A DNA stretch of 64,000 nucleotides from an uncultured Alphaproteobacteria bacterium (GCA_964474635.1 CAYYTT010000001.1:15930-79929); one strand, 5' to 3'; counted from the stretch's first letter, positions 1 to 64,000 are shown. Notes: generated by a model not told the origin, from the sequence alone. A program made the numbers and translations.

Positions 1-3000
1 TGCCTGGACTGGGCGGGGCCAGGGCCCATCCACGGCCCCGCCGTGGCTCGCCTCCGGCTCGCGCGCCGGGGTGGCCGGGCCGGCAAGACCCAGCATCTCG
101 CGGGCCACATCACGCAGATCCGCGCTTGAAATCCGTGCCTTGGCGAAGGCCTTGGCGCCGGGCGGAAGGGCTGCGGCCGGAACGGTGCCGCTTGCGTGGA
201 TGATGAGCGCGGGGGCGCCGGACGGCCCTGAGCAAAACCGCTCGGCGAGATCGAGACCGTAGCCGTCCGGAAGATTGGGCTCCAGCACCACAAGATCCAC
301 ATGCTCTGTGGACAGAACGGCATGGGCCCGCGCCCTGGAGGAGACGGCGCGCACTTCGCCCAAATCGCCGATCAATTGCTCAAAAACCCGCACGATGCCC
401 TGGTCATGTTCGACAAGGAGAATTTTGGCGCCCCCATCTTTGTCCGTAAACAGGGCATCCGCCGGCGGGGCCTTTTGAGGCGGTGAAATGACCCGTTCCG
501 GCGCCGCGTGCAGGGGCAGGTCCACATGGAAGGTCGTTCCGTGACCCTCCGCGGTTTCAAAGCCGATCGTGCCTGCGAAGGTCTCCACGATGGCCTTGGC
601 GATGCTGAGCCCCAGGCCTGTTCCGCCGCTGCGCCGCGCGTCCGAGCCGTCGGCCTGGGAGAACTTGTTGAAGACATGGGGCCGATATTCGGCGGGAATG
701 CCTGGCCCCTTGTCGGCGACACCGACGCGTACCGTGGTGCCCCGGGTCTCGGTGAAGATCCGCACCGTGGTCTCATTCTCGGAAAACTTGATGGCATTGG
801 ACAGCAGATTGGCCATGACCTGCCCGAAGCGGTCCGCATCGATCCACACCTGGGGATCGTCCGCCCCCAGATCCTGCTCCAAGCGGATCAAGCGCTCTAA
901 CGCGCTGCCTTCCGCTTCCTGACAAGCCCGGCTGATCAGGGGATGGAGGGCATGGACCTCCATGTCGAAATCGATCTGTCCGGCCTCGATCTTCTCCATG
1001 TCCAGAATGTCGTTCAAAAGCTGGATCAGGCGGTCGCCATTGGCGTGCGCGATGTCCAAGAGCTCCTGGATTTGAGGGGTCATGGCGCCGAGGCGGCCCG
1101 AGCGCACCAGCCCGACCGCTCCCATGACCGAGGTCATGGGCGAACGCAATTCGTGGCTGACGGTCGAGACGAATTCGCTCTTCATCAGGTCGGCCGTCTT
1201 GCGCGCGTGGATGTCCATGATGGAGCCGATCATGCGCTTTGGCTTGTCGGCCTGGTCCCAGATGGCCTGGCCGGTGCCTAAGAACCAGCGATAGCCTTCG
1301 GTCTTGTGGCGGACACGATACTCGATCTGGAACGGCGTTTTTTTCGTAAGATGCGTGTCCACAAGAGCGAAGGTCGGCTCCACATCGTCCGGATGGAGAA
1401 GGCTTCGGAAGGTGGAAACCAATGGCTCTATTTCGCCGGCCTCATAGCCGAGCAGCTTGAAGAATAGGGGCGACCACCAGCATTCGTCCCGGGTCACGTC
1501 GATCCAGTCGTACAAGCCAACGCTGAGCCCGTTGACGGCGGTGGCGAACCGCCGGTCGCGCTCCAGAAGGCCGGCTTCGGCCTCACGCATGGCCGTGAGG
1601 TCCGTATGCATGATGAGCATGCGGGCTGGTTTTCCGTCCACACCCCAATCGACAACACGTCCGCGGGACAGGACCGTCACCACCGATCCGTTCTTGTGTT
1701 TGAAGCGCGCCTCGAGCGAAAAGGGCTCCTTGCCCTTGGAAGCTATATGGCGGTCCATGGCCGCCTCGACCTTGGGCAAATCTTCTTCGAGCAAAAAACT
1801 GCGCCATGCGGAAAAATCATCCGTTGGCTGTGCGTCGCCATGGCCGAGGATGGTCCAGAAGCGGGGTGAGATGAAAAGGCGGTTGCCGATGAAATCCACG
1901 TCCCAGACACCATCGGAACTCGCATCCACGAAGGCCGCCCACTCCACTTCGCGGCGCTTGGCGTCCGAGACATCGTGCAAGGACCCGACCATGCGCAATG
2001 GTTTGCCGTCGCCAGTGCGCAGGGCCTCGCCCCGTGAATGGATCCAAACATAGGCTCCGTCCGCCCGGCGCACGCGGAAGACCGACTCATACCGCTCACC
2101 GTGCTCCAGATGGGCCTTTCGCGCCTTGATCACCGCGGGCAAATCGTCCGGATGCATGAGGCCATGGAGAGTTTCCAGATTGGCCGAAAAGGTTTCCGGG
2201 TCGAGCTGCAGCATGTCGTATATGCGCGGCGACCAGCGCATATCGCCCGTGGTGAGATCGATGTCCCAGAGCCCGGCGCCGGACCCCTTGATGGCCAGTT
2301 CGTAGCGTTCCTGGCTCTCCAGCAAATCCCGTTCAATCCGACGTTCCTGGGTCACGTCCATCGTCATGGCAACGACGAAACGGCGCTGGGTTTTGGGGTC
2401 GGTGAAGGGCACGCGCTCGATGCGCAGGAACCAGCTCTCGTCCTTTTCCTCAACCGGTAGCTCCAGGACATGGACCTTGGTTTCTCCGGAGCGCAGAACC
2501 TCCTGGTCCTCCTCAACGAAGCCTTTGCCGTTTTCTGGAAACAGGTCCGTGGACAGTTGGCCTTCGACGTCGGCCACCGATTTTCCAATCAGACGGGCCG
2601 CGGCGCGATTAACCCGCAAAATCCTGCCCGTGTCGTCCTTGATCCAGATTTGGGTCGGGACCGCATCGAAGATCATGTCAAGGGTTGGATGGGTTCCGTC
2701 TGCGGGTTGGTCGCCGGTGGAGTCATTGACAGGGGGCTGATCATCGGCGTTTGACGCGACGATCGTTGCCGTTGCGGCCGCCAGGGCAAGGTCACGCAGC
2801 CCCGCGTCCTCATGCGCCCGCGTCCCCTGCCCCGCGTCGCCTTTCGCCGCGCCAAGCGCCGCCAGGGGGACGAGCGTGCCCGCCATGCGCACCGGCCGGT
2901 CATCGGCCCCGTAAACCGCCTGCCCACTCAGCCTGAAGGACTGAAAGGCCCGCGTGCCGCAGCGCAGGCGCACCGTAATGTCAAAGGGGGCGTCGGACTC

Positions 3001-4101
3001 AAAATGCGCATCGAGAGCTTTTTGGGCCCTGGCCCGATCATCCTCATGGAGGGCCGCTTCGAAATCGGCGAATTTGGGGGCAAGTAGGCGTTTCTCGATG
3101 CCGAGGAGACTGTCCACCCGCTGCGACCAGTAGAGACGATCCGGACGCACGTTCCAGTCCCAGATCCCAACCCCGGCGCCCATGCACAAGAGCCGGTAGC
3201 GATCCTCCGCGTCCTGCTGGCGCCGCCCGGCATCGGCCGCCGCCTCACCCGCCCGCTTTTGACGGGACCGGGCCTGCCAGGCCATGGCGCCTGCAAGGAC
3301 GGCCATGGCGGCGGCGAAGGCGGCGAGCGCACCGAGCCCGAAGGCAAGCTTGGCCGGGCTCCAATCGCCTGGCCTGTGGCGCACGCCGACGGTCCAAATG
3401 CTGTCATAGAAAGCGATACGGGCGAACAGGGCATCGCTTGACCGCCCGTTCTGGGGCACCGGCAAGGTCACGGTGCCGAAAATCGGCATACGGTCCTCAT
3501 AGACCGTCACATCGAACCGGTCCTTGAAGCCTGGAACGGCGACGGCCGTCGACAGATCCTCCGTGGCGATGGCGGCCGCCAGGAGCCCTTGGATCCGCCC
3601 CTGGATGACCACGGGCGCATAGACCCGCAAGCCCCGCCGGCCATTACCGAGATCCCCCGTCCTGGTGACCAGCGTCAAGGACCCGTCGAGCGGCGAGCGT
3701 GTCGCCGCGGCCCGCCGCTCCACGGCCGGGAAGACAAGACTGCTTGAGGCCGCGTCCGGTTCCCGGGTCCAGCGCAATTGCAGGCTCGGATCGATCCAGG
3801 CGATCCCGCTCAGGGCCGGCAGATCCTTCACCAGATCGAGGGCCACGGCGGGCGGGCGCACATCCACCGGTTCGGCGTTAAGACCCAGCCGGTCCGCGAG
3901 GCGCTCCACCGCATGGATGTCTTCCATCAGCCGGCCGCGCAGGGCGCCTGCGTAATCGGTGAGGGCCTGGCGCAGGGCACCGGGCCGGGGGCCGGCTTGC
4001 CCGGCGACCCATTGGGCCAGAATCACGCTGAGTATGAGCCCGGCAATCAGGGTGGCCAGGGACAACAGCAGGCTTGGCAGGAGGGTGCGTATCGACCTCA
4101 T
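1..4101 (-). CDS. Hybrid sensor histidine kinase with periplasmic sensor region, several PAS domains and a C-terminal receiver-like domain (partial; 3' end runs off the left window edge)
   Basis: Not in the ORF track because the frame stays open to base 1. Own minus-strand translation from ATG 4101-4099 gives MRSIRTLLPSLLLSLATLIAGLIL (TM1) and a second TM near 3270-3340. PAS-like cores: GIWDWNVRPDRLYWS (~3130-3175), GLWDIDLTTGDMRWSPR (~2225-2275), GVWDVDFIGN (~1885-1915). H-box FVSTVSHELRSPMTS (~1130-1177). HATPase motifs DKGPGIP and GGTGLGLSIAKAIVE (~580-720). Receiver-like ILLVEHDQ...DLVVLEPNLPDGYG (~260-430). Confidence 0.9.
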   Translation of the reverse strand, partial: MRSIRTLLPSLLLSLATLIAGLILSVILAQWVAGQAGPRPGALRQALTDYAGALRGRLMEDIHAVERLADRLGLNAEPVDVRPPAVALDLVKDLPALSGIAWIDPSLQLRWTREPDAASSSLVFPAVERRAAATRSPLDGSLTLVTRTGDLGNGRRGLRVYAPVVIQGRIQGLLAAAIATEDLSTAVAVPGFKDRFDVTVYEDRMPIFGTVTLPVPQNGRSSDALFARIAFYDSIWTVGVRHRPGDWSPAKLAFGLGALAAFAAAMAVLAGAMAWQARSRQKRAGEAAADAGRRQQDAEDRYRLLCMGAGVGIWDWNVRPDRLYWSQRVDSLLGIEKRLLAPKFADFEAALHEDDRARAQKALDAHFESDAPFDITVRLRCGTRAFQSFRLSGQAVYGADDRPVRMAGTLVPLAALGAAKGDAGQGTRAHEDAGLRDLALAAATATIVASNADDQPPVNDSTGDQPADGTHPTLDMIFDAVPTQIWIKDDTGRILRVNRAAARLIGKSVADVEGQLSTDLFPENGKGFVEEDQEVLRSGETKVHVLELPVEEKDESWFLRIERVPFTDPKTQRRFVVAMTMDVTQERRIERDLLESQERYELAIKGSGAGLWDIDLTTGDMRWSPRIYDMLQLDPETFSANLETLHGLMHPDDLPAVIKARKAHLEHGERYESVFRVRRADGAYVWIHSRGEALRTGDGKPLRMVGSLHDVSDAKRREVEWAAFVDASSDGVWDVDFIGNRLFISPRFWTILGHGDAQPTDDFSAWRSFLLEEDLPKVEAAMDRHIASKGKEPFSLEARFKHKNGSVVTVLSRGRVVDWGVDGKPARMLIMHTDLTAMREAEAGLLERDRRFATAVNGLSVGLYDWIDVTRDECWWSPLFFKLLGYEAGEIEPLVSTFRSLLHPDDVEPTFALVDTHLTKKTPFQIEYRVRHKTEGYRWFLGTGQAIWDQADKPKRMIGSIMDIHARKTADLMKSEFVSTVSHELRSPMTSVMGAVGLVRSGRLGAMTPQIQELLDIAHANGDRLIQLLNDILDMEKIEAGQIDFDMEVHALHPLISRACQEAEGSALERLIRLEQDLGADDPQVWIDADRFGQVMANLLSNAIKFSENETTVRIFTETRGTTVRVGVADKGPGIPAEYRPHVFNKFSQADGSDARRSGGTGLGLSIAKAIVETFAGTIGFETAEGHGTTFHVDLPLHAAPERVISPPQKAPPADALFTDKDGGAKILLVEHDQGIVRVFEQLIGDLGEVRAVSSRARAHAVLSTEHVDLVVLEPNLPDGYGLDLAERFCSGPSGAPALIIHASGTVPAAALPPGAKAFAKARISSADLRDVAREMLGLAGPATPAREPEASHGGAVDGPWPRPVQA

Positions 4102-4402
4102 TCCACGCTCCAGTGGACCGGTTGAGCCTCCAGGTTGGCCCAGTTCGGTCGAATTAACCACGAGTCGATGTGTCCATCATGCAAGCCCGGGCCGGCAAAG
4201 CCCCCAAAACACCGGGGTTTTGTTGCTTTCACCCCAACATTCACGGACAGTGACCACGTGGCGTAGGTGAACAAAAAATTCAGATAAGGCGTTGGTTTTG
4301 GGGCGTTCCCGAGAGAGTGACACGGCAAACGAGCAGCCGCGTGCAGGTGGTCCGGCCGCTGGGCGGCGCCGACCGCGCCGGGCCCGTTTCCGCACGCCTC
4401 GG

Positions 4403-6160
4403 ATGATCGCCATCCTTCTTCTGGCCCTTACGCCGCTTATCCCTGTGCCTGATCTTGGAGTGCTGACTCTCGGAGCGCCGGCCCTTGCGCAAACCGTGGG
4501 TCCCGGATCTCCAGTGCCGCCGGCCGCGCAGCCCCAAGACCCGCGCGAGCGCCTGCGCGTCCCCAGGCCACCCGATCCCCAGCCCGAGTTGAACATTCCC
4601 GCCTTCCGGGGCCTGATCCCGCCGGGCAGCGAAGTGGTGCAGGTCACCCTGGGCCGAGTCGTCTTCGAAGGCGCCACCGTCTTTGACGACACCGCCCTGG
4701 CGGCGCCGTTTCAGCCCCTTTTCGGCCAGCAGATCGCGCTTGCCCAGGTCTATGCCGCCGCCGCCGAGCTCCAGGCCCGGTATCGGGCAAAGGGGTATGT
4801 CCTGACACGGGTCGTGGTGCCGGCCCAACGCATCGACCGGGGCACCATACGCATCCGCGTGGTCGAAGGCTTCATCGATGAGGTGCTGATCGAGGGGGAA
4901 GTCGGATCGGCCCGCCGGCAGATTGAGCGGACGATGGCGCATCTGACGCGCCTGCGCCCCGTGCGCAACCGGGATCTTGAACGCTACCTCCTGCTCGCCA
5001 ACGACATTCCGGGCATCTCGGCGACGGGGGTGCTGCGGCCGGGCACGGGCGAAGCCGGGGCGACACAGCTTCTGGTCCGTGTACGGCGCAAACGGGCCGA
5101 CGGCTTTGTGACCTTCAACAACCGGGAATCGGAATTGACCGGCCCCCTTGCCGCAGCCGTGGGCGCCGGGGTCAACAGCCTGACCCGCCTCGGCGACCGC
5201 CTGGAGGGCCTTTACTTCGTGACGCTCGACAGCCAGGAGCCGACCCGCTTCACCTCCGGCAATCCCTTCGAGCAGAGTTTCGTCTTCGCGGCCTATGAGG
5301 CCCGCCTGACGGGTGAGGGCACGACCGCGCGCGTGGAGGCAAGCTATGGCGTCAGCCGGCCGGGCGCGCGCCTCGCGCCGCTCGACATTGAAAGCCGGGT
5401 CACTCGCTTCAAGGGCGAAGTCCGACATCCGGTCGTCCGTACCCGCGCAGCCAGCCTGTCGGCGGCCCTGTCGCTCGAATCGATCCTGGAGCGCACGGGC
5501 ATCGCCGGCAGTCTGATTGCCCGCGACCGGCTGACCGTCCTCGGCGTCGATTTGGAGGCGGAGCTTCGCGACACGCTGTTCCGTGTCGCGCGCAACACCT
5601 TCAGCCTGTCCCTGCGCCAGGGGCTGGAGATCCTGGGAGCGTCCTCGCCGGATGAGGGCCTGTCGACGCGGCCCGAGGGATCATCCGTCTACACCACCAT
5701 CGAGGCTTATCTGTCGCGCACCCAGTCCTTGAGCCCGCGCGTGGAACTGTTCGGGGAAGCCATTGGCCACTATGCCTCGCGCACGCTTTTGAGCCAGGCC
5801 GAATTCCGCATAGGCGGGGACCGTTTTGGCCGCGCGTTCGATCCCTCACAGCTTGCCGGGGAGCATGGTTTTGGTGTCGGCGCGGAACTGCGCTTCAACG
5901 GCTCCACGGGCTGGCGTTTCGTGCCCGGCTATCAACTCTACGCCTTTGGGGATGCCGCGCAGGTGCGCAACACCGACCGGGGTTTTGAGCCACGGGCATC
6001 CATCTGGTCGACGGGCGCCGGCATCCGGACCAATCTGCGCCCCTCCTCATGGACCGACATTCTTCTCGATCTGGAATATGCGCACGGGGAGAGCTTCGGC
6101 TCGGGCCCGGATCTCGAAACACAGGATCAGGCCTATGTGCGTGTCACCGCCCAGTTCTGA
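4403..6160 (+). CDS. Two-partner secretion outer-membrane transporter (TpsB; ShlB/FhaC/HecB family)
   Basis: ORF 4292..6160. Signal-like MIAILLLALTPLIPV...APALAQ begins at ATG 4403. ShlB-type POTRA block VTLGRVVFEGATVFDDTALAAPFQPLFGQQIALAQVYAAAAELQARYRAKGYVLTRVVVPAQRIDRGTIRIRVVEGFI. Beta-barrel-like C-terminus ends ...YVRVTAQF. Start 4292 versus 4403 is unresolved. Confidence 0.85.
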   Translation: MIAILLLALTPLIPVPDLGVLTLGAPALAQTVGPGSPVPPAAQPQDPRERLRVPRPPDPQPELNIPAFRGLIPPGSEVVQVTLGRVVFEGATVFDDTALAAPFQPLFGQQIALAQVYAAAAELQARYRAKGYVLTRVVVPAQRIDRGTIRIRVVEGFIDEVLIEGEVGSARRQIERTMAHLTRLRPVRNRDLERYLLLANDIPGISATGVLRPGTGEAGATQLLVRVRRKRADGFVTFNNRESELTGPLAAAVGAGVNSLTRLGDRLEGLYFVTLDSQEPTRFTSGNPFEQSFVFAAYEARLTGEGTTARVEASYGVSRPGARLAPLDIESRVTRFKGEVRHPVVRTRAASLSAALSLESILERTGIAGSLIARDRLTVLGVDLEAELRDTLFRVARNTFSLSLRQGLEILGASSPDEGLSTRPEGSSVYTTIEAYLSRTQSLSPRVELFGEAIGHYASRTLLSQAEFRIGGDRFGRAFDPSQLAGEHGFGVGAELRFNGSTGWRFVPGYQLYAFGDAAQVRNTDRGFEPRASIWSTGAGIRTNLRPSSWTDILLDLEYAHGESFGSGPDLETQDQAYVRVTAQF

Positions 6161-9100
6161 CCGGGCCCCGCCCCAAAGCGCGAAGCGGCTGCGCCTTTTC
6201 ACGGCCAGCGCTCTCGTCGGCGCGCTGGTGTCCCTGTCCGTGCCGGCCGAGGCCGGACCCACCGGCGGAACGGTCGTCGCCGGCGACGCCCTGATTTCAA
6301 CGCCCGGCGTGGGCACGACCTTAATCGAACAATCGAGCGACCGGGTCGTCATCGACTGGGACAGCTTTTCCATCGCCCCCGGAGAAATCACCCAGTTCGT
6401 ACAGGGCAGTCCGGATGCGGTCGCCCTCAATCGGGTGACGGGCGGAGCCTTGAGTGAAATCTTCGGTACCCTGAGCGCCGATGGCACCCTCTTTCTGGTG
6501 AACCCCGCCGGCATCTTGGTTGGCCAAGGCGGCATCGTGGACGTCCATGGGCTCGTCGCCAGCACGAGCGGCATCACGAACGAAAACTTCATGGCCGGAC
6601 GGTTCACCTTCGACCGGCCGTCGCAGGTGCCCGGTGCCAGCGTGATCAACCGCGGCACGATCTCCGTTAAGCAGGCTGGCATGGCCGCCCTGGTTGCCCC
6701 CGGGGTCGAAAATGCCGGCGTCATCGTAGCCGATCTTGGCCGGGCGGTCCTTGCCGGCGCGCAGCGTTTCACGGTCGATTTGTACGGGGACGGGCTCATC
6801 CAATTCGATGCCGGTCCGGCGGACGATGGGGACGGATCCGGCCAAGCCTTCAGCGCCGTGAACAACGGCACGATCCGCGCGGACGGCGGCCGTGTCCTGA
6901 TGACCACCGACGCGGCCGAGGCGCTACTGGGCTCGGTTGTGTCCATGGACGGGGTGATCGAAGCCCGCAGCGTATCAACCGAAAACGGAACCATCATCCT
7001 GGCCGGCGGCGAGAACGGCGCGGTCGAGGTTTCCGGCAGGCTTGACGCGCCCCGGGGCGCCATCTCGATCGCCGGAGATGCGGTGACCCTTGATCCGGAC
7101 GCATCGCTGCGCAGCGCTCCCGGGGGCGCAATCGCCATCGCGGCAGCGCGTCTCGACGTAACAGGCGATGGCGCGCTCGGCACCCTGGCCGCCGCGCCGC
7201 TCCAGGATGCGGTCGCCTCGGGCGGCAAGGTGACCCTCGCCGCGCAATCCGCGCTCACGATTGCCCAAGACGGCCTGCAGGTGAGCGACGACGGCCCCGC
7301 CGGCGCCCTGAGCCTTGAAGGCACGGCAGTCGCCATCGGCGGGCCGGTCGATTTGGCGGCCTCGGATCTCACAATCAGGGCCGACAGCCTTGCTCTTGAT
7401 GCGGACCTGACCGCTGCCACCATCCAGGTCGAGACGATCAGCGCCGGCCGGGATATTCGCCTCGGGTCCGGTGATGGCGCCCCGGCCGCCGGGCCCGCCC
7501 TTGCCTTTGACGATCTGACCCGCTTGATCACGCCGGCGCTGACGCTCAGGGCACCGCGGGGCACGGTACGCCTCGGGTCGCTCGACCTTGCCGGCGCAGG
7601 CTTCGGCGCCCTGACCGTGTCCGGGGGCGCTGTTCGTCTGTCCGGGGACATTGTTACCGGCGGACGCGATTTCACGGTGGATGGACCGGCTGTTCTCGTT
7701 GGCGATACCCGCCTCGTCACCGATGGCGGCGCGGCCCGGTTCGCCGGCTCCCTGGACAGCGCGGCGCAGATCACCAGCGCGGATCTGCCGTGGGCCTTGT
7801 CGGTGGAGGCGGGCCCCGGCGCGGCGGCCTTTGAGGACACCATCGGCGGCGAAGGTCCCCTTGCCGCCTTGAGCGTGCGGGCGGGCGACCTTGCCGCAGG
7901 CCCGGTTACAACGCTCGGCGCGATTGATCTGACCGGGATGGCGGGCACGCTCCTTGCCGGCGCGATCACAAGCCAGGAGGGTCCGGTCACGGTCGCGGGT
8001 CCCATCCGTCTGGCTGCGGATACATCCGTGAGCAGCGCCGCTGCGGTCCGTCTCGATCCGGTCATGGGTGGCGGGTTCGATCTCACCCTGGCGGCCTCGC
8101 CGAATGGTCCGATCACTCTGGCCGGCGGCTCAGGCCTTGGTGTTTTGAGTGTTGTGCAAGGGCAGACCTTTACTGCCGAGAGCGCGCTTACCGCGTCAGA
8201 GCTCTCCGTGAGCGGACTGACAGGTGCCGCATTGTTTTTTGGGTCCATCGCGGTGGACGGTGCCGGCCGGATCGAGGGGCCCGGCGGCGCGGTGTTCGAT
8301 GGGGGCCCGGACGGTACATTTCGCTTTGCCGGCGGGCTGACGGCCCTCGACGGACCGGTCAGCGCGCGCGGAACCCTCCTGGCCGGCGGCGGCGGTCTCA
8401 CACTGGCCGATTTCACGCCCGTCGGTGCCGCTCGGCTGGAAGGCTTGGGCGGTGCGGCCATCGACCTTGGGACGGTGTCCGCCGCGCCGAACGCCGCCCT
8501 GACCATCGACGCGGCCGTGCTGAGCGTGGAGGGCCCCGTCACCCTGCCCGATGGGACACTGACGGTGCTGCGAGCCCTGGAGGCACGTGTCACCGGCCCT
8601 GTCACGGCCGAGACCGTCCGCATCGCATCGAACGGCGGTACGGTTGTCCTTCTCGGTGCGCTTGAGACCGTTTCGGCCGACCTCGGCGGCGCCGCGCAAC
8701 TGCGCCTTGAAGCCCCCATTCGGGCGGACGCCCTGCGCCTGGCCGATCTCGGGTCCCTCGTCAGTACCGATCCCATCGCTGCGGGCACCCTCTCGCTTGA
8801 GACCATCGAGATGGCCATGCTCGGCGGGCCTTTGACCGCGGACAGCATGAGTGTGGACGCGCCGGGGGGCACCATTACCGTTCTTGAGACGCTCGATGCG
8901 GGACGACTCTCGGTCCTGGAGGCGGGCTCGGCACGGTTCGCGGGCCCTGTCATGGCGGGCGAAGTGGACCTTACGCCGTCGGCCGGGTCGGTGGTCTTCG
9001 ATGGCCCCCTCGCGGCGGACACGCTGACGACCGGGCCGGGGCCGTTTTCCCTGGACCTGATCGGCGGCGTGCGGATCACCGAGCCGGTTACCATCGCGAA

Positions 9101-11405
9101 CACGGGCCTGCTGACCCTCGGGAAGGATGCGGGGGCGATCTCACGCTTTGACGGCGGGCTAACGGCCACGGAGGGCCCGGCCGCCCTGTCCGGATCCATC
9201 GAGGCGCCGGGGGTCAGTCTCACCCTCGCCGCCGCGACACTGACGGGCGATACCGTCCTCGATGTGGCGGGGGGCGCAGCCTCCGGCGGCGGCCCCTCCA
9301 TTGCGCTGTCCACCCTTAACGGCGCCGGCTTTGACCTTGCTGTGCGCGGTGGACCGGACACCGATGTAACCTTGGGCGGGGCCTCGGCGCTCGGCGATCT
9401 TTCGGTTTCCCGGGCGCGCAGCCTCAGCCTGACCGGGCCCACGCAAGCCGCATCGCTTACCACCCAAGATGTGACGACGCGCATTGAGGCCATCGCCCCG
9501 CTGATGCTCGCCAGCCTGACCATCGGACCGGGCCCCGCCTCGGTCGGCCTGACCGGCGGAAGCGTCTCCGTGACCGGCCCCGCGCGGATCGAGGCATCCG
9601 GCGGCACCGCGATCGGACGCGATCCTCAGAGCACGGCCACATTCTCCGAAGGCCTGAGGGCGCAGGCCGCCCCGGTGACGGTGCACGGGCGCATGAGTGC
9701 CGGTGGCAGCGGCCTTGCGCTTTCCACCGTGCGCATTGCCGGCGACACTGTCCTTGAGGGCACTAACGGCGCCGCGATCTCCCTGGGCGACGTGGCGGCG
9801 GCCGATCGCGCGGCCGCCCCGGATGTGCGCCTGTCCGCGGACCGGATCACCGCCGGCGCCCTCACGCTCGGCGAAGCCAGCGCCGCCGTTGCGGTGATCG
9901 CGGGATCCCAAGCGTCGTTCGCAGGTGCTGTTTCGGCCGACAGCCTGGCCCTTGAGGCCGCCGATGGTGGGCGCATCGATTTCGCCGGCCCCATGACCGT
10001 CCGTACCATAACCATTTCAGAAGGGGCCTATGCCCTTAATCTGACGGGCGGCGCGTCCATCGAGGCGGCCGCGGTCTTTGCCAATAGCGGCGGCGTCACC
10101 CTTGGCGATAAAGGCGTCTCGCAGGAGGGGCCCGGTGACCGCTTTGTCTTCGCCGGCGGTCTCACCTCGACGGCGTCCACAACGACGGTGGCGGGCACCG
10201 TTGAAACCCGCGACGCGCCCCTGGCACTGGCGGCCGTGCGCCTTGCCGGCGACAGCACCCTGACAAGTGCCACCAACAGTGGCGGCGGCGCGGATATCTC
10301 CGTCAGCGGACCAGTGGACAGCGCCGACAGGCCGGCAGCCTTGACCGTCACCGCCGGAATGGAAGGCCATGTGGTCCTTGATGGCCCCGTTGGCCAGACC
10401 GCTCCCTTGCACACCCTTGAGGTCTCGGCCGGACGCATTGCCGCGCGAGCCTCACGCGCCGCCGGTGACATCACCTTGAGGGCACGGGACCAAGCCGGCC
10501 AACCGGGCACCGTCGTCCTGGCCCAAAATCTGGAGACCGCCGGCGGCGATATCCTCATCGACGGTGCCGTGACCATCTCGGGTCAGACAGTCCGGATCGA
10601 CACGACCGGAGACGGATCCCCGGGCGGCGCGGTGACGCTTGGCGCGCAGGACACGGACATCGTCTTTACAGATCCGGACGCAATTTTGACCGTCACAGCC
10701 GGCGACGACGTCACCCTGGCGCGACTTGGTACCACCGAAACAGGTCCTTCCCAGGTCGACGTCGTGGCCGCCGGTTCCCTTCGATCGGCGGGCGGCACTG
10801 TCGCCGCGGCGCTCAGTTTTGCCGCCGGTGCATTCGATGAAGACCCGGCCTTCCGTCCGGACCAGGACATCCGGCTCGACGGCGATCTGACCGTCGCCGG
10901 GCCTGTCCGCCTGGCGGCAACCGGCGATCTTGTGCTTGAGGACACCTTGAACGCAGGCACCTTGAGAATTCTCATCGACGGTATTGCCCGCACCGGGCCC
11001 GATGCCCGCGTCAATGTGGACGATCTGCTGTTCATCGGCTCCTTAAACGACGGGTCTGGCTCCTCCGAACTCATCGGCTCCATACGCGGCATCGATACCG
11101 GAGACGCGGCGGGGCTTGCCTTCCAGACCGCCCTCCCGCTCAACCCGGACTTCCTATTCAACGGATGCGTCGTCGGCGTGCGCTGCGGCCAGGACGACCG
11201 GGTGATCCGCGGCATCAATGTTTTTGCACTGACAGTCCAGCCGGTTACCCAGGACCCCGAGCCCGACGGCCAGCGGTTTTCCGATCTCGGCAATTTCGAA
11301 CTGTACCGCAGTCTGGGTCTGACCCGCTCCTGGAGCGGGGATGACAAGGAGGATGGGGACGAGGAGAACGGGGACGGGGAAGGGGCCGGAAATGGCGATG
11401 AGTGA
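6135..11405 (+). CDS. Two-partner secretion exoprotein (TpsA; filamentous haemagglutinin-like, N-terminal TPS domain)
   Basis: ORF 5826..11405; the likely start is ATG 6135 (MCVSPP...LVSLSVPAEA signal peptide). TPS-domain motifs: VVIDWDSFSIAPGEITQFVQ, ALNRVTGG and FLVNPAGILVG (NPNGI-like). The rest is ~1600 aa of Ala/Gly/Thr/Leu/Val/Asp-rich beta-helix-type sequence. It overlaps the tpsB stop by 26 nt. Confidence 0.9.
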   Translation: MCVSPPSSDRAPPQSAKRLRLFTASALVGALVSLSVPAEAGPTGGTVVAGDALISTPGVGTTLIEQSSDRVVIDWDSFSIAPGEITQFVQGSPDAVALNRVTGGALSEIFGTLSADGTLFLVNPAGILVGQGGIVDVHGLVASTSGITNENFMAGRFTFDRPSQVPGASVINRGTISVKQAGMAALVAPGVENAGVIVADLGRAVLAGAQRFTVDLYGDGLIQFDAGPADDGDGSGQAFSAVNNGTIRADGGRVLMTTDAAEALLGSVVSMDGVIEARSVSTENGTIILAGGENGAVEVSGRLDAPRGAISIAGDAVTLDPDASLRSAPGGAIAIAAARLDVTGDGALGTLAAAPLQDAVASGGKVTLAAQSALTIAQDGLQVSDDGPAGALSLEGTAVAIGGPVDLAASDLTIRADSLALDADLTAATIQVETISAGRDIRLGSGDGAPAAGPALAFDDLTRLITPALTLRAPRGTVRLGSLDLAGAGFGALTVSGGAVRLSGDIVTGGRDFTVDGPAVLVGDTRLVTDGGAARFAGSLDSAAQITSADLPWALSVEAGPGAAAFEDTIGGEGPLAALSVRAGDLAAGPVTTLGAIDLTGMAGTLLAGAITSQEGPVTVAGPIRLAADTSVSSAAAVRLDPVMGGGFDLTLAASPNGPITLAGGSGLGVLSVVQGQTFTAESALTASELSVSGLTGAALFFGSIAVDGAGRIEGPGGAVFDGGPDGTFRFAGGLTALDGPVSARGTLLAGGGGLTLADFTPVGAARLEGLGGAAIDLGTVSAAPNAALTIDAAVLSVEGPVTLPDGTLTVLRALEARVTGPVTAETVRIASNGGTVVLLGALETVSADLGGAAQLRLEAPIRADALRLADLGSLVSTDPIAAGTLSLETIEMAMLGGPLTADSMSVDAPGGTITVLETLDAGRLSVLEAGSARFAGPVMAGEVDLTPSAGSVVFDGPLAADTLTTGPGPFSLDLIGGVRITEPVTIANTGLLTLGKDAGAISRFDGGLTATEGPAALSGSIEAPGVSLTLAAATLTGDTVLDVAGGAASGGGPSIALSTLNGAGFDLAVRGGPDTDVTLGGASALGDLSVSRARSLSLTGPTQAASLTTQDVTTRIEAIAPLMLASLTIGPGPASVGLTGGSVSVTGPARIEASGGTAIGRDPQSTATFSEGLRAQAAPVTVHGRMSAGGSGLALSTVRIAGDTVLEGTNGAAISLGDVAAADRAAAPDVRLSADRITAGALTLGEASAAVAVIAGSQASFAGAVSADSLALEAADGGRIDFAGPMTVRTITISEGAYALNLTGGASIEAAAVFANSGGVTLGDKGVSQEGPGDRFVFAGGLTSTASTTTVAGTVETRDAPLALAAVRLAGDSTLTSATNSGGGADISVSGPVDSADRPAALTVTAGMEGHVVLDGPVGQTAPLHTLEVSAGRIAARASRAAGDITLRARDQAGQPGTVVLAQNLETAGGDILIDGAVTISGQTVRIDTTGDGSPGGAVTLGAQDTDIVFTDPDAILTVTAGDDVTLARLGTTETGPSQVDVVAAGSLRSAGGTVAAALSFAAGAFDEDPAFRPDQDIRLDGDLTVAGPVRLAATGDLVLEDTLNAGTLRILIDGIARTGPDARVNVDDLLFIGSLNDGSGSSELIGSIRGIDTGDAAGLAFQTALPLNPDFLFNGCVVGVRCGQDDRVIRGINVFALTVQPVTQDPEPDGQRFSDLGNFELYRSLGLTRSWSGDDKEDGDEENGDGEGAGNGDE

Positions 11406-14397
11406 TCTGCGCATTATGGGCCTTGCTTTCGCCGGCCTTGCGATCAGCGTGCTGACGGGCTGCTCGGGTGCACTCTCACCGGCGGATGGATCGCGCACGG
11501 CGGACAGCGACATCGTCGATCTTGGCGCCAATGCCCTGGGTGAGCGCTGCCGTCTGCGTGAAGACAAACACGTGGCCCGCGCCGCAGGGGAACGCCATTA
11601 TACGATCCAGTGCGGGGACTGGAGCACACCGAGTGCCCGCCTCGTCCAGGTTGCCGAGGACGCGGAAACGGGCCCGGGCTCAAGCCTGTGGCAGCGGGAG
11701 GTTACGAGCCGCCTTTTGTGCGGCGCCGAGGAAGACGCCCTGGTGCTGGGCGACCGCCCTGCCCGGCTGCATCGGTGCCGTCTGCGCCGGGGCGGCTGGC
11801 CCATGCTGGCCCTGATCGTTGGACTGCCCGACCAGGCCCTCCTGATGCAGACGATCCCCTCGGGCCTCGGGGTTGCCGAAGCCGCCCTCGCCCATATCGC
11901 CGGTCTGGAGGCCGGCGCCGTGGGCGACGCCGGGCCGCGGGGCACCCGGTCCCGTTCCATCGAGCTTCTCGAGCTGGCCCTGCGCGACCAGTTGTTTTCG
12001 GCCGGCGACATTCGGGCCTATGAAGAGCTACTCGACGTGGCCCAGTACTACAACAGCGTGGGCAATTTCATCGCGTCGGAACGCTTTTACCGGGATGCCT
12101 TAAGCATCCTGCGCAAAGTGGTGCCGCCGGACGATCCGGTCCTTGCCGACCCGTTGACCCGCCTCGCCCTCGCCTTGAGCAATCAGGGCAAGGTTACCGA
12201 AGCCGAAGCCCTGTTCAAAACCCTGGATGGCTTGAGCGCCGGCGCGCTTGACCCGCTCACGGTCCCGCGCCTGCGCATCGCCCGCGCCTCCCACGAGGTC
12301 AACCGCAATCGCTGCCGCGCCGCGTTGCGCGAGCTTCAGGCCGGCCAGGCCCGTCTTATCGAAATCGCCAACAGTGCCAGCGGGTCCGAAGTGCAGATCC
12401 TGGCCGGTGGCGCCGACGCGGCGGCGGTGGAACTGGCCCTTAGCGGCGCGCTCGAAAGCGCGATCATGCTGTGCCTCAACGATCTCGATGCGGCCGATAA
12501 GGCCGCCGACCGGGCCATCGCGATCCTGACGGACACGCCCCAGGCACCGCGCGACTGGCGGCCGGTGTTCCTGTCGCTGCGCGCGGAAATCCTGCGCCGG
12601 CGGCGCAGTCTGGACAGCGGCGAGGACGACCTGGAGCGGGCCTTGAGGGATCGCCGGGTGCTCTACGACCGCTCGCGCCTGGAGGGGCTCGACTATCTTT
12701 ATCTGGGCGGGCTCAACCGTGAGGCGGGCCGCCGGGACGACGCGCTGGAGAATTTTCGCCGGGGTGTCTCGGTGCTGCGCGAGACGAATGAGGGGGTCAC
12801 GCTCGACCAGGTCTTGCCCTTCCTGCGCCTCCTGAACGAGGAGGCAGGCCGGGACCCGGCCCGGGCACAGACGCTTCATGCGGAGATGTTCGCGGCTGGA
12901 CAAATCGTGCGTAACTCCCTCACGGCACGGACCATCGCGGCGACCTCCGCGCGTCTTGCCGCCGGCGATCAGGCTGTCTCCACCGTGATCCGCGATCTCC
13001 AGGAAGCGCGCCGGCGGATTGGCGATCTTAACCGGGCCATTGATGCGGCCCAGGCCCGCACAGACGCGGGCGGACGGGTCATTGAAATTGCGGCCATGAT
13101 CGAAGACCGGGACGCGGCGCGCCAGGAGGCAAGCGCCCTTGAAGAGGAGGTGCAGGCCGCGGCGCCGGCCTATAACCAACTCGTCAGCAGACCCCAGGAT
13201 CTGGTGAGCGCCCAGGCGGCCCTGGCCGCCGATGAGGCCATTCTCCAGGTTCTGATCGGCGAGACCTCCAGCCTTGCGTTTTTCGTCACCCGTGACACGG
13301 TCGAGCCCCATTTCATCGGCTTTGGTTCGGGCGAAGCCGCCTTCGCCGTAGCGAAATTGCGGGCAGGCCTGACCATCGGCACCGGCCAGCGCCTGGGCGC
13401 CTTTGATTTGAAACTTGCCCATGGCCTGTACCGCGCCATCCTCGGCCCCTTCGAGCAACGCCTTGCCACGGTTCGGCATTTGATCACTGTGCCAACGGGC
13501 CCACTCGCGAGCCTGCCCTTTGCCATTCTTGTAACGCAACGCCCGCAAGGGCGCGGCGTGCGCGCGGACACCTATCGCAAGACCGCCTGGCTCGGCACCG
13601 CCCATGCCATCTCCGTGGCCCCGTCAGTACGTTCTTTAGTCGATCTGCGCACCCTGCCCCAGGCTCCGAAACGCAGCCGTACACTGATCGGTTTTGGCGA
13701 TTTTCAGGGACCGCAAAATGCCCCAGCCGTCCCGATTACGCCGCTGTGCGAGTCCCGGGTCCAGTGGATGGCCCGCAATGCGCCGCCCCTGCCGGAAACA
13801 CGGGCCGAGCTTGAGGCCATCGCGAGGGGATTGCCGGACGGACAGACGGACCTGCGCCTTGGCGAGGCCTTCACGGAGGCGGCCGTCCAAGGGGCCGCCC
13901 TTGAAGACTACCGGATCGTTTATTTTGCGACCCATGGCCTGATGCCCGCCGATGTGGGCTGCCGGACCGAACCCGCCCTTGTCACATCGGGTTTTCGCCA
14001 GGATACGCCGGACCGGGACGGTCTTCTCACCTCAAGCGACGTGCTGGGCCTGCGGATGAATGCGGATCTGGTTGTCTTGTCGGCCTGTAACACCGGCGGC
14101 GGGGACGGCTCCGGCGGTGAGGGGCTGAGCGGTCTGGCTCGCAGCTTTTTTTATGCCGGTGCGCGCGGCATGCTGGTCAGCCACTGGTATGTGGAGAGCG
14201 CGGCGACCCAGCGGCTGATGACGGATGTCTTCGCACGCCTTGCCGACAATCCCGCCCTGGGCAGCGCCGAAGCGCTGCGCCAGGCCCAGGACGCTTTGTT
14301 TTTGCAAGAGCGCGGGTCTGCGATTGAAGCCCATCCAGCCTTCTGGGCGGCCTTCACGGTCGTGGGCGATGGGGCCCGGCCGGTGCGGGTGCGCTGA
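11392..14397 (+). CDS. TPR-repeat CHAT-domain (caspase-fold) protein, predicted lipoprotein
   Basis: ORF 11341..14397; likely start MAMSDLRIMGLAFAGLAISVLTGC, with lipobox L-T-G-C. Central TPR-like repeats (YYNSVGNFIASERFYRDALSILRK...). C-terminal CHAT hallmarks: IVYFATHGL (His) and DLVVLSACNTGGGDG (Cys), then LARSFFYAGARGMLVSHW and HPAFWAAFTVVGDG. The start lies 14 nt before the tpsA stop. Confidence 0.9.
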   Translation: MAMSDLRIMGLAFAGLAISVLTGCSGALSPADGSRTADSDIVDLGANALGERCRLREDKHVARAAGERHYTIQCGDWSTPSARLVQVAEDAETGPGSSLWQREVTSRLLCGAEEDALVLGDRPARLHRCRLRRGGWPMLALIVGLPDQALLMQTIPSGLGVAEAALAHIAGLEAGAVGDAGPRGTRSRSIELLELALRDQLFSAGDIRAYEELLDVAQYYNSVGNFIASERFYRDALSILRKVVPPDDPVLADPLTRLALALSNQGKVTEAEALFKTLDGLSAGALDPLTVPRLRIARASHEVNRNRCRAALRELQAGQARLIEIANSASGSEVQILAGGADAAAVELALSGALESAIMLCLNDLDAADKAADRAIAILTDTPQAPRDWRPVFLSLRAEILRRRRSLDSGEDDLERALRDRRVLYDRSRLEGLDYLYLGGLNREAGRRDDALENFRRGVSVLRETNEGVTLDQVLPFLRLLNEEAGRDPARAQTLHAEMFAAGQIVRNSLTARTIAATSARLAAGDQAVSTVIRDLQEARRRIGDLNRAIDAAQARTDAGGRVIEIAAMIEDRDAARQEASALEEEVQAAAPAYNQLVSRPQDLVSAQAALAADEAILQVLIGETSSLAFFVTRDTVEPHFIGFGSGEAAFAVAKLRAGLTIGTGQRLGAFDLKLAHGLYRAILGPFEQRLATVRHLITVPTGPLASLPFAILVTQRPQGRGVRADTYRKTAWLGTAHAISVAPSVRSLVDLRTLPQAPKRSRTLIGFGDFQGPQNAPAVPITPLCESRVQWMARNAPPLPETRAELEAIARGLPDGQTDLRLGEAFTEAAVQGAALEDYRIVYFATHGLMPADVGCRTEPALVTSGFRQDTPDRDGLLTSSDVLGLRMNADLVVLSACNTGGGDGSGGEGLSGLARSFFYAGARGMLVSHWYVESAATQRLMTDVFARLADNPALGSAEALRQAQDALFLQERGSAIEAHPAFWAAFTVVGDGARPVRVR

Positions 14398-14425
14398 CGA
14401 TCAAGCCTTTCGCGGTGCGAGATCG

Positions 14426-16516
14426 TTACTTGCTGGTCATGATGATGAAGGCTCCGGTTTCCCCGCCGCGCAGGCGCTCCAGATGGCCGGCAACGAGCCG
14501 GTCATCCGGACGCTGACGGGCAAGGTCCTCAAACGCCATGAGAGCCGCCGGACTTTCCCGGTCCAGCGCCTGGAAGGCCTCCCGGTAGGCCGCCTGATAG
14601 GGGCTGGCGGCATCGAGCGCATCGATGGGCTCATAGGTAATGAGGGCATCCTGCTTACCGTGGAGCACCAGGGTGCCCGCCGGGCGCACGGGCCGATCCG
14701 GGGCCGCGTCCACCGTGGCCTTTGAGAGCAGGGCCCGTGTGCCAAGCGCCTTGTTGGCCGCCTCCAGACGCGCGGCCGTGTTCACGACATTGCCGATGGC
14801 GGTGTAGTCGAAACGATCGCGGCCGCCAAAATTGCCGACGAATGCAGGCCCTGTATCAAGGCCCACCCGCGTGCGCCCGAACCGATAGCCCTGGCTCATC
14901 CAACGCGCACGGAAGGCCTCCCCGAACTCAACGAGCGCCGCCGCGCAGGCCACGGCGCGGCCGGCGTCGTCCTCGGAGGCTTCCGGCGCGCCGAAAAAGC
15001 ACATGGACCCATCGCCCAGAAATTTGTCGATCGTCCCGCCATGGGCAAGGATAATGCCGCCAAGCCCATCGAAGTAGTCATTGATGATCGTCCCGATAAG
15101 GTCCGGAGGCAGATACTCCGAGCTTGACGTGAATTGCTCGATATCGGTGAACATGACCGTGATCGTGCGCCGCTCACCGCCAAGCTTCAACCGGCTCGGA
15201 TCCCGGTCGAGGCGCGAGACGACCCCCGGCGGCACGTAGCGGGCAAAGGCCCGTCGGATCTGATTGCGCAAAAGGCGCTCCCGCCGGCCCACGAACGCGC
15301 TCGCGCCCGCCGCCGCAATCATGAAGGCCAGGACCGGCGTGACCAGCGGCACCATGACCTCCGCGCGGGCAAAGAGCGCGAAACACAGAACGCCAAACGC
15401 GCTCAGCACCAGCATCGACAAGAGGATCTTGAGCCACAGGGACAGCCGCGACATGGACAGCAGCATGCCCACCAGCGCCAGCGCGAGACCGATGGCCGCC
15501 TCCCCAGCCAGTCCGGGCTCCAGAATGCGCCGCCCGTCCAGGATCTGGGACAGGATATGGGCGTGGATTTCCACGCCGGGCATTTCCTCAACGCCGGGGA
15601 TGGCGGTCAGGGCAGTCCGGTGCCGGTCGATATCGACGAGCACGGGACCGATCAGGGCGATTTTGTCCTTGAAGAAAACGGGCGGCAGGATCGGCACTAC
15701 CTGGGCGTCGACTACCAGGAACGGTTTTTCGTCCGGACGCTGCGAATTAAAGCCACGCCACGCGATGCGGTAGCGCCGCTCCTTGGGCAGATCGACGCCC
15801 AGGCGATGGGCCACCGCCGCGCCCAGTTGAAATTGCGCTTTCTCGCCCTCGTCCCAACGGGGATAGGCATAACGCACCGTACCGTCCTGCCGGTCGCGCA
15901 GCAGCATGGCGTAACCGGGCGTCAGATCCCCGACAAACCAGGAGAGGACATCGGCCCGCTTGCCCGTCGTCCCAACATCGGCCCCGGCCCATCCGGGAAT
16001 GACGGGCGTCTTGACGGTGCGCATGACCTCGCGAAGCAATTCGTCCTTGCGCGGATCCGTTTCATTGTCGAGGACGAAATCGATGCCGATGGCCCGCGCC
16101 CCGGCCTCGTCAAGGCGTGTGATAATCTGTGCCAGGAGTTCTCGGTCGAATGGCAAACGGCAGGACAGGGCATCGAGAGTGTCGTCGGTCACGCCGATGA
16201 TGACGATGTTCTCGTCCTGGCGCGCGTCGGGCGCCGCGAGGAAACGAATGTCGCGGGTCCACTCGTCAACCCCCTTCAACACTTCGGCGATGTGCGTGAG
16301 TGCAAAGGGAACGCAGACGGCGGCAAGCAGGATCAGGCCGACCCATGCACCGACCGCGAGGCGCAGCGTGCGGCGCGGTTCCCGGTCAACGGGCGAGCTG
16401 CCCGCCCCGCCCTCGCCCCTTGCGTCCCCGCCCGGTTCTTGCTCGTCGGCCCCGACCATCTCCGCCCGCCTCCCCGCGTCTCGGCTCCAAGGACCGCCAG
16501 TATAGTGATCGGGCAA
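14426..16516 (-). CDS. CHASE2 sensor domain-containing class III adenylate/guanylate cyclase
   Basis: 696-aa ORF with an N-terminal TM. CHASE2-like IVIIGVTDDTLDALSCRLPFDRELLAQIITRLDEAGARAIGIDFVLD, followed by three TM helices. Cyclase core: ITVMFTDIEQFT, GTIDKFLGDGSMCFFGAP, RVGLDTGPAFVGNFG, FDYTAIGNVVNTAARLE. Start M1 (16516) versus M20 (16459) is unresolved. Confidence 0.9.
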   Translation of the reverse strand: MPDHYTGGPWSRDAGRRAEMVGADEQEPGGDARGEGGAGSSPVDREPRRTLRLAVGAWVGLILLAAVCVPFALTHIAEVLKGVDEWTRDIRFLAAPDARQDENIVIIGVTDDTLDALSCRLPFDRELLAQIITRLDEAGARAIGIDFVLDNETDPRKDELLREVMRTVKTPVIPGWAGADVGTTGKRADVLSWFVGDLTPGYAMLLRDRQDGTVRYAYPRWDEGEKAQFQLGAAVAHRLGVDLPKERRYRIAWRGFNSQRPDEKPFLVVDAQVVPILPPVFFKDKIALIGPVLVDIDRHRTALTAIPGVEEMPGVEIHAHILSQILDGRRILEPGLAGEAAIGLALALVGMLLSMSRLSLWLKILLSMLVLSAFGVLCFALFARAEVMVPLVTPVLAFMIAAAGASAFVGRRERLLRNQIRRAFARYVPPGVVSRLDRDPSRLKLGGERRTITVMFTDIEQFTSSSEYLPPDLIGTIINDYFDGLGGIILAHGGTIDKFLGDGSMCFFGAPEASEDDAGRAVACAAALVEFGEAFRARWMSQGYRFGRTRVGLDTGPAFVGNFGGRDRFDYTAIGNVVNTAARLEAANKALGTRALLSKATVDAAPDRPVRPAGTLVLHGKQDALITYEPIDALDAASPYQAAYREAFQALDRESPAALMAFEDLARQRPDDRLVAGHLERLRGGETGAFIIMTSK

Positions 16517-16603
16517 AGACTTTCGGAAATGCCCATTCTATGCTCGCGCGGAAGATGCAAAACGCGGCGCCGCGAACACCCCGTTGACCCATGGGAGGGA
16601 ACG

Positions 16604-17506
16604 ATGGCCGAAACGGTTTCACAGCCTTTGGCGGGCACACTCCGCGCGCTGCTCATGGCCGGCGGCCCTTCGATGGCCTTGGCGATGGCGATGGCCATGG
16701 CACCGGCACAAAGCGCTCTTGCCCTGCAGGACAGCCCGGCATCTGCCGCCGGGGCCGCCGACGAAGAGGCCCAAAGCCTTGTCGTGGTGCGCAGTTCGGC
16801 GCAGGCGCTCGGCGTTGGCGATGTCCTGCAAAGTGGACAGATCGTGCGCTTGGCGGAAAACGAGGAAATCGAAATCCTGTCCCAGCGCGGTGTGAGCGTC
16901 GTTTATCGCGGCCCCTTTGAAGGGCCGGTGAGCGGGCGCGGCGACGCGGTTGGACGGTCGCGCCTGAAGTTGCTGCGCGATGCGATTTTCGGTCTTGATG
17001 AGGGCACCCGCGTCATGGGCGGCACCCGCCAGCTGGAGCGCCCACCCCTGACGGACGCCGATAACGGGACGGACGACGCACCAGGCGATCCGGGTGAAGA
17101 AGACCCCGCGCCCCTGGGCCCGGCGGGAGAAGCAATCCTGATCGACCTGGCCCAAGGGGGAACCTGGTGCGCCGTCGATGGCGTCGATCTGTGGTTGATG
17201 CGTGCCGAATACGGCCGTGCCCGTGCACAGCTGAGCGATGGGACCGCGCGCGCGCCCTTGACCTGGAGCTATTTCGCGGAGGCCCTGCCCTGGCCAGACG
17301 CGGTGCCGCGCACGGACGGTGCCCGCTACTCGGTGACATTCGACAATGGGCCAACCTTGAGGTTCGACCTGCGTGTGGTCGCGCCCGCAGCCGATCCGGC
17401 GGGCACACTCATTGTACTGGCGCGCAGCGGCTGCCGGTCCCAAGTCGCCCGCGCCGCCGCCGCTCTTGAAGGCACGCCCGATAACGGCGACGGGCCAACC
17501 CGCTGA
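16604..17506 (+). CDS. Secreted hypothetical protein (signal peptide; short FecR-like stretch), divergent partner of the CHASE2 cyclase
   Basis: This is the 3' part of track ORF 15134..17506. ATG 16604 is preceded by GGGAGGGA. The N-terminus MAETVSQPLAGTLRALLMAGGPSMALAMAMAMAPAQSALA looks like a signal peptide. SLVVVRSSAQALGVGDVLQSGQIVRLAENEEIEILS resembles a FecR-type beta segment. The C-terminal half has two Cys. No family could be assigned by eye. Confidence 0.65.
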   Translation: MAETVSQPLAGTLRALLMAGGPSMALAMAMAMAPAQSALALQDSPASAAGAADEEAQSLVVVRSSAQALGVGDVLQSGQIVRLAENEEIEILSQRGVSVVYRGPFEGPVSGRGDAVGRSRLKLLRDAIFGLDEGTRVMGGTRQLERPPLTDADNGTDDAPGDPGEEDPAPLGPAGEAILIDLAQGGTWCAVDGVDLWLMRAEYGRARAQLSDGTARAPLTWSYFAEALPWPDAVPRTDGARYSVTFDNGPTLRFDLRVVAPAADPAGTLIVLARSGCRSQVARAAAALEGTPDNGDGPTR

Positions 17507-17592
17507 CTCTGACTTTGGCGCTGCCTCTGGCGCTGAGAGAGCACAGGCTCGCCTTTCTGCGAACTCGGGCCTTTGACCCGGCATAGAAGAGT

Positions 17593-18225
17593 TTACAGCT
17601 CGATGTCCCGTGACCCCGGCGGGGTGGTGTCGTCCGTGGCCGGCTTTGCCGTGCGCACGGCGACCAGATAGCGCGCCTGGTCCTCACTCGCGACCCGCTC
17701 GATGGTGCGCACCAGACAGCGGAAGCGCCGGACGATGATGCGCTCGCCCGCACCGCCGCACAGAAACCCGGTCCGCGAGGCCGTCAGAATGCGGAGCGCA
17801 AAGCGCAGCTCCGGGCAGACCCCGGCAAAGGTGACCAGATAGGGCCGGCGCACCGACGCGATGAAAATCGCGTGGCGCCGGTCGATCACCTGGAAATTCC
17901 GCAGCAAACGCAGATTGATGCAGTCCCGGCGCGGCTCCGGCCAGGTCGGATCGGCCTTTAAGGGACGCGGCGGATCGCCAGCATCCTGCCCCACCGTTTG
18001 CCGGGGCACGGGCGTGTAGGACATGGCCGGGAGCGGTGTGCGGGTCTCCAGTTCGCCCTGCCTCAGATGATCGCCCACGGCATCGGCCAACAGACCATGC
18101 ATCCTGGACCCGTCGGCAAGGCCCGGAAAGGGTCCGAATGCTATCAGCACACCAACGAAGAGGCCGACCATCGTGTCGAGACCGAAACGGCGCTCACGTC
18201 TTGGTTCCATGACATCGGCTCCCAT
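17593..18225 (-). CDS. Hypothetical membrane-anchored/secreted protein
   Basis: ORF 17593..18360 trimmed to the internal Met (MGADVMEPRRERRFGLDTMVGLFVGVLIAFG, an N-terminal hydrophobic helix), because the longer form overlaps the ilvA start region. The C-terminal part has four Cys (CINLR...GVCPELRF...GFLCGG...RCLV). Family not recognised with confidence. Confidence 0.5.
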   Translation of the reverse strand: MGADVMEPRRERRFGLDTMVGLFVGVLIAFGPFPGLADGSRMHGLLADAVGDHLRQGELETRTPLPAMSYTPVPRQTVGQDAGDPPRPLKADPTWPEPRRDCINLRLLRNFQVIDRRHAIFIASVRRPYLVTFAGVCPELRFALRILTASRTGFLCGGAGERIIVRRFRCLVRTIERVASEDQARYLVAVRTAKPATDDTTPPGSRDIEL

Positions 18226-18387
18226 GACATTTTCAAACCGAACGCCTGTCTGGTGGACGGCGCGGTGACATCGCTGCTGCCCGCTTCGCCGAACCGTATC
18301 CTCAGGCGGGCATGGCGCCCTGTCGAGCCCCAACCAAATGCGTGCCCGGCACGCGCCCACGTTCCTTTTGCGAGTCGGGAGGGCCCC

Positions 18388-19596
18388 ATGGCCGTAACGC
18401 TAAACGATATCCGCCGGGCCCAAACGGTCATTGACGGCGCGGTGGAGAATACACCCTTCGTTTTAAGTCGCACACTTTCGGGCCTTTTGGGTGCGCAAAT
18501 TCATATAAAATTTGAGAATTTGCAGTTCACAGCCTCGTTTAAGGAGCGAGGAGCCCTCAATAAGCTCGAAAGTCTGTCTTTCGAGGCCCGAAATGGGGGT
18601 GTCATCGCCATGTCGGCCGGCAATCATGCCCAAGGCGTCGCTTATCATGCCCAAAGGCTCGGCATTCCCGCGACCATCGTCATGCCCCGTGCGACGCCTT
18701 ACGTGAAAGTACGCCAGACCGCCCATTTCGGCGCGCGCATCATTTTGGAGGGCGACACGCTCAGCGAAGCCTCCGACTTCGCCCACGCCATGGCCACACG
18801 CGAGGGGCTGGTGTTCGTCCACCCCTATGACGATGACCATGTGATTGCCGGCCAGGGCACCCTTGCCCTCGAAATGCTCGATGCCGTCCCGGACCTTGAT
18901 GTCCTGGTGGTCCCCATCGGCGGGGGGGGCCTCATTGGCGGCATGGCCACGGCGGCGAAGGCCATCCGGCCGGACATCCGGGTCGTCGGCGTGGAAGCCG
19001 CCCTTTATCCATCCATGAGTGCCGCCCTGCGCGGTGTGCAGGGCCTGTGTGGCGGGACGACCATCGCCGAGGGCATCGCGGTGAAACAGGTGGGCGCCAA
19101 GCCACTGGAAATCGCACGCCGGCTCGTCGACGAGGTGATCACCGTCGAGGAACGCGACCTGGAGCGGGCGGTCAATCTGCTGCTCACCATCGAGAAAACC
19201 GTGGCCGAGGGGGCCGGCGCGGCGGGCCTGGCGGCCCTGATGGCCCGTCCGGAGCTGTTCCGTGGGCGCAAAGTGGGCATTCCCCTGTGCGGCGGCAATA
19301 TTGACCCGAGGCTGCTTGCCTCCGTGATCATGCGCGAGTTGATGCATGACGGGCGGATCGCGCGCATCGGTGTGGACGTGGCGGACTCGCCCGGTCAGCT
19401 CGCACGGGTTGCCGGCATCATCGGCGAATACGGTTGCAGCGTGATCGAGGTGTCCCATCACAGACTGGCCCTCGACATGTCGGCAAAGCATGCGACCCTG
19501 GAAATGATGATAGAGGCCCGGGACAAGGATCAGGTCCGCGACATTGTCGCCCGCCTGCGCCAGGACGGGTTTGCGGTGCGCGATGTCTCGATTTAA
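18388..19596 (+). CDS. ilvA: Threonine ammonia-lyase (threonine dehydratase), PLP-dependent, with C-terminal ACT-like domain
   Basis: ORF 17998..19596; start MAVTLNDIRRAQTVIDGAVENTPF at 18388. PLP-lysine motif FENLQFTASFKERGALNKL. Glycine loop AMSAGNHAQGVAYHA. C-terminal regulatory segment IARIGVDVADSPGQLARVAGIIGEYG. Confidence 0.9.
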   Translation: MAVTLNDIRRAQTVIDGAVENTPFVLSRTLSGLLGAQIHIKFENLQFTASFKERGALNKLESLSFEARNGGVIAMSAGNHAQGVAYHAQRLGIPATIVMPRATPYVKVRQTAHFGARIILEGDTLSEASDFAHAMATREGLVFVHPYDDDHVIAGQGTLALEMLDAVPDLDVLVVPIGGGGLIGGMATAAKAIRPDIRVVGVEAALYPSMSAALRGVQGLCGGTTIAEGIAVKQVGAKPLEIARRLVDEVITVEERDLERAVNLLLTIEKTVAEGAGAAGLAALMARPELFRGRKVGIPLCGGNIDPRLLASVIMRELMHDGRIARIGVDVADSPGQLARVAGIIGEYGCSVIEVSHHRLALDMSAKHATLEMMIEARDKDQVRDIVARLRQDGFAVRDVSI

Positions 19597-19805
19597 CGGG
19601 GCTTGGCGGCCAGGGGGCGTCCTGTCGCGATCGCGTGACCACGCGTGCGCACGGCCCCTTTGATTTGGGTTTTTGGGCCGGGTTTTGTTTGTCATGGCGG
19701 GGCGACCTGCCTATCTGTGGGTGTCGCGGGTTGGGTGGATTGGTCCAGGATCCGGTGGGTGCATCGGACCTTGCGCAGACCGGCCAAGGAGGGAGGCGGC
19801 AAAGC

Positions 19806-20981
19806 ATGCATGTAGCGGTGATCGGCGGGGGGTTGATCGGTCTGAGCACGGCTTGGGCGCTGAGCCGTTGCGGTGTCTCGGTCACCGTGTTCGAGAGCGG
19901 GCGCATGGGGCGCGGGGCCAGTTGGGCCGCCGGGGGCATGCTCGCCGCCCATGTGGAAGATGAGGCCTGCGATCCCGCCTTTCTGACCCTGGCCCGCGCG
20001 AGCCAGGACCTGTGGCCCGGTTTCGCCGCCGCCCTGACCGAGGCAACCGGCCTGCCGCTCGAGGTTGACCAGGCGGGCACTCTCGTTGCCGCGTTTGACC
20101 CGGTTACGGCCGACCGCTGGCGCGATCTGTGCCGCTCGGACCGTCTGCGCAGCGATCTCCACTGGCTCTCACCCCGGGAGGCCCGGGGCCGCGAGCCGGG
20201 ACTGGCGCGCGACTGCCTCGGCGCGGCCTTCAGCCCGCGCGATCATCAAATCGACCCGCGCGCGGCCGTAAGCGCCCTCATCAAGGCCTGCCAGGCCTCC
20301 GGTGTCACCCTGGCCGAGGACCGTCCCGTGCTGGCGATTGATGCGCGCGGCGGCCGGGTGACGGGCGTCATCACGCCGGAAGGGCGCATCGGCTGCGATG
20401 CGGCGGTGCTGGCGGCTGGCGCCTGGAGCGGACGCATTGAGGGCCAGGGCCCCGGTGCCGCCATGCCGGTCCGGCCCATCAAGGGTCAGATGGCCTGCCT
20501 TGTCTGGGATCAGCCGGCACCGCCGCCGCGCCATGTCATCTGGGGCCCCGGCCTTTACGCCATCCCGCGCGCCGACGGGCGCCTTGTCCTTGGCGCGAGT
20601 GTCGAAGATGTGGGTTTTGATCCGCGCCTGACGGCCGGTGCGGTCGGCCGCCTGCTCCAGGCGGTGGCCCGCACCCTGCCCGGCGCGGAGGCCTGCGCGC
20701 TTCAGGAAATGTGGGCCGGTTATCGCCCCGCCGCCCCTGACCGGCGCCCGGTCATCGGCCCTGGCGCGCTTGACGGACTGACCATCGCCACGGGCCATCA
20801 CCGCAACGGCATCCTGCTGGCGCCGGTGACGGCCGAGATCGTGCGCGACCTCGTTCTTGGCGCCGTACCGCGCCACAACCTGACGGCCTTTTCCCCTGCC
20901 CGGTTCTGGACCGCCGGCCCCCGCCCTCGCGTGACAGCGCCGTCCGGCGCGCGCACCGAGACCGGGGTCCGCATGGCCTGA
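19806..20981 (+). CDS. thiO: FAD-dependent glycine oxidase-like oxidoreductase (ThiO/DAO family)
   Basis: ORF 19434..20981; start MHVAVIGGGLIGLSTAWALSRCGVSVTVFE (Rossmann GxGxxG) at 19806. GASWAAGGMLAAHVE and GHHRNGILLAPVTAE are typical of ThiO. No thiS or thiG is adjacent, so the symbol is tentative. Confidence 0.7.
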   Translation: MHVAVIGGGLIGLSTAWALSRCGVSVTVFESGRMGRGASWAAGGMLAAHVEDEACDPAFLTLARASQDLWPGFAAALTEATGLPLEVDQAGTLVAAFDPVTADRWRDLCRSDRLRSDLHWLSPREARGREPGLARDCLGAAFSPRDHQIDPRAAVSALIKACQASGVTLAEDRPVLAIDARGGRVTGVITPEGRIGCDAAVLAAGAWSGRIEGQGPGAAMPVRPIKGQMACLVWDQPAPPPRHVIWGPGLYAIPRADGRLVLGASVEDVGFDPRLTAGAVGRLLQAVARTLPGAEACALQEMWAGYRPAAPDRRPVIGPGALDGLTIATGHHRNGILLAPVTAEIVRDLVLGAVPRHNLTAFSPARFWTAGPRPRVTAPSGARTETGVRMA

Positions 20982-21012
20982 CGGGCCCACCACCGCCGCG
21001 ATACGGCGACAG

Positions 21013-22071
21013 ATGGACGAAAGAGCAATGTGGGAACCCTATTTTTGGACGGCCGTTGGCCTTGTCCTGTTGATGCTCGGCGGCGACGCGGTGGTGCGCG
21101 GCGCGGCGGGCCTCGCCAAGAAGTTCGGCGTGTCTGAACTTCTGATCGGCCTTGTCATCGTCGCCTTCGGCACGTCCGCGCCGGAGCTGGTGGTGTCGAT
21201 CCGCTCGGTGCTGGACGGGGTGCCGGACGTGGCCGTGGGCAATGTCATCGGCAGCAACATCGCCAATATCCTGCTGGTGCTCGGCTTTGGCGCGATCATC
21301 GCGCCCATTCCCATGAGCCAGAACGTCCTCTTCCGCGACGGGGTCGTGGTTTTGGCGGCGAGCGGTTTTCTGGTCTGGCTCGGGGCCTTGGGCGCCATCC
21401 AGTTCTCCGCCGGCGTGGTGCTGAGCAGTGCCCTGGCGGTTTATCTCGTTTACTCCTACGCCACCGAACAGAGCCCGGCGGCGCGCCGTGAGCGTGCGCC
21501 GAGTGAAAAGACGCCGCGCAAGGAGGCTTTTTCGGAAAAGGTAAAACGCAACCGCGCCCTGCTGATTGCCGCGCTCGACGGCAACAGTCTGCCGGTCCAG
21601 ATGATCCTTCTCGTGATCGGGTTCGTAGCCCTGTTTTTCGGGGCCAAATGGCTGATCTTCGGCGCGGTGGAAATCGCGCTCGGCTGGGGTGTGTCGGAAG
21701 CGGTCATCGGGGTGAGCATTATCGCCATCGGCACCTCCGTGCCGGAACTGGCGGCCGTGGCGGTCGCTGCCTTGCGCAAGCATCCCGAGGTCGTGCTGGG
21801 CAGCATCGTCGGCAGCAACATTTTCAACATTCTTGCCGTGCTGGGCATAACGGCCCTGATCCAGCCCATCGAAATCGCCGCGCGCTTCTATGATTTCGAT
21901 CTTTGGTTGATGCTGGCCGTGGTGGTGATCTTCCTGATCTTCCTCTCAAGCGACGCCCGATTGTCGCGCCTGGAAGGCTCGCTGATGCTGATCGGCTATA
22001 TCGCCTATATTCTCATTTTGTTTTCAGGCGTTCTGCCCGAACCCTTCCGGGAGCGCATCGGCATTCCCTGA
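21013..22071 (+). CDS. Calcium/sodium antiporter (CaCA family, YrbG-like)
   Basis: 352-aa polytopic membrane protein with two alpha-repeats: GTSAPELVVSI...GNVIGSNIANILLVLG, and GTSVPELAAVAVAALR...GSIVGSNIFNILAVLG. Confidence 0.85.
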   Translation: MDERAMWEPYFWTAVGLVLLMLGGDAVVRGAAGLAKKFGVSELLIGLVIVAFGTSAPELVVSIRSVLDGVPDVAVGNVIGSNIANILLVLGFGAIIAPIPMSQNVLFRDGVVVLAASGFLVWLGALGAIQFSAGVVLSSALAVYLVYSYATEQSPAARRERAPSEKTPRKEAFSEKVKRNRALLIAALDGNSLPVQMILLVIGFVALFFGAKWLIFGAVEIALGWGVSEAVIGVSIIAIGTSVPELAAVAVAALRKHPEVVLGSIVGSNIFNILAVLGITALIQPIEIAARFYDFDLWLMLAVVVIFLIFLSSDARLSRLEGSLMLIGYIAYILILFSGVLPEPFRERIGIP

Positions 22072-22162
22072 TCGGTCCTGACCGGAGAGCCTCCCGGCTC
22101 CGCGGACAGACCACGCGCAGAGCGCCAAGGACACCAACGAAACGCCGGGGAGCACACCGCCC

Positions 22163-23329
22163 ATGGACATCGCCCTCACCGAGGATCGCCAGGCGATCAT
22201 CGAAGCCGTCGCCAAGGTCTGCGCGGCCTATCCGGACGACTATTGGCGCGAGCGCGACAAGACCGGGGCGTTTCCGGAAGAGTTCGTCGCCGACATGGCG
22301 GCCGGCGGCTGGCTCGGCATCGCCCTTCCCGAGGAGGTGGGCGGCTCGGGCCTCGGCGTGCTCGAAACATCCCTCATGATGCGGACCGTCGCCGAATCCG
22401 GTGCGGCCATGCAGGGCGTGTCCTCAATCCATGTGAACCTGTTCGGTCCCCTGCCGCTTGCCTTGTTCGGCACACCAGAGCAGAAACACCACCATCTGCC
22501 GCGCCTGATCTCCGGCCAGGACCGCATGTGTTTCGGCGTGACCGAGCCCAATTCGGGCCTCGACACCTCGTCGATCCAGACCAAGGCGGAACGCGACGGC
22601 AACGGCTATGTGATTTCCGGACGGAAGATCTGGACCACGACGGCCCAGAGCGCCAACAAAATCCTGCTCATCGCGCGCACCACTCCGCGCGACCAGTGCG
22701 CCAAACCGACCGACGGCATGACCCTGTTCTATACGGACATGGACAGGGATTATGTGGACGCGCAGATTATCGAAAAAATGGGCCGCAAGTCGGTGGAGTG
22801 CAACACGGTCTTCATTGACGGTCTGAAAGTGCCGCTTGAGGACCGCGTTGGCGAGGAAGGCAAGGGCTTTTCCTATCTGCTCCACGGCCTCAATCCGGAG
22901 CGCATCTTGTTCGGTATCGAAGCGGTGGGCATTGGCCGCGCCGCCCTGCGCAAGGCCGTGACATATGCGAAGGAGCGGGAAGTTTTCGGCCGGCCCATCG
23001 GCATGAACCAGGGTGTGCAACACCCCCTCGCCCGCTCCTGGGCCGAGCTGGAAGCCGCCGAATTGCTGGCCCTCAAAGCCGCGGCCCTGTTCGATTCGGG
23101 CGCGCCGTGCGGCGCCGAAGCCAACGCCGCCAAACTCTTGGGCTCGGAAGCAGGCTATAATGCCTGCGAGCGCTCCGTGCTCGCCCATGGCGGCATGGGG
23201 TATGCCAAGGAATACGACGTGGAACGCTATTTCCGTGAGGTGATGATCACACGAATTGCACCCGTCAGCACGGAAATGATCCTGAACTTCATCGGCGAGC
23301 GGGTGCTGGGTCTGCCCCGATCTTACTAG
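22163..23329 (+). CDS. Acyl-CoA dehydrogenase family protein
   Basis: 388 aa. Motifs: MCFGVTEPNSGLDTSSIQTKAERDGNGYVISGRKIWTT, RAALRKAVTYAKEREVFGRPIGMNQGVQHPLA, and HGGMGYAKEYDVERYFREVMI. Confidence 0.9.
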   Translation: MDIALTEDRQAIIEAVAKVCAAYPDDYWRERDKTGAFPEEFVADMAAGGWLGIALPEEVGGSGLGVLETSLMMRTVAESGAAMQGVSSIHVNLFGPLPLALFGTPEQKHHHLPRLISGQDRMCFGVTEPNSGLDTSSIQTKAERDGNGYVISGRKIWTTTAQSANKILLIARTTPRDQCAKPTDGMTLFYTDMDRDYVDAQIIEKMGRKSVECNTVFIDGLKVPLEDRVGEEGKGFSYLLHGLNPERILFGIEAVGIGRAALRKAVTYAKEREVFGRPIGMNQGVQHPLARSWAELEAAELLALKAAALFDSGAPCGAEANAAKLLGSEAGYNACERSVLAHGGMGYAKEYDVERYFREVMITRIAPVSTEMILNFIGERVLGLPRSY

Positions 23330-23369
23330 AGCCCATTCAATGATCTCCGAATCATTGAATGGGCTCTAG
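23326..23369. terminator. Perfect 19-bp inverted repeat (6-nt loop) between convergent genes; likely bidirectional terminator
   Basis: ctagagcccattcaatgat (23326-23344), ctccga loop, then atcattgaatgggctctag (23351-23369). The arms are exact reverse complements. The repeat starts inside the acyl-CoA DH stop codon and is followed by gtattgatttt. Confidence 0.6.
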
Positions 23370-23428
23370 CGTATTGATTTTGAGCGCTTTCCGGGCGGAA
23401 AACCGCATACACTTTTCCTGAAAGCGCT
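23326..23428. repeat. Composite palindromic intergenic element (19-bp hairpin plus a second 9-bp inverted repeat agcgctttc...gaaagcgct)
   Basis: It fills the whole 99-bp convergent gap. The reverse strand reads gaaaagtgtatgcggttttccgcccggaaagcgctcaaaatcaatacgctagagcccattcaatgattcggagatcattgaatgggctctag. This resembles, from memory, a repeated intergenic element family of alphaproteobacteria. Confidence 0.45.
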
Positions 23429-24154
23429 CTATACCAGGCCGCCGAGATCCGCGTCGGCGGAGGCCGGGCCAACCTTGTAGCCATGGCCGCGCACGGTATG
23501 GATGAGCGGTGCCAGCCCGTCCAGGTCGATCTTTTTGCGCAAGCGGCCAATGCACACCTCAAGCACATTGGCCGCGCCCTGTCCCTTTTCGCCCCAGATA
23601 CGCTCGCGGATCTGATCCTTGGCAAAAACCCGGTCGGGCGCGCTCATGAGCAGCTCCAGCAGCGCGAACTCCTTGGAGGTGAGCGTGACCTCCCGGTCCG
23701 CGCGGAACACTCGAAACCGGCTTGCGTCAAGCGTCAGATCGGCCACCGTCAGAACGGCGGAGATGTCCTCGGTGCCCTTGTGGCGCCGGATGAGGGCCTC
23801 GATCCGGGCGAGCAACTCTTCAAATTCGAAGGGTTTGCACAGATAGTCATCCGCCCCCGTGCGCAGCCCGCGCACCTTATCGTCAAGGGAGTCAAGGGCC
23901 GTCAGCATCAGGATGGGCGTCTGGATCCGGGCCGCCCGCACGGCGGCGCACACGCTGTGCCCCGTTCCGTCCGGCAACATCACATCGAGGAGAATGGTGT
24001 CGAACGCACCGGCTTGGGCGGCGGCTTCGCCGGAGCGCGCCGTCGCCTGATGGTCCACCGTATAGCCTTCGGCCGTCAGGCCGCGCTGCAGGAAATCGGC
24101 AATCTCTAAATCGTCTTCGACCAGTAAAAGAGCGCCCAGACAGGCATGGCTCAT
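23429..24154 (-). CDS. OmpR/PhoB-family response regulator transcription factor
   Basis: 241 aa. Receiver: LLLVEDDLEIADFL...FDTILLDVMLPDGTG...PILMLTALDSLDDKVRGLRTGADDYLCKPFEFEEL. Winged helix: VTLTSKEFALLELLMSAPDRVF...LEVCIGRLRKKID...IHTVRGHGYKV. It has a 4-nt overlap with the upstream kinase gene. Confidence 0.95.
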   Translation of the reverse strand: MSHACLGALLLVEDDLEIADFLQRGLTAEGYTVDHQATARSGEAAAQAGAFDTILLDVMLPDGTGHSVCAAVRAARIQTPILMLTALDSLDDKVRGLRTGADDYLCKPFEFEELLARIEALIRRHKGTEDISAVLTVADLTLDASRFRVFRADREVTLTSKEFALLELLMSAPDRVFAKDQIRERIWGEKGQGAANVLEVCIGRLRKKIDLDGLAPLIHTVRGHGYKVGPASADADLGGLV

Positions 24155-25830
24155 GACGTGCCCCCCATTTTCAGTCCCGATGGGGCCGCACCGGAGGATG
24201 ATGCCACGATTGGCAGACGGATTGTCGCCACCGTTCCGCCCCCGGCCCGATTGTCGAGGGTAATCCTGCCCCCATGGGCGTCAATGATGGCCTTGGCGAC
24301 CGGAAGGCCCAGGCCCGTGCCGGCGCTCGACTGGGCCGCATTGTGCCCCCGGTAGAACCGGGTGAAGACGTGGGGCAGATCGTCCGGCGCGATCCCCGGC
24401 CCGGTGTCTTCAAGACGCAGGACGGCATCGCGCTCCTCAAGCGTGCCGGTGACATGGATTGCGCTGCCGGCCCCGCAATAGCGCACGGCATTGTCGATCA
24501 GGACGGAGAACACCTGCCGCAAACGCCCGCCGTCACCGTTCACACTCAGGGTGCCGAGATCGTCCACATCAAGGTCGAGACGAATGTCCTTGCGCTGTGC
24601 CGCCGGCGTGAAGTCGCGCACCACTTCGCTCAGCAGGGGGCCAATGGCCAGGGTGCGGAAGTCGAACCGGGCCTCACCGGAATCGGACCGGGCCATAAAC
24701 AGCAGGTCGTCCACGAGCCGCCCCATCTGGCCGCATTTGGTGACGATGCGCGTGAGGCTCTCCCGATAGGCCGAGGCCGGTTTTTCCCGCCCGCGCAAGG
24801 AGACTTCCGCCTCGCCGCGGATAATCGTCAGGGGGGTGCGCAATTCATGGGAGATATCGGCGAACAGCCGCCGGCGCATGCGGTCGGTCTTTTCGAGTTT
24901 CTCATTGGCGATCCGCAAATCCGCCGTGCGCTCCGCGACCGTTTCTTCAAGGCCCTGATTAAGCCGTTGCAGTGCCTCGCGCTGGCCCGAAAGCTGCCCG
25001 GCCATCCGATTGAAACTGCGCCCCAGATGGTGGAATTCGCTGCTGGCCAGATCGGGGATGCGATGCTCTAGACTGCCTTGCGCCACGGCATCGGTGCCGG
25101 TCGTCAGGGCCGACAAGGACGTGCGCACATGATGGCGCAAATAGATGGCGGCGAGGATCATGAACGGCACCGTGAAGAGCATCTGCAGGTAAACGATGGA
25201 CTCAGCGCGGTTCGTCAGAGTTCGGCCATTATCGTCCACATTGTGAACGTCCTCATGGGCATGGTCGATGAAGCCCGCCAGGATTGAGAAAATTTCCTGG
25301 TAGTTGCTTGTCTTCACAAGGTCCTGGAGGGCCGCGTGGGCCTCCTCTTCTTCTCCGTTGTCCTGGAGGCTGACGACATTGTTGTAGCGGGCATCGAGTT
25401 CCTCAAGACGCAGCTGAAGCCGCTCGAGCTGGGCCAAGGTTCGCGCCCGCTCGGCATCGGAGACGGCGGCACCGTCCAGGTGACCGCGGATCGCGGCCAA
25501 TTCCGCGCGCATGGCCTGCTGAAGCTGTGTCCCGATGGGCAGGATGTTCGGAATATCGGCAAGGGCGGTCGCCGTCATCTGTTTCAAGATGAGATGCGAA
25601 TTGTTGGCGAGATGCAAATAGCTCGCCAATTCATGGTGCGCCTCGTGGCTCACCTCCACTTGCCGCTTGATCTGGTGAATACTGACCATACTGGCGGCGA
25701 GACCGGCGATCCCGACCACCAGCAGGGCGCAGAAAACGGCCATCAGGCGCGTCTGGAAGGATATGGACGGGCGGGACAGGGCTGCCCCGGCGGCAATCGT
25801 CAGCATGGGCCTCACCATGGGCTTGGGCAT
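24151..25830 (-). CDS. Sensor histidine kinase (two TM, HAMP, HisKA, HATPase_c)
   Basis: ORF 24151..25887. H-box FADISHELRTPLTIIRGE. N/G boxes VLIDNAVRYC, DTGPGIAPDDLPHVFTRFYRG, GTGLGLPVAKAIIDAHGG. The start is uncertain: GTG 25887 and ATG 25851 lie inside a 19-bp tandem repeat. ATG 25830 (MPKPMVRPMLTIAAG) was chosen. Confidence 0.9.
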   Translation of the reverse strand: MPKPMVRPMLTIAAGAALSRPSISFQTRLMAVFCALLVVGIAGLAASMVSIHQIKRQVEVSHEAHHELASYLHLANNSHLILKQMTATALADIPNILPIGTQLQQAMRAELAAIRGHLDGAAVSDAERARTLAQLERLQLRLEELDARYNNVVSLQDNGEEEEAHAALQDLVKTSNYQEIFSILAGFIDHAHEDVHNVDDNGRTLTNRAESIVYLQMLFTVPFMILAAIYLRHHVRTSLSALTTGTDAVAQGSLEHRIPDLASSEFHHLGRSFNRMAGQLSGQREALQRLNQGLEETVAERTADLRIANEKLEKTDRMRRRLFADISHELRTPLTIIRGEAEVSLRGREKPASAYRESLTRIVTKCGQMGRLVDDLLFMARSDSGEARFDFRTLAIGPLLSEVVRDFTPAAQRKDIRLDLDVDDLGTLSVNGDGGRLRQVFSVLIDNAVRYCGAGSAIHVTGTLEERDAVLRLEDTGPGIAPDDLPHVFTRFYRGHNAAQSSAGTGLGLPVAKAIIDAHGGRITLDNRAGGGTVATIRLPIVASSSGAAPSGLKMGGTS

Positions 25831-25902
25831 ATCGCGGCGCGGGCGGCACATCGCGGCGCGGGCGGCACATCGCGGCGCGGGCGGCACATCGCGGCGCGGG
25901 CG
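25828..25902. repeat. Tandem direct repeat, 19-bp unit ca(y)atcgcggcgcgggcgg, about 4 copies
   Basis: Copies at 25828-25846, 25847-25865, 25866-25884 and 25885-25902 (the last is truncated or degenerate). The copies are contiguous with no spacers. The repeat sits at or just upstream of the kinase start codon. Confidence 0.95.
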
Positions 25903-26075
25903 TTGGGCCCCGACTTACGCTGTGAGCCGCCCAGCTTTGACAGAGTAAAGCAGCGGGCGAGAACTCCGGCTCAGCCTGAGGCCAGCGCACCGCTACCTTG
26001 TTTTTTCCGCGCTTTTTTTCACGCTTTGGCGCCTGGAGGGGCACTGTAGCACGGGCGCCGCCCCGTGTGGCCCGC

Positions 26076-28151
26076 CTAAAACCGCAGCGCGAGCGTGCCG
26101 CGCACGGCGCGCGGTTCGACCGGGTGGAAATGCACGTCCTCGACCGGTGTGGCTTCGCCCGGCAGTTGACTTTCGAAGAAATAGGTAATGTCCGCATCTT
26201 GCGCATCGAACAGGTTGAAGACGTCGAGCCGGGCCTCAAGCGGGCCGAAGCGATAGCCAATGCCGGCATTGACGAGGCTTGTCGCCTCTGAACGCACGGA
26301 ATTGTCTTCAATCAGGGGCGCCGAGGAAAAATGGCGCAGACGGATCGTGGCGTTGAAGCCATTCCCAAGCAACACCGTGCCGCCCAGCGCTGCGACCGTG
26401 GGCACGGCGCCGGGAATGCGGTCCCCATTGCGGAAACGGGCATTGGTGGTCGCCGCGCTGACATCGAAGACCAACCACGGGGTCGCCTCCCAGAAACCCG
26501 ACGCCTCAAAACCGTAGCGGCGCGAGCCGTCATTGGGTTCTGTGGTGCCCGCATCGCCCACAAAGACGAGTTCCGATTCAAGGCCGAGATAAAATGCGGC
26601 AAGCGTGACGGTCAGCCCCTCCAAATAACTCGACCGGAAGCCGACCTCCACTCCATTGGCGGGCACCAGAACCGGAACCGCGTCCACCGGGTCGCCTGTC
26701 ACCGGGTCAACATTAATGGCCGCGCCGCGCACATCATTGGAATGAAAGCCCCGCCCATAGTTCACGTAAAGCCGTGTGCGTTCGGCCGCCGTGAACGCCG
26801 CCGTCACCTTCGGGCTGACAATCGTGTCCGATCCGTCACCGGAATTTTCCGGCCGCTGCGCTTCCACATCGAAGGCGAACGTGTCGATCCGCAGGCCGAC
26901 GGTCGTCTCGAAGCGCGAGGTCCAACGGGTGGCGATGTCCCCGTAAACACCGGCGCTGAACTGTTCCACGCTGTCGGAGCGCACGGTCGAAATGCGCTCG
27001 CGCGCGGCCGTCTGGAACAGGCCCACATCCACGATGTCGTCGAACCGCATATCGACACCGAGGCGCACCGTGTGGTTCGCCGACCCCAAAGCCATGTCCC
27101 ATTCGCCAAAGGCATCGCCGCCATAGATTACGCGCCGGTCTTCCTGTTCGAACTCGTCGCCATTGACCGGATCGTTGAGAAAATAGGTGAAGTTCGAGAA
27201 CAGATCGAAATCGTAGTAGCTGGCATAGACCCGCGCGTGCAGATGTCCGCCAAGCGCGTTGGTGAAGAGGCGTCCGATAAGATTGATCCGCGTGGTCTGG
27301 CCGCCCAGATCCGGATCGATGAAGCCGAGCCGGTCGATGAGCCCGCTTTCGACCGCCCTCAATGGCACTTGGTCCGTAGACGCCCATTCCGCATGGAACG
27401 CGGTGCCGATCAGTTGGACATTCACCGGACCATCGCCGGACGTGAACTTCACGAGGCCGTTGTATTGCTCCAGATCCTCATCGAGCACCCAGGGGCCATT
27501 GTAAAACTTGGCCTCCGCCGCATAGAGCAAATCGCCGCCGGCCACAGAGGATGAGTTCGCCGCCACAATGCGGTAAAAATCGAATTCGCCCGCCGTCGCC
27601 CGGATGAAGCCCTCCTCAAGCCGGTCGAGGGTCTTGAAATTGATCGATCCGGCAGCGGAAAAATCGCCCACATCGGCAAAATACGGACCCTTGCGAAACT
27701 CAACGAACTCCACGAGTTCCGGAATGATGAAATTGATGTCGAGATACCCCTGACCATGGCCATGGGTGCGCAGATTGATCGGCATGCCCTCAAAAAAGCC
27801 GGCGAAATCGGTTCCGTGATCCAGATTGAAACCGCGTAGGAAGAACTGGTTGGCCTTGCCGGATCCCGAATGCTGGGTGGCGATCAGGCCAGGCACCACT
27901 TCCACCAACTCACCCGGACGCAGCAGGGGCCTCGTTTCGAAATCGGCAAATCCCACAATGCCTTCGGAAGCCGAGAGCGCCGTTTCGGTCAGATCGAGGC
28001 CCCGCCCCCAGATCACCATGGTTTCTTCGTCAGGCTTGGCCTTTTTGATTTGGCTGGTTACGTCCGCGGCAGCGGCCGAGGAGAGCGCCACCAGCGCGGC
28101 ACCCGCATAAAGGGCCACTCGCGCTGCCATTGATTGAATAGCGATCCTCAT
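26076..28151 (-). CDS. TonB-dependent outer-membrane receptor
   Basis: ORF 26076..28160; ATG 28151 has better spacing from GGAG. Signal peptide MRIAIQSMAARVALYAGAALVALSSAAAADV. Plug region EETMVIWGRG...SEGIVGFADFETRPLLRPGELVEVVPGL. Long beta-barrel ending ...AVRGTLALRF (terminal Phe). Confidence 0.9.
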   Translation of the reverse strand: MRIAIQSMAARVALYAGAALVALSSAAAADVTSQIKKAKPDEETMVIWGRGLDLTETALSASEGIVGFADFETRPLLRPGELVEVVPGLIATQHSGSGKANQFFLRGFNLDHGTDFAGFFEGMPINLRTHGHGQGYLDINFIIPELVEFVEFRKGPYFADVGDFSAAGSINFKTLDRLEEGFIRATAGEFDFYRIVAANSSSVAGGDLLYAAEAKFYNGPWVLDEDLEQYNGLVKFTSGDGPVNVQLIGTAFHAEWASTDQVPLRAVESGLIDRLGFIDPDLGGQTTRINLIGRLFTNALGGHLHARVYASYYDFDLFSNFTYFLNDPVNGDEFEQEDRRVIYGGDAFGEWDMALGSANHTVRLGVDMRFDDIVDVGLFQTAARERISTVRSDSVEQFSAGVYGDIATRWTSRFETTVGLRIDTFAFDVEAQRPENSGDGSDTIVSPKVTAAFTAAERTRLYVNYGRGFHSNDVRGAAINVDPVTGDPVDAVPVLVPANGVEVGFRSSYLEGLTVTLAAFYLGLESELVFVGDAGTTEPNDGSRRYGFEASGFWEATPWLVFDVSAATTNARFRNGDRIPGAVPTVAALGGTVLLGNGFNATIRLRHFSSAPLIEDNSVRSEATSLVNAGIGYRFGPLEARLDVFNLFDAQDADITYFFESQLPGEATPVEDVHFHPVEPRAVRGTLALRF

Positions 28152-28263
28152 GAACCCCACAACTCCTGTCTTGACGGTGTTTTCCTGGCTATAGATCCTG
28201 AATCACTTTTGTGACATTACGATTGGAAAAATCTGACAGCAGGCTGACAAATGCCTCAAACCC

Positions 28264-29127
28264 GTGGCCCGTGGCGCTTTGTCCATGGCTCTGGCAATGT
28301 GCGACGCAGTGGTCTCAATGGGGGAGGCAGCGGTGCCGCCCGAAAAATCAATCTCCGATAACGCGAGCGCGGTGCGGTTTGCCCGGTCGGGAGGCTTTGC
28401 CCTGCTGGCCGCCTTGCTGGTGTCGAGCCTTCTTGCGGCCATGGCGACAAGCTTCGTCGTGGACGCCAGAACCTTGAGCATGACGACGCGCGGTGAGATC
28501 GACCTGGCGCAGGCCCGCGCCCTCGCCGATGCGGGCGCACGGATCGCGGCCCTGCAGCTTCACCGGCGTGCCCGTGGCCTTGCGCCCCTGCCCGAGGGCC
28601 CAAAGGTGCGTCCCGGAAGCCGCGCCGCTGATTGGCGCTTTGCGGGCGGCACGGTGGCCATTTCCGTGGAGGCGGAGGCCAGCAAGCTCGACCTCAACAC
28701 CGCAAATATCGATGCGCTTTCCGGCCTGTTCGAAGCCGCCGGAGAGAGTGCGACCGCGGCGCGGCGCCATGCCCGGGCCATTCTTGCCTATCGCCGCCTT
28801 GAAGGCTCAGCGCCCGACGGGGCATCGGGGTCAGGACCGGACGGAATGATCCGCCTGCGCATGTCCTGGGAGCTTGATGGGCGCGCCTTCGACAGTGTGG
28901 GGGATCTGTCCCGCGTGCCGTCCTTCCCCGCCGGCCTTGCGGCCCGGATCGCGCCTCAAGTCACGGTGCATGGCGGCCAAAGACGCGGCGACGCGGATGG
29001 GAAAGACACCGGCGCCGTTTACACCGTGCTTGCCAAGGCGCGCACGTCCACGGGGGCACAGTTTCACCGCCGGGCCATCGTCGATGTGGCGCCGTCGACG
29101 GGCCCACGTTTTGTGATCTGGGATTGA
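28264..29127 (+). CDS. gspK: Type II secretion minor pseudopilin GspK-like protein (displaced from the main gsp operon)
   Basis: N-terminal pseudopilin-like segment RSGGFALLAALLVSSLLAAMATSF without Glu at +5, which is typical for GspK. Then AQARALADAGARIAA, VAISVEAEASKLDLNTANIDALSGLFEAAG and FDSVGDLSRVPSFPAGLAARIAPQVTVHG. The start is uncertain; a GTG near 28334 with GGGGAGG upstream is also possible. Confidence 0.7.
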   Translation: MARGALSMALAMCDAVVSMGEAAVPPEKSISDNASAVRFARSGGFALLAALLVSSLLAAMATSFVVDARTLSMTTRGEIDLAQARALADAGARIAALQLHRRARGLAPLPEGPKVRPGSRAADWRFAGGTVAISVEAEASKLDLNTANIDALSGLFEAAGESATAARRHARAILAYRRLEGSAPDGASGSGPDGMIRLRMSWELDGRAFDSVGDLSRVPSFPAGLAARIAPQVTVHGGQRRGDADGKDTGAVYTVLAKARTSTGAQFHRRAIVDVAPSTGPRFVIWD

Positions 29128-29131
29128 AACG

Positions 29132-29160
29132 CGGCGCCCCGGACTCGCGCCGTTTTCGTT
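29132..29160 (+). terminator. Possible rho-independent terminator after gspK
   Basis: cggcgc (29132-29137), 9-nt loop, gcgccg (29147-29152), followed by ttttcgtt. The stem is short, so confidence is modest. Confidence 0.4.
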
Positions 29161-29298
29161 CAAACGGACCCGGCTCTTGTTTTGTTTCGCTCGCGCGCCG
29201 CCAAATCGGCCCTTTTGGGGCGCTCCGCGAGGACGGCGCAGGGGCGCGGGGCCGTGGTCACGGCCTGTGTTCGTGACCCAACTTGATCGGAAAATGCT

Positions 29299-31638
29299 CT
29301 AATTTTGCGGATCGATATAGTCCAGTGGATCAAGCGGGGCCGACCGGCGCACGGTTGTGTCCATGGGGCCGATGATCCGCTCCGTCTGGGTCGGGCGCGT
29401 GCTGAAGATATCCGTCAGGCGGCGCTGCATTTCGCTGGTGGCCGCGCGCGAGTCCGTTTCGTTGCGGATCACTCTGGGGGTGATCAGGACAAGCAGTTCC
29501 GTGCGATCGCGCCGGTCCGATCGGGTCGTGAACAGATTTCCGATCAGGGGCACATCCGAGAGCACCGGCACGCCGGTCCGGCCCACGGAAGTGCTGTTGC
29601 GCGTGAGACCGCCGAGGACCACCGTCTCCCCGCTGTGCACGGCAACGGTGCTGGCGAAACTGCGCTGCTGGATGGTGGGAGAGACAATGCCGGAGGTGTT
29701 GGTTTCCACGACCTCGCTGACCTCCTGAAGGATATCGAGCACCACGACGCCGTCATCGGTCACTCGGGGCGTCACGGACAAAATCACGCCCGTATCCCGG
29801 TAGTCGATATCGTTGACGATGGGCGCCCCCGGGTTGGTCACATCGACGGCGGCCCGCGTCTGGATCGGCACTTGATCACCCACTTGAAGGCGCGCGGGCT
29901 GGTTGTCGAGGACCAGCAGATTCGGGGAGGACAGAAATTCCACATCCGTCACTTCGCGCAGCGCATTCAGGGCAAAGCGGACATCGCTGGTGTTCAGCAA
30001 ATAGTTGAACCCCGGAAAAATTGGATTGGTGCCGTTCGATTGCAAACCCGAAAAGCCGCCGGCGTTCTCCGACCCGCTTTGGAAGAACCAGCGCACCCCG
30101 AACTCAAGATCGTTCCGCAGGGAAACCTCCGCCAAGGTCGCCTCGATGAGGACTTGGGTGGGCAGACTGTCCAAACGCTCGATGGCGTTGCGGATCGGCG
30201 TGTATTCGTCCTGGGTCGCATAAATCACAAGGGCGTTGGTGGCCTGATCGGCTGTGATCTTGAGGCCATCGCCGCCGCCCCCGGGGGCCTGGTCTTCGCC
30301 GGGACGCCCCACCCCGGCGCGGATCTGGTCGCCGCCGGCGCCGGCGCCCTCGCCGCCTTCCGCGCCTCCCAGAAGGCTCACCCCGGTGCGCCCCGGCGCG
30401 AGGCCCGCCGGGTCCACACCCTGGGAGGCGACCGCGACGGAAAAGATCTTTCCGATGAGTTCGGCCAATTCGCTGGCCCGGCGATGTTTTACCGCGTAGA
30501 CGAACAATTGACGGCTGTCGGCCGAGCCCTGATCGAGCCGGTCGATCCACAGCCGGGCTTCCTTCAAATGACGGTTCGTGCGCGCCACGACGAGGATGGC
30601 GTTCATGCGGGTGATGGGAATAAAGCGCAGCGCGGCGCCGGCCTCCTCACCCTCCTGGGCGCCGGCCCGCGCGCCCGTGGGCCGTGCCGCGATGGCCTCT
30701 AATTCGCTTGCAAGCTCTTCGGCCTGGGCTTCTTCAAGCGGTTCAAGCGCGAAGGCCAGCCCACTGAGATAGTCCACATCAAGAACACCGATGAGATCGC
30801 GCAGACTGCGCTGTTCGGCTTCGGTCGCCACCGAGAACACCAGATTGCGCCCGGCATCGAAACTCAGCCGTCCGGACGCGGGCGCGAAACTTTCCAGGAT
30901 CTCCCGCACCGCCGACACATCCGTGTGCAAAAGCGGGGTGACACGGACGGTCAGTCCCCGGCTCGCCGCCTCCGCGAAGGTGAGCTCCGGTGTGCCCGCC
31001 CCGACCCGGCCGCCGCGAACAACCTTGTAAAGGCCATCGGTCCGCACCAGGGCCGCGCCGTTCATGCGCAGGATTTCCTGCAATGTCGTCAAGAGCTGGG
31101 CCCGGTCCACGGGCCGGCCGGACTGGAGCGTCACGGTGCCAGACAGGCCCGCGTCCACAAGGTAGGTCTCGCCCAGTTCCTCGCCAAGAATCGTGTGGAC
31201 CACCGTTTCGAGGGACGCGTTGTTGAAATTCAGCGTTACCGCGCCGTCACCCATGGGCTGAAGCGGTGGCAGAGCCGAGGGATCCTCGATCGCCAGGGGC
31301 ACTGGATCGGCCGGCGCATACCGCACAAAGCCCTGGGGCTCGCCGACCTCACGAAACCCTTTGTCCGCGGGTGTGGTTTGAGGGTCGGAGGCCATGGCCC
31401 CCTCGAAACGCTCCGGCAGAGCCCTGGCACGCGCCACGGATGCTTGTGTGAGGCGGGACTGCTCATCCCGCAAGGGCGCTTGAGCGGTGCTTTGGCGCGG
31501 TTCGGGCGTTCCCGCGCAGGAGGCCAGCAGGGCAAGACCGACGAACGCGCCCAGGCATCGCCCGGCACGCACTGGCCGGCGCGCCCATTCCGCACGCTGA
31601 TTGTGTATAGTTTTGCCCCCCGGCATCAAGGTTCCCAT
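29299..31638 (-). CDS. gspD: Type II secretion secretin GspD (with an N-terminal lipobox)
   Basis: 779 aa. Secretin core LIEATLAEVSLRNDLEFGVRWFF, VVLGGLTRNSTSVGRTGVPVLSDVPLIGNLFTTRSDRRDRTELLVLITPRVI. N-domains: VTLNFNNASLETVVHTILGE. N-terminus ...AFVGLALLASCAGTPEP. Confidence 0.95.
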   Translation of the reverse strand: MGTLMPGGKTIHNQRAEWARRPVRAGRCLGAFVGLALLASCAGTPEPRQSTAQAPLRDEQSRLTQASVARARALPERFEGAMASDPQTTPADKGFREVGEPQGFVRYAPADPVPLAIEDPSALPPLQPMGDGAVTLNFNNASLETVVHTILGEELGETYLVDAGLSGTVTLQSGRPVDRAQLLTTLQEILRMNGAALVRTDGLYKVVRGGRVGAGTPELTFAEAASRGLTVRVTPLLHTDVSAVREILESFAPASGRLSFDAGRNLVFSVATEAEQRSLRDLIGVLDVDYLSGLAFALEPLEEAQAEELASELEAIAARPTGARAGAQEGEEAGAALRFIPITRMNAILVVARTNRHLKEARLWIDRLDQGSADSRQLFVYAVKHRRASELAELIGKIFSVAVASQGVDPAGLAPGRTGVSLLGGAEGGEGAGAGGDQIRAGVGRPGEDQAPGGGGDGLKITADQATNALVIYATQDEYTPIRNAIERLDSLPTQVLIEATLAEVSLRNDLEFGVRWFFQSGSENAGGFSGLQSNGTNPIFPGFNYLLNTSDVRFALNALREVTDVEFLSSPNLLVLDNQPARLQVGDQVPIQTRAAVDVTNPGAPIVNDIDYRDTGVILSVTPRVTDDGVVVLDILQEVSEVVETNTSGIVSPTIQQRSFASTVAVHSGETVVLGGLTRNSTSVGRTGVPVLSDVPLIGNLFTTRSDRRDRTELLVLITPRVIRNETDSRAATSEMQRRLTDIFSTRPTQTERIIGPMDTTVRRSAPLDPLDYIDPQN

Positions 31639-32291
31639 CCTTTGATCGCGCGCTCGCCCGCCACGCTCGCGCGTTTGGGGGCCCGCCGGGTGGCTGACCC
31701 TAAAATCACGCCCTCTTCGTTCACCAGGACGCCGCTGTCCGTGGCCATCGTCGCGGCGGCGCGCTCGGGGCCGCGCGGCACTGGCGGTGCGCGATCGGGC
31801 CGCAGGTCGAGACGCACATCGCCGCGCGCCCCGCTCAACATCACGAAATCGGCGCCAATCTCCGCGACCGACCAGCCCCGGACAGTTTGCCCAAGGCCCA
31901 CACGCGTGGCCCGGGCCGCGCCCGGTTCGCGAATCAGGGCGGCGGAGGCCGTTTCACTGACCACGATGCCGGTCAGGGCAAGATCGCCCGGCGCCGCTGG
32001 CCGCGCCGCTTCGACGCTGGTCACCATGTCCGGGTCGGGCCGGCGGCCCTTTGTGAAAGCGGGGCGTGCGGTCGTCTCGGTCAGCTCAGCCAGGGGCATG
32101 GCCGGACCCCAGGCAGCCTGGGCAAGGCCGTCTTGCGGGCGCGCACTGGACTGTCCGGTGACGGGGGACCCGCCGCTCCCGTCCAGGGGCGCGGTTGCCA
32201 CCATGTAGATTGCCCAGCAGCCCGCGCCGCACAGGGCCAGAAGTGCGGCGTTGGCAAGCCAGAGAGGCGATGCCCGGCCAGACGCACCCAT
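31626..32291 (-). CDS. gspN: Type II secretion inner-membrane component GspC/XpsN-type (GspN by position)
   Basis: ORF 31626..32519 trimmed to MGASGRASPLWLANAALLALCGAGCWAIYMV (TM) at 32291. HR-like segment LALTGIVVSETASAALIREPGAARATRVGLGQTVRGWSVAEIGADFVMLS. It lies directly upstream of gspD, overlapping it by 13 nt, as in Xps-type operons. Confidence 0.65.
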   Translation of the reverse strand: MGASGRASPLWLANAALLALCGAGCWAIYMVATAPLDGSGGSPVTGQSSARPQDGLAQAAWGPAMPLAELTETTARPAFTKGRRPDPDMVTSVEAARPAAPGDLALTGIVVSETASAALIREPGAARATRVGLGQTVRGWSVAEIGADFVMLSGARGDVRLDLRPDRAPPVPRGPERAAATMATDSGVLVNEEGVILGSATRRAPKRASVAGERAIKGWEP

Positions 32292-32349
32292 GCCCGCTAT
32301 CCTTTCAAATCCTTGACCCTGCAGAAATACGTGAGGTTCGTGACACGTT

Positions 32350-32388
32350 GATGTAACACCCTGGGATGTAACACCCTGGGACGTAATA
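32350..32388. repeat. 15-bp tandem direct repeat (gatgtaacaccctgg x2, plus a partial third copy) in the gspM-gspN intergenic gap
   Basis: Copies at 32350-32364 and 32365-32379 are identical. 32380-32388 (gacgtaata) is a degenerate partial copy. Confidence 0.9.
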
Positions 32389-32424
32389 TCATGCGGTTGG
32401 CCGCGCCGGCGCAGTGGCGCCGCG

Positions 32425-33009
32425 TCATGGGGCCCTGGGCCGTCCCTCGCGCAGGCCGAACACGTCGATCTGCACTTCAAGACTGCTGGCGGTATCCGCG
32501 GATGCGTCGCGCGAGGCACTCAAACGCGGCTGCCGGACCAGAAGCCCCTCCACAAAGGCAAGCGGTGTCGCGGTTTCAAGCCGATAGAGTACGGCTTGGA
32601 GCTGGCCCACCTTCAGCCGTGCCCGCACCCGTGTCCCCACCCGCGTAAAACTTTTGATCGGCGCGCTCTCCATCGTCTGGAGCGTCTCGACGCTTCCGCC
32701 GCTCTCCTCAATGACGCCTTTAACGAAGCGCTGCAGGGACGCGGCGGCCACCGCGTCGCTCGCGCCGGCCAAAAACACGTCCTCGCCGAGCCCGCGGGCC
32801 TGCAGCGCCTCCAATTGATCGGCGAGGCCATCGGCGCCCGCGCTCCTCGCCTTAAGGCGCGCCAGGGCCGCCTCGCCCCGCGCGATACGCCACCCGTACT
32901 CATCGAACCGGGCCTGGAGCGGCAGCACGATGCCGGCGAAAACCAGCATGCCCACGAGGCCCAGAAGCCCCAGGGCGGCGATACGGCTCATGAGCGATCC
33001 TGGTGTCAT
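32425..33009 (-). CDS. gspM: Type II secretion protein GspM
   Basis: 194 aa. Single TM RIAALGLLGLVGMLVFAGIVLPL, then a coiled segment and a ferredoxin-like C-terminal part. 4-nt ATGA overlap with the gspL stop. Its position between gspL and gspN supports the call. Confidence 0.8.
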   Translation of the reverse strand: MTPGSLMSRIAALGLLGLVGMLVFAGIVLPLQARFDEYGWRIARGEAALARLKARSAGADGLADQLEALQARGLGEDVFLAGASDAVAAASLQRFVKGVIEESGGSVETLQTMESAPIKSFTRVGTRVRARLKVGQLQAVLYRLETATPLAFVEGLLVRQPRLSASRDASADTASSLEVQIDVFGLREGRPRAP

Positions 33010-34139
33010 GGCGCACCCTCTGCGTCACTTGGCCCATCACTCGGCTTGCCATTCGGTGTACTGAGCACCATGGCGATGGAGAAGGACTCCTCGCCCGAAG
33101 GGCCGGCCTGCACCACGGGCTCGCGAAACCGCACATCCTCGAACAGGGCGGACGCTTCAAAGAGGCCGATGAGGGCCGTCGCCTGGGCCGAGCGCCCGGC
33201 GATCTCGACCCGGCGATCCGCAAGACGCAGATTTTCCAGATAGCTGTCGTCGGGCAAAAGCGCCGTTATCGCCTCAAGCACTTCAACCGCGAGGGGCTTT
33301 CCGGCCTTGAGGTTCGATACCGTCGCAAGGCGGCTCTTGAGCGCATCGATCCGGGCGCGCAGGTCGCTTTGTCCCCGCGTCTCCTGGTTCAATGCGGCGA
33401 CGGCCCCTTCCACCGCGACGGCGGCGCGGTGTTGGCGCTCCAGCGCGATGCCGACGCCGGCCACGGCAAGCAGGATCGCGCAAGACGCAAGGCCCGCAAA
33501 AACCCGTCCGCCGAAGGACCATCCGGCGCGCCGGCCGGCCTGGGACAACATGTCAAAGCCCAACCCAGCCTCGGGCTCCAAGCCCGCGAAATCCGAGCCT
33601 GTGAAATCCACGCTGTCCGGCGCAAGGCCCGCCTCACGCAGGGCCGTCAGGACCGGGTCGAGCCGGTCCCGGGGCGCAAGCACGAATTCGGCGGTGAGCT
33701 TGCCGTCATGCGGCCGGCGCGCGGCCACGCGCGCATCGTAATAGACGTCTCCCGGCGCGAAGGGGGTCAGGCGATCCATCTCAAAGCCGACCACGTCGCG
33801 CACCGTGGCTTCGGCGGCGAGCGGAAGATCCGCCTGCTGACGCAGCCCAAGGCCCGGTTCCAACACTAAAATGCGCGGGAAAGCCAGGGCCGCCTGGGGC
33901 AAACGCGCCGTAACCTGCTCGCGGGTCAGATCCGACACCGGCCCCAAATCGAGGGGCTCGCCCGCCTCGCCCTGTACAAAAATCGTGGCCACGACGCTGG
34001 AAGGGCCCGCACGCAGGATCAACCGATCCGGACGCGGCGCGAAGGCCTGGCGCACGCGCGCCGGCAGGCATGCGGACAACTCGCCCTGCCACCAGGTCAC
34101 GGCCTTTCGTGCTCCGCCTATGACTTCAGCCCACGCCAT
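33006..34139 (-). CDS. gspL: Type II secretion protein GspL
   Basis: 377 aa. Cytoplasmic actin-like N-domain (WWQGELSACLPARVRQAF...LILR), central TM GRVFAGLASCAILLAVAGVGIAL, and a periplasmic C-domain. Position and the overlap with gspM support the call. Confidence 0.8.
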   Translation of the reverse strand: MAWAEVIGGARKAVTWWQGELSACLPARVRQAFAPRPDRLILRAGPSSVVATIFVQGEAGEPLDLGPVSDLTREQVTARLPQAALAFPRILVLEPGLGLRQQADLPLAAEATVRDVVGFEMDRLTPFAPGDVYYDARVAARRPHDGKLTAEFVLAPRDRLDPVLTALREAGLAPDSVDFTGSDFAGLEPEAGLGFDMLSQAGRRAGWSFGGRVFAGLASCAILLAVAGVGIALERQHRAAVAVEGAVAALNQETRGQSDLRARIDALKSRLATVSNLKAGKPLAVEVLEAITALLPDDSYLENLRLADRRVEIAGRSAQATALIGLFEASALFEDVRFREPVVQAGPSGEESFSIAMVLSTPNGKPSDGPSDAEGAP

Positions 34140-34194
34140 GGTGCCGCCTATCTCCCCTCTCGATCAATCAGACCCTTACACGCCCAGATGCCGT

Positions 34195-34830
34195 TCACCG
34201 CCCCTCCAGGGCCGTCTCTATCCGGACGACAAAGGGCTCGGCGGACCAGTCCGCCCCGTCCGCCGGCTCCAGGATCACGCGGATCAAATCGGGCAGCCGG
34301 TCCCGGTCCACCCAGCGATCCGTCCACAGAGCATCACCGCCGCCTGCGGGCGGTCCGTAATAGGCGAACCGCACGGACCGCACGTCCCGCAGGACGGTCT
34401 CGCGCTGCACCTCAGAGCCGTCGCGGGCCGGATCCTCAAAGGCGCGCAGGACCTGCCAGCGCAGCACCAGATCACGCCCGCCGTCCGCACGATCGGCGAG
34501 AGCATACGCCAGGAGCCAGTCCCCCTCGCCCGGCACAATCCGCGGCATCCTACCCACAAAGCGCAGGCTTTGGGTATCGCCCCAAAAGGCTGTCGCCACG
34601 CTGCGACCCGGTCCCCGGCGCAGGCGCAGGGCCGGCGCGCTCAAATGGCGGCGCAGCAGGTCCTCACCATGTCGGCCCCGCTCCAGCGCCCCGGCCGAGA
34701 CCGCCCCGCGTTCCCAGGCGCGCAGGCCGAACCGAATGCCCCCCGCCATAAGGGCCGACAAAAGGCCAAGTAATGCCACGGCAACAAGCAGTTCCAGGAG
34801 CGAAAAACCCGCCGCGCGACGGGCCCTCAT
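34195..34830 (-). CDS. gspJ: Type II secretion minor pseudopilin GspJ
   Basis: ORF 34195..34992 trimmed to MRARRAAGFSLLELLVAVALLGLLSALMAGG (prepilin G|FSLLE motif) at 34830. ATGA overlap with the gspI stop. Confidence 0.8.
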   Translation of the reverse strand: MRARRAAGFSLLELLVAVALLGLLSALMAGGIRFGLRAWERGAVSAGALERGRHGEDLLRRHLSAPALRLRRGPGRSVATAFWGDTQSLRFVGRMPRIVPGEGDWLLAYALADRADGGRDLVLRWQVLRAFEDPARDGSEVQRETVLRDVRSVRFAYYGPPAGGGDALWTDRWVDRDRLPDLIRVILEPADGADWSAEPFVVRIETALEGR

Positions 34831-35252
34831 GGCGCGCCCCGCCCTGACGCCAGGCGCAGGCCCGTCAGGGTCACCCGGCGGGCGTTCCGACCGTCCCCAT
34901 CCGGAAAAACCGTCACGTCCACCCGATAGGCCGTCGGCGCGCCCGCCCCATCGCCATCGGGTGCGCGCAACGCCGTGACCCGGTGGCGCCACGCCATGCC
35001 GTCCGCATAGCGCCCCTGCCGCATGCCCGGCCGCAGTGTCAGCTCCGCCCCATGGCGGGCCAGATCGCTCTGCGCCCGGCTAAGGGCCGTCAGATAAGCG
35101 GCCGAGGTCGAGGCATTGCGAAATCCGCCCGAAAAGGCCTGCATCGCCGCCGCCAGAGTAAGCGCGACAATCACAAAGGACACGACGACTTCAAGCACGG
35201 TGAAGCCCCGCTGCCGTCCGCCCCCGCCATACCCTTGCGCGCGCCGCGCCAT
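34827..35252 (-). CDS. gspI: Type II secretion minor pseudopilin GspI
   Basis: ORF trimmed to MARRAQGYGGGGRQRGFTVLEVVVSFVIVALTLAAAMQAF (G|FTVLE) at 35252. Confidence 0.8.
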   Translation of the reverse strand: MARRAQGYGGGGRQRGFTVLEVVVSFVIVALTLAAAMQAFSGGFRNASTSAAYLTALSRAQSDLARHGAELTLRPGMRQGRYADGMAWRHRVTALRAPDGDGAGAPTAYRVDVTVFPDGDGRNARRVTLTGLRLASGRGAP

Positions 35253-35257
35253 GACCT

Positions 35258-35719
35258 CTACCCGTCCTCCAGGGTCACCGTGCCGGTCAGCCACGCGACA
35301 CTGATTTTCTGCACGCGATTGGCGCGCGTTAAGACCACCGAGCCCCCGCTGGCGCTGCCGTCGGGCGCGAAAACGATGGCCCCTGTTGCCGCGCCCTCAA
35401 GATCCTCGCGGGCGGCACGCACCTCGATCCGCACATCGGCCGGCAGGGCCGTCGGCGCGCCGCGACCGGCAAGGCCGTAGGTCCGGGCGTCAAGGTCGAT
35501 CAGAAAGCGTTCCGTCGTCTGATCGCGCCGGGCGTGAGCACGGGCGGCGCGCAGTTCGGCCGCCATATCCCGGGCCAGGGCCTTCAGTTCCACACGTTCG
35601 AGCGCGGAAAACGAGCCCCAGGGCGCGGCGGCGATCAAACTGGCCGCAATGGCCAGGACCACGAGGATTTCGAGCAGGGTGAGGCCGGCCTCACCAGCTC
35701 GTGACGTCCTGGGCTTCAT
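35258..35719 (-). CDS. gspH: Type II secretion minor pseudopilin GspH
   Basis: ORF trimmed to MKPRTSRAGEAGLTLLEILVVLAIAASLIAAA (G|LTLLE) at 35719. It overlaps the gspG 3' end by 29 nt. Confidence 0.8.
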   Translation of the reverse strand: MKPRTSRAGEAGLTLLEILVVLAIAASLIAAAPWGSFSALERVELKALARDMAAELRAARAHARRDQTTERFLIDLDARTYGLAGRGAPTALPADVRIEVRAAREDLEGAATGAIVFAPDGSASGGSVVLTRANRVQKISVAWLTGTVTLEDG

Positions 35720-36125
35720 CCTCGCCCCCTTCCACCTTGTCCGCGCCAAGGGAATAGACATCGAAGTCCCCGTGCTCGCCGGGCATTTTGTAAAGGAACG
35801 GCTCGCCCCAGGCGTCCACCAGGGCATCGCGCTTTTTCACATAGGGACCGTTCCAGGCCTGCGCGCCGGCGGGCGCCTGCCATAGGGCGGCGAGGCCCTC
35901 CTGTTCGCTGGGGTAACGGCCCATGTCGAGGCGATAATATTCAAGGCCGGCCGAGACCTGATCGACCTTCAAGGCCGTCGTGTCCGATTTGGCGCCGCCG
36001 AGATAGTTCAGCGCCACGCTGCCGACGGCGGCCATCAGCAGGCCGAGAATCGTGATCACCACCAAAAGTTCCAGCAGGGTGAGACCGGCCTCGCGCGACC
36101 GGCGGGATGAGGATGACTGCACCAT
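35691..36125 (-). CDS. gspG: Type II secretion major pseudopilin GspG
   Basis: 144 aa. REAGLTLLELLVVITILGLLMAAV, then the GspG-typical LEYYRLDMGRYPSEQEGLAALWQAP...WNGPYVKK...DAWGEPFLYKMPGEHGDFDVYSLGADKVEGG. Confidence 0.95.
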   Translation of the reverse strand: MVQSSSSRRSREAGLTLLELLVVITILGLLMAAVGSVALNYLGGAKSDTTALKVDQVSAGLEYYRLDMGRYPSEQEGLAALWQAPAGAQAWNGPYVKKRDALVDAWGEPFLYKMPGEHGDFDVYSLGADKVEGGEDEAQDVTSW

Positions 36126-36158
36126 GGCGTAACTCCGTTGTCTGATGACGTTTGGGCC

Positions 36159-37394
36159 TTATTGGGCCAATTCGTTGATGCTAAACAGGGCAAACAGGAT
36201 CGAGGACATGATGAAGGCGATCAGCAGGCCGATGGCCAAGGTGAGGATCGGCGTCAGCATGGAGAGCATGCGCTCGAACGCCACGCGCGTTTCCTCCTCA
36301 TAGATGTCGGCGAGCTTTTCCATCATGGGCTCAAGGTGCCCGGTTTCCTCGCCCACCTGGATGAGTTGCACGGCGAGCGCCGGGAAGAGGCCCCCTTCGC
36401 CCAAGGGCCGGGCGAGCCCCCGGCCCCGCTCGACCTCGCCCGCGACCCGCTCCATTTCCCGCGCGATCACGGCGTTGCCCGCCACGGCCCGGGCAAGCCC
36501 CATGGCCTGGGGCAGGCTGACGCCGTTTTCAAGCAGCACACCCAGGGTGCGCGAAATGCGGGCCACGGAGGTTTTCAGCCAAACCGGCCCGAACAGCGGC
36601 GTGCCCAGGGCCAGCCTGTGCCACACAAGGCGCCCCGCCGGGGAGGCATCGAGCACGCGGAACCCCAGATAGAACACGCCCACGCCCAGCAGCAGCGCCC
36701 ACCAATAGCCCTCGAAAAAGGCACCCATGGCCATGACGACGGCCGTGTTGGTGGGCAGTTGCGCGCCCGCATCCTCGAACATGGGCTCGAAGGTGGGAAC
36801 GACGACGGCAAGCAGGATGCCGACCGCGCCGAAGGCTGCCACGATGAGAAAGGCCGGATAAATCAGCGCCGAACGGACGCTTGAGAGCAGTTTGCGCGTG
36901 CGCTCCATATAGTCGGCAAGGCGGGTCAGCACACCGTCGAGGGACGCGCCCGCCTCGCCGGCACGGACCATGGAGCGGTAATAGGCCGGGAAGGCCTCCG
37001 GGTGCCGGTCAAGGGTGCTCGCAAGGCCCGCCCCCTCCTTGACGCCCTCCAGCAGGGACCGGGTCAGATCTCGGAGCTTTCCCGCCGGCGTGAGATCGGC
37101 CGTCATGGCCAGGGCCCGGTCGAGGGGCACGCCGGCGTTCAAAAGCGTAGCCAGGGATCGGGTCAGGGACAGAATGTCCGCCTCGCTCACCTTGTTCAGG
37201 GTGATGATGTCCTTGTTGAGCGCCTGGCTCAGACCGCCCTGGCGCCTTGTCCCGATGCTGAGCGGTGTGTGCCCCTGGCCATGCAGGGCCGCGACCACCG
37301 CCTCCCGGTTCGCCGCCTCCATGGCGCCGGTCGTGACCTCGCCCGTTGCGCTCACCGATTTGTAGTGGAACTGGGGCATGGCGCGGGCCCTCAC
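36159..37394 (-). CDS. gspF: Type II secretion inner-membrane platform protein GspF
   Basis: 411 aa. Two GspF repeats (LTRSLATLLNAGVPLDRAL...; ISRTLGVLLENGVSLPQAM...) and three TM segments. 4-nt overlap with gspE. Confidence 0.95.
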   Translation of the reverse strand: MRARAMPQFHYKSVSATGEVTTGAMEAANREAVVAALHGQGHTPLSIGTRRQGGLSQALNKDIITLNKVSEADILSLTRSLATLLNAGVPLDRALAMTADLTPAGKLRDLTRSLLEGVKEGAGLASTLDRHPEAFPAYYRSMVRAGEAGASLDGVLTRLADYMERTRKLLSSVRSALIYPAFLIVAAFGAVGILLAVVVPTFEPMFEDAGAQLPTNTAVVMAMGAFFEGYWWALLLGVGVFYLGFRVLDASPAGRLVWHRLALGTPLFGPVWLKTSVARISRTLGVLLENGVSLPQAMGLARAVAGNAVIAREMERVAGEVERGRGLARPLGEGGLFPALAVQLIQVGEETGHLEPMMEKLADIYEEETRVAFERMLSMLTPILTLAIGLLIAFIMSSILFALFSINELAQ

Positions 37395-39178
37395 GCGGCG
37401 TTGGTGACGCGGATGACCTCCTCAAGGGAGGTCTCCCCGGCGCGGGCGCGGGCGAGGCCCGCCTCGCGCATGGGCACCATGCCGCCAGCGACGGCGGCCT
37501 CATGGACCGTCATGGCATCGGCCCGGTTCAGCACCAGCCGGCGGATGTCGTCGGTCACTTCGAGAAGCTCCACGACCGCCATGCGCCCCTGATAACCGCG
37601 TCCGCTGCAGGCGGAACATCCGTCCGGCCTGTAAAAGGGCTCATCGGGATCCGCGCCGCCCAGATGGGCCACCAGATCGGGCATGGCCGGGGCTGGCGCG
37701 CGGCATGTCGGGCACAGCCGGCGCACGAGGCGTTGGGACACAATGCCGTTGAGGGTCGAGGCCAGGAGATAATCCTCCACGCCCATATCGAGCAGCCTGC
37801 TGATCGTGGCCGCCGCCGTGTTGGTGTGCAGCGTGGCGAGCACAAGGTGGCCCGTGAGGGCCGCCTGGACCGCGATGGAGGCGGTCTCCAGATCGCGGAT
37901 CTCACCGATCATGATCACATCCGGGTCCTGACGGAGGATGGAACGCAGGGCATGGGCGAAGGTGAGGCCGATCTTTGGGCGCGCCTGGATCTGGTTGACG
38001 CCTTCGATCTGGTATTCGACCGGGTCCTCCACCGTGATGATCTTGCGGTCCGAGGAATTGATCTGGGTAAGGGCCGTGTAGAGCGTCGTGGTCTTGCCGC
38101 TGCCCGTCGGGCCAGTCACGAGCACGATGCCGTTGGGCCGGTTGAGCAGCGCGTGCAGGTTGGCGAGCACGTTTGGGTCGAAGCCAAGCGCGGTGAAATC
38201 GAGGGTTGTCGCCTCGCGGTCAAGGATCCGCAGCACCACGCCTTCGCCATGCAGCATGGGCGAGGTCGCGACCCGCAGGTCGATCTCCTTGCCGCCGATC
38301 ACGACTTTGATGCGCCCGTCCTGTGGCAGACGGTGCTCGGCGATGTTCAGCTTCGCCATGATCTTGATGCGCGACAGGACCGCCGCCTGGAGGCGCGCCG
38401 GCGGGCTGTCGATCTCGCGCAGGACCCCATCCACGCGGTAGCGCACGCGCAACCGGTTGTCGAAGGGCTCGATGTGAATGTCGGAGGCCCCGGCTTCGAC
38501 GGCCTTGCGGATCAGCATGTTCACGATGCGGATAACCGGCGCTTCGTTGGCGAGGTCGCGCAGCAGGGCAATGTCGGCGTCGCTGTTTTCGCCGTCCGCG
38601 TCGTCGAGCCCCTCGGCGAGGGATTCAATAGCACTGCGCCCTTGGCTGTAGAGGCGCTCCAGGGCGTTTTCGAGATCGGTGGGAACAGCGGCCCGGCGGG
38701 CCACGGGGCGCGCCAGCCGGAGCGCCACGGCATTGGCGGCCGCCTCGTCGAGCGGATCGGCCATGGCCAGGGGAACCGGGCCGTCCTCCCCCTCGCCGCC
38801 CAAGGGCAGAAGGCGGGCGTGGCGCAGGAACTTGGCCGGCAAAGCCTCGGTGAAGAGCGGCTCATCGGGAAAGGATGACAGATCCGCAAGCGGCAGATCG
38901 AGCACATCGGCAAGCGCGGCGGCGATGTCCCGCTCCCCCACCAGACCGAGATGGGACAGGACTCGGTCGAGGCGATCACCGGTCTCGCGCGCGGCCCGTT
39001 CCGCGCGGGCAAGGCCCTGGTCGTCGATCAGGCCAGCGCGCAAAAGCGCCTGGCCCAATCCTGAGAGCGGATCGGCCGTGGACAGCGCGTCTTCGGCGAT
39101 ATCTGAAAACCCATGCATGGCGCCAAGCCTACCACGGTGCAAGGCTCCCGCCTCGCCGGTAACGTCCATGCGAACCAC
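37391..39178 (-). CDS. gspE: Type II secretion ATPase GspE
   Basis: 595 aa. Walker A VTGPTGSGKTTTLY; Asp/His boxes ITVEDPVEYQIEGVNQIQ and DPDVIMIGEIRDLETA...TGHLVLATLHTN. Tetracysteine CPTC...CSAC. Confidence 0.97.
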   Translation of the reverse strand: MVRMDVTGEAGALHRGRLGAMHGFSDIAEDALSTADPLSGLGQALLRAGLIDDQGLARAERAARETGDRLDRVLSHLGLVGERDIAAALADVLDLPLADLSSFPDEPLFTEALPAKFLRHARLLPLGGEGEDGPVPLAMADPLDEAAANAVALRLARPVARRAAVPTDLENALERLYSQGRSAIESLAEGLDDADGENSDADIALLRDLANEAPVIRIVNMLIRKAVEAGASDIHIEPFDNRLRVRYRVDGVLREIDSPPARLQAAVLSRIKIMAKLNIAEHRLPQDGRIKVVIGGKEIDLRVATSPMLHGEGVVLRILDREATTLDFTALGFDPNVLANLHALLNRPNGIVLVTGPTGSGKTTTLYTALTQINSSDRKIITVEDPVEYQIEGVNQIQARPKIGLTFAHALRSILRQDPDVIMIGEIRDLETASIAVQAALTGHLVLATLHTNTAAATISRLLDMGVEDYLLASTLNGIVSQRLVRRLCPTCRAPAPAMPDLVAHLGGADPDEPFYRPDGCSACSGRGYQGRMAVVELLEVTDDIRRLVLNRADAMTVHEAAVAGGMVPMREAGLARARAGETSLEEVIRVTNAA

Positions 39179-39220
39179 GGACGGCGGACCGGGTTGCGGT
39201 CCTTCATAAAACGCTCCGCG

Positions 39221-39859
39221 TCAGGAGAGCGAGGGGCCAGCCATGGCCAATGCCATCAGCAAAATAGACACGGCCGCCATCCAGCTGCCAAGGGCCCGCA
39301 CCGCAATTCTGGTCCAACTGCCCCAGTCCATCACCTGGACCAGACCCGCGGTGGCCAAAGTCACGATCAAGAAGCCCGTCGCCGTGATACCGGCCGTGAA
39401 AAGGCGCTGGTCGGTCTGCTGGGCCATTGCAAGCCCGTTTTCGAACCCGAGCATCGCGGACGCAGCCCCGGTCCATACCAGAAGGACGACCAAGGGCAGG
39501 CCCCGGCCGAGGGCCACCAGCGCAGCCGTCAAAGCCAGACAGCCCGTCACGAAGAGGGCGGCCGAACTGCCGCCCGGTGCCAGGGTCGAGGCGTAACTGC
39601 CGACCAAAAGCCCGGCTGGAACGGCCGCAATGACCCAGCGTCCCCTCTCGCGCTGCTGAAGTGCCGCCAGGAACGACAGGGCAATCAGCAGAAGGACATA
39701 ATCAAGGCCGGTGAGCACGTGGAGCCCGCCGCCGTAAAAGTCGCCAAAGCGCATGTCCACAAGATGCGCTGAGGCCGGCACCGGCAGCAGGGGCCACAGG
39801 CCTGCCAGCAGCGCCAACGGCAGTCTCGACAGTCCGCTGCGTACCCGCCAATTCCCCAT
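39221..39859 (-). CDS. HupE/UreJ-like membrane protein, divergent paralogue
   Basis: 212 aa. Signal peptide ending PASA followed by His (HLVDM...). GGGLHVLTGLDYVLLLIALSF sits where canonical HupE has HPxxGxDH. Multiple TM helices. Its ATG directly abuts the upstream gene's TGA. Confidence 0.6.
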   Translation of the reverse strand: MGNWRVRSGLSRLPLALLAGLWPLLPVPASAHLVDMRFGDFYGGGLHVLTGLDYVLLLIALSFLAALQQRERGRWVIAAVPAGLLVGSYASTLAPGGSSAALFVTGCLALTAALVALGRGLPLVVLLVWTGAASAMLGFENGLAMAQQTDQRLFTAGITATGFLIVTLATAGLVQVMDWGSWTRIAVRALGSWMAAVSILLMALAMAGPSLS

Positions 39860-40486
39860 TCAGAGGATCCCCGGCAAGGCAAGCACAAGGAAATAACCGC
39901 CCAGGGCCGCGACGGCGCCGCCGCAGGCCCGTACGATCATGGGGCCAATGCCTCCAAAACCGTTCAGCAGGCCAATCAGGATCCCGGCCAGGTGCAACAG
40001 GCCCGTGGAGGTCACGAAGCCGACGCCATAGGCGAGCGGGCTTGCCGCATGGGGCAGCTCCATGCCGTGCGCGTGGCCGTGGAAAATGGCAAAGACCGAA
40101 ACGGCCACAACCGCGAGCCAGGTGGGCGCGCGAAAGGCCGTCAACACGAACAGGCCCAGCACCAGCGCCGAGGCCGCGATGCCCACTTCGACGGAGGGCA
40201 AGGGAATGCCCATGATGCCGATCACACCGCCGACGGCCATCATGAGCGGAAAGGCGATGGGCAGGGCCCAAATCAGCGGCGAGCCGAGCTGCGCGCCCCA
40301 CAGGCCGACGGCGACCATGGCGATCAGGTGATCAAGGCCCTGGACCGGATGGAGGAGGCCGTTCACGAGGCCAGCGCCGACGGCCACTTCCGCGTGGGCC
40401 CAGGCGAGGCCCGGATGGAACGTGAAAACAACGGTGACAAGGGCAAAGGCCCATCGGGTATCCAGGCTGGCGCCGCGGTGGCTCAT
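39860..40486 (-). CDS. hupE: HupE/UreJ family metal (Ni/Co-type) permease
   Basis: ORF 39860..40807 trimmed to MSHRGASLDTRWAFALVTVVFTFHPGLAWA|HAEV at 40486. Canonical GLLHPVQGLDHLIAMVAVGLWGAQ and FAIFHGHAHGMELP motifs. Confidence 0.85.
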   Translation of the reverse strand: MSHRGASLDTRWAFALVTVVFTFHPGLAWAHAEVAVGAGLVNGLLHPVQGLDHLIAMVAVGLWGAQLGSPLIWALPIAFPLMMAVGGVIGIMGIPLPSVEVGIAASALVLGLFVLTAFRAPTWLAVVAVSVFAIFHGHAHGMELPHAASPLAYGVGFVTSTGLLHLAGILIGLLNGFGGIGPMIVRACGGAVAALGGYFLVLALPGIL

Positions 40487-40518
40487 GGTTTGTCCCCTCC
40501 TTAAATGCGCCGCGCGCA

Positions 40519-41508
40519 TCATGTCGTGAGCAGTATAACGATCCGATCCATGGTCCAATACGCGGCAACACCGCCGATCACATAGGCGGGAATGGCCACG
40601 CCCCAGGACGGCAAGGCGAGTTTCATGGACCGGAAGGCCGCCATCAGGATCAGCACGCCGAATACGAAACCGATCTGCCCGATTTCGACACCAAGGTTGA
40701 AGGCGAGCAACGCAAGCAGCAAGCTGTTCTCCGGGAGGCCCAGATTGATGAGGGCGCTGGCGAAACCGAAGCCGTGCAAAAGGCCGAACCCGAAGGCAAC
40801 AATCCATGGGTGGCGAATGGTCAGGCTGGTTTCGCCGCGCTTTTGCTTGATGATCTCCACACCGATAAAGACGATGCTGAGCGCGATCAGCGCATTCACA
40901 AGCTGTTCCGGCACCCCGATGAAGCCGAAGGTCACGGCGGCGAGGGTCACACTGTGTGCAAGCGTGAAGGATGTGATGGTCTTAACCAGCATCCAGCGCG
41001 AGCGCACGATCCAGATGAGGCCGAGCACAAACATCAGGTGATCGATGCCGAGCATGATGTGCTCAACCCCGATGAAAACATAGGATTGGAAGACCTGGCG
41101 CCAAAGGTCCCAGCCTTCCCCGTTGAAGACCGGCTTCACATTTACGGAAGGAACGGCGGGGGTCAGGGTGAAGGCCTGGGTGAAGCCATTGGTGTAGTTG
41201 ACCCGGATCATTGCCGCAGACTGGCCGGCGCCAAGGCCTTCGAAACTCAGCGGTCCAACCAAACCCTCATCGCCGCAATCGACGAAGGGGGGATCAATCA
41301 CGCAGTGCTGGGGAAAAATCGGATTGAGATTTTCCGTACCCATGGGCCGGCTGCCCGGCCAGCGCATGGCGAAACGGCCATCATTGAGCTGCTCTAGCTC
41401 CAGCACGGACATGGAAAGGTCATGGGCCATGGCCGGACGCGGACCAATGACGGCCCACAGGACGGCGATGGCAAGCGCAATGAGACTGGCGAGGCGTAGC
41501 GGGCTCAC
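40519..41508 (-). CDS. HupE/UreJ-2 type membrane protein with an extra N-terminal periplasmic domain
   Basis: 329 aa. Signal peptide ...GPRPAMA|HDLS, then a ~130-aa soluble domain. Then YVFIGVEHIMLGIDHLMFVLGLI, SFTLAHSVTLAA, GLLHGFGFASAL and FNLGVEIGQ, which are typical of the HupE_UreJ_2 family. Third-position A/T is visibly more frequent than in flanking genes. Confidence 0.8.
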   Translation of the reverse strand: MSPLRLASLIALAIAVLWAVIGPRPAMAHDLSMSVLELEQLNDGRFAMRWPGSRPMGTENLNPIFPQHCVIDPPFVDCGDEGLVGPLSFEGLGAGQSAAMIRVNYTNGFTQAFTLTPAVPSVNVKPVFNGEGWDLWRQVFQSYVFIGVEHIMLGIDHLMFVLGLIWIVRSRWMLVKTITSFTLAHSVTLAAVTFGFIGVPEQLVNALIALSIVFIGVEIIKQKRGETSLTIRHPWIVAFGFGLLHGFGFASALINLGLPENSLLLALLAFNLGVEIGQIGFVFGVLILMAAFRSMKLALPSWGVAIPAYVIGGVAAYWTMDRIVILLTT

Positions 41509-42380
41509 TTGTCGGCCTCGCTGATTTTGCGGTTGCGGCGCGGCGCTTCGACGTCGGCATCAGGGTCGAAGAAGGACGCGGGCGGCTCGCTATAGGTCAC
41601 CGTGTACTGATCGCGCAGATCGGCAATCGCCTTGATCCCCGCCTGCTGCACGGCCCATTGCTGCCAGGCCCCCACCATGCTGGTGCGCACCTCTTCAAAA
41701 GGCGCCGTGCGCGCCGGATCAAGCCGGTCGAGCCGCAACACGGCCCAGCCATTGGGCGTTTCAACCGGCGTCCACATACCGATCTCCTGCGCCTCCAGAT
41801 TAGCCGTCAAATCCGGACCCAACAATTGCTCCACATTGGGCTTGGGCCGCACCTGAAACTGGAGCAGGCGCTGCCCCGGCTGCGAGGACGGCTCCTCGCC
41901 GGTTTCGTTCCAGGTCGCGGCCAGGGCCCGCGCCTCATCGCCATCCCCGGTCAAGCGCACGACCGAGAAGTCGAAAAAGGCCGGAAGCTGATAATCTTCC
42001 AGATTGGCGTTGTAGAAGGCGCGCAGGTCTTCTTCACGCGCAACGGGTTCTTCGATACTGCCGCCGATCATGACCCGCATCTTCTGCATGACCCGCTCCC
42101 GGATCATGTCATCGCCCTGGTTCAGCTGCAGACCGAGGGCCTCGCGGTAAAGCACTTCGTTGTCGACCCAAACATCGACCAGGGGCGCGATTTCCTCGCG
42201 GGTCGGGCGCCGTCCGGCCGCGTCCTGGTAGGTCGCCGCAAGATCCTCGTAGACGGATTGGGTCACGGTGATCTGCCGAGGATCGGCCTTGCCCAATTCA
42301 GTGATGGCGTTGGCGCCGTACAGAACCACACCGATGAGCGCAAAATGCACCAATGGCTCGCGCATCATGCCGCCGACCAT
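41505..42380 (-). CDS. Membrane-anchored PpiC/parvulin-like peptidyl-prolyl isomerase (Rotamase_2-like)
   Basis: 291 aa. N-terminal anchor REPLVHFALIGVVLYGA. EIAPLVDVWVDNEVLYREALGL, DDMIRERVMQKM and WTPVETPNGWAVLRLDRL are typical of this family. 4-nt overlap with the downstream HupE-2 gene. Confidence 0.7.
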   Translation of the reverse strand: MVGGMMREPLVHFALIGVVLYGANAITELGKADPRQITVTQSVYEDLAATYQDAAGRRPTREEIAPLVDVWVDNEVLYREALGLQLNQGDDMIRERVMQKMRVMIGGSIEEPVAREEDLRAFYNANLEDYQLPAFFDFSVVRLTGDGDEARALAATWNETGEEPSSQPGQRLLQFQVRPKPNVEQLLGPDLTANLEAQEIGMWTPVETPNGWAVLRLDRLDPARTAPFEEVRTSMVGAWQQWAVQQAGIKAIADLRDQYTVTYSEPPASFFDPDADVEAPRRNRKISEADK

Positions 42381-42814
42381 GACCTGCCCCTTTATTGCGG
42401 AAACGGAATTATGGAAACGGATTTACGTAAGCCTCCGGGCTCCCCGCATTCGTCGCCCGAAAGACTGATGTACCTAAACCGAGACCGTTGACAGTTTGAT
42501 GACACGCGGCAGAAACGCACCAAAACAGATGTCAGTGCACTGCAAGACACCAAAAGGAGGTCGGGCCAAGCGAAATGTTATACTGTATCAAATCCAATCG
42601 AGCCCATCGCGTTGCCATGCGACATCTTTTTAATTTCACCGCGTCTGTTTCGCGAAAACGGCGTTTTGCGCCAAGACGACTAAGCCGTCCGAGCACTGTA
42701 ATAAATCTGTCACTAAAAACTCATGCAGCCGTCATCGACTGCCGGTAAGGCCCTAGGGTACGGGGTTTTGCAGACGTGAAATCTCGGCAAATCCATAATC
42801 TCTAGAGGGCTGTC

Positions 42815-45016
42815 ATGAAATCTCTTTTAAAAGGCACGACCGCGCTCGCCGGCGTTTTCGTCGCCGGCGGTGCTCTTGCCGCTGAAGTTCCGACCCTGAC
42901 CCAGGACGTTGCCCAAGAGCAGTCCCGTCAGCTGATCGAAGATCTCGCCAACGAAGCCGCGTTCGCACAAATCCCGAACCTGCGCGCTGGTAGCCCGATG
43001 TCCGCAGCCGGTGAGCTGCTGAACCGCGGCGAATACCTGGCTGGCGACAAGCACAACCACACCACCTGCTCGGATGGCTCCACGTCTCCGAAGGTGCTGG
43101 CTGACCAGGCCCTCGTGGCCTTCGGCCTCGACTGGTTCGGCATGGTCGGTCACGGTGGTTCCGGCACGCGCGACTGCCGCTTCACCGACATCGATTACAC
43201 CACGCTGATCGGCGGCCCGGTTGCCGAGCGCGTGTTCCGCCAAGGCCAGGGCGACGGCGGTGCCCTGTGGGTCGACACCATCGGTGAAGACGCCATCCTC
43301 GGCGACGAGAACCGCTCCACCTCGCGCGTGACCGACAATCCGGAAACAGAAGAGCGCGAGCGCGCCAAGGCCATGTGGCGCTGGCAGTCCGTGCGGGACT
43401 TCCAGTACCAGGACGTCATGCTGTCCGGCATTCAGGCCGGTAAGCCGGCCTTCACCGGCCTTGAGTGGGTCGTGCCGGGCCACGAGCACGCTTCGTCAGC
43501 CGTGCTGGACGGTCAGTTCCCGAATGGTGAGATCGAGCAGCTTGGCAACGCCAACGCCCAGGCCCAGTTCGAATATCTCTGGGACCGCGCCGACAACGAC
43601 TTCTCCGGCGGTAAGGAAGCCGGCTTCGAGTCGATCCGTAACGGCGGCCTGCCGAAAGAGCCGAACGTGGCCGGCGACCACCCCAAGTCGGTCCGCGCCG
43701 TTGAGTGGCTGCGCGCCAACTATCCGGTGACGTCCTTTGCCGTGGCCGCTCACACCGAGCGTCAGGGCGCCTTTGTTCCGGGTCAAAACCGCGGTTACAA
43801 CGTCGAGCACCTGCGTGACTGGCACAATGCCGGCCTGCTCGCCGACGACATCACCGCCTATTCCCTGTCCTTCGGCGCCGAGATCCAGGCCGGCCACCAG
43901 GCCGCCTCTGATCGTGGCACCTACTCTCCGGGCCGTCCGTCCGCCGGTTTCGGCACCTATGGTGGTAACGGCGCCTATGCCGCTGCTGAAGTGGCTCTGC
44001 CGGGCAAGACCTTCGACGGCGAAGATCTGACGGCGGAAGATCTGGAAGGCACGGGCATCAACCCGGGTCTCCTGGACTCCACGCCCGAGCGCATCGTTCT
44101 GGGTCGTCCGGGCGTGCGCACCCTCTGGGACGCCATGCTCGGTGAAGGCCGCCGCTTCTTCCTGGTCGGTTCGTCCGACTGGCACAACCGCGGTTCCTTC
44201 GGCCCCTACGAGCCGCAGTCCACGCTCGACTTCTTTCCGGGCGAATACCAGAAAATGTACAGCTACGTGCCGAACTCGGTTGAAACCAACCTGGCCGAAG
44301 CCGTCGTCGCGGGTCTGCGTTCGGGCAACACCTACACGGTCATGGGCGATCTGGTCGGCGACGACCTGGCGTTCGTGGCGTGCTACGACATCACCGGCGA
44401 ATGCGTGACGATGGGTCAGACGCTCGAAGTCTTCGAAGGCGAAGGCAATGTCGAGTACATGATCCGTCTGACGGATCCGGAAGGTGCAAACAACAGCCCG
44501 TACTTCTTCCCGAATGCGTCGCTGTACCAGCTCGGCATCGAAATCCCGACCAACGAGCCGGTGCTGCACCACGTCGACATCATCACGGGCGACGTGACCG
44601 GCGAGATCACGCCGGACATGCCGGAATACACCACCAACAACTCCAACCCGTCGACGCAGATCTTCTTCACGTTCGACGAAACCAACTGGGTTGAAGAAGA
44701 AGGTGGTGTCCGGATCATGACGTGGTCCGTGCCGGTGGCCGACATGGACGGCGACAGCTATGTCCGTTTCCGCGGCACCAACATCCCGCAGGGTACGCCC
44801 AACGAGCAGGATGCCGACGGTAACCCGCTGTTCGACGGCGCGTCCGACAACATCGTCTGCCCGTTCGAAAACCCCGAGTCCGATGGACTGTTCAACCCGA
44901 ACTTCTGCCCGGATCACCTGCCGGTGATCGACGGCACGAAGCGGATCTCCTTCGGTCTTGAGGCCTGGACAGACCTGTGGGTCATGGGCAACCCGATCTT
45001 CATCCAAGTGAAGTGA
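42815..45016 (+). CDS. Secreted PHP-fold (polymerase/histidinol-phosphatase-like) metal-dependent hydrolase, function unknown
   Basis: 733 aa. Signal peptide MKSLLKGTTALAGVFVAGGALAAEVP. PHP-type metal ligand motifs in order: GDKHNHTTCSDGS (HxH), GMVGHGGSG, VVPGHEHAS, AVAAHTERQG, VGSSDWHNRG (DxH). Codon usage is visibly different from its neighbours (frequent ggt, cgt, ccg, gaa, ttc, aac). Confidence 0.65.
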   Translation: MKSLLKGTTALAGVFVAGGALAAEVPTLTQDVAQEQSRQLIEDLANEAAFAQIPNLRAGSPMSAAGELLNRGEYLAGDKHNHTTCSDGSTSPKVLADQALVAFGLDWFGMVGHGGSGTRDCRFTDIDYTTLIGGPVAERVFRQGQGDGGALWVDTIGEDAILGDENRSTSRVTDNPETEERERAKAMWRWQSVRDFQYQDVMLSGIQAGKPAFTGLEWVVPGHEHASSAVLDGQFPNGEIEQLGNANAQAQFEYLWDRADNDFSGGKEAGFESIRNGGLPKEPNVAGDHPKSVRAVEWLRANYPVTSFAVAAHTERQGAFVPGQNRGYNVEHLRDWHNAGLLADDITAYSLSFGAEIQAGHQAASDRGTYSPGRPSAGFGTYGGNGAYAAAEVALPGKTFDGEDLTAEDLEGTGINPGLLDSTPERIVLGRPGVRTLWDAMLGEGRRFFLVGSSDWHNRGSFGPYEPQSTLDFFPGEYQKMYSYVPNSVETNLAEAVVAGLRSGNTYTVMGDLVGDDLAFVACYDITGECVTMGQTLEVFEGEGNVEYMIRLTDPEGANNSPYFFPNASLYQLGIEIPTNEPVLHHVDIITGDVTGEITPDMPEYTTNNSNPSTQIFFTFDETNWVEEEGGVRIMTWSVPVADMDGDSYVRFRGTNIPQGTPNEQDADGNPLFDGASDNIVCPFENPESDGLFNPNFCPDHLPVIDGTKRISFGLEAWTDLWVMGNPIFIQVK

Positions 45017-45076
45017 TGCACGGCGGCGGCACTGCGGTGCCACGACCGTTTGCAGCACTGATCTTGTGACGATCCT

Positions 45077-45102
45077 GGACGGGGGCCCTCGGGCCCCCGT
45101 CC
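45077..45102 (+). terminator. GC-rich stem-loop downstream of the PHP-fold gene
   Basis: ggacgggggc (45077-45086) pairs exactly with gcccccgtcc (45093-45102), with a 6-nt centre cctcgg. No U-tract follows, so intrinsic-terminator function is uncertain. Confidence 0.35.
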
Positions 45103-45258
45103 GCACATCCGGCACCGGAGCGGGGCTTGCCCACTCGGCATATCCGCCGCGCCGGGTCAGGCTCGTGACGTCCGGCACGTCCGGCGCTCAAAGTTCAGAT
45201 CGGGCGGGACATCATGGACCGCACTGGCTGACAAAGTTATGGTGCCACGCGTGAAGCC

Positions 45259-47988
45259 TTGGGCGCTTCGGCCGCAGGCTCGTCCGCTTCCAGAAGGATT
45301 GCTTCGGTGACCCGATCTCTCGCCGCTCTCGTCTATGCCGTCCTTGTGCTGTCGGGCTTTGCCGGCCTCGGCTACCAGGCCGTCTGGACACGGATGGTAG
45401 CCCAGGGCGTGGGCCATGAATATGTGGCCGCCCTCGGCGTGGTCGCGGCCTTCTTTTGCGGTCTCGGGCTTGGCAGCCTGTGGCTCGACGGCCGGATCAG
45501 CCGCAGCGCGCGCCCCGCCGCGTGGTACGCGGCCCTTGAAGCCATTATCGGCGTCTGGGCGCTGGCCCTGATCTGGCTCATCCCGGCGGTCAACGCGGTG
45601 CTGCCCAGCTGGCTTGGGCCCGCGCCGGCCGCGCATGTTCACTGGCTGACGGCCTTCGCCGCGCCCTTTGTCCTGTTTCTGCCGGCGACCCTGGCCATGG
45701 GGGGAACCCTTCCGGCCGCCGACCGGCTGGTCATGCGCCTGCGCGGGGATGGACTGGGCCTCGGCGGCGTTTACGGCGCCAACACCTTCGGCGCCATGGC
45801 CGGCGCCCTTGCGACAACCTTTTTCATCGTCCCGGCCGCGGGCTACAGCACGAGCCTGGTGATCCTGGCCCTGATCAATGGCGTTGCGGCCCTGGCCCTC
45901 ATCATGGGGCCGCTGCGCGACGACGCCGCCCCCATGGCGACCTGCGCGTCTCGTGACCCCGCTCCGGCGGCACCGACCGTCCTCCTGGGCCTTCTGTTTG
46001 CCACCGGCCTCCTTGGCATTGGGTATGAGGTCGTGGCAATCCGCGCGCTCTCCCAGGTTCTGGAAAACACGGTCTTTTCTTTTGCCGCCCTCCTGGCGAC
46101 CTATCTTCTCGGGACGGCCATCGGCGCGGGCCTTTATCACCGCCACACCGTCAGGCGCGGTGCGACGCGCGACGCCGTGGCGGATCTACCCCGCCTGCTA
46201 CAGCTCCAGGCCCTCACCGGCCTTCTGGGCGTTGCCGCCCTGTGGATCGTGCCCGATTTGTATCGCTCCGTACGCGCATGGCCTCTGGAGGGGACGAGCG
46301 CAGCGATCCTGGCGGAACTTGCCGCCGGCGCGGCCGTCTTCCTTCTACCGACCATGGTGATGGGCGCGGTCTTCACCGCGCTTGCGCAAACCCTGCGCCG
46401 GCCCGACGGGGGCGTCGGCACCGCGATGGCCGCGAACACCTTCGGTGCGGCCTGTGCGCCGGTGCTGTTCGGCATTTTGATTTTGCCGCAGGCCGGCGTC
46501 GTGGCCACCCTCGCCATGATCTGCGCGGCCTATCTGGTTCTTTTGCCGGCGGCACGCATGGACATCATTGCGCCCAGTGCCGCCCTCGCCGCGGCGGCGG
46601 CCGTTTTGGTGCTCGGCCCCGTGAAACCGAGCCTTTTGGATCTGCCCGAAGGCACCCAGCTGCACCGCAGCATTGAGGGCGTCATGGGCACCGTAACGGT
46701 GTATGCGGATGACGCCGAAAACCGCTATCTGAAGGTCAACAACCACTTTGTCATGGGCGGCACGGCCACCAAGATGGCCGACCGGCGCCAGGGCCACGGG
46801 CCCCTGCTGCTCCACCCCAATCCGAAAAAGGCGCTTTTTCTGGGTGTGGGCACGGGCGCAACCTTTGCGGCGGCGGCCTACCATCCAGACCTGACGGCCG
46901 ATGCCGTGGAACTCGTTCCCGAAGTCCTCGATGTGCTGCCCGATTTCGAGGCCGTCTCGGGCGAACTCGCACAAGCCGAAACGCTACGCCTTTATGCGGC
47001 CGATGCCCGCCGCTTCGTGGCCTCCACCAGTGAGCGATATGACGTGATCGTCTCGGATACCTTCCATCCGTCCCGGGACGGGGCGGGACTGCTTTATACG
47101 GTGGAACATTTCGAAGCGATCCGGGACCGGCTGGCCGAAGGCGGCCTGTTCTGCCAATGGCTGCCGCTGCACCAGCTCGATCTGGACACCTTGAAGGTGA
47201 TCATCCGATCCTTCCTGGCGGCCTATCCGGACGGGATTGCCGTGCTCAACGACAACAGTCTGATGACGCCGGTGGTGGGCTTGATCGGCGGGCGTGGGCC
47301 CCTCGCCGTGCCGGCCATGACCGTGCCGCCGCGCCCCCTGCTTGCCGCGATGCAGGCCTCGGGCCTTGTCTCCCCGGTTCCAGGGCTTGAGGGCTTCGTG
47401 GCCGGCCCCGATGCGCTGAAGGCGTATGCGGGTCCTGGTCCACTGAACACGGATGATCATCCCCTGGTGCTGTTCAATGCGCCGCGCGCCGTTTATGACG
47501 GTCTCGGACCGGCCTCCGAACGGGCCTTGAGTTTCGTTGAGGATCTGCAACGCACGCCGCCTCAGGGTCTGCTGCCGGTCCAGGCGGAAGGCCGCATGCC
47601 CACCTATTGGCGGGCCCGGGACCGGTATCTGGTGCTCGGCTCCATGGTGATGAACCGGTGGGGCGGCGCGTCGGACGCGGCCGACAGGTTGGACCGTCAA
47701 TTGATCGAGATCTTGAACATCAGCAGCGATTTCGCACCGGCCTATGAGGCCTTGCTGCGCCGGGCCCTCGATCTGCATGAGAACGATCCGCCGCGCACGC
47801 TGGTCCTCTTGATGAACATGGTGGCCGCCAACCCGTCGCGCCGGGAAGCCTATGACCTCATCTCGCGCTGGTTCCCCGGCGCGATCCCGGGCGCTGAAGC
47901 GCCGTCCCTCAACATTATGCCGGCCATGCCCGGCGCACCCGACCCGGGCGGGGTCGAGGGGCGCGCCCTCGAAGGAGAGCAGCCGTGA
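45259..47988 (+). CDS. Fused polytopic membrane (MFS-like) / spermidine synthase-like protein with C-terminal helical-repeat region
   Basis: 909 aa. ~12 hydrophobic helices in the first ~480 aa (LVLSGFAGLGYQAVWTRM...). Then a class I SAM/aminopropyltransferase-like core: KKALFLGVGTGATFAAAAYHP...ADAVELVPEVL...YDVIVSDTFHPSRDGAGLLYTVEHFEAIRDRLAEGGLFCQWL. Start is TTG 45259 or GTG 45307. The stop overlaps the next start (GTGA). Confidence 0.8.
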   Translation: MGASAAGSSASRRIASVTRSLAALVYAVLVLSGFAGLGYQAVWTRMVAQGVGHEYVAALGVVAAFFCGLGLGSLWLDGRISRSARPAAWYAALEAIIGVWALALIWLIPAVNAVLPSWLGPAPAAHVHWLTAFAAPFVLFLPATLAMGGTLPAADRLVMRLRGDGLGLGGVYGANTFGAMAGALATTFFIVPAAGYSTSLVILALINGVAALALIMGPLRDDAAPMATCASRDPAPAAPTVLLGLLFATGLLGIGYEVVAIRALSQVLENTVFSFAALLATYLLGTAIGAGLYHRHTVRRGATRDAVADLPRLLQLQALTGLLGVAALWIVPDLYRSVRAWPLEGTSAAILAELAAGAAVFLLPTMVMGAVFTALAQTLRRPDGGVGTAMAANTFGAACAPVLFGILILPQAGVVATLAMICAAYLVLLPAARMDIIAPSAALAAAAAVLVLGPVKPSLLDLPEGTQLHRSIEGVMGTVTVYADDAENRYLKVNNHFVMGGTATKMADRRQGHGPLLLHPNPKKALFLGVGTGATFAAAAYHPDLTADAVELVPEVLDVLPDFEAVSGELAQAETLRLYAADARRFVASTSERYDVIVSDTFHPSRDGAGLLYTVEHFEAIRDRLAEGGLFCQWLPLHQLDLDTLKVIIRSFLAAYPDGIAVLNDNSLMTPVVGLIGGRGPLAVPAMTVPPRPLLAAMQASGLVSPVPGLEGFVAGPDALKAYAGPGPLNTDDHPLVLFNAPRAVYDGLGPASERALSFVEDLQRTPPQGLLPVQAEGRMPTYWRARDRYLVLGSMVMNRWGGASDAADRLDRQLIEILNISSDFAPAYEALLRRALDLHENDPPRTLVLLMNMVAANPSRREAYDLISRWFPGAIPGAEAPSLNIMPAMPGAPDPGGVEGRALEGEQP

Positions 47989-48722
47989 GCGAGACCGACA
48001 CGAAGGAACCGGCCGGCACCCGTTCCGCCCCCGGCGCCCCAGCCCAAAGCAAGGCCGCGGGGCCCGCCGGCAGCGGCGCGCCCGCCGATCAACTCGCCCA
48101 GCCCGTCACCCAAAGTATGACGGTGGCGTTTCCCACGCCCATCGTCATGCATGACTGGCCCGACAGCGACGATCTCAACGCGGCCCTGCAAAACCTCATC
48201 CTCGCCGAGGAGGAGCGCGACAAGGGCCTTGTCAAAAGTAATGTGGGCGGGTGGCATTCCGCACTCGATTTTCTGCACCGGGACGAAGAGCCCCTGCAGC
48301 GCATCCTCGCGCGCATGCGCAATCTGATGATGGCCCTGATCCCGGAGACCATGGCCGCGCCGAAAACCGACTCCCACCTGCGCATGGCGATCGAGGCGTG
48401 GGCCAATGTTCTGCGCGCCGGCGAGTACAACACCATTCACAATCACCCCAACGCGACCTGGTCGGGTGTCTACTACGTCACCGGCAATCAGCACACGATT
48501 TCGGGCCGTGCCCTGCCCTTCGCCGGCAAACTGGAGTTCGTCGACCCGCGCCCGGGCGCGAGCATCAGCTACCAGAACAACTCGAAGCTCTACGGGCGCT
48601 GCATGGTCGAGCCTCAGGCCGGGCGGATGGTCATGTTCCCCTCCTGGCTCCAGCACTTCGTGCACCCTTGTGCCGGTGCGGGCGAGCGGATATCGATCGC
48701 GTTCAATGTGTTAATGCGCTGA
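47985..48722 (+). CDS. TIGR02466-type putative 2OG-Fe(II) oxygenase
   Basis: 245 aa. GGWHSALDFLH, ANVLRAGEYNTIHNHPNATWSGVYYV, GKLEFVDPRPGA, GRMVMFPSWLQHFVHPC...ERISIAFNV. Confidence 0.8.
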   Translation: MSETDTKEPAGTRSAPGAPAQSKAAGPAGSGAPADQLAQPVTQSMTVAFPTPIVMHDWPDSDDLNAALQNLILAEEERDKGLVKSNVGGWHSALDFLHRDEEPLQRILARMRNLMMALIPETMAAPKTDSHLRMAIEAWANVLRAGEYNTIHNHPNATWSGVYYVTGNQHTISGRALPFAGKLEFVDPRPGASISYQNNSKLYGRCMVEPQAGRMVMFPSWLQHFVHPCAGAGERISIAFNVLMR

Positions 48723-48737
48723 GGCGAGGTTGCGGCG

Positions 48738-49367
48738 ATGGATGAGGTCATTCCCCTGTTCCCCACACCGGTGATGGTGTGCAAGGGTGTCGTCGATCCC
48801 GACACGCTGGTGAGCTTTAACGAGGACCTGGCGGGCGAAACCTGGTTTCGCAACAAGCACACGGATCTTTTGACCCACACTGAGGTGGTCAATCCGTCCT
48901 CGAACAAGATGTTCCTGAAGCTGCGCAAGATGGTTTTGCCGAAAATCACCGATTTCGGCGTCCAGATGTTCGGGGAAAAGCTCAATTGGACCGTGAAGGA
49001 AATGTGGGTGAACATCCTGCATCCGGGCGGTTTCCAGGCCACCCATTCCCACGCGAACAGTTTTGTCTCGGCCGTGATTTACCTGACGCCGTTCCACCCG
49101 TCCTGCAATCTGGTGATCCATCGCAATGGCGGCGGCGGTCTCGACTTCGTGTTCAACAATTCCCACGAAAACATGCAGCATGGGCCTTTCAATGCCGCCA
49201 AATGGCAGTGCCCGTCCCTTGGCGCCGGCGACATGATCCTGTTTCCCAGTTATATGCTGCATGAAGTGCCGCGCAATGAGGGCGATACGCGGCGCGTCTC
49301 CATCGCCATGAATGCGATTCCGGATCGGCTCAATTCCTGGGGCTATCAGATCAAATTCGGTAAATAG
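48738..49367 (+). CDS. TIGR02466-type putative 2OG-Fe(II) oxygenase, second paralogue
   Basis: 209 aa. WVNILHPGGFQATHSHANSFVSAVIYL, GDMILFPSYMLHEVPRNEGDTRRVSIAMN. Visibly lower GC than the preceding paralogue. Confidence 0.8.
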   Translation: MDEVIPLFPTPVMVCKGVVDPDTLVSFNEDLAGETWFRNKHTDLLTHTEVVNPSSNKMFLKLRKMVLPKITDFGVQMFGEKLNWTVKEMWVNILHPGGFQATHSHANSFVSAVIYLTPFHPSCNLVIHRNGGGGLDFVFNNSHENMQHGPFNAAKWQCPSLGAGDMILFPSYMLHEVPRNEGDTRRVSIAMNAIPDRLNSWGYQIKFGK

Positions 49368-49572
49368 GGTTCTGCGCCAGGACCGCGCCGCAGACCTGTT
49401 TGCACCAATCCGCAAACTGCTCTTCCGACCGGCGGCCCTCTCAACCCATCGTGATCGCGAGCGCAGGAACACGATCCAAAGCGGCGGGCACGGAGCGTGT
49501 GGCCCTGGATGGCTTCGCGTGCGCTCGCCATGACGATGACTTGAGAAGACCGCCGGCAGGTTTTGCCTCGGC

Positions 49573-50127
49573 TTACTGGGGAACCTGCGTGCTGGCGGGG
49601 GCTGCGTCGCCCGATTTGGACACGTCGACCTTCTGGAAATTGGCAACAGGTTTCTTGGTGATTTTGTCCGTCTCGCCGCGCATCACCAGGATTTCATCCC
49701 AGGAGGCATCGCCGTCCCGATTGGTGTCGGCGGCGGAGATCAGTCGCTCCAGGTGGTTGGCGTAGTCAATATGGTTGGCCAGATCGTCCCCGTCCGGATC
49801 CATCTCGTCGAAATAAGCGTTCCGGATGCCGGTCCAGTATTCGTGGACGAAGGTCACATACTCCTCGCGGCTGAGCATGCCGGACCGGTCGAGATCCATC
49901 CGCCGGAACAGAGTGCCTGCGTGTTCGGCGACCTCGCCCGTGTTCACATAGCCCTCATTGGTGCAGTCCATCACGTAAAAGATGCCCGCAAGACCGGCCG
50001 CGGTTGCGACGGGCGGCACATCCTTGGGCGCGGCGGCTTTTTTCGATGCGACGGGCTCGGCCTGCGCCCCGGTCAACAGACCGGCGGCCAGGGCGATACC
50101 GCCCAAAAGCAGTGTCATACGGCTCAT
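49573..50127 (-). CDS. Secreted EF-hand calcium-binding protein
   Basis: ORF trimmed to MSRMTLLLGGIALAAGLLTGAQA at 50127, with GAGGAGGGA just upstream. EF loops: DLDRSGMLSREE, DPDGDDLANHIDYANH and DTNRDGDASWDE. Confidence 0.8.
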   Translation of the reverse strand: MSRMTLLLGGIALAAGLLTGAQAEPVASKKAAAPKDVPPVATAAGLAGIFYVMDCTNEGYVNTGEVAEHAGTLFRRMDLDRSGMLSREEYVTFVHEYWTGIRNAYFDEMDPDGDDLANHIDYANHLERLISAADTNRDGDASWDEILVMRGETDKITKKPVANFQKVDVSKSGDAAPASTQVPQ

Positions 50128-50410
50128 GGTATCCCTCCTCTTCCCGGGCACGCCGACCCAATTTCAGGGGCCAGTCGCTCCTGCGCGTTGGGTGCGCTTT
50201 CGCACAAGGGTCCTACCACAGATTACAGCAAAACGCAGCGGTTCCACGCGCCTTTGCGTGCGTCGCATGCCACGCCGTCCCCCCTTGCATTGATTTCCGG
50301 CGACACCCTCTGTATGCCGGTCAATGTGCGACATTATGGGAAATTGTAGCCCAGGCAATGGTCACCCCGGTTCCTTTGGGGCGTGCCTTGCGCTGGAGGG
50401 GAAACCGACC

Positions 50411-52441
50411 ATGACCGCGACCGTTGCCGAACGCCGGGCCCTCATCGATCAGTTGACCGCCTCCATCGGCGCGGGCACAGACTGGCTCTCCGCCCGTCAG
50501 CAGGCGGACGGCCATTGGGTGGGGCACCTTCAATCGAACTCCTGCATGGAGGCCCAGTGGCTGCTCGCCCTCCATGTCATGGACCTGCGTGACCACAAAC
50601 AGATCCCTGGCCTGATCGGATCTCTGTGGCGCGAGCGGCGGGAGGACGGTGCCTGGGGCATCTATCACGATGCTCCGGCCGGTGACATCAACACGACCGT
50701 CGAGTGTTACGCGGCCCTGCGCTGTTATGGGGTGCCGGCGGATGATCCACGCATGGCGCAGACCGCCTCGTGGATCCTTGACAAGGGCGGTCTGAAACAT
50801 GTGCGGGTCTTCACCAAATACTGGCTCGCCTTGATCGGCGAGTGGCCGTGGACGAACACGCCCAATCTGCCCCCCGAAGTGATCCACTTTCCCCTGTGGT
50901 TCCCCTTCAGCATTTACAATTTCGCCCAGTGGGCGCGCGCGACCCTGATGCCGCTGGCGGTCTTGAGCGCGCGCCGTCCCGTGCGTCCGCTCCCTGAGGG
51001 ATGCCGGCTCGATGCCCTGTTTGCGGATGGGCGCAAGGCCTTCGACTTTCGCTACCCCAAAAAGCCGGATCTGATCTCCTGGGACACCTTCTTCCTCGGC
51101 GCGGACCGTGTTCTGCATGGGGCCCAATCGGTCGGCCTTCCCCCTTTGCGGGAGGGCACGATCAAAAAGGTCCTGGAATGGATCATCAAGCATCAGGATG
51201 CGGATGGCGTCTGGGGCGGGATTCAACCTCCCTGGATCTACAGCCTCATGGCGCTCCATGTGGAAGGCTACCCCGTGACCCATCCGGTGATGGCCAAGGG
51301 TCTCGGCGCCATTGAGGATCCGCGCTGGGCCTACACGAAGGATGATGCCACCTATGTCCAGGCCTGCGTCTCGCCGGTGTGGGACACGGTGCTCAGCATG
51401 CTGGCCTATCAGGATGCCGAGACGGAAAACCCAGACGAGATTGACCGGGCCATCGAGTGGGTGCTGAACCAGGAAGTGCGAACCCAAGGGGACTGGAGCA
51501 TGAAGCTGCCCGATGTGGAGCCGGGTGGCTGGGCCTTCGAATATGCCAATGCCTGTTATCCGGACCTGGATGATACCGCCGTGGCGCTCATGGTTCTCGC
51601 GCCCTATCGGCACGACCCGAAATGGCTGGCCAAAGGCATTCACGGCGCCATAGAGCGGGCCTTGAACTGGACCATCGCCATGCAATGCAAGAACGGCGGC
51701 TGGGGTGCCTTCGACAAGGATAATGACAAGCAGATTCTGACCAAAATTCCCTTCTGCGATTTCGGTGAAGCGCTCGACCCGCCGAGCGTGGATGTGACCG
51801 CCCATGTCATGGAGGCTTTCGCCAAACTTGGCTTCGATAAGAGCCATCCCAGCATGGTCCGTGCCCTTGCCTTTCTGAAGGATGAGCAGGAGCCGGACGG
51901 AAGCTGGTGGGGCCGCTGGGGCGTCAATTACGTCTATGGCACGGGCGCGGTGCTGCCGGCCCTGGAGGCCATTGGCGAGGACATGTCCCAGCCCCATATT
52001 CAGCGAGCGGCACAGTGGCTGGTCGATCATCAGAATGAGGATGGCGGATGGGGCGAGACCTGCGGGTCTTACATGGATGCGGGCCTTGCCGGCACTGGCA
52101 AAAGTACGGCAAGCCAGACGGCCTGGGCCCTCATGGGCCTACTCGCCGTGGAACGCGAGGCCGATCTTGGTGCCGTCGAGCGCGGCGTCACTTTTTTGGC
52201 GGAACGCCAGTCGGACGGTACCTGGGACGAGCCGGAATTCACTGGCACGGGCTTTCCGGGCTATGGCCTCGGGGCGCGGATCAACCTGAAACAGACAGGG
52301 ATCGACAAGGACCTTTATCAGTCAACGGAACTGTCCCGCGGCTTCATGATCAATTACAATCTCTACCGCCATTATTTCCCGGTGATGGCCATGGGCCGGG
52401 CCCGGAAAATGCTGCGCCGCATGGACAACGCGCCGCTCTAA
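50411..52441 (+). CDS. shc: Squalene-hopene cyclase
   Basis: ORF 50324..52441; start MTATVAERRALIDQL at 50411. Catalytic DxDD motif in YPDLDDTAVALMVL. Several QW-type repeats: QQADGHWVG, RREDGAWG, HQDADGVWGG, QCKNGGWGAF, QEPDGSWWGRWG, QNEDGGWGE, RQSDGTWDE. Confidence 0.95.
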   Translation: MTATVAERRALIDQLTASIGAGTDWLSARQQADGHWVGHLQSNSCMEAQWLLALHVMDLRDHKQIPGLIGSLWRERREDGAWGIYHDAPAGDINTTVECYAALRCYGVPADDPRMAQTASWILDKGGLKHVRVFTKYWLALIGEWPWTNTPNLPPEVIHFPLWFPFSIYNFAQWARATLMPLAVLSARRPVRPLPEGCRLDALFADGRKAFDFRYPKKPDLISWDTFFLGADRVLHGAQSVGLPPLREGTIKKVLEWIIKHQDADGVWGGIQPPWIYSLMALHVEGYPVTHPVMAKGLGAIEDPRWAYTKDDATYVQACVSPVWDTVLSMLAYQDAETENPDEIDRAIEWVLNQEVRTQGDWSMKLPDVEPGGWAFEYANACYPDLDDTAVALMVLAPYRHDPKWLAKGIHGAIERALNWTIAMQCKNGGWGAFDKDNDKQILTKIPFCDFGEALDPPSVDVTAHVMEAFAKLGFDKSHPSMVRALAFLKDEQEPDGSWWGRWGVNYVYGTGAVLPALEAIGEDMSQPHIQRAAQWLVDHQNEDGGWGETCGSYMDAGLAGTGKSTASQTAWALMGLLAVEREADLGAVERGVTFLAERQSDGTWDEPEFTGTGFPGYGLGARINLKQTGIDKDLYQSTELSRGFMINYNLYRHYFPVMAMGRARKMLRRMDNAPL

Positions 52442-52513
52442 GCCTTCAGAGGGCCGGGCCATGAGACCGGCGGCGCGCTGGTCTTAGACCGATCAAGGAT
52501 TGCTCGGCCGCTG

Positions 52514-53095
52514 CTATAGACCGCGGCTGCCGGGCTTGATCGCGGGTAAGGCGGCAAGGTCCGGCGGCAGGTCATCGGGCTTATAGGCGGGAAAGCTCAC
52601 GGTTGCGAGGGCGAGGAGCGGCACGCCCACCTCCGCCGTGCCGCCGGAGCGGTCCACAAGGCAGGCCTCCGCCAGAACCTGCGCGCCCGTGGCCTGGACG
52701 GCGGCAAGGCATTCGCGCGACGACAAGCCCGTCGTCACGATGTCCTCCACGATCACAACGGGCGTGCCCGGCTCGATTTCAAAGCCCCGGCGGAGCCGAA
52801 AGACGCCGTCCTCACGCTCCGTATAAATCGCATCGAGGCCCAGCGCCCGCGCCGTCTCGTAGCCCGGGATAATCCCGCCCACGGCCGGGGAGACGATCAG
52901 CGCCGCGCGATCGCCCACGGCAGTGCGAATTTTATCGGCCAGCGCCCGGCACAGGCGTTCCGTGCGCGCTGGATTCTTGAACACCAGGGCCTTTTGCAAA
53001 AAGAACGGGCTGTGCAGCCCGGAACTCAAGATGAAATGGCCTTCCAGAAGGGCCCCGGCGGCCCTGAATTCCTCGAGAACCTCGTCGGGGGTCAT
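52514..53095 (-). CDS. pyrE: Orotate phosphoribosyltransferase
   Basis: ORF trimmed to [36 protein letters not shown] at 53095. PRPP-binding loop [16 protein letters not shown]. Confidence 0.9.
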
Positions 53096-53114
53096 GGCCC
53101 GTTTCCTTTGTCGC

Positions 53115-55310
53115 TTACACCGTCTCGCCGCGCGGGCGCTCAACGCTTTCCACAAGGTCGCTGGCCCGCAATGCGGCCATGATCTGGGTCAGGTGCCGCA
53201 CGTCCTCCACATCCACATCGAGTAGGATCTCGAAGTAAAGCGGCGTGCGATCCGTGATGCGCAGATTGCTGATGTTTCCGCCATGCTGCGCGATAATGGT
53301 CGACAGGGCCCCCAGCGCGCCCGGTGTATGGGTGATGAGCACTTCAAGACGCGCAACCGGCACATGGGGCTCGGCTTCATCACTGGGCAGAGGATCCCAC
53401 CCGAGATCCACCCAGCGTTCGGGGGCCTCGTGATAAAGGCCCAGCACCTCGCAATCGATGGTGTGCACAACCATTCCCTCGCCGGCACTCATGATACCAA
53501 CGATCCGGTCGCCGGGCAGTGGGTGGCAGCATTGGCCCAGATGCACGGCGATCCCAGGGATAAGGCCCTTGATCGGCATGGGGCCGGTGCCGGCCTTCCC
53601 GCTAGGGCGTTCGGGCGCCTTTTTTGCGGCCTTGGCGCGCACGCCGCCATGGGTCAGTTCGATATCGACACCCGGATAAACGGCCTTGAAGACGGCTTCG
53701 GCCGACAGTTCCGCCGCGCCCACATCCGCGTAGACATCCTCCACCCGCGTGCGCTTAAGCTTGGCGAGGGCCTGGTCCACGCCCTTGTCGGTCAACTCGC
53801 GCTCATGGGTCTGGAAAAAGCGTTCCGTCAGACTGCGACCCAGGCGGATGAATTGGTCGCGCTGGCTCTGGCGCACAAAGCGGCGGATCGAGGCGCGGGC
53901 CTTGCCCGTGACGACGAAGCGGTCCCAATCCGCATGGGGCGTTTGCGCGTCCGAACGGACAATCTCAACCATATCGCCATTGTGCAGCCGGGTGCGCAGC
54001 GGTCGGTGGTGACCGTTGATTTTGGCGCCCACGCAGGTATCGCCCACATGGGTGTGCACCGCATAGGCAAAGTCCACCACCGTCGCGCCTTGCGGCAGGG
54101 CGATCAGCGAGCCCTTGGGCGTAAAACAGAAAACCTGATCGGTGAACATCTCGAGCTTGGTGTTCTCGAGCAGTTCCTCCGGACCAGCCCCATGTTCGAT
54201 CAGCGAGGCCACCGTCTGCAGGGCCTTCATGCCCCGCGTGCCCACCGGCCCGCCATAGCTCGTCCCGTTGCTGCCACTGTCCTTGTAGGCCCAGTGGGCG
54301 GCAAGGCCGCGCTCGGCGATGGCATCCATATCGGGCGTGCGGATCTGGATTTCGACGCGCTGGCGCTCGGGGCCCATCACGGTCGTGTGGATGGACTGGT
54401 AGTCATTGCGCTTGGGCGTCGATATATAATCCTTGAAGCGGTTGGGCACGCAGGCCCATTCGGTATGGAAGACGCCGAGCGCCCGGTAGCAGTCCTCGAC
54501 CGACGGCACCACGCAGCGAAACCCGAAAATATCCGCAAGCTGTTCGAAACTGATCTGCTTGCGTTCCATCTTGCGCCAGATGGAATAGGGCCGTTTGGCC
54601 CGCCCCTTCACGCTCGCCTCGATGCCGTGGTGGGCCAGCAGGGCTTCAAGCCGCGCCGTGATCCGCTCAATGACATCGCCGGAGGTACGCGTCAGGAAAT
54701 CCAGGCGCTTGACGATGGACTCGCGCGCCCCCGGATTGATGTGCACGAAGGCTAGGTCTTCAAGTTCCTCGCGGAAATCCTGCATGCCGATCAAACCCGC
54801 CAGCGGCGCGTAGATCTCCATGGTTTCCTGGGCGATGCGCGCACGTTTATGCGGCTTGCTGATGAAATGCAAGGTGCGCATATTGTGCAGCCGGTCCGCA
54901 AGCTTGACCAGCAGCACGCGCACATCCCGGGCCGTCGCAAGAAGCAGCTTGCGGAAATTCTCCGCCTGCTTTGTTTCTTCGGAAATCAGTTCGAGCTGGG
55001 ACAGCTTCGTCACACCGTCAACGAGTTCGGCGATATCATCACCAAAATTGCTGCGGATATCCTCGGTGGTGACGTCCGTGTCCTCCACGGTGTCATGGAG
55101 AAGCGCGGTCGCAATGGTGCGGCTGTCGAGTTTCAGGTCCGTGAGGATTCCGGCCACTTCGACCGGGTGCGAATAATAAGGATCGCCCGAGGCGCGGGTC
55201 TGCTTGCCATGGGCGTTGACGGCGAAAACGTAAGCGCGGTTCAGGAGGCCTTCTTCCGCCTCTGAATCATACGAGCAAACCCGCTCGACCAATTCATATT
55301 GCCGCAGCAT
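53115..55310 (-). CDS. spoT: Bifunctional (p)ppGpp synthetase/hydrolase (RSH, SpoT/RelA family)
   Basis: 731 aa. HD hydrolase: [15 protein letters not shown]...LLHDTVEDT. Synthetase: [13 protein letters not shown]...DIFGFRCVV...[11 protein letters not shown] ([24 protein letters not shown]) and a C-terminal ACT-like domain. Confidence 0.97.
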
Positions 55311-55423
55311 TACGCGTCATGCCTTCATGCATCCACGGATCGAACGGGGTTTTAAAGGCGGCCCGCAAGGGTCACTCGCGAGCCGTGGCTGACGGAGCAT
55401 CAAGAGCCGCCGCGGCGGCGCGC

Positions 55424-55816
55424 TCAGTATTCCATGTTCTCACGCTCGGCGGCGCTGGCAGCCTCGGCGCGGCTTTGGGTCTCTTGTTGCATTGCCTTGA
55501 GATACTGTTCCTCGGTCATGGGAATGGACTCAGGCTGATCGGGCGTGGCTGCAATCTGGGGCACGGTTTCCTGCTCGGGTTCGTCCACTTCCACATGGCG
55601 CTGCATGGAATGGATCAAATCCTCGCGCAGGGTGTCCGGTACGACCTTTTGATCTGCGATTTCGCGCAAGGCCACCACCGGGTTCTTGTCGTTGTCCCGC
55701 TCGACGGCGAGCTGCTCCCCGGCGGAGATGGCGCGCGCCCTTTGGGCGGCAAGCAACACCAGATCGAACCGGTTGGAGATCTTATCCACGCAGTCTTCCA
55801 CGGTAACGCGGGCCAT
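55424..55816 (-). CDS. rpoZ: DNA-directed RNA polymerase subunit omega
   Basis: ORF trimmed to [33 protein letters not shown] at 55816. It lies upstream of spoT, the conserved rpoZ-spoT synteny. Confidence 0.95.
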
Positions 55817-56074
55817 CGACAACTCCTTCTGGGGAACAAGGGTTTGGCTTGGCAACCAGTCTTCGGCATTCGCACATGCGGTCAAGAGCGTTCGCAACTG
55901 CGGCCAAAACCCTCCATAGGGCACACCGCAAGCCAAGCGCTATGTCATACTGCGCCGCAAATTGCTTGACAATACCTTGCGGGCCAAACCTTTGCTGTCT
56001 CGGCCTTTGCAGGCCAGACCTTTACGGGGGTAGGCCTTTGCGTGCTTGAGGCCCTCATCGACGAGCCCAGCGCG

Positions 56075-56593
56075 TCAGTCCGCCAGCACCGTGCAGTCCT
56101 GGGGCGGAGACAGCGCCGCAAAAAGATCACCGGCCAGCCGGCCCGAGCGCGGGTGACGCCAGCTGGGCGCCACATCCATGAGGGGACACAGGACAAAGGC
56201 CCGCTCGTCCAGACGCGGATGCGGCAAGACCAGAGGCATGCCGCCTTCCTCCTGCCCCGCCGCAGCCCCAGTGGTGACAAACTGGTGGTAATCAATCAGG
56301 TCGAGGTCGAGGGTGCGCGCTTCCCAGCGGTCCTTGCGCTGACGGCCGAACGCGGCTTCCGTTTCGTGAAGAAGCGCGAGAAGTGACCACGGGTCCAAAT
56401 CGCTCTTGATCCGCGCCACTGCATTCACGAAATCAGGCTGACCGGACGGTGGAATGGGCGCAGACCGGTAATAGTGGGACACCCCGCAAACCTGCGCACC
56501 GCGCACATCCAAAAAGTGCAGCGCCGCCGGGAGGGTGCGAATCGGGGCGCCTGCGCGGCTGGGGAGATTGGCTCCAAGTGCAATCAGAATCAT
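56075..56593 (-). CDS. folK: 2-amino-4-hydroxy-6-hydroxymethyldihydropteridine diphosphokinase
   Basis: 172 aa. MILIALGANLPS..., FVNAVARIKSDL, RWEARTLDLDLIDY, LVLPHPRLDERAFVLCPLMDVAP. Confidence 0.9.
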   Translation of the reverse strand: MILIALGANLPSRAGAPIRTLPAALHFLDVRGAQVCGVSHYYRSAPIPPSGQPDFVNAVARIKSDLDPWSLLALLHETEAAFGRQRKDRWEARTLDLDLIDYHQFVTTGAAAGQEEGGMPLVLPHPRLDERAFVLCPLMDVAPSWRHPRSGRLAGDLFAALSPPQDCTVLAD

Positions 56594-56978
56594 AGTAGGT
56601 ACGTATTCACAGATAATGGGTTAGGGTATTTCACGCGAGTTTATCGTCGGCCTATCGTAATCGTCGAGATGGACAAAAAGTTCAGAACACTTGACTTTAG
56701 GGCGTTCTGTGATGCTTCTCCGGCGATACTGCTGCAGAAACCTGATCCAGCATCCCCGCATATTCCACGGTTTGGTTGCGGATTAGCCATTAGGCCGTAT
56801 TTGTGAGTCAGTAGACCTTTTATCTTGTTCCGCCAACATTCGACAAACAGTTCACGTTGGCAAAGTGAAGCTTTTGTGTAGTAAAACCCTTGTATTCGCC
56901 GGCGGTATTTAGGCATACTCCCTCATCCGGCCGCACAACAAGCAATCCCACGCACAAAGCTTTGCAGTAACCATAAGG

Positions 56979-57683
56979 ATGACGCGTCCGATGTTTTATG
57001 AAGAAGAACGGGTGGCCCTGTTTATCGACGGCTCGAATTTGTATGCTGCAGCGCGGTCGCTGAACTTTGACATCGATTACAAACGCCTTCTTGAGCATTT
57101 TCGCAACTTGGGTGTGTTGGTTCGGGCTTTCTACTATACCGCATTGGTTGAAGATCAGGAATATTCACCAATACGTCCGCTGGTCGATTGGCTGGACTAC
57201 AATGGCTACACGCTCGTCACAAAGCCCACAAAGGAATTCACGGATTCCCAAGGTCGCCGCAAAATCAAAGGGAATATGGACATTGAGCTCGCCGTCGATG
57301 TGATGGAAATGGCCGACCATGTGGATCACATCGTGCTGTTCTCCGGCGACGGCGATTTCCGGCGCCTGGCCGAAGCGGTCCAGCGCAAGGGCAAGCGCAT
57401 GACCGTCGTCTCGACCGTCCGCTCCCAGCCGCCCATGCTCGCCGACGAGCTGCGTCGCCAAGCCGACAATTTCATCGAGCTTGAGCAATTGTCCTCGGCC
57501 ATTTCACGCGAACATTCCGGACGCAGCCCCCACCAGGGCGGCAATCAGCGCCCTGGCCCGGGCCAGGGCCAGGGCCAGGGCGGCTCGGCCGTACGCTTTG
57601 GCGACGGCTATGAAAACGATGATGAATTCGAAGACGGCGAGGAAGAGGATCTGGGGCCGGATATCAATAAGGCCCTTCCGTAA
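56979..57683 (+). CDS. NYN-domain (LabA-like) protein with low-complexity acidic/Gly-Gln tail
   Basis: 234 aa. VALFIDGSNLYAAARSL, AFYYTAL, KGNMDIELAVDVMEMADHVDHIVLFSGDGDFRRLAEAVQRKGKRMTVVS. C-terminal GPGQGQGQGG is encoded by (ggccag)x3 at 57561-57578. Visibly lower GC than its surroundings. Confidence 0.85.
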   Translation: MTRPMFYEEERVALFIDGSNLYAAARSLNFDIDYKRLLEHFRNLGVLVRAFYYTALVEDQEYSPIRPLVDWLDYNGYTLVTKPTKEFTDSQGRRKIKGNMDIELAVDVMEMADHVDHIVLFSGDGDFRRLAEAVQRKGKRMTVVSTVRSQPPMLADELRRQADNFIELEQLSSAISREHSGRSPHQGGNQRPGPGQGQGQGGSAVRFGDGYENDDEFEDGEEEDLGPDINKALP

Positions 57684-57701
57684 CCGTCATCCCGGTCCGC
57701 C

Positions 57702-58412
57702 GTGTCCGCGCCACGCCATTCCGCTGTGAAAAGGGGCGACACCCCGGTGCCGGCAGAGGCACCGGTCGACTGCACCCTATGTCCACGTCTCGTCGGCTAC
57801 AGGGCCGAGAACGCCGCCGCGCATCCGGACTGGTTCAATGGCGCGGTGCCGTCCTTTGGCGGTGACGATGCCTGGCTGCTGATCGTGGGCCTTGCCCCCG
57901 GTGTGACGGGGGCAAACCGCACGGGGCGTCCCTTCACGGGCGATTTCGCGGGCGATCTTCTCTACGGAACCCTCATTAAGACGGGTCTTGCCGACGGATC
58001 CTACAACGCATCGCCCGACGATGGACTGCGCCTGCGCGGCGCCATGATCACCAACGCCGTGCGGTGCGTACCCCCCAAAAACAAGCCAACCGGTGCGGAG
58101 ATTGCCGCCTGCAGACCATTTTTGCGCGCCCGCATCGGGGCATTGCCCAACCTGCGCTGCATCATTGCGCTGGGCCGCATTGCCCATGACAGCGTCGTGA
58201 CCGCCTTCGGGTTGCGCCCGGCCCACTTTCCCTTTGGCCACAACAAGGGGCATGACCTGCCGGCCCCGGACGACCTTGCAGCCTCCCCGCCGTCGATCCG
58301 GCTTTGCGACAGCTACCACTGCTCCCGCTACAACACGAATACGGGGCGGCTGACGGAGGACATGTTTCAAGCCGTTTTCAATTCCGCCCTGCAGCATAAG
58401 CCCGGGTCTTGA
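57702..58412 (+). CDS. Uracil-DNA glycosylase superfamily protein (family 4/5-like)
   Basis: 236 aa; GTG start. LLIVGLAPGVTGANRTGRPFTGDFAGDLLY, ITNAVRCVPPKNKPT, ALGRIAHD, CDSYHCSRYNTNTGRLT. Confidence 0.8.
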   Translation: MSAPRHSAVKRGDTPVPAEAPVDCTLCPRLVGYRAENAAAHPDWFNGAVPSFGGDDAWLLIVGLAPGVTGANRTGRPFTGDFAGDLLYGTLIKTGLADGSYNASPDDGLRLRGAMITNAVRCVPPKNKPTGAEIAACRPFLRARIGALPNLRCIIALGRIAHDSVVTAFGLRPAHFPFGHNKGHDLPAPDDLAASPPSIRLCDSYHCSRYNTNTGRLTEDMFQAVFNSALQHKPGS

Positions 58413-58631
58413 CGGCCGCCCGCCTTGCGCATGCGCATACGTCCGGGAGACCGCCGCCATGGACTGGTCATCGAGACAGCGCGACCGCGCGATGGCGCGC
58501 TGGCCTGGGGCAAGCTCGTCCGTCGCCAGACGCCAAGTCCACGGCCAACGCATGTCCTGTGAGCACAAGCGAACCATGCGAACGGGCAACCGGGGCCGGG
58601 GGATCAGTTCCCCAAAACTCGCCCCCGCGCC

Positions 58632-59813
58632 TCAGTCCAGGATGATGGTCATTGCCTTGAGATAATCCGTCTCGGGCAGATGGAGGTGCACCGGGTGGTC
58701 GGGACCGGCGCCGGCGAACCGGATCGCGTGCCCGCGCCTTTCGCCATCACTCAGCCCGCGAACCGTTTGCCCCCAGAATGCATCCCGGTCCACCAGATGA
58801 CTGCAGGAGGCCGCAAGGAGCACGCCCCCCGGCGCGATGAGCGGCGCGCACAGCCGGGCCACCTTGCGATACCCCTTAATGCCTGCTTTCAAATCCTTGC
58901 GCGATTTCACAAAGGCCGGCGGATCCGCGATGACCACATCGAAGGTCTCTCCGGTGCGGGTAAAATGCTCCAATGCCGCGAACACATCGCCTTTGTGGGT
59001 TTTCACCGCGGCGCCAACGCCGGCAGCCTCAATGGCCCGCTCCGCCAAGGCAAGGGCTGGTGCGGAGCGATCAATCAGGGCCACGGACTGGGCCCCTTGA
59101 GCGGCGCAGAGCAGGCCAAAAGCACCCGTGTGGGCATAAAGGTCAAGCACCCGCGCCCCTTGCGCGAAGGAGGCGACATGGGCCCGGTTGGCGCGGTGGT
59201 CAAAAAACCACCCGGTTTTTTGTCCGCCCATCACATCCGCGAAATAAACGCAGCCGTTTTCCTCCACGGGCACAGCGCCATCGGCCCCACCGTGGAGCAG
59301 GTCAACCGACCGCTCCAGGCCCTCCAGGGCGCGATTGGGACTGTCATTGCGGGCAATGATGGCACGGGGACTGAGCAACGCCACAAGGCACGCGGTAATG
59401 TCCGGTAACAGACGGTCGATCCCTGCCGTATTGGCCTGCACCACCAGCACATCGTCATAACGGTCAATCACAAGCCCGGGCAGGTCGTCCCCTTCGGCAT
59501 GGACAAGACGGTAGAAGGGCCGATCAAACAGCCGTTCCCGCAGCGCGAGCGCCTTACCGATGCGCTCAGCGATGAGGGCCGCGGGGTCGGTCTCCTCCCC
59601 CGTCGCCAAACGGCGCGCCGCAATCAGCGTGTGCGCATTGAAATAGGCTGTGCCGAGCGGCCCGCCCGCCCCCTCAAGGCGCACGGGCGTTCCAGGCTCA
59701 AGCGCCTTCAGGGCCGGCGTCATGTCGATTTCGTTCGAAAAGACCCAAGGATGGCCGGCCGCCAGACGTTTCGCGGCGCTGGCCTTTACGGGAAGAGTGA
59801 TGTCACCGCTCAT
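58632..59813 (-). CDS. rlmI: Class I SAM-dependent rRNA methyltransferase (RlmI-like, PUA + MTase)
   Basis: ORF trimmed to MSGDITLPVKASAAKRLAAGHPWVFSNEI at 59813. SAM-binding RVLDLYAHTGAFGL. FDVVIADPPAFVKS and LLAASCSH. Confidence 0.8.
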   Translation of the reverse strand: MSGDITLPVKASAAKRLAAGHPWVFSNEIDMTPALKALEPGTPVRLEGAGGPLGTAYFNAHTLIAARRLATGEETDPAALIAERIGKALALRERLFDRPFYRLVHAEGDDLPGLVIDRYDDVLVVQANTAGIDRLLPDITACLVALLSPRAIIARNDSPNRALEGLERSVDLLHGGADGAVPVEENGCVYFADVMGGQKTGWFFDHRANRAHVASFAQGARVLDLYAHTGAFGLLCAAQGAQSVALIDRSAPALALAERAIEAAGVGAAVKTHKGDVFAALEHFTRTGETFDVVIADPPAFVKSRKDLKAGIKGYRKVARLCAPLIAPGGVLLAASCSHLVDRDAFWGQTVRGLSDGERRGHAIRFAGAGPDHPVHLHLPETDYLKAMTIILD

Positions 59814-60684
59814 GCCGCGCCGACCTTCCCCCCATGGCATAGGCCTGGGTTCCGCGGTGGTGCACCCGGTCTTGTGCCAAAACGTCCTCGGGCTCCAGGT
59901 CGCTCGCCTTCGCCACCGTCTTGTAAATCGGCGCGAAGTCCTGGCGCACGGTGGCGTCAAACAGTTCCTCAAAATCGGAAATCACGAAATAGGTCTGCTG
60001 ATAATCATCAATCCGGTACTTGGTCCGCATGAGGCGTTCCAGATCGAAATGGACCCGGTTGGGCGATCCATCCTCAAGACTGAACACCGACTCGCCCTTT
60101 GAGGACACGATACCGGCCCCGTAAATACGCAAACCCTCGCCCGTCTCAATGAGACCGAATTCAACCGTATACCAATAAAGCCGCGCCAGATGGTGCAGGC
60201 CATCAAATTCAAGGGCGCGCAGCCCCCCTTTACCATAGGCTTCCATATAGTCGGCGAAGACTGGATTGGCGAGCAAAGGCACATGGCCGAACACGTCGTG
60301 GAAAATGTCCGGTTCCTGCAGGTAATCAAGCTGGTCGGGCTTGCGGATAAACTGTCCCGCCACGAACCGGCGCCGTGCCAGATGCTCAAAAAATACCGTA
60401 TCCGGAACGAGCCCGGGCACGGCCACGACCCTCCAGCCAGTGAGCTTATAAAGCTCTTCATTGAGCCGGCGGAAATCGGGGATACCGTCCTCTCCCAGAT
60501 CAAGGCGGGTCAGGCCGTCCATGAATTCAGGCGCTGCGCGGCCAGGCAAAACGTCAAGCTGGCGCCGGTACAAGGTCTTCCAGACGGCATGTTCTTCAGG
60601 CGTATACTGGTCCCAACGCTGATCGATGGTGTAATCGGGCTTCACGTCGGGATAGGTCACGGCATATTCGGCAAGGCTGACCAT
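59803..60684 (-). CDS. phhA: Phenylalanine 4-monooxygenase
   Basis: ORF trimmed to MVSLAEYAVTYP at 60684, with GGGAGA upstream. Iron ligands are in PDIFHDVFGHVPLL and YWYTVEFGL. YGAGIVSSKGE is also present. The 3' end overlaps the rlmI start by 11 nt. Confidence 0.92.
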   Translation of the reverse strand: MVSLAEYAVTYPDVKPDYTIDQRWDQYTPEEHAVWKTLYRRQLDVLPGRAAPEFMDGLTRLDLGEDGIPDFRRLNEELYKLTGWRVVAVPGLVPDTVFFEHLARRRFVAGQFIRKPDQLDYLQEPDIFHDVFGHVPLLANPVFADYMEAYGKGGLRALEFDGLHHLARLYWYTVEFGLIETGEGLRIYGAGIVSSKGESVFSLEDGSPNRVHFDLERLMRTKYRIDDYQQTYFVISDFEELFDATVRQDFAPIYKTVAKASDLEPEDVLAQDRVHHRGTQAYAMGGRSARHER

Positions 60685-60904
60685 GGGGTGTCTCCCTCGA
60701 TCCGGATGCTGCATTGCGAAGACGTGGGTTGTAATACGCCAATGGCCGGTCTCGGACCGGGGCGCGAGGTCTTCCGTGCAGCGAAGATGTGCGCTCATGG
60801 TTCCCGGCTCGGCCGGGGGCCCGTGCACTTTGGCGGCGGAGAGTGAGTGAAAAGCCGGCGGCCCGCAAGTCCGGTGCGCCGTCACACCCTCTTGAGGCCC
60901 AGCG

Positions 60905-61393
60905 TTACGTCAGCGGCGCCACGGCCGTCAGGGGCAGGACGGAGCGGTCCTTCATGGCCTCTAGTACGAAACAGGTGCGGACATCGCGCACGCTTGGTGT
61001 CTTGAGAAGCTGCTTCATGGCGAATTGTTCGAAACTTTCCATGTCCGGCGCGACGACCTTCAGCAGATAATCAAAACTACCCGTCACGGCGTAGCATTCC
61101 ACCACCTCCGGCATGGTGCGGACCCGCGTGCGGAAGGTGTCCACGGCCTGTTCATCGCCTTGCGCCACCTGGACCTGCACAAACGCCGTGATGCCGAGAC
61201 CCAACCGTTTCTCATCGAGATGGGTTGAGTAGCCCGTGATGTAGCCGCTGTGCTCCAGGCTCTGCACCCGGCGCAGGCAGGCCGAGGCCGACAAGCCCAC
61301 CTGGGAGGCCAGATCCACATTCGACAGGCGGCCGTTTTGCTGGAGCGCCGCCAGGATCCGTAAATCGATCTTGTCGAGCCGATGGGCCGCCAT
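60905..61393 (-). CDS. Lrp/AsnC-family transcriptional regulator
   Basis: ORF trimmed to MAAHRLDKIDLRILAALQQNGRLSNVDLASQVGLSASACLRRVQSLEHSGYI at 61393. The C-terminal RAM/AsnC_trans_reg part includes VVECYAVTGSFDYLLKV. Confidence 0.92.
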   Translation of the reverse strand: MAAHRLDKIDLRILAALQQNGRLSNVDLASQVGLSASACLRRVQSLEHSGYITGYSTHLDEKRLGLGITAFVQVQVAQGDEQAVDTFRTRVRTMPEVVECYAVTGSFDYLLKVVAPDMESFEQFAMKQLLKTPSVRDVRTCFVLEAMKDRSVLPLTAVAPLT

Positions 61394-61671
61394 GGGACGC
61401 GTTTCCTTTTGTTTTCCCGGCTGTTTTGCCCCGGGGGCCTTTTTCGCGCCGTCCGGGATGGGGCACGGCGCCAGGGGACCGCCTTGCTCGACGCTTGGGC
61501 CTTGAAATCCGGCATTTGCACCTGTGCCCGCCCTTGATTGGTGCCCCGACGCACGATCGTGCGCAAGTCCCCCCTTTTGTGCAGGAATTCGCAAGGAAAT
61601 GGCGCCCCCACGCCCCTATAGTCCGTGAAGTCGCCTGATTTTCAGGCCTCTAGAACAAAAGAGGAAAAGTC

Positions 61672-62763
61672 ATGAACGCAACAGCCGCCGCTACCGCCAC
61701 TGCCGAAAGCCTCTGGGAAAACCCCATGGGAACGGACGGGTTTGCCTTCGTTGAGTTCACGGCGACCGATCCTGCTCCCTTGCATGCCCTCTTCAAAAGC
61801 CTCGGGTTCACGGCCGTGGCCAAGCACAAGGCCAAGACGGCGACCCTCTATCGCCAGGGCCAAATCGACTTCATCTTGACCGAGGCCGCCCAAACGCCGG
61901 GTCATTCGGCCCGCTTTGCCGGCACGCACGGGCCGAGCGCCAGCGCCATGGGCTTTCGCGTCGCCGACGCCGCCGCCGCCCACAAGGCACTGATCGCGCA
62001 AGGCGCCACCAACGGTCCGGCAGCCACCGAAACGATCATCGGTGCCCCGAGCATTGAGGGCATCGGCGGCAGCCTGATCTACCTCGTCGATCAGACCCAT
62101 GAGAACACCCTAGCCGCCGCGTTCGCGCCCCTGGACGGTGTCGATCAGGCCCCTGCGGGCGTGGGCCTCAAGGTGCTCGACCACCTGACGCACAATGTGG
62201 ACCAGGGCCGCATGGACCATTGGGCGGGTTTTTACGAAAACCACTTCAACTTCCGTCAAATCCGTTTTTTCGACATCGAAGGTCAGCACACGGGCCTGAA
62301 ATCCCGCGCCATGACCGGCCCATGCGGCAAGCTGCGCATCCCCATCAATGAGTCGTCGGACGACAAGAGCCAGATTGCCGAATTCCTGGACCAGTACAAC
62401 GGCGAAGGCATTCAGCACATCGCTCTGACGACGGACGACATCTGTGCCACCGTCGATGCCCTGCGCGCCAATGGCGTCGCCTTCATGACGCCGCCGCCGG
62501 ACACCTATTATGACATGCTGGATGAGCGTCTGCCGGGGCACGGCCAGCCGGTCGAAGAGTTGAAATCGCGCGCGATCCTGCTCGACGGGGCCGACAACAC
62601 GCATTTGCTGCTGCAGATCTTTACCGAAGCCGCCGTGGGCCCCATTTTCTTCGAGATCATCTCGCGCCAGGGCGATGACGGCTTCGGTGAGGGCAACTTC
62701 AAGGCCCTGTTCGAGAGCATGGAACGCGACCAGATCCGGCGCGGCGTTCTGAAAGTCGACTGA
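61672..62763 (+). CDS. hppD: 4-hydroxyphenylpyruvate dioxygenase
   Basis: 363 aa. LDHLTHNV, GIQHIALTTDDI, LLLQIFTEAAVGPIFFEIISRQGDDGFGEGNFKALFESMERDQIRRGVL. Confidence 0.95.
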   Translation: MNATAAATATAESLWENPMGTDGFAFVEFTATDPAPLHALFKSLGFTAVAKHKAKTATLYRQGQIDFILTEAAQTPGHSARFAGTHGPSASAMGFRVADAAAAHKALIAQGATNGPAATETIIGAPSIEGIGGSLIYLVDQTHENTLAAAFAPLDGVDQAPAGVGLKVLDHLTHNVDQGRMDHWAGFYENHFNFRQIRFFDIEGQHTGLKSRAMTGPCGKLRIPINESSDDKSQIAEFLDQYNGEGIQHIALTTDDICATVDALRANGVAFMTPPPDTYYDMLDERLPGHGQPVEELKSRAILLDGADNTHLLLQIFTEAAVGPIFFEIISRQGDDGFGEGNFKALFESMERDQIRRGVLKVD

Positions 62764-62802
62764 CGGTCGCTTCCGCACCGGGGGAAGCGACCGGCTTCCC
62801 CC
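62764..62802 (+). terminator. Two overlapping, mutually exclusive GC-rich hairpins immediately after the hppD stop
   Basis: Hairpin A: 62764-62774 (cggtcgcttcc) pairs with 62783-62793 (ggaagcgaccg). Hairpin B: 62780-62788 (gggggaagc) pairs with 62794-62802 (gcttccccc). The two share 62783-62788. They are followed by C and A homopolymer runs, not a U-tract. Confidence 0.4.
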
Positions 62803-62836
62803 CCCACATCAAAAAAAAGACGTATGAGGACGAGCC

Positions 62837-63976
62837 ATGGCCGAAAAACGCTTTATCAGCTTTCCGCGCGTCGAGGGCAAGGCTTCGCGCCAGGCCCATG
62901 CGGACCTGCCCGAAGGCACCTTTGAGCGGGAAATGGGCAAGGAAGGCTTTTTCGGCCCGGCCACCCATATGTATCACCGCAATCCGCCCACGGGGTGGTC
63001 GAGCTTCGAAGGCCCCCTTCGCCCACGAGCCTTCGACCTGACCAAACTGTCCGACTACGGCGGGTCTCCCTGGGACGCGCCGCTGGTCCTCGCCAATGCC
63101 CATTGCAAACTACGCCAATGGCATACGGCGAGCGCCATGGACCATTTGGTGCGCAATGCGGATGGGGACGAGCTTTTATTCATCCATCGCGGCGCGGGCG
63201 ATCTTTTCTGCGATTACGGCCATCTGCCTGTGGAGCAGGGTGATTATGTGGTCCTGCCCCGGGGCACCATGTGGCGTCTTGTGCCCGCCGAGCCCATCAC
63301 GCTGCTGATGGTCGAGGCCACCAATGGCAGCTATCAGCTCCCTGAAAAGGGGCTTGTCGGACCCCATGCCATTTTTGACCCCGCCATGCTCGACGTGCCG
63401 CAGATCGATGAGGCCTTCACGGCGCAGGGTCAGAATGCCGGTCCCTGGCCCGTGCGCATCAAACGGCGCGAGCAGGTTTCCGTGGCCACCTACCCCTATA
63501 ACCCGCTCGATGCCGTGGGCTGGCACGGGGATCTGGCGCCGGTGCGCCTCAATGTGCGCGATATCCGCCCCCTGATGAGCCACCGTTACCACTTGCCGCC
63601 CTCGGCCCATACGACCTTTGTCGCCGACCGTTTCGTGGTGTGCACCTTCACGCCGCGCCCCTTCGAGACAGATCCGGGCGCCATCAAGGTCCCGTTTTTT
63701 CATAACAATGACGATTACGACGAAGTGCTGTTCTACCACGCCGGCGATTTCTTCAGCCGGGACAACATCGATGCCGGCATGATGACCTTCCACCCTTGCG
63801 GCTTCACCCATGGGCCCCACCCCAAGGCCCTAACGAAGATGTTGGAACAATCAAAGCCGGCGACGGACGAATATGCCGTGATGCTGGATGCCCGTGATCC
63901 GTTGGATGTGGGTGCCGCCGCCGAGAACGTGGAATGGTCGGGTTATAAGGACAGCTGGAAACCCAAAGACGCGTGA
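62837..63976 (+). CDS. hmgA: Homogentisate 1,2-dioxygenase-family cupin protein (short form)
   Basis: 379 aa. KEGFFGPATHMYHRNPPTGW, DGDELLFIHRGAGDLFCDYGHL, FHNNDDYDEVLFYH and MTFHPCGFTHGPHP resemble HGD N- and C-domains. It lies directly downstream of hppD. It is shorter than the classical ~430-450 aa HmgA, so the assignment is tentative. Confidence 0.65.
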   Translation: MAEKRFISFPRVEGKASRQAHADLPEGTFEREMGKEGFFGPATHMYHRNPPTGWSSFEGPLRPRAFDLTKLSDYGGSPWDAPLVLANAHCKLRQWHTASAMDHLVRNADGDELLFIHRGAGDLFCDYGHLPVEQGDYVVLPRGTMWRLVPAEPITLLMVEATNGSYQLPEKGLVGPHAIFDPAMLDVPQIDEAFTAQGQNAGPWPVRIKRREQVSVATYPYNPLDAVGWHGDLAPVRLNVRDIRPLMSHRYHLPPSAHTTFVADRFVVCTFTPRPFETDPGAIKVPFFHNNDDYDEVLFYHAGDFFSRDNIDAGMMTFHPCGFTHGPHPKALTKMLEQSKPATDEYAVMLDARDPLDVGAAAENVEWSGYKDSWKPKDA

Positions 63977-64000
63977 CGCTTTGGTCAAGGCAAGGAGCGT

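What the first reader, a model, noticed from the sequence alone, without database searches (positions are those of the whole stretch)
45259..49367. Operon of a fused 12-TM/spermidine-synthase-like protein with two TIGR02466-type 2OG-Fe(II) oxygenases
Seen: the 909-aa protein joins a polytopic membrane domain to an aminopropyl/methyl-transferase-like core (GVGTGATF, VIVSDTF) and a C-terminal helical region. Its stop overlaps the start of the first oxygenase gene (GTGA at 47985-47988). A second oxygenase paralogue follows after 15 bp. Established: both families are widespread but have no assigned substrates. Classical spermidine synthases are soluble. Inference: the three genes may make or modify a membrane-associated or exported polyamine-like or alkylated compound, with hydroxylation by the two oxygenases. 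The tight coupling argues for a single pathway.
Basis: partly seen in the sequence, partly recalled or inferred. Interest (0 to 1): 0.6.

Follow-up and report, generated by a model that had tools for sequence, protein, structure and literature searches.

The report
Outward-facing transferase-transporter with oxygenase partners
The three genes are real and recur together, but the big "spermidine synthase" fusion lacks the residues for polyamine synthesis, probably faces the periplasm, and belongs to an undescribed cluster built around a secreted metal-dependent hydrolase that appears phosphate-starvation regulated.

Summary
The genes are a 909-aa ORF (893 aa from the better GTG start), then two PF13759/TIGR02466-type oxygenase genes. 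The first is coupled by a GTGA overlap; the second follows after 15 nt.

Linkage is conserved. An OX2-type oxygenase lies next to the fused gene in 23 of 80 related loci, usually with overlapping stop and start codons.

The polyamine reading is not supported:
- The acidic residue of the SpeE GGG(D/E)G motif is Thr/Ser/Ala in 52 of 54 homologues and never acidic.
- The putrescine-binding motifs are absent.
- The genome has a canonical SpeE and SpeD elsewhere.

Structure models show an MFS transporter, a 13th apolar helix, a SpeE-fold domain and a helical tail. Charge bias puts the last two in the periplasm, as implied for the fungal His1 methyltransferase NHMT.

The trio is part of a larger module. 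A secreted PHP-like hydrolase is always next to this clade of the fused gene. A PPIase-like protein, a HupE_UreJ_2 permease and the oxygenase join in Pseudomonadota. Two Pho-box-like sites lie in the divergent promoter upstream.

Best reading: a phosphate-starvation envelope module. The fusion exports a SAM-like donor to its own outward-facing transferase domain, and the cytoplasmic oxygenases are accessory. The chemistry is unresolved.

The parts
42488..42505 (-). Pho-box-like site GTGTCATCAAACTGTCAA, 108 nt upstream of the PPIase-like gene start
   Evidence: It matches CTGTCAT-N4-CTGTCAT at 12 of 14 positions. Only 19 such sites occur in the 4.3-Mb genome, and two of them fall in this 434-bp intergenic region.
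42696..42735 (+). Pho-box-like array of four 7-mers in 11-bp phase (CTGTAAT aaat CTGTCAC taaa AACTCAT gcag CCGTCAT). It ends about 80 nt before the ATG of the PHP-like gene.
   Evidence: Like sites occur in the equivalent promoters of L002, L003, L012, L018 and L043.
40519..41508 (-). HupE_UreJ_2 permease with an extra periplasmic N-domain. The mature N-terminus is His-Asp.
   Evidence: PF13795, E = 2.9e-46. It recurs in the module. The AxA|H-[DE] cleavage context is invariant in about 21 homologues.
41505..42380 (-). Membrane-anchored parvulin-like (Rotamase_2) PPIase or chaperone
   Evidence: PF13145, E = 1.3e-15. It recurs in the module.
42815..45016 (+). Secreted 733-aa PHP-like metallohydrolase, the constant neighbour of this clade of the fused gene
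   Evidence: It has a signal peptide and invariant HxH, H, HEH, H-E and D-H motifs. It gives weak hits to PHP phosphoesterases and to the NF038032 domain. It lies next to the fused gene in 29 loci, and all 26 of those placed in the tree form one clade.
45077..45102 (+). GC-rich hairpin after the PHP-like gene, with no T tract
   Evidence: L001 and L002 carry a canonical terminator at the same place.
45307..46551 (+). Fused protein: 12-TM MFS-fold domain (about residues 17-431; an alternative TTG start lies at 45259)
   Evidence: The AF2 model has pLDDT 92.8. All 50 top Foldseek hits in the PDB are MFS transporters. K/R bias shows the N-terminus is inside.
46558..46614 (+). 13th, fully apolar helix (residues 434-452), predicted to carry the chain across the membrane
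   Evidence: It is preceded by K/R and is hydrophobic in all 54 homologues.
46657..47463 (+). SpeE-fold (SpdS-like) transferase domain, residues about 467-735. G529, G533, E551, D582 and D600 are kept; the SpeE acidic residue is T532.
   Evidence: Foldseek TM-scores of 0.61-0.74, normalised by target length, to SpeE structures. Profile E = 1e-28 to 3anx and 1uir.
47464..47871 (+). C-terminal helical (TPR-like) domain, residues 736-871, followed by a disordered tail
   Evidence: DSSP of the model. Longer homologues extend this repeat region.
47985..48722 (+). OX1: TIGR02466/PF13759 Fe(II)/2OG-oxygenase-like protein, no export signal, start overlaps the stop of the fused gene
   Evidence: Present only in L001, L002, L012 and L030; a remnant in L003.
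48738..49367 (+). OX2: PF13759 oxygenase-like protein, the type that recurs next to the fused gene
   Evidence: HxH...H and RxS are invariant.

Best explanation
The three genes are the downstream part of a conserved envelope module, probably induced by phosphate starvation, whose constant core is a secreted PHP-like metallohydrolase plus the fused protein.

The fused protein is not a polyamine synthase. It is a 12-helix MFS transporter, a 13th helix that carries the chain out of the cytoplasm, and a periplasm-facing SpeE-fold domain with a helical tail. That domain keeps the AdoMet-type nucleotide-binding residues but lacks the acidic residue that selects decarboxylated SAM.

Inferred mechanism: the MFS domain passes a SAM-like donor (or another small cytoplasmic substrate) to the transferase domain docked above it. 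That domain then alkylates, most likely methylates, an exported target. This mirrors the fungal 7-TM SpdS-like enzyme NHMT, which methylates His1 of secreted proteins after signal-peptide cleavage. Candidate targets are module proteins: the PHP-like hydrolase, or the invariant mature His1 of HupE_UreJ_2.

The two oxygenases are cytoplasmic Fe(II)/2OG-type accessory enzymes, translationally coupled to the fusion. They probably make or consume the small molecule that the MFS domain carries. OX2 is the conserved partner and OX1 is a dispensable paralogue.

Shown: gene structure, folds, motif loss and retention, conserved linkage, Pho-box-like sites.
Inferred: topology, donor, target and the role of the oxygenases.
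For: - Fold: the full-length AF2 model has pLDDT 91.9 and pTM 0.92. The soluble part matches SpeE structures (profile E = 1e-28). The membrane part matches only MFS transporters.
- Topology: mean K/R is 1.8-3.8 in the N-terminus and the odd-numbered loops, against 0.1-1.4 in the even-numbered loops, over 54 homologues. TM13 is fully apolar and preceded by K/R. MFS termini are canonically cytoplasmic (established knowledge).
- Not an aminopropyltransferase: position 532 is T45/S4/A2 and never D or E. The DG..Q..DE..YHE region is absent, while two PRK03612-type paralogues in the same genome keep it. A canonical SpeE and SpeD lie elsewhere.
- Still a likely enzyme: G529, G533, E551, D582, D600 and the FCQWLPL block are conserved in at least 90% of homologues.
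- Precedent: NHMT AN4663 is a 7-TM plus SpdS-like protein without that acidic residue. It methylates secreted LPMOs only after signal-peptide cleavage (PMC10349129).
- Module: PHP-like hydrolase, PPIase-like protein, HupE_UreJ_2, OX2 and the fusion recur together, often as one operon. All 26 PHP-linked fusions form one clade with SH-aLRT 100.
- Coupling: the OX2 stop and the fusion start overlap by 1 to 11 nt in most Burkholderiales loci.
- Phosphate link: two Pho-box-like sites lie in the 434-bp divergent promoter, out of 19 in the whole genome. Such sites occur at 0.43 per kb in module promoters and 0.008 per kb elsewhere across 29 loci. In L004 a PstS-like gene starts 4 nt after the fusion.
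- The oxygenases start at a conserved FPTP motif with no signal peptide.
Against: - No bacterial SAM-dependent reaction outside the cytoplasm is established, and SAM export is pure inference.
- The topology is predicted, not measured. I could not inspect the model coordinates.
- No Pho-box-like site lies directly before the fused gene. A hairpin (window) or a canonical terminator (L001, L002) separates it from the PHP-like gene.
- Most Sphaerotilaceae loci show no Pho-box-like site by my simple consensus. That comparison also sets intergenic DNA against mostly coding DNA, which inflates the ratio.
- The role of cytoplasmic oxygenases beside an outward-facing enzyme is unexplained.
- The deltaproteobacterial members lack both the oxygenase and HupE_UreJ_2 genome-wide (these are MAGs). 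Neither can therefore be the universal partner or target.
- The hydrolase is called PHP-like on motifs plus weak hits only (E = 0.14).
Confidence: 0.45

Rival explanations
1. One reading: the fusion and the oxygenases make, hydroxylate and export a polyamine-like or otherwise alkylated small molecule, for example a nicotianamine-type metallophore made by aminocarboxypropyl transfer from SAM. The transferase domain would be in the cytoplasm and the MFS domain would be the exporter.
For: - The SpeE fold has a conserved catalytic-position Asp, D600.
- Loss of the acidic residue would allow SAM as donor.
- An MFS fold suits export.
- The oxygenases are cytoplasmic and translationally coupled to the fusion.
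- HupE-type metal permeases sit next door.
Against: - K/R bias, the MFS fold and the apolar TM13 place the domain outside the cytoplasm.
- The polyamine-binding residues are absent.
- Deltaproteobacterial members of the same clade lack the oxygenase genome-wide, so hydroxylation is not integral to the function.
- No other biosynthetic genes recur in the module.
Confidence: 0.15
2. An uptake and scavenging system. The outward-facing SpeE-fold domain is a non-catalytic binding module for a nucleoside- or amine-containing product of the secreted hydrolase. It feeds the MFS domain, which acts as an importer, and the cytoplasmic oxygenases then degrade the imported compound. This would resemble TauD-, PhnY- or TmpA-type 2OG oxygenases in nutrient scavenging.
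For: - The ribose- and adenine-binding positions E551 and D582 are retained.
- The context looks phosphate-regulated, and L004 has an adjacent PstS-like gene.
- The oxygenases are cytoplasmic.
- The top MFS structural neighbour is an organophosphate transporter, SLC37A2. However, the E-values hardly separate it from the other MFS hits.
Against: - Conservation extends beyond a binding site to D600, H603, P604 and the FCQWLPL acceptor-side block across distant phyla, which suggests catalysis.
- I know of no precedent for a SpeE-fold substrate-binding domain on an importer.
- The oxygenase is absent in basal clade members.
Confidence: 0.15
3. Phosphorus-free membrane-lipid remodelling, comparable to MprF, BtaA or OlsC. 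The transferase domain would add an amino-alkyl head group to a lipid, the MFS domain would flip it, and the oxygenases would hydroxylate it.
For: - Pho regulons commonly include lipid-remodelling genes (established knowledge).
- MFS lipid flippases exist: MFSD2A and Spns1 are among the structural hits.
- shc lies 1 kb downstream in the window and in L001 and L002.
Against: - shc linkage is confined to the closest alphaproteobacterial relatives.
- No acyltransferase or other lipid gene recurs in the module.
- An outward-facing domain would lack its donor just as in the best explanation.
- The PF13759 oxygenases are soluble, unlike the lipid hydroxylases LpxO and OlsC.
Confidence: 0.07

Closest known systems
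Spermidine synthase / polyamine aminopropyltransferase SpeE (PF01564, TIGR00417; e.g. PDB 1uir, 3anx, 1inl, 2o06)
   Same: It shares the N-terminal beta-domain plus Rossmann fold (Foldseek TM-scores of 0.61-0.74, normalised by target length; profile E = 1e-28). The glycine loop, the ribose-binding Glu, the adenine-binding Asp and the first catalytic-loop Asp are kept.
   Different: It has no acidic residue in GGG(D/E)G, no putrescine-binding motifs, and His in place of the second Asp of the DxxDP loop. It is fused to 13 TM helices and a helical tail, and is predicted to lie outside the cytoplasm. It scores far below every SpeE equivalog cutoff.
Fungal N-terminal histidine methyltransferase NHMT (A. 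nidulans AN4663; PMC10349129); the SpdS-like C-terminal domain of human METTL13 is a related case
   Same: A polytopic membrane anchor with an odd number of helices is followed by a SpdS-like domain whose GxG(D/E)G acidic residue is replaced. The enzyme acts on secreted proteins after signal-peptide cleavage, so it works on the far side of the membrane and uses SAM rather than dcSAM.
   Different: NHMT has 7 TM helices reported as unique to filamentous fungi. Here there is a 12-TM MFS domain plus one helix, a TPR-like tail and a bacterial periplasm. Homology of the membrane parts was not tested, and no substrate is known here.
NCBIfam NF037959 'fused MFS/spermidine synthase' and PRK03612-type membrane-anchored SpeE
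   Same: The protein scores above the NF037959 cutoff. Its 6-TM half aligns weakly with the 6-TM anchor of two PRK03612-type paralogues in the same genome.
   Different: The PRK03612-type paralogues keep GGGDG and DG..Q..DE..YHE. NF037959 is a name, not a demonstrated function.
TIGR02466 / PF13759 (2OG-FeII_Oxy_5) proteins, e.g. structural-genomics entries 3bvc and 2rg4, and cyanophage and phycodnavirus homologues
   Same: Same family (E = 1e-7 to both PDB entries), with the conserved HxH...H and RxS motifs.
   Different: I found no member with an assigned substrate. These copies are distinguished by translational coupling to the MFS/SpdS-like fusion.
Pho-regulon secreted phosphatase systems (PhoX, PhoD, PhoA; Pho-regulated LapA with the Hxc type II secretion system of P. 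aeruginosa)
   Same: A secreted metal-dependent hydrolase lies behind Pho-box-like sites with metal-handling and folding helpers. In this window a type II secretion operon follows the divergent arm.
   Different: The hydrolase is PHP-like, not PhoA, PhoD or PhoX. No known Pho system contains an MFS/SpdS-like fusion or a PF13759 oxygenase.

Membership tests
SpeE aminopropyltransferase (PF01564 / TIGR00417) | SpeE fold: beta-sheet N-domain plus Rossmann core | tested here: met
   Foldseek top 50 hits are all SpeE, with TM-scores of 0.61-0.74 normalised by target length. Profile E = 1.3e-28 to 3anx.
SpeE aminopropyltransferase (PF01564 / TIGR00417) | Acidic residue in GGG(D/E)G that selects decarboxylated SAM | tested here: not met
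   The motif reads GVGTG. Position 532 is T45/S4/A2/P1/V1 in 54 homologues, with no D or E.
SpeE aminopropyltransferase (PF01564 / TIGR00417) | Amine-substrate residues (DG..Q, DE..YHE, second Asp of DxxDP) | tested here: not met
   The protein reads VNNHFVMGG...ADRRQGH and DTFHP. Paralogues in the same genome read DGHIQFSSEDEHRYHE and DFPDP.
SpeE aminopropyltransferase (PF01564 / TIGR00417) | Score above the curated equivalog cutoff | tested here: not met
   TIGR00417 scores 45.1 against a cutoff of 249.55. NF002010 scores 59.2 against 260. NF002956 scores 59.8 against 472.
NF037959 fused MFS/spermidine synthase | Score above cutoff, with an MFS-fold N-domain and a SpdS-like C-domain | tested here: met
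   55.4 bits against a cutoff of 40. The membrane part matches only MFS structures. The soluble part matches SpeE.
TIGR02466 / PF13759 Fe(II)/2OG oxygenase-like | Family score above cutoff | tested here: met
   OX1: TIGR02466 86.5 (cutoff 62.5) and PF13759 86.8. OX2: PF13759 72.4 (cutoff 27), but TIGR02466 54.7, below its cutoff.
TIGR02466 / PF13759 Fe(II)/2OG oxygenase-like | Metal triad and 2OG-binding RxS | tested here: inconclusive
   H103, H105, H175 and R186 (OX2 numbering) are invariant in 29 sequences, followed by Ser or Thr two residues after R186. The triad reads HxH, not the usual HxD/E. Activity was not tested.
NHMT-like membrane SpdS-fold protein methyltransferase | Neutral residue at the GxG(D/E)G position | tested here: met
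   T532 here; I322 in NHMT (PMC10349129).
NHMT-like membrane SpdS-fold protein methyltransferase | Catalytic domain on the far side of the membrane | tested here: inconclusive
   Predicted from K/R bias, the MFS fold and the apolar TM13. No experiment and no coordinate inspection.
NHMT-like membrane SpdS-fold protein methyltransferase | Methylation of the N-terminal His of a secreted protein | not testable with these tools
   There is only a candidate: HupE_UreJ_2 of the module always matures to His1-[DE]. Basal clade members lack that gene.
Pho regulon | Pho box upstream of the transcription unit | tested here: inconclusive
   Two sites matching 12 of 14 positions lie in the PPIase/PHP divergent promoter, with 52-fold enrichment across loci. 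None lies in the PHP-fusion gap.

The most novel reading that the evidence does not exclude
Bacteria export SAM through the MFS half of this fusion and use it outside the cytoplasm. The outward-facing SpdS-fold domain would methylate exported proteins after signal-peptide cleavage, for example the invariant N-terminal His of the HupE_UreJ_2 metal permease or the secreted PHP-like hydrolase. This would tune a metal-dependent phosphate-scavenging machine. It would be the first extracytoplasmic SAM-dependent protein methylation in bacteria and a bacterial counterpart of fungal NHMT.
Probability: 0.15. Interest if true: 0.85.

Novelty: new variant of a known kind. Interest (0 to 1): 0.62.

Why it matters
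- Proteins of this family are annotated 'spermidine synthase' in public records. This clade lacks the residues for that activity and probably faces the periplasm, so the label is misleading.
- If the topology and SAM use are confirmed, it would establish cofactor export and alkyl transfer in the bacterial periplasm, a compartment where no SAM-using enzyme is established.
- It would give the first functional context for PF13759/TIGR02466 oxygenases, which are also common in cyanophages and algal viruses.
- It points to an unstudied gene module, probably controlled by the Pho regulon, found in Alpha-, Beta- and Gammaproteobacteria, deltaproteobacteria and Myxococcota.
- Cultured carriers exist for testing: Pelomonas sp. 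KK5, Rhodoferax lacus, Paucibacter sp. B2R-40, Roseateles oligotrophus and Xanthobacter aminoxidans.

Tried and rejected
- **dcSAM availability.** SpeD is present in 11 of 13 carrier genomes, so this does not discriminate between readings.
- **Hopanoid link through shc.** The gene neighbours the operon only in the closest alphaproteobacterial relatives. Rejected as coincidental synteny.
- **HupE_UreJ_2 His1 as the universal target.** Rejected as universal, because the deltaproteobacterial PHP-linked members have no PF13795 gene in the genome. These are MAGs, so absence is not certain.
- **Rosetta-stone argument.** The genome has a TPR-PF13759 fusion at G000:C156. Its TPR region shows no similarity to the helical tail of the fusion.
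- **Horizontal origin of OX2.** Its GC3 is 0.76, within the range of its neighbours (0.76-0.84). Only its overall GC is lower.
- **Sequence search of the membrane domain against the PDB.** No hit. The fold search was needed.
- **Consensus scans.** They found no promoter-like site in 42300-50400 and no terminator-like site at either end of the fusion-OX1-OX2 unit.
- **Literature.** Searches for TIGR02466, PF13759, 'fused MFS' and phosphate starvation with spermidine synthase found no functional study.

Full report
**1. Observation**

Three co-directional ORFs occupy 45259-49367:
- a 909-aa protein at 45259-47988;
- a 245-aa protein at 47985-48722;
- a 209-aa protein at 48738-49367.

The stop of the first overlaps the GTG of the second (GTGA). 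The sequence GAAGGAGAG lies 6 nt upstream of that GTG. The third gene follows after 15 nt.

Pfam and NCBIfam confirm the families:
- PF01564 matches residues 512-633 of the large protein.
- NF037959 'fused MFS/spermidine synthase' scores 55.4 bits (cutoff 40).
- OX1 scores 86.5 bits on TIGR02466 (cutoff 62.5).
- OX2 scores 72.4 bits on PF13759 but only 54.7 bits on TIGR02466, below its cutoff.

The public gene call for the large protein is 893 aa (P0004). That fits a GTG start at 45307 with AGAAGGA 8 nt upstream.

**2. Is the linkage conserved?**

A scan of one genome per species returned 80 loci that encode relatives of the large protein, here called FUS.

A tblastn search with the window's proteins finds an OX2-type oxygenase next to FUS in 23 loci. 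These come from Alphaproteobacteria, many Burkholderiales, Steroidobacter, a Pseudomonadales genome and Hydrogenophaga.

In 13 of 16 beta- and gammaproteobacterial loci a FUS start codon lies within 25 nt of the OX2 stop. In most of these the two overlap by 1 to 11 nt.

OX1-type genes occur only in L001, L002, L012 and L030. L003 keeps only a C-terminal remnant. The conserved partner is OX2, and OX1 is dispensable.

**3. The unit is larger than three genes**

The same mapping shows that three more genes travel with FUS:
- the secreted 733-aa protein upstream (42815-45016);
- a membrane-anchored Rotamase_2 PPIase-like protein (41505-42380, minus strand);
- a HupE_UreJ_2 permease (40519-41508, minus strand).

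In several Sphaerotilaceae the order PHP-PPI-HupE2-OX2-FUS forms one tight operon.

An IQ-TREE tree of 54 FUS proteins puts all 26 PHP-linked FUS in one clade with SH-aLRT 100. Twenty of them also carry the oxygenase.

The deltaproteobacterial members have PHP and FUS only. Their genomes show no PF13759 or PF13795 match anywhere. These are MAGs, so absence is not certain. PHP and FUS are the core, and the oxygenase and HupE_UreJ_2 are additions in Pseudomonadota.

The 733-aa protein has a signal peptide and invariant HxH, H, HEH, H-E and D-H motifs. It gives only weak hits to PHP-family phosphoesterases (E = 0.14) and to the CehA/McbA metallohydrolase domain (41.9 bits against a cutoff of 80). 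'PHP-like' is therefore probable, not proven.

**4. What FUS is**

An AF2 model built from 54 homologues is confident (pLDDT 91.9, pTM 0.92).

The soluble part matches SpeE structures. The top 50 Foldseek hits are all SpeE, with TM-scores of 0.61-0.74 normalised by target length. The family profile reaches E = 1.3e-28.

The membrane part was modelled alone (pLDDT 92.8). It matches only MFS transporters in the top 50 hits, including SLC37A2, VAChT, OxlT, VMAT2 and NorC, with TM-scores of 0.40-0.62 across both normalisations. The 'MFS' label is therefore structurally supported.

Thirteen helices are present. Over 54 homologues the mean K+R count is 3.8 for the N-terminus and 1.8-3.3 for loops 2-3, 4-5, 6-7, 8-9, 10-11 and 12-13. 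It is 0.1-1.4 for the alternate loops.

This gives the canonical MFS topology with both termini inside. Helix 13 (residues 434-452) is then a fully apolar segment of about 19 residues, preceded by K/R. It should carry the SpeE-fold and helical domains to the periplasmic side. This is a prediction; I could not inspect coordinates.

**5. Catalytic residues**

The AdoMet-type positions are kept in at least 90% of homologues. These are G529, G533, E551 (ribose), D582 (adenine), D600 (the catalytic-loop Asp) and an FCQWLPL block.

The acidic residue of GGG(D/E)G is Thr in 45 of 54 homologues and never Asp or Glu. In SpeE that residue selects decarboxylated SAM (cited in PMC10349129).

The amine-binding motifs DG..Q..DE..YHE are absent, and the second Asp of DxxDP is His.

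The genome has a canonical soluble SpeE (159 bits) about 3 kb from SpeD on contig C17. It also has two PRK03612-type membrane SpeEs that keep every canonical motif.

FUS is thus a divergent SpeE-fold protein. It probably binds SAM or a related nucleoside and is not a polyamine synthase.

**6. Precedent**

The fungal enzyme NHMT (AN4663) has a 7-TM anchor followed by a SpdS-like domain. In that domain Ile replaces the same acidic residue.

NHMT resides in the ER. It methylates His1 of secreted LPMOs only after correct signal-peptide cleavage, and it needs its membrane domain (PMC10349129). The authors note that SAM supply in the ER may be limiting.

This is the closest working analogue: an odd number of helices, a SpdS-fold domain on the far side of the membrane, and SAM rather than dcSAM as donor.

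In the module here, HupE_UreJ_2 always matures to an N-terminal His followed by Asp or Glu. The AxA|H-[DE] context holds in about 21 homologues. That makes it a candidate target in Pseudomonadota, but it cannot be the universal one.

**7. Phosphate link**

The 434-bp region between the PPIase-like gene and the PHP-like gene holds two sites that match CTGTCAT-N4-CTGTCAT at 12 of 14 positions, one facing each gene. The plus-strand site extends to four phased repeats.

Only 19 such sites exist in the 4.3-Mb genome. About 0.002 would be expected in this region by chance.

Across 29 module loci such sites occur at 0.43 per kb in module promoters and 0.008 per kb elsewhere. Positive loci include L002, L003, L012 and L043. 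In L018 the site lies before OX2-FUS.

This comparison sets intergenic DNA against mostly coding DNA, so the ratio is inflated. Most Sphaerotilaceae loci score negative.

In the Myxococcota locus L004 a PstS-like binding-protein gene starts 4 nt after FUS.

Against a direct link, no such site lies in the PHP-FUS gap. A hairpin separates the two genes in the window, and a canonical terminator does so in L001 and L002, about 45 nt before FUS. FUS, OX1 and OX2 are therefore transcribed either by attenuated read-through or from their own promoter.

**8. The oxygenases**

H103, H105, H175 and R186 (OX2 numbering) are invariant in 29 sequences, with Ser or Thr two residues after R186. This gives an HxH...H-x10-RxS pattern, typical of 2OG oxygenases except for His at the usual Asp/Glu position.

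The nearest solved structures, 3bvc and 2rg4, are uncharacterised. I found no paper that assigns a substrate to the family.

Both proteins start directly with the conserved FPTP motif, or with a low-complexity extension in OX1, and have no export signal. They should therefore be cytoplasmic.

Their tight coupling to a protein whose enzyme domain is predicted to be outside is the main unexplained point. The simplest reconciliation is that they act on whatever the MFS domain carries.

**9. Verdict**

Best reading (confidence about 0.45): a conserved envelope module, apparently Pho-regulated, in which FUS is a transporter fused to an outward-facing SAM-type SpdS-fold transferase and the oxygenases are cytoplasmic accessories.

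Earlier notes of this scan reached similar readings on other genomes. I treated them as leads and re-tested the Pho-box and topology claims here. They are not independent evidence.

Noticed in passing
window 42381-42814: Two Pho-box-like sites of opposite orientation lie in the divergent promoter. The minus-strand arm (PPIase-like gene and three HupE-type genes) runs straight into the type II secretion operon, which begins with gspE according to another first-stage note. That secretion system might therefore be Pho-controlled, like Hxc in Pseudomonas aeruginosa.
   Followed up: partly
window 40519-41508 (-) and homologues in about 21 loci: HupE_UreJ_2 proteins of the module always have a signal peptide cleaved as AxA|H-[DE], so the mature protein starts with His. 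That residue may be an N-terminal metal ligand.
   Followed up: partly
L020:12756-13376, L021:2878-3516, L029:3027-3767, L032:3444-4106, L033:4742-5344; fragment at L027:3-281: A conserved PEP-CTERM protein of about 200 aa, with the motif YSGLNGTGTLLAS, sits inside or beside the module in six Burkholderiales loci. In L032 and L033 it lies directly before OX2-FUS.
   Followed up: partly
L003:8511-8879: A decayed remnant of the OX1-type gene: only the C-terminal approximately 30 residues (PSWLQHFVHP...ISIAFNV) remain, while OX2 is intact.
   Followed up: yes
L004:4485-5294: A PstS-like phosphate-binding protein gene starts 4 nt after FUS in a Myxococcota MAG. A PAS histidine kinase / response-regulator hybrid follows it.
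   Followed up: partly
G000:C36:5970-6515 and G000:C61:10570-11130 (L085, L086): Two PRK03612-type membrane SpeEs keep all canonical dcSAM and putrescine motifs. From my reading of their sequences they have seven helices, and for the C36 copy the loop K/R pattern would place the enzyme domain outside too. The 6-TM unit aligns weakly with each half of the FUS MFS domain, which suggests that FUS arose by duplication of that unit.
   Followed up: partly
G000:C156 (L083:13-1824): A third PF13759 domain in this genome is fused to about 400 residues of TPR repeats in a 603-aa protein with no export signal.
   Followed up: partly
window 49573-50151 (-): A secreted EF-hand protein scores weakly on lanmodulin (29 bits against a cutoff of 135). 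It is syntenic with the operon in L001-L003, and L001 has a Pho-box-like site just upstream of it (at 7245, minus strand).
   Followed up: partly
L002:1183-5889; L015:5953-11209: There are tandem duplications of module genes: two PHP-like genes in a row in L002 and two FUS paralogues in a row in L015.
   Followed up: no
L001 about 2440-2480; L002 about 5930-5965: A canonical intrinsic terminator (GCGGAGGCCCC...GGCCTCCGCTTTTCC) lies between the PHP-like gene and FUS, only about 45 nt before the FUS start. This suggests attenuated read-through rather than a separate promoter.
   Followed up: partly
   Followed up: no
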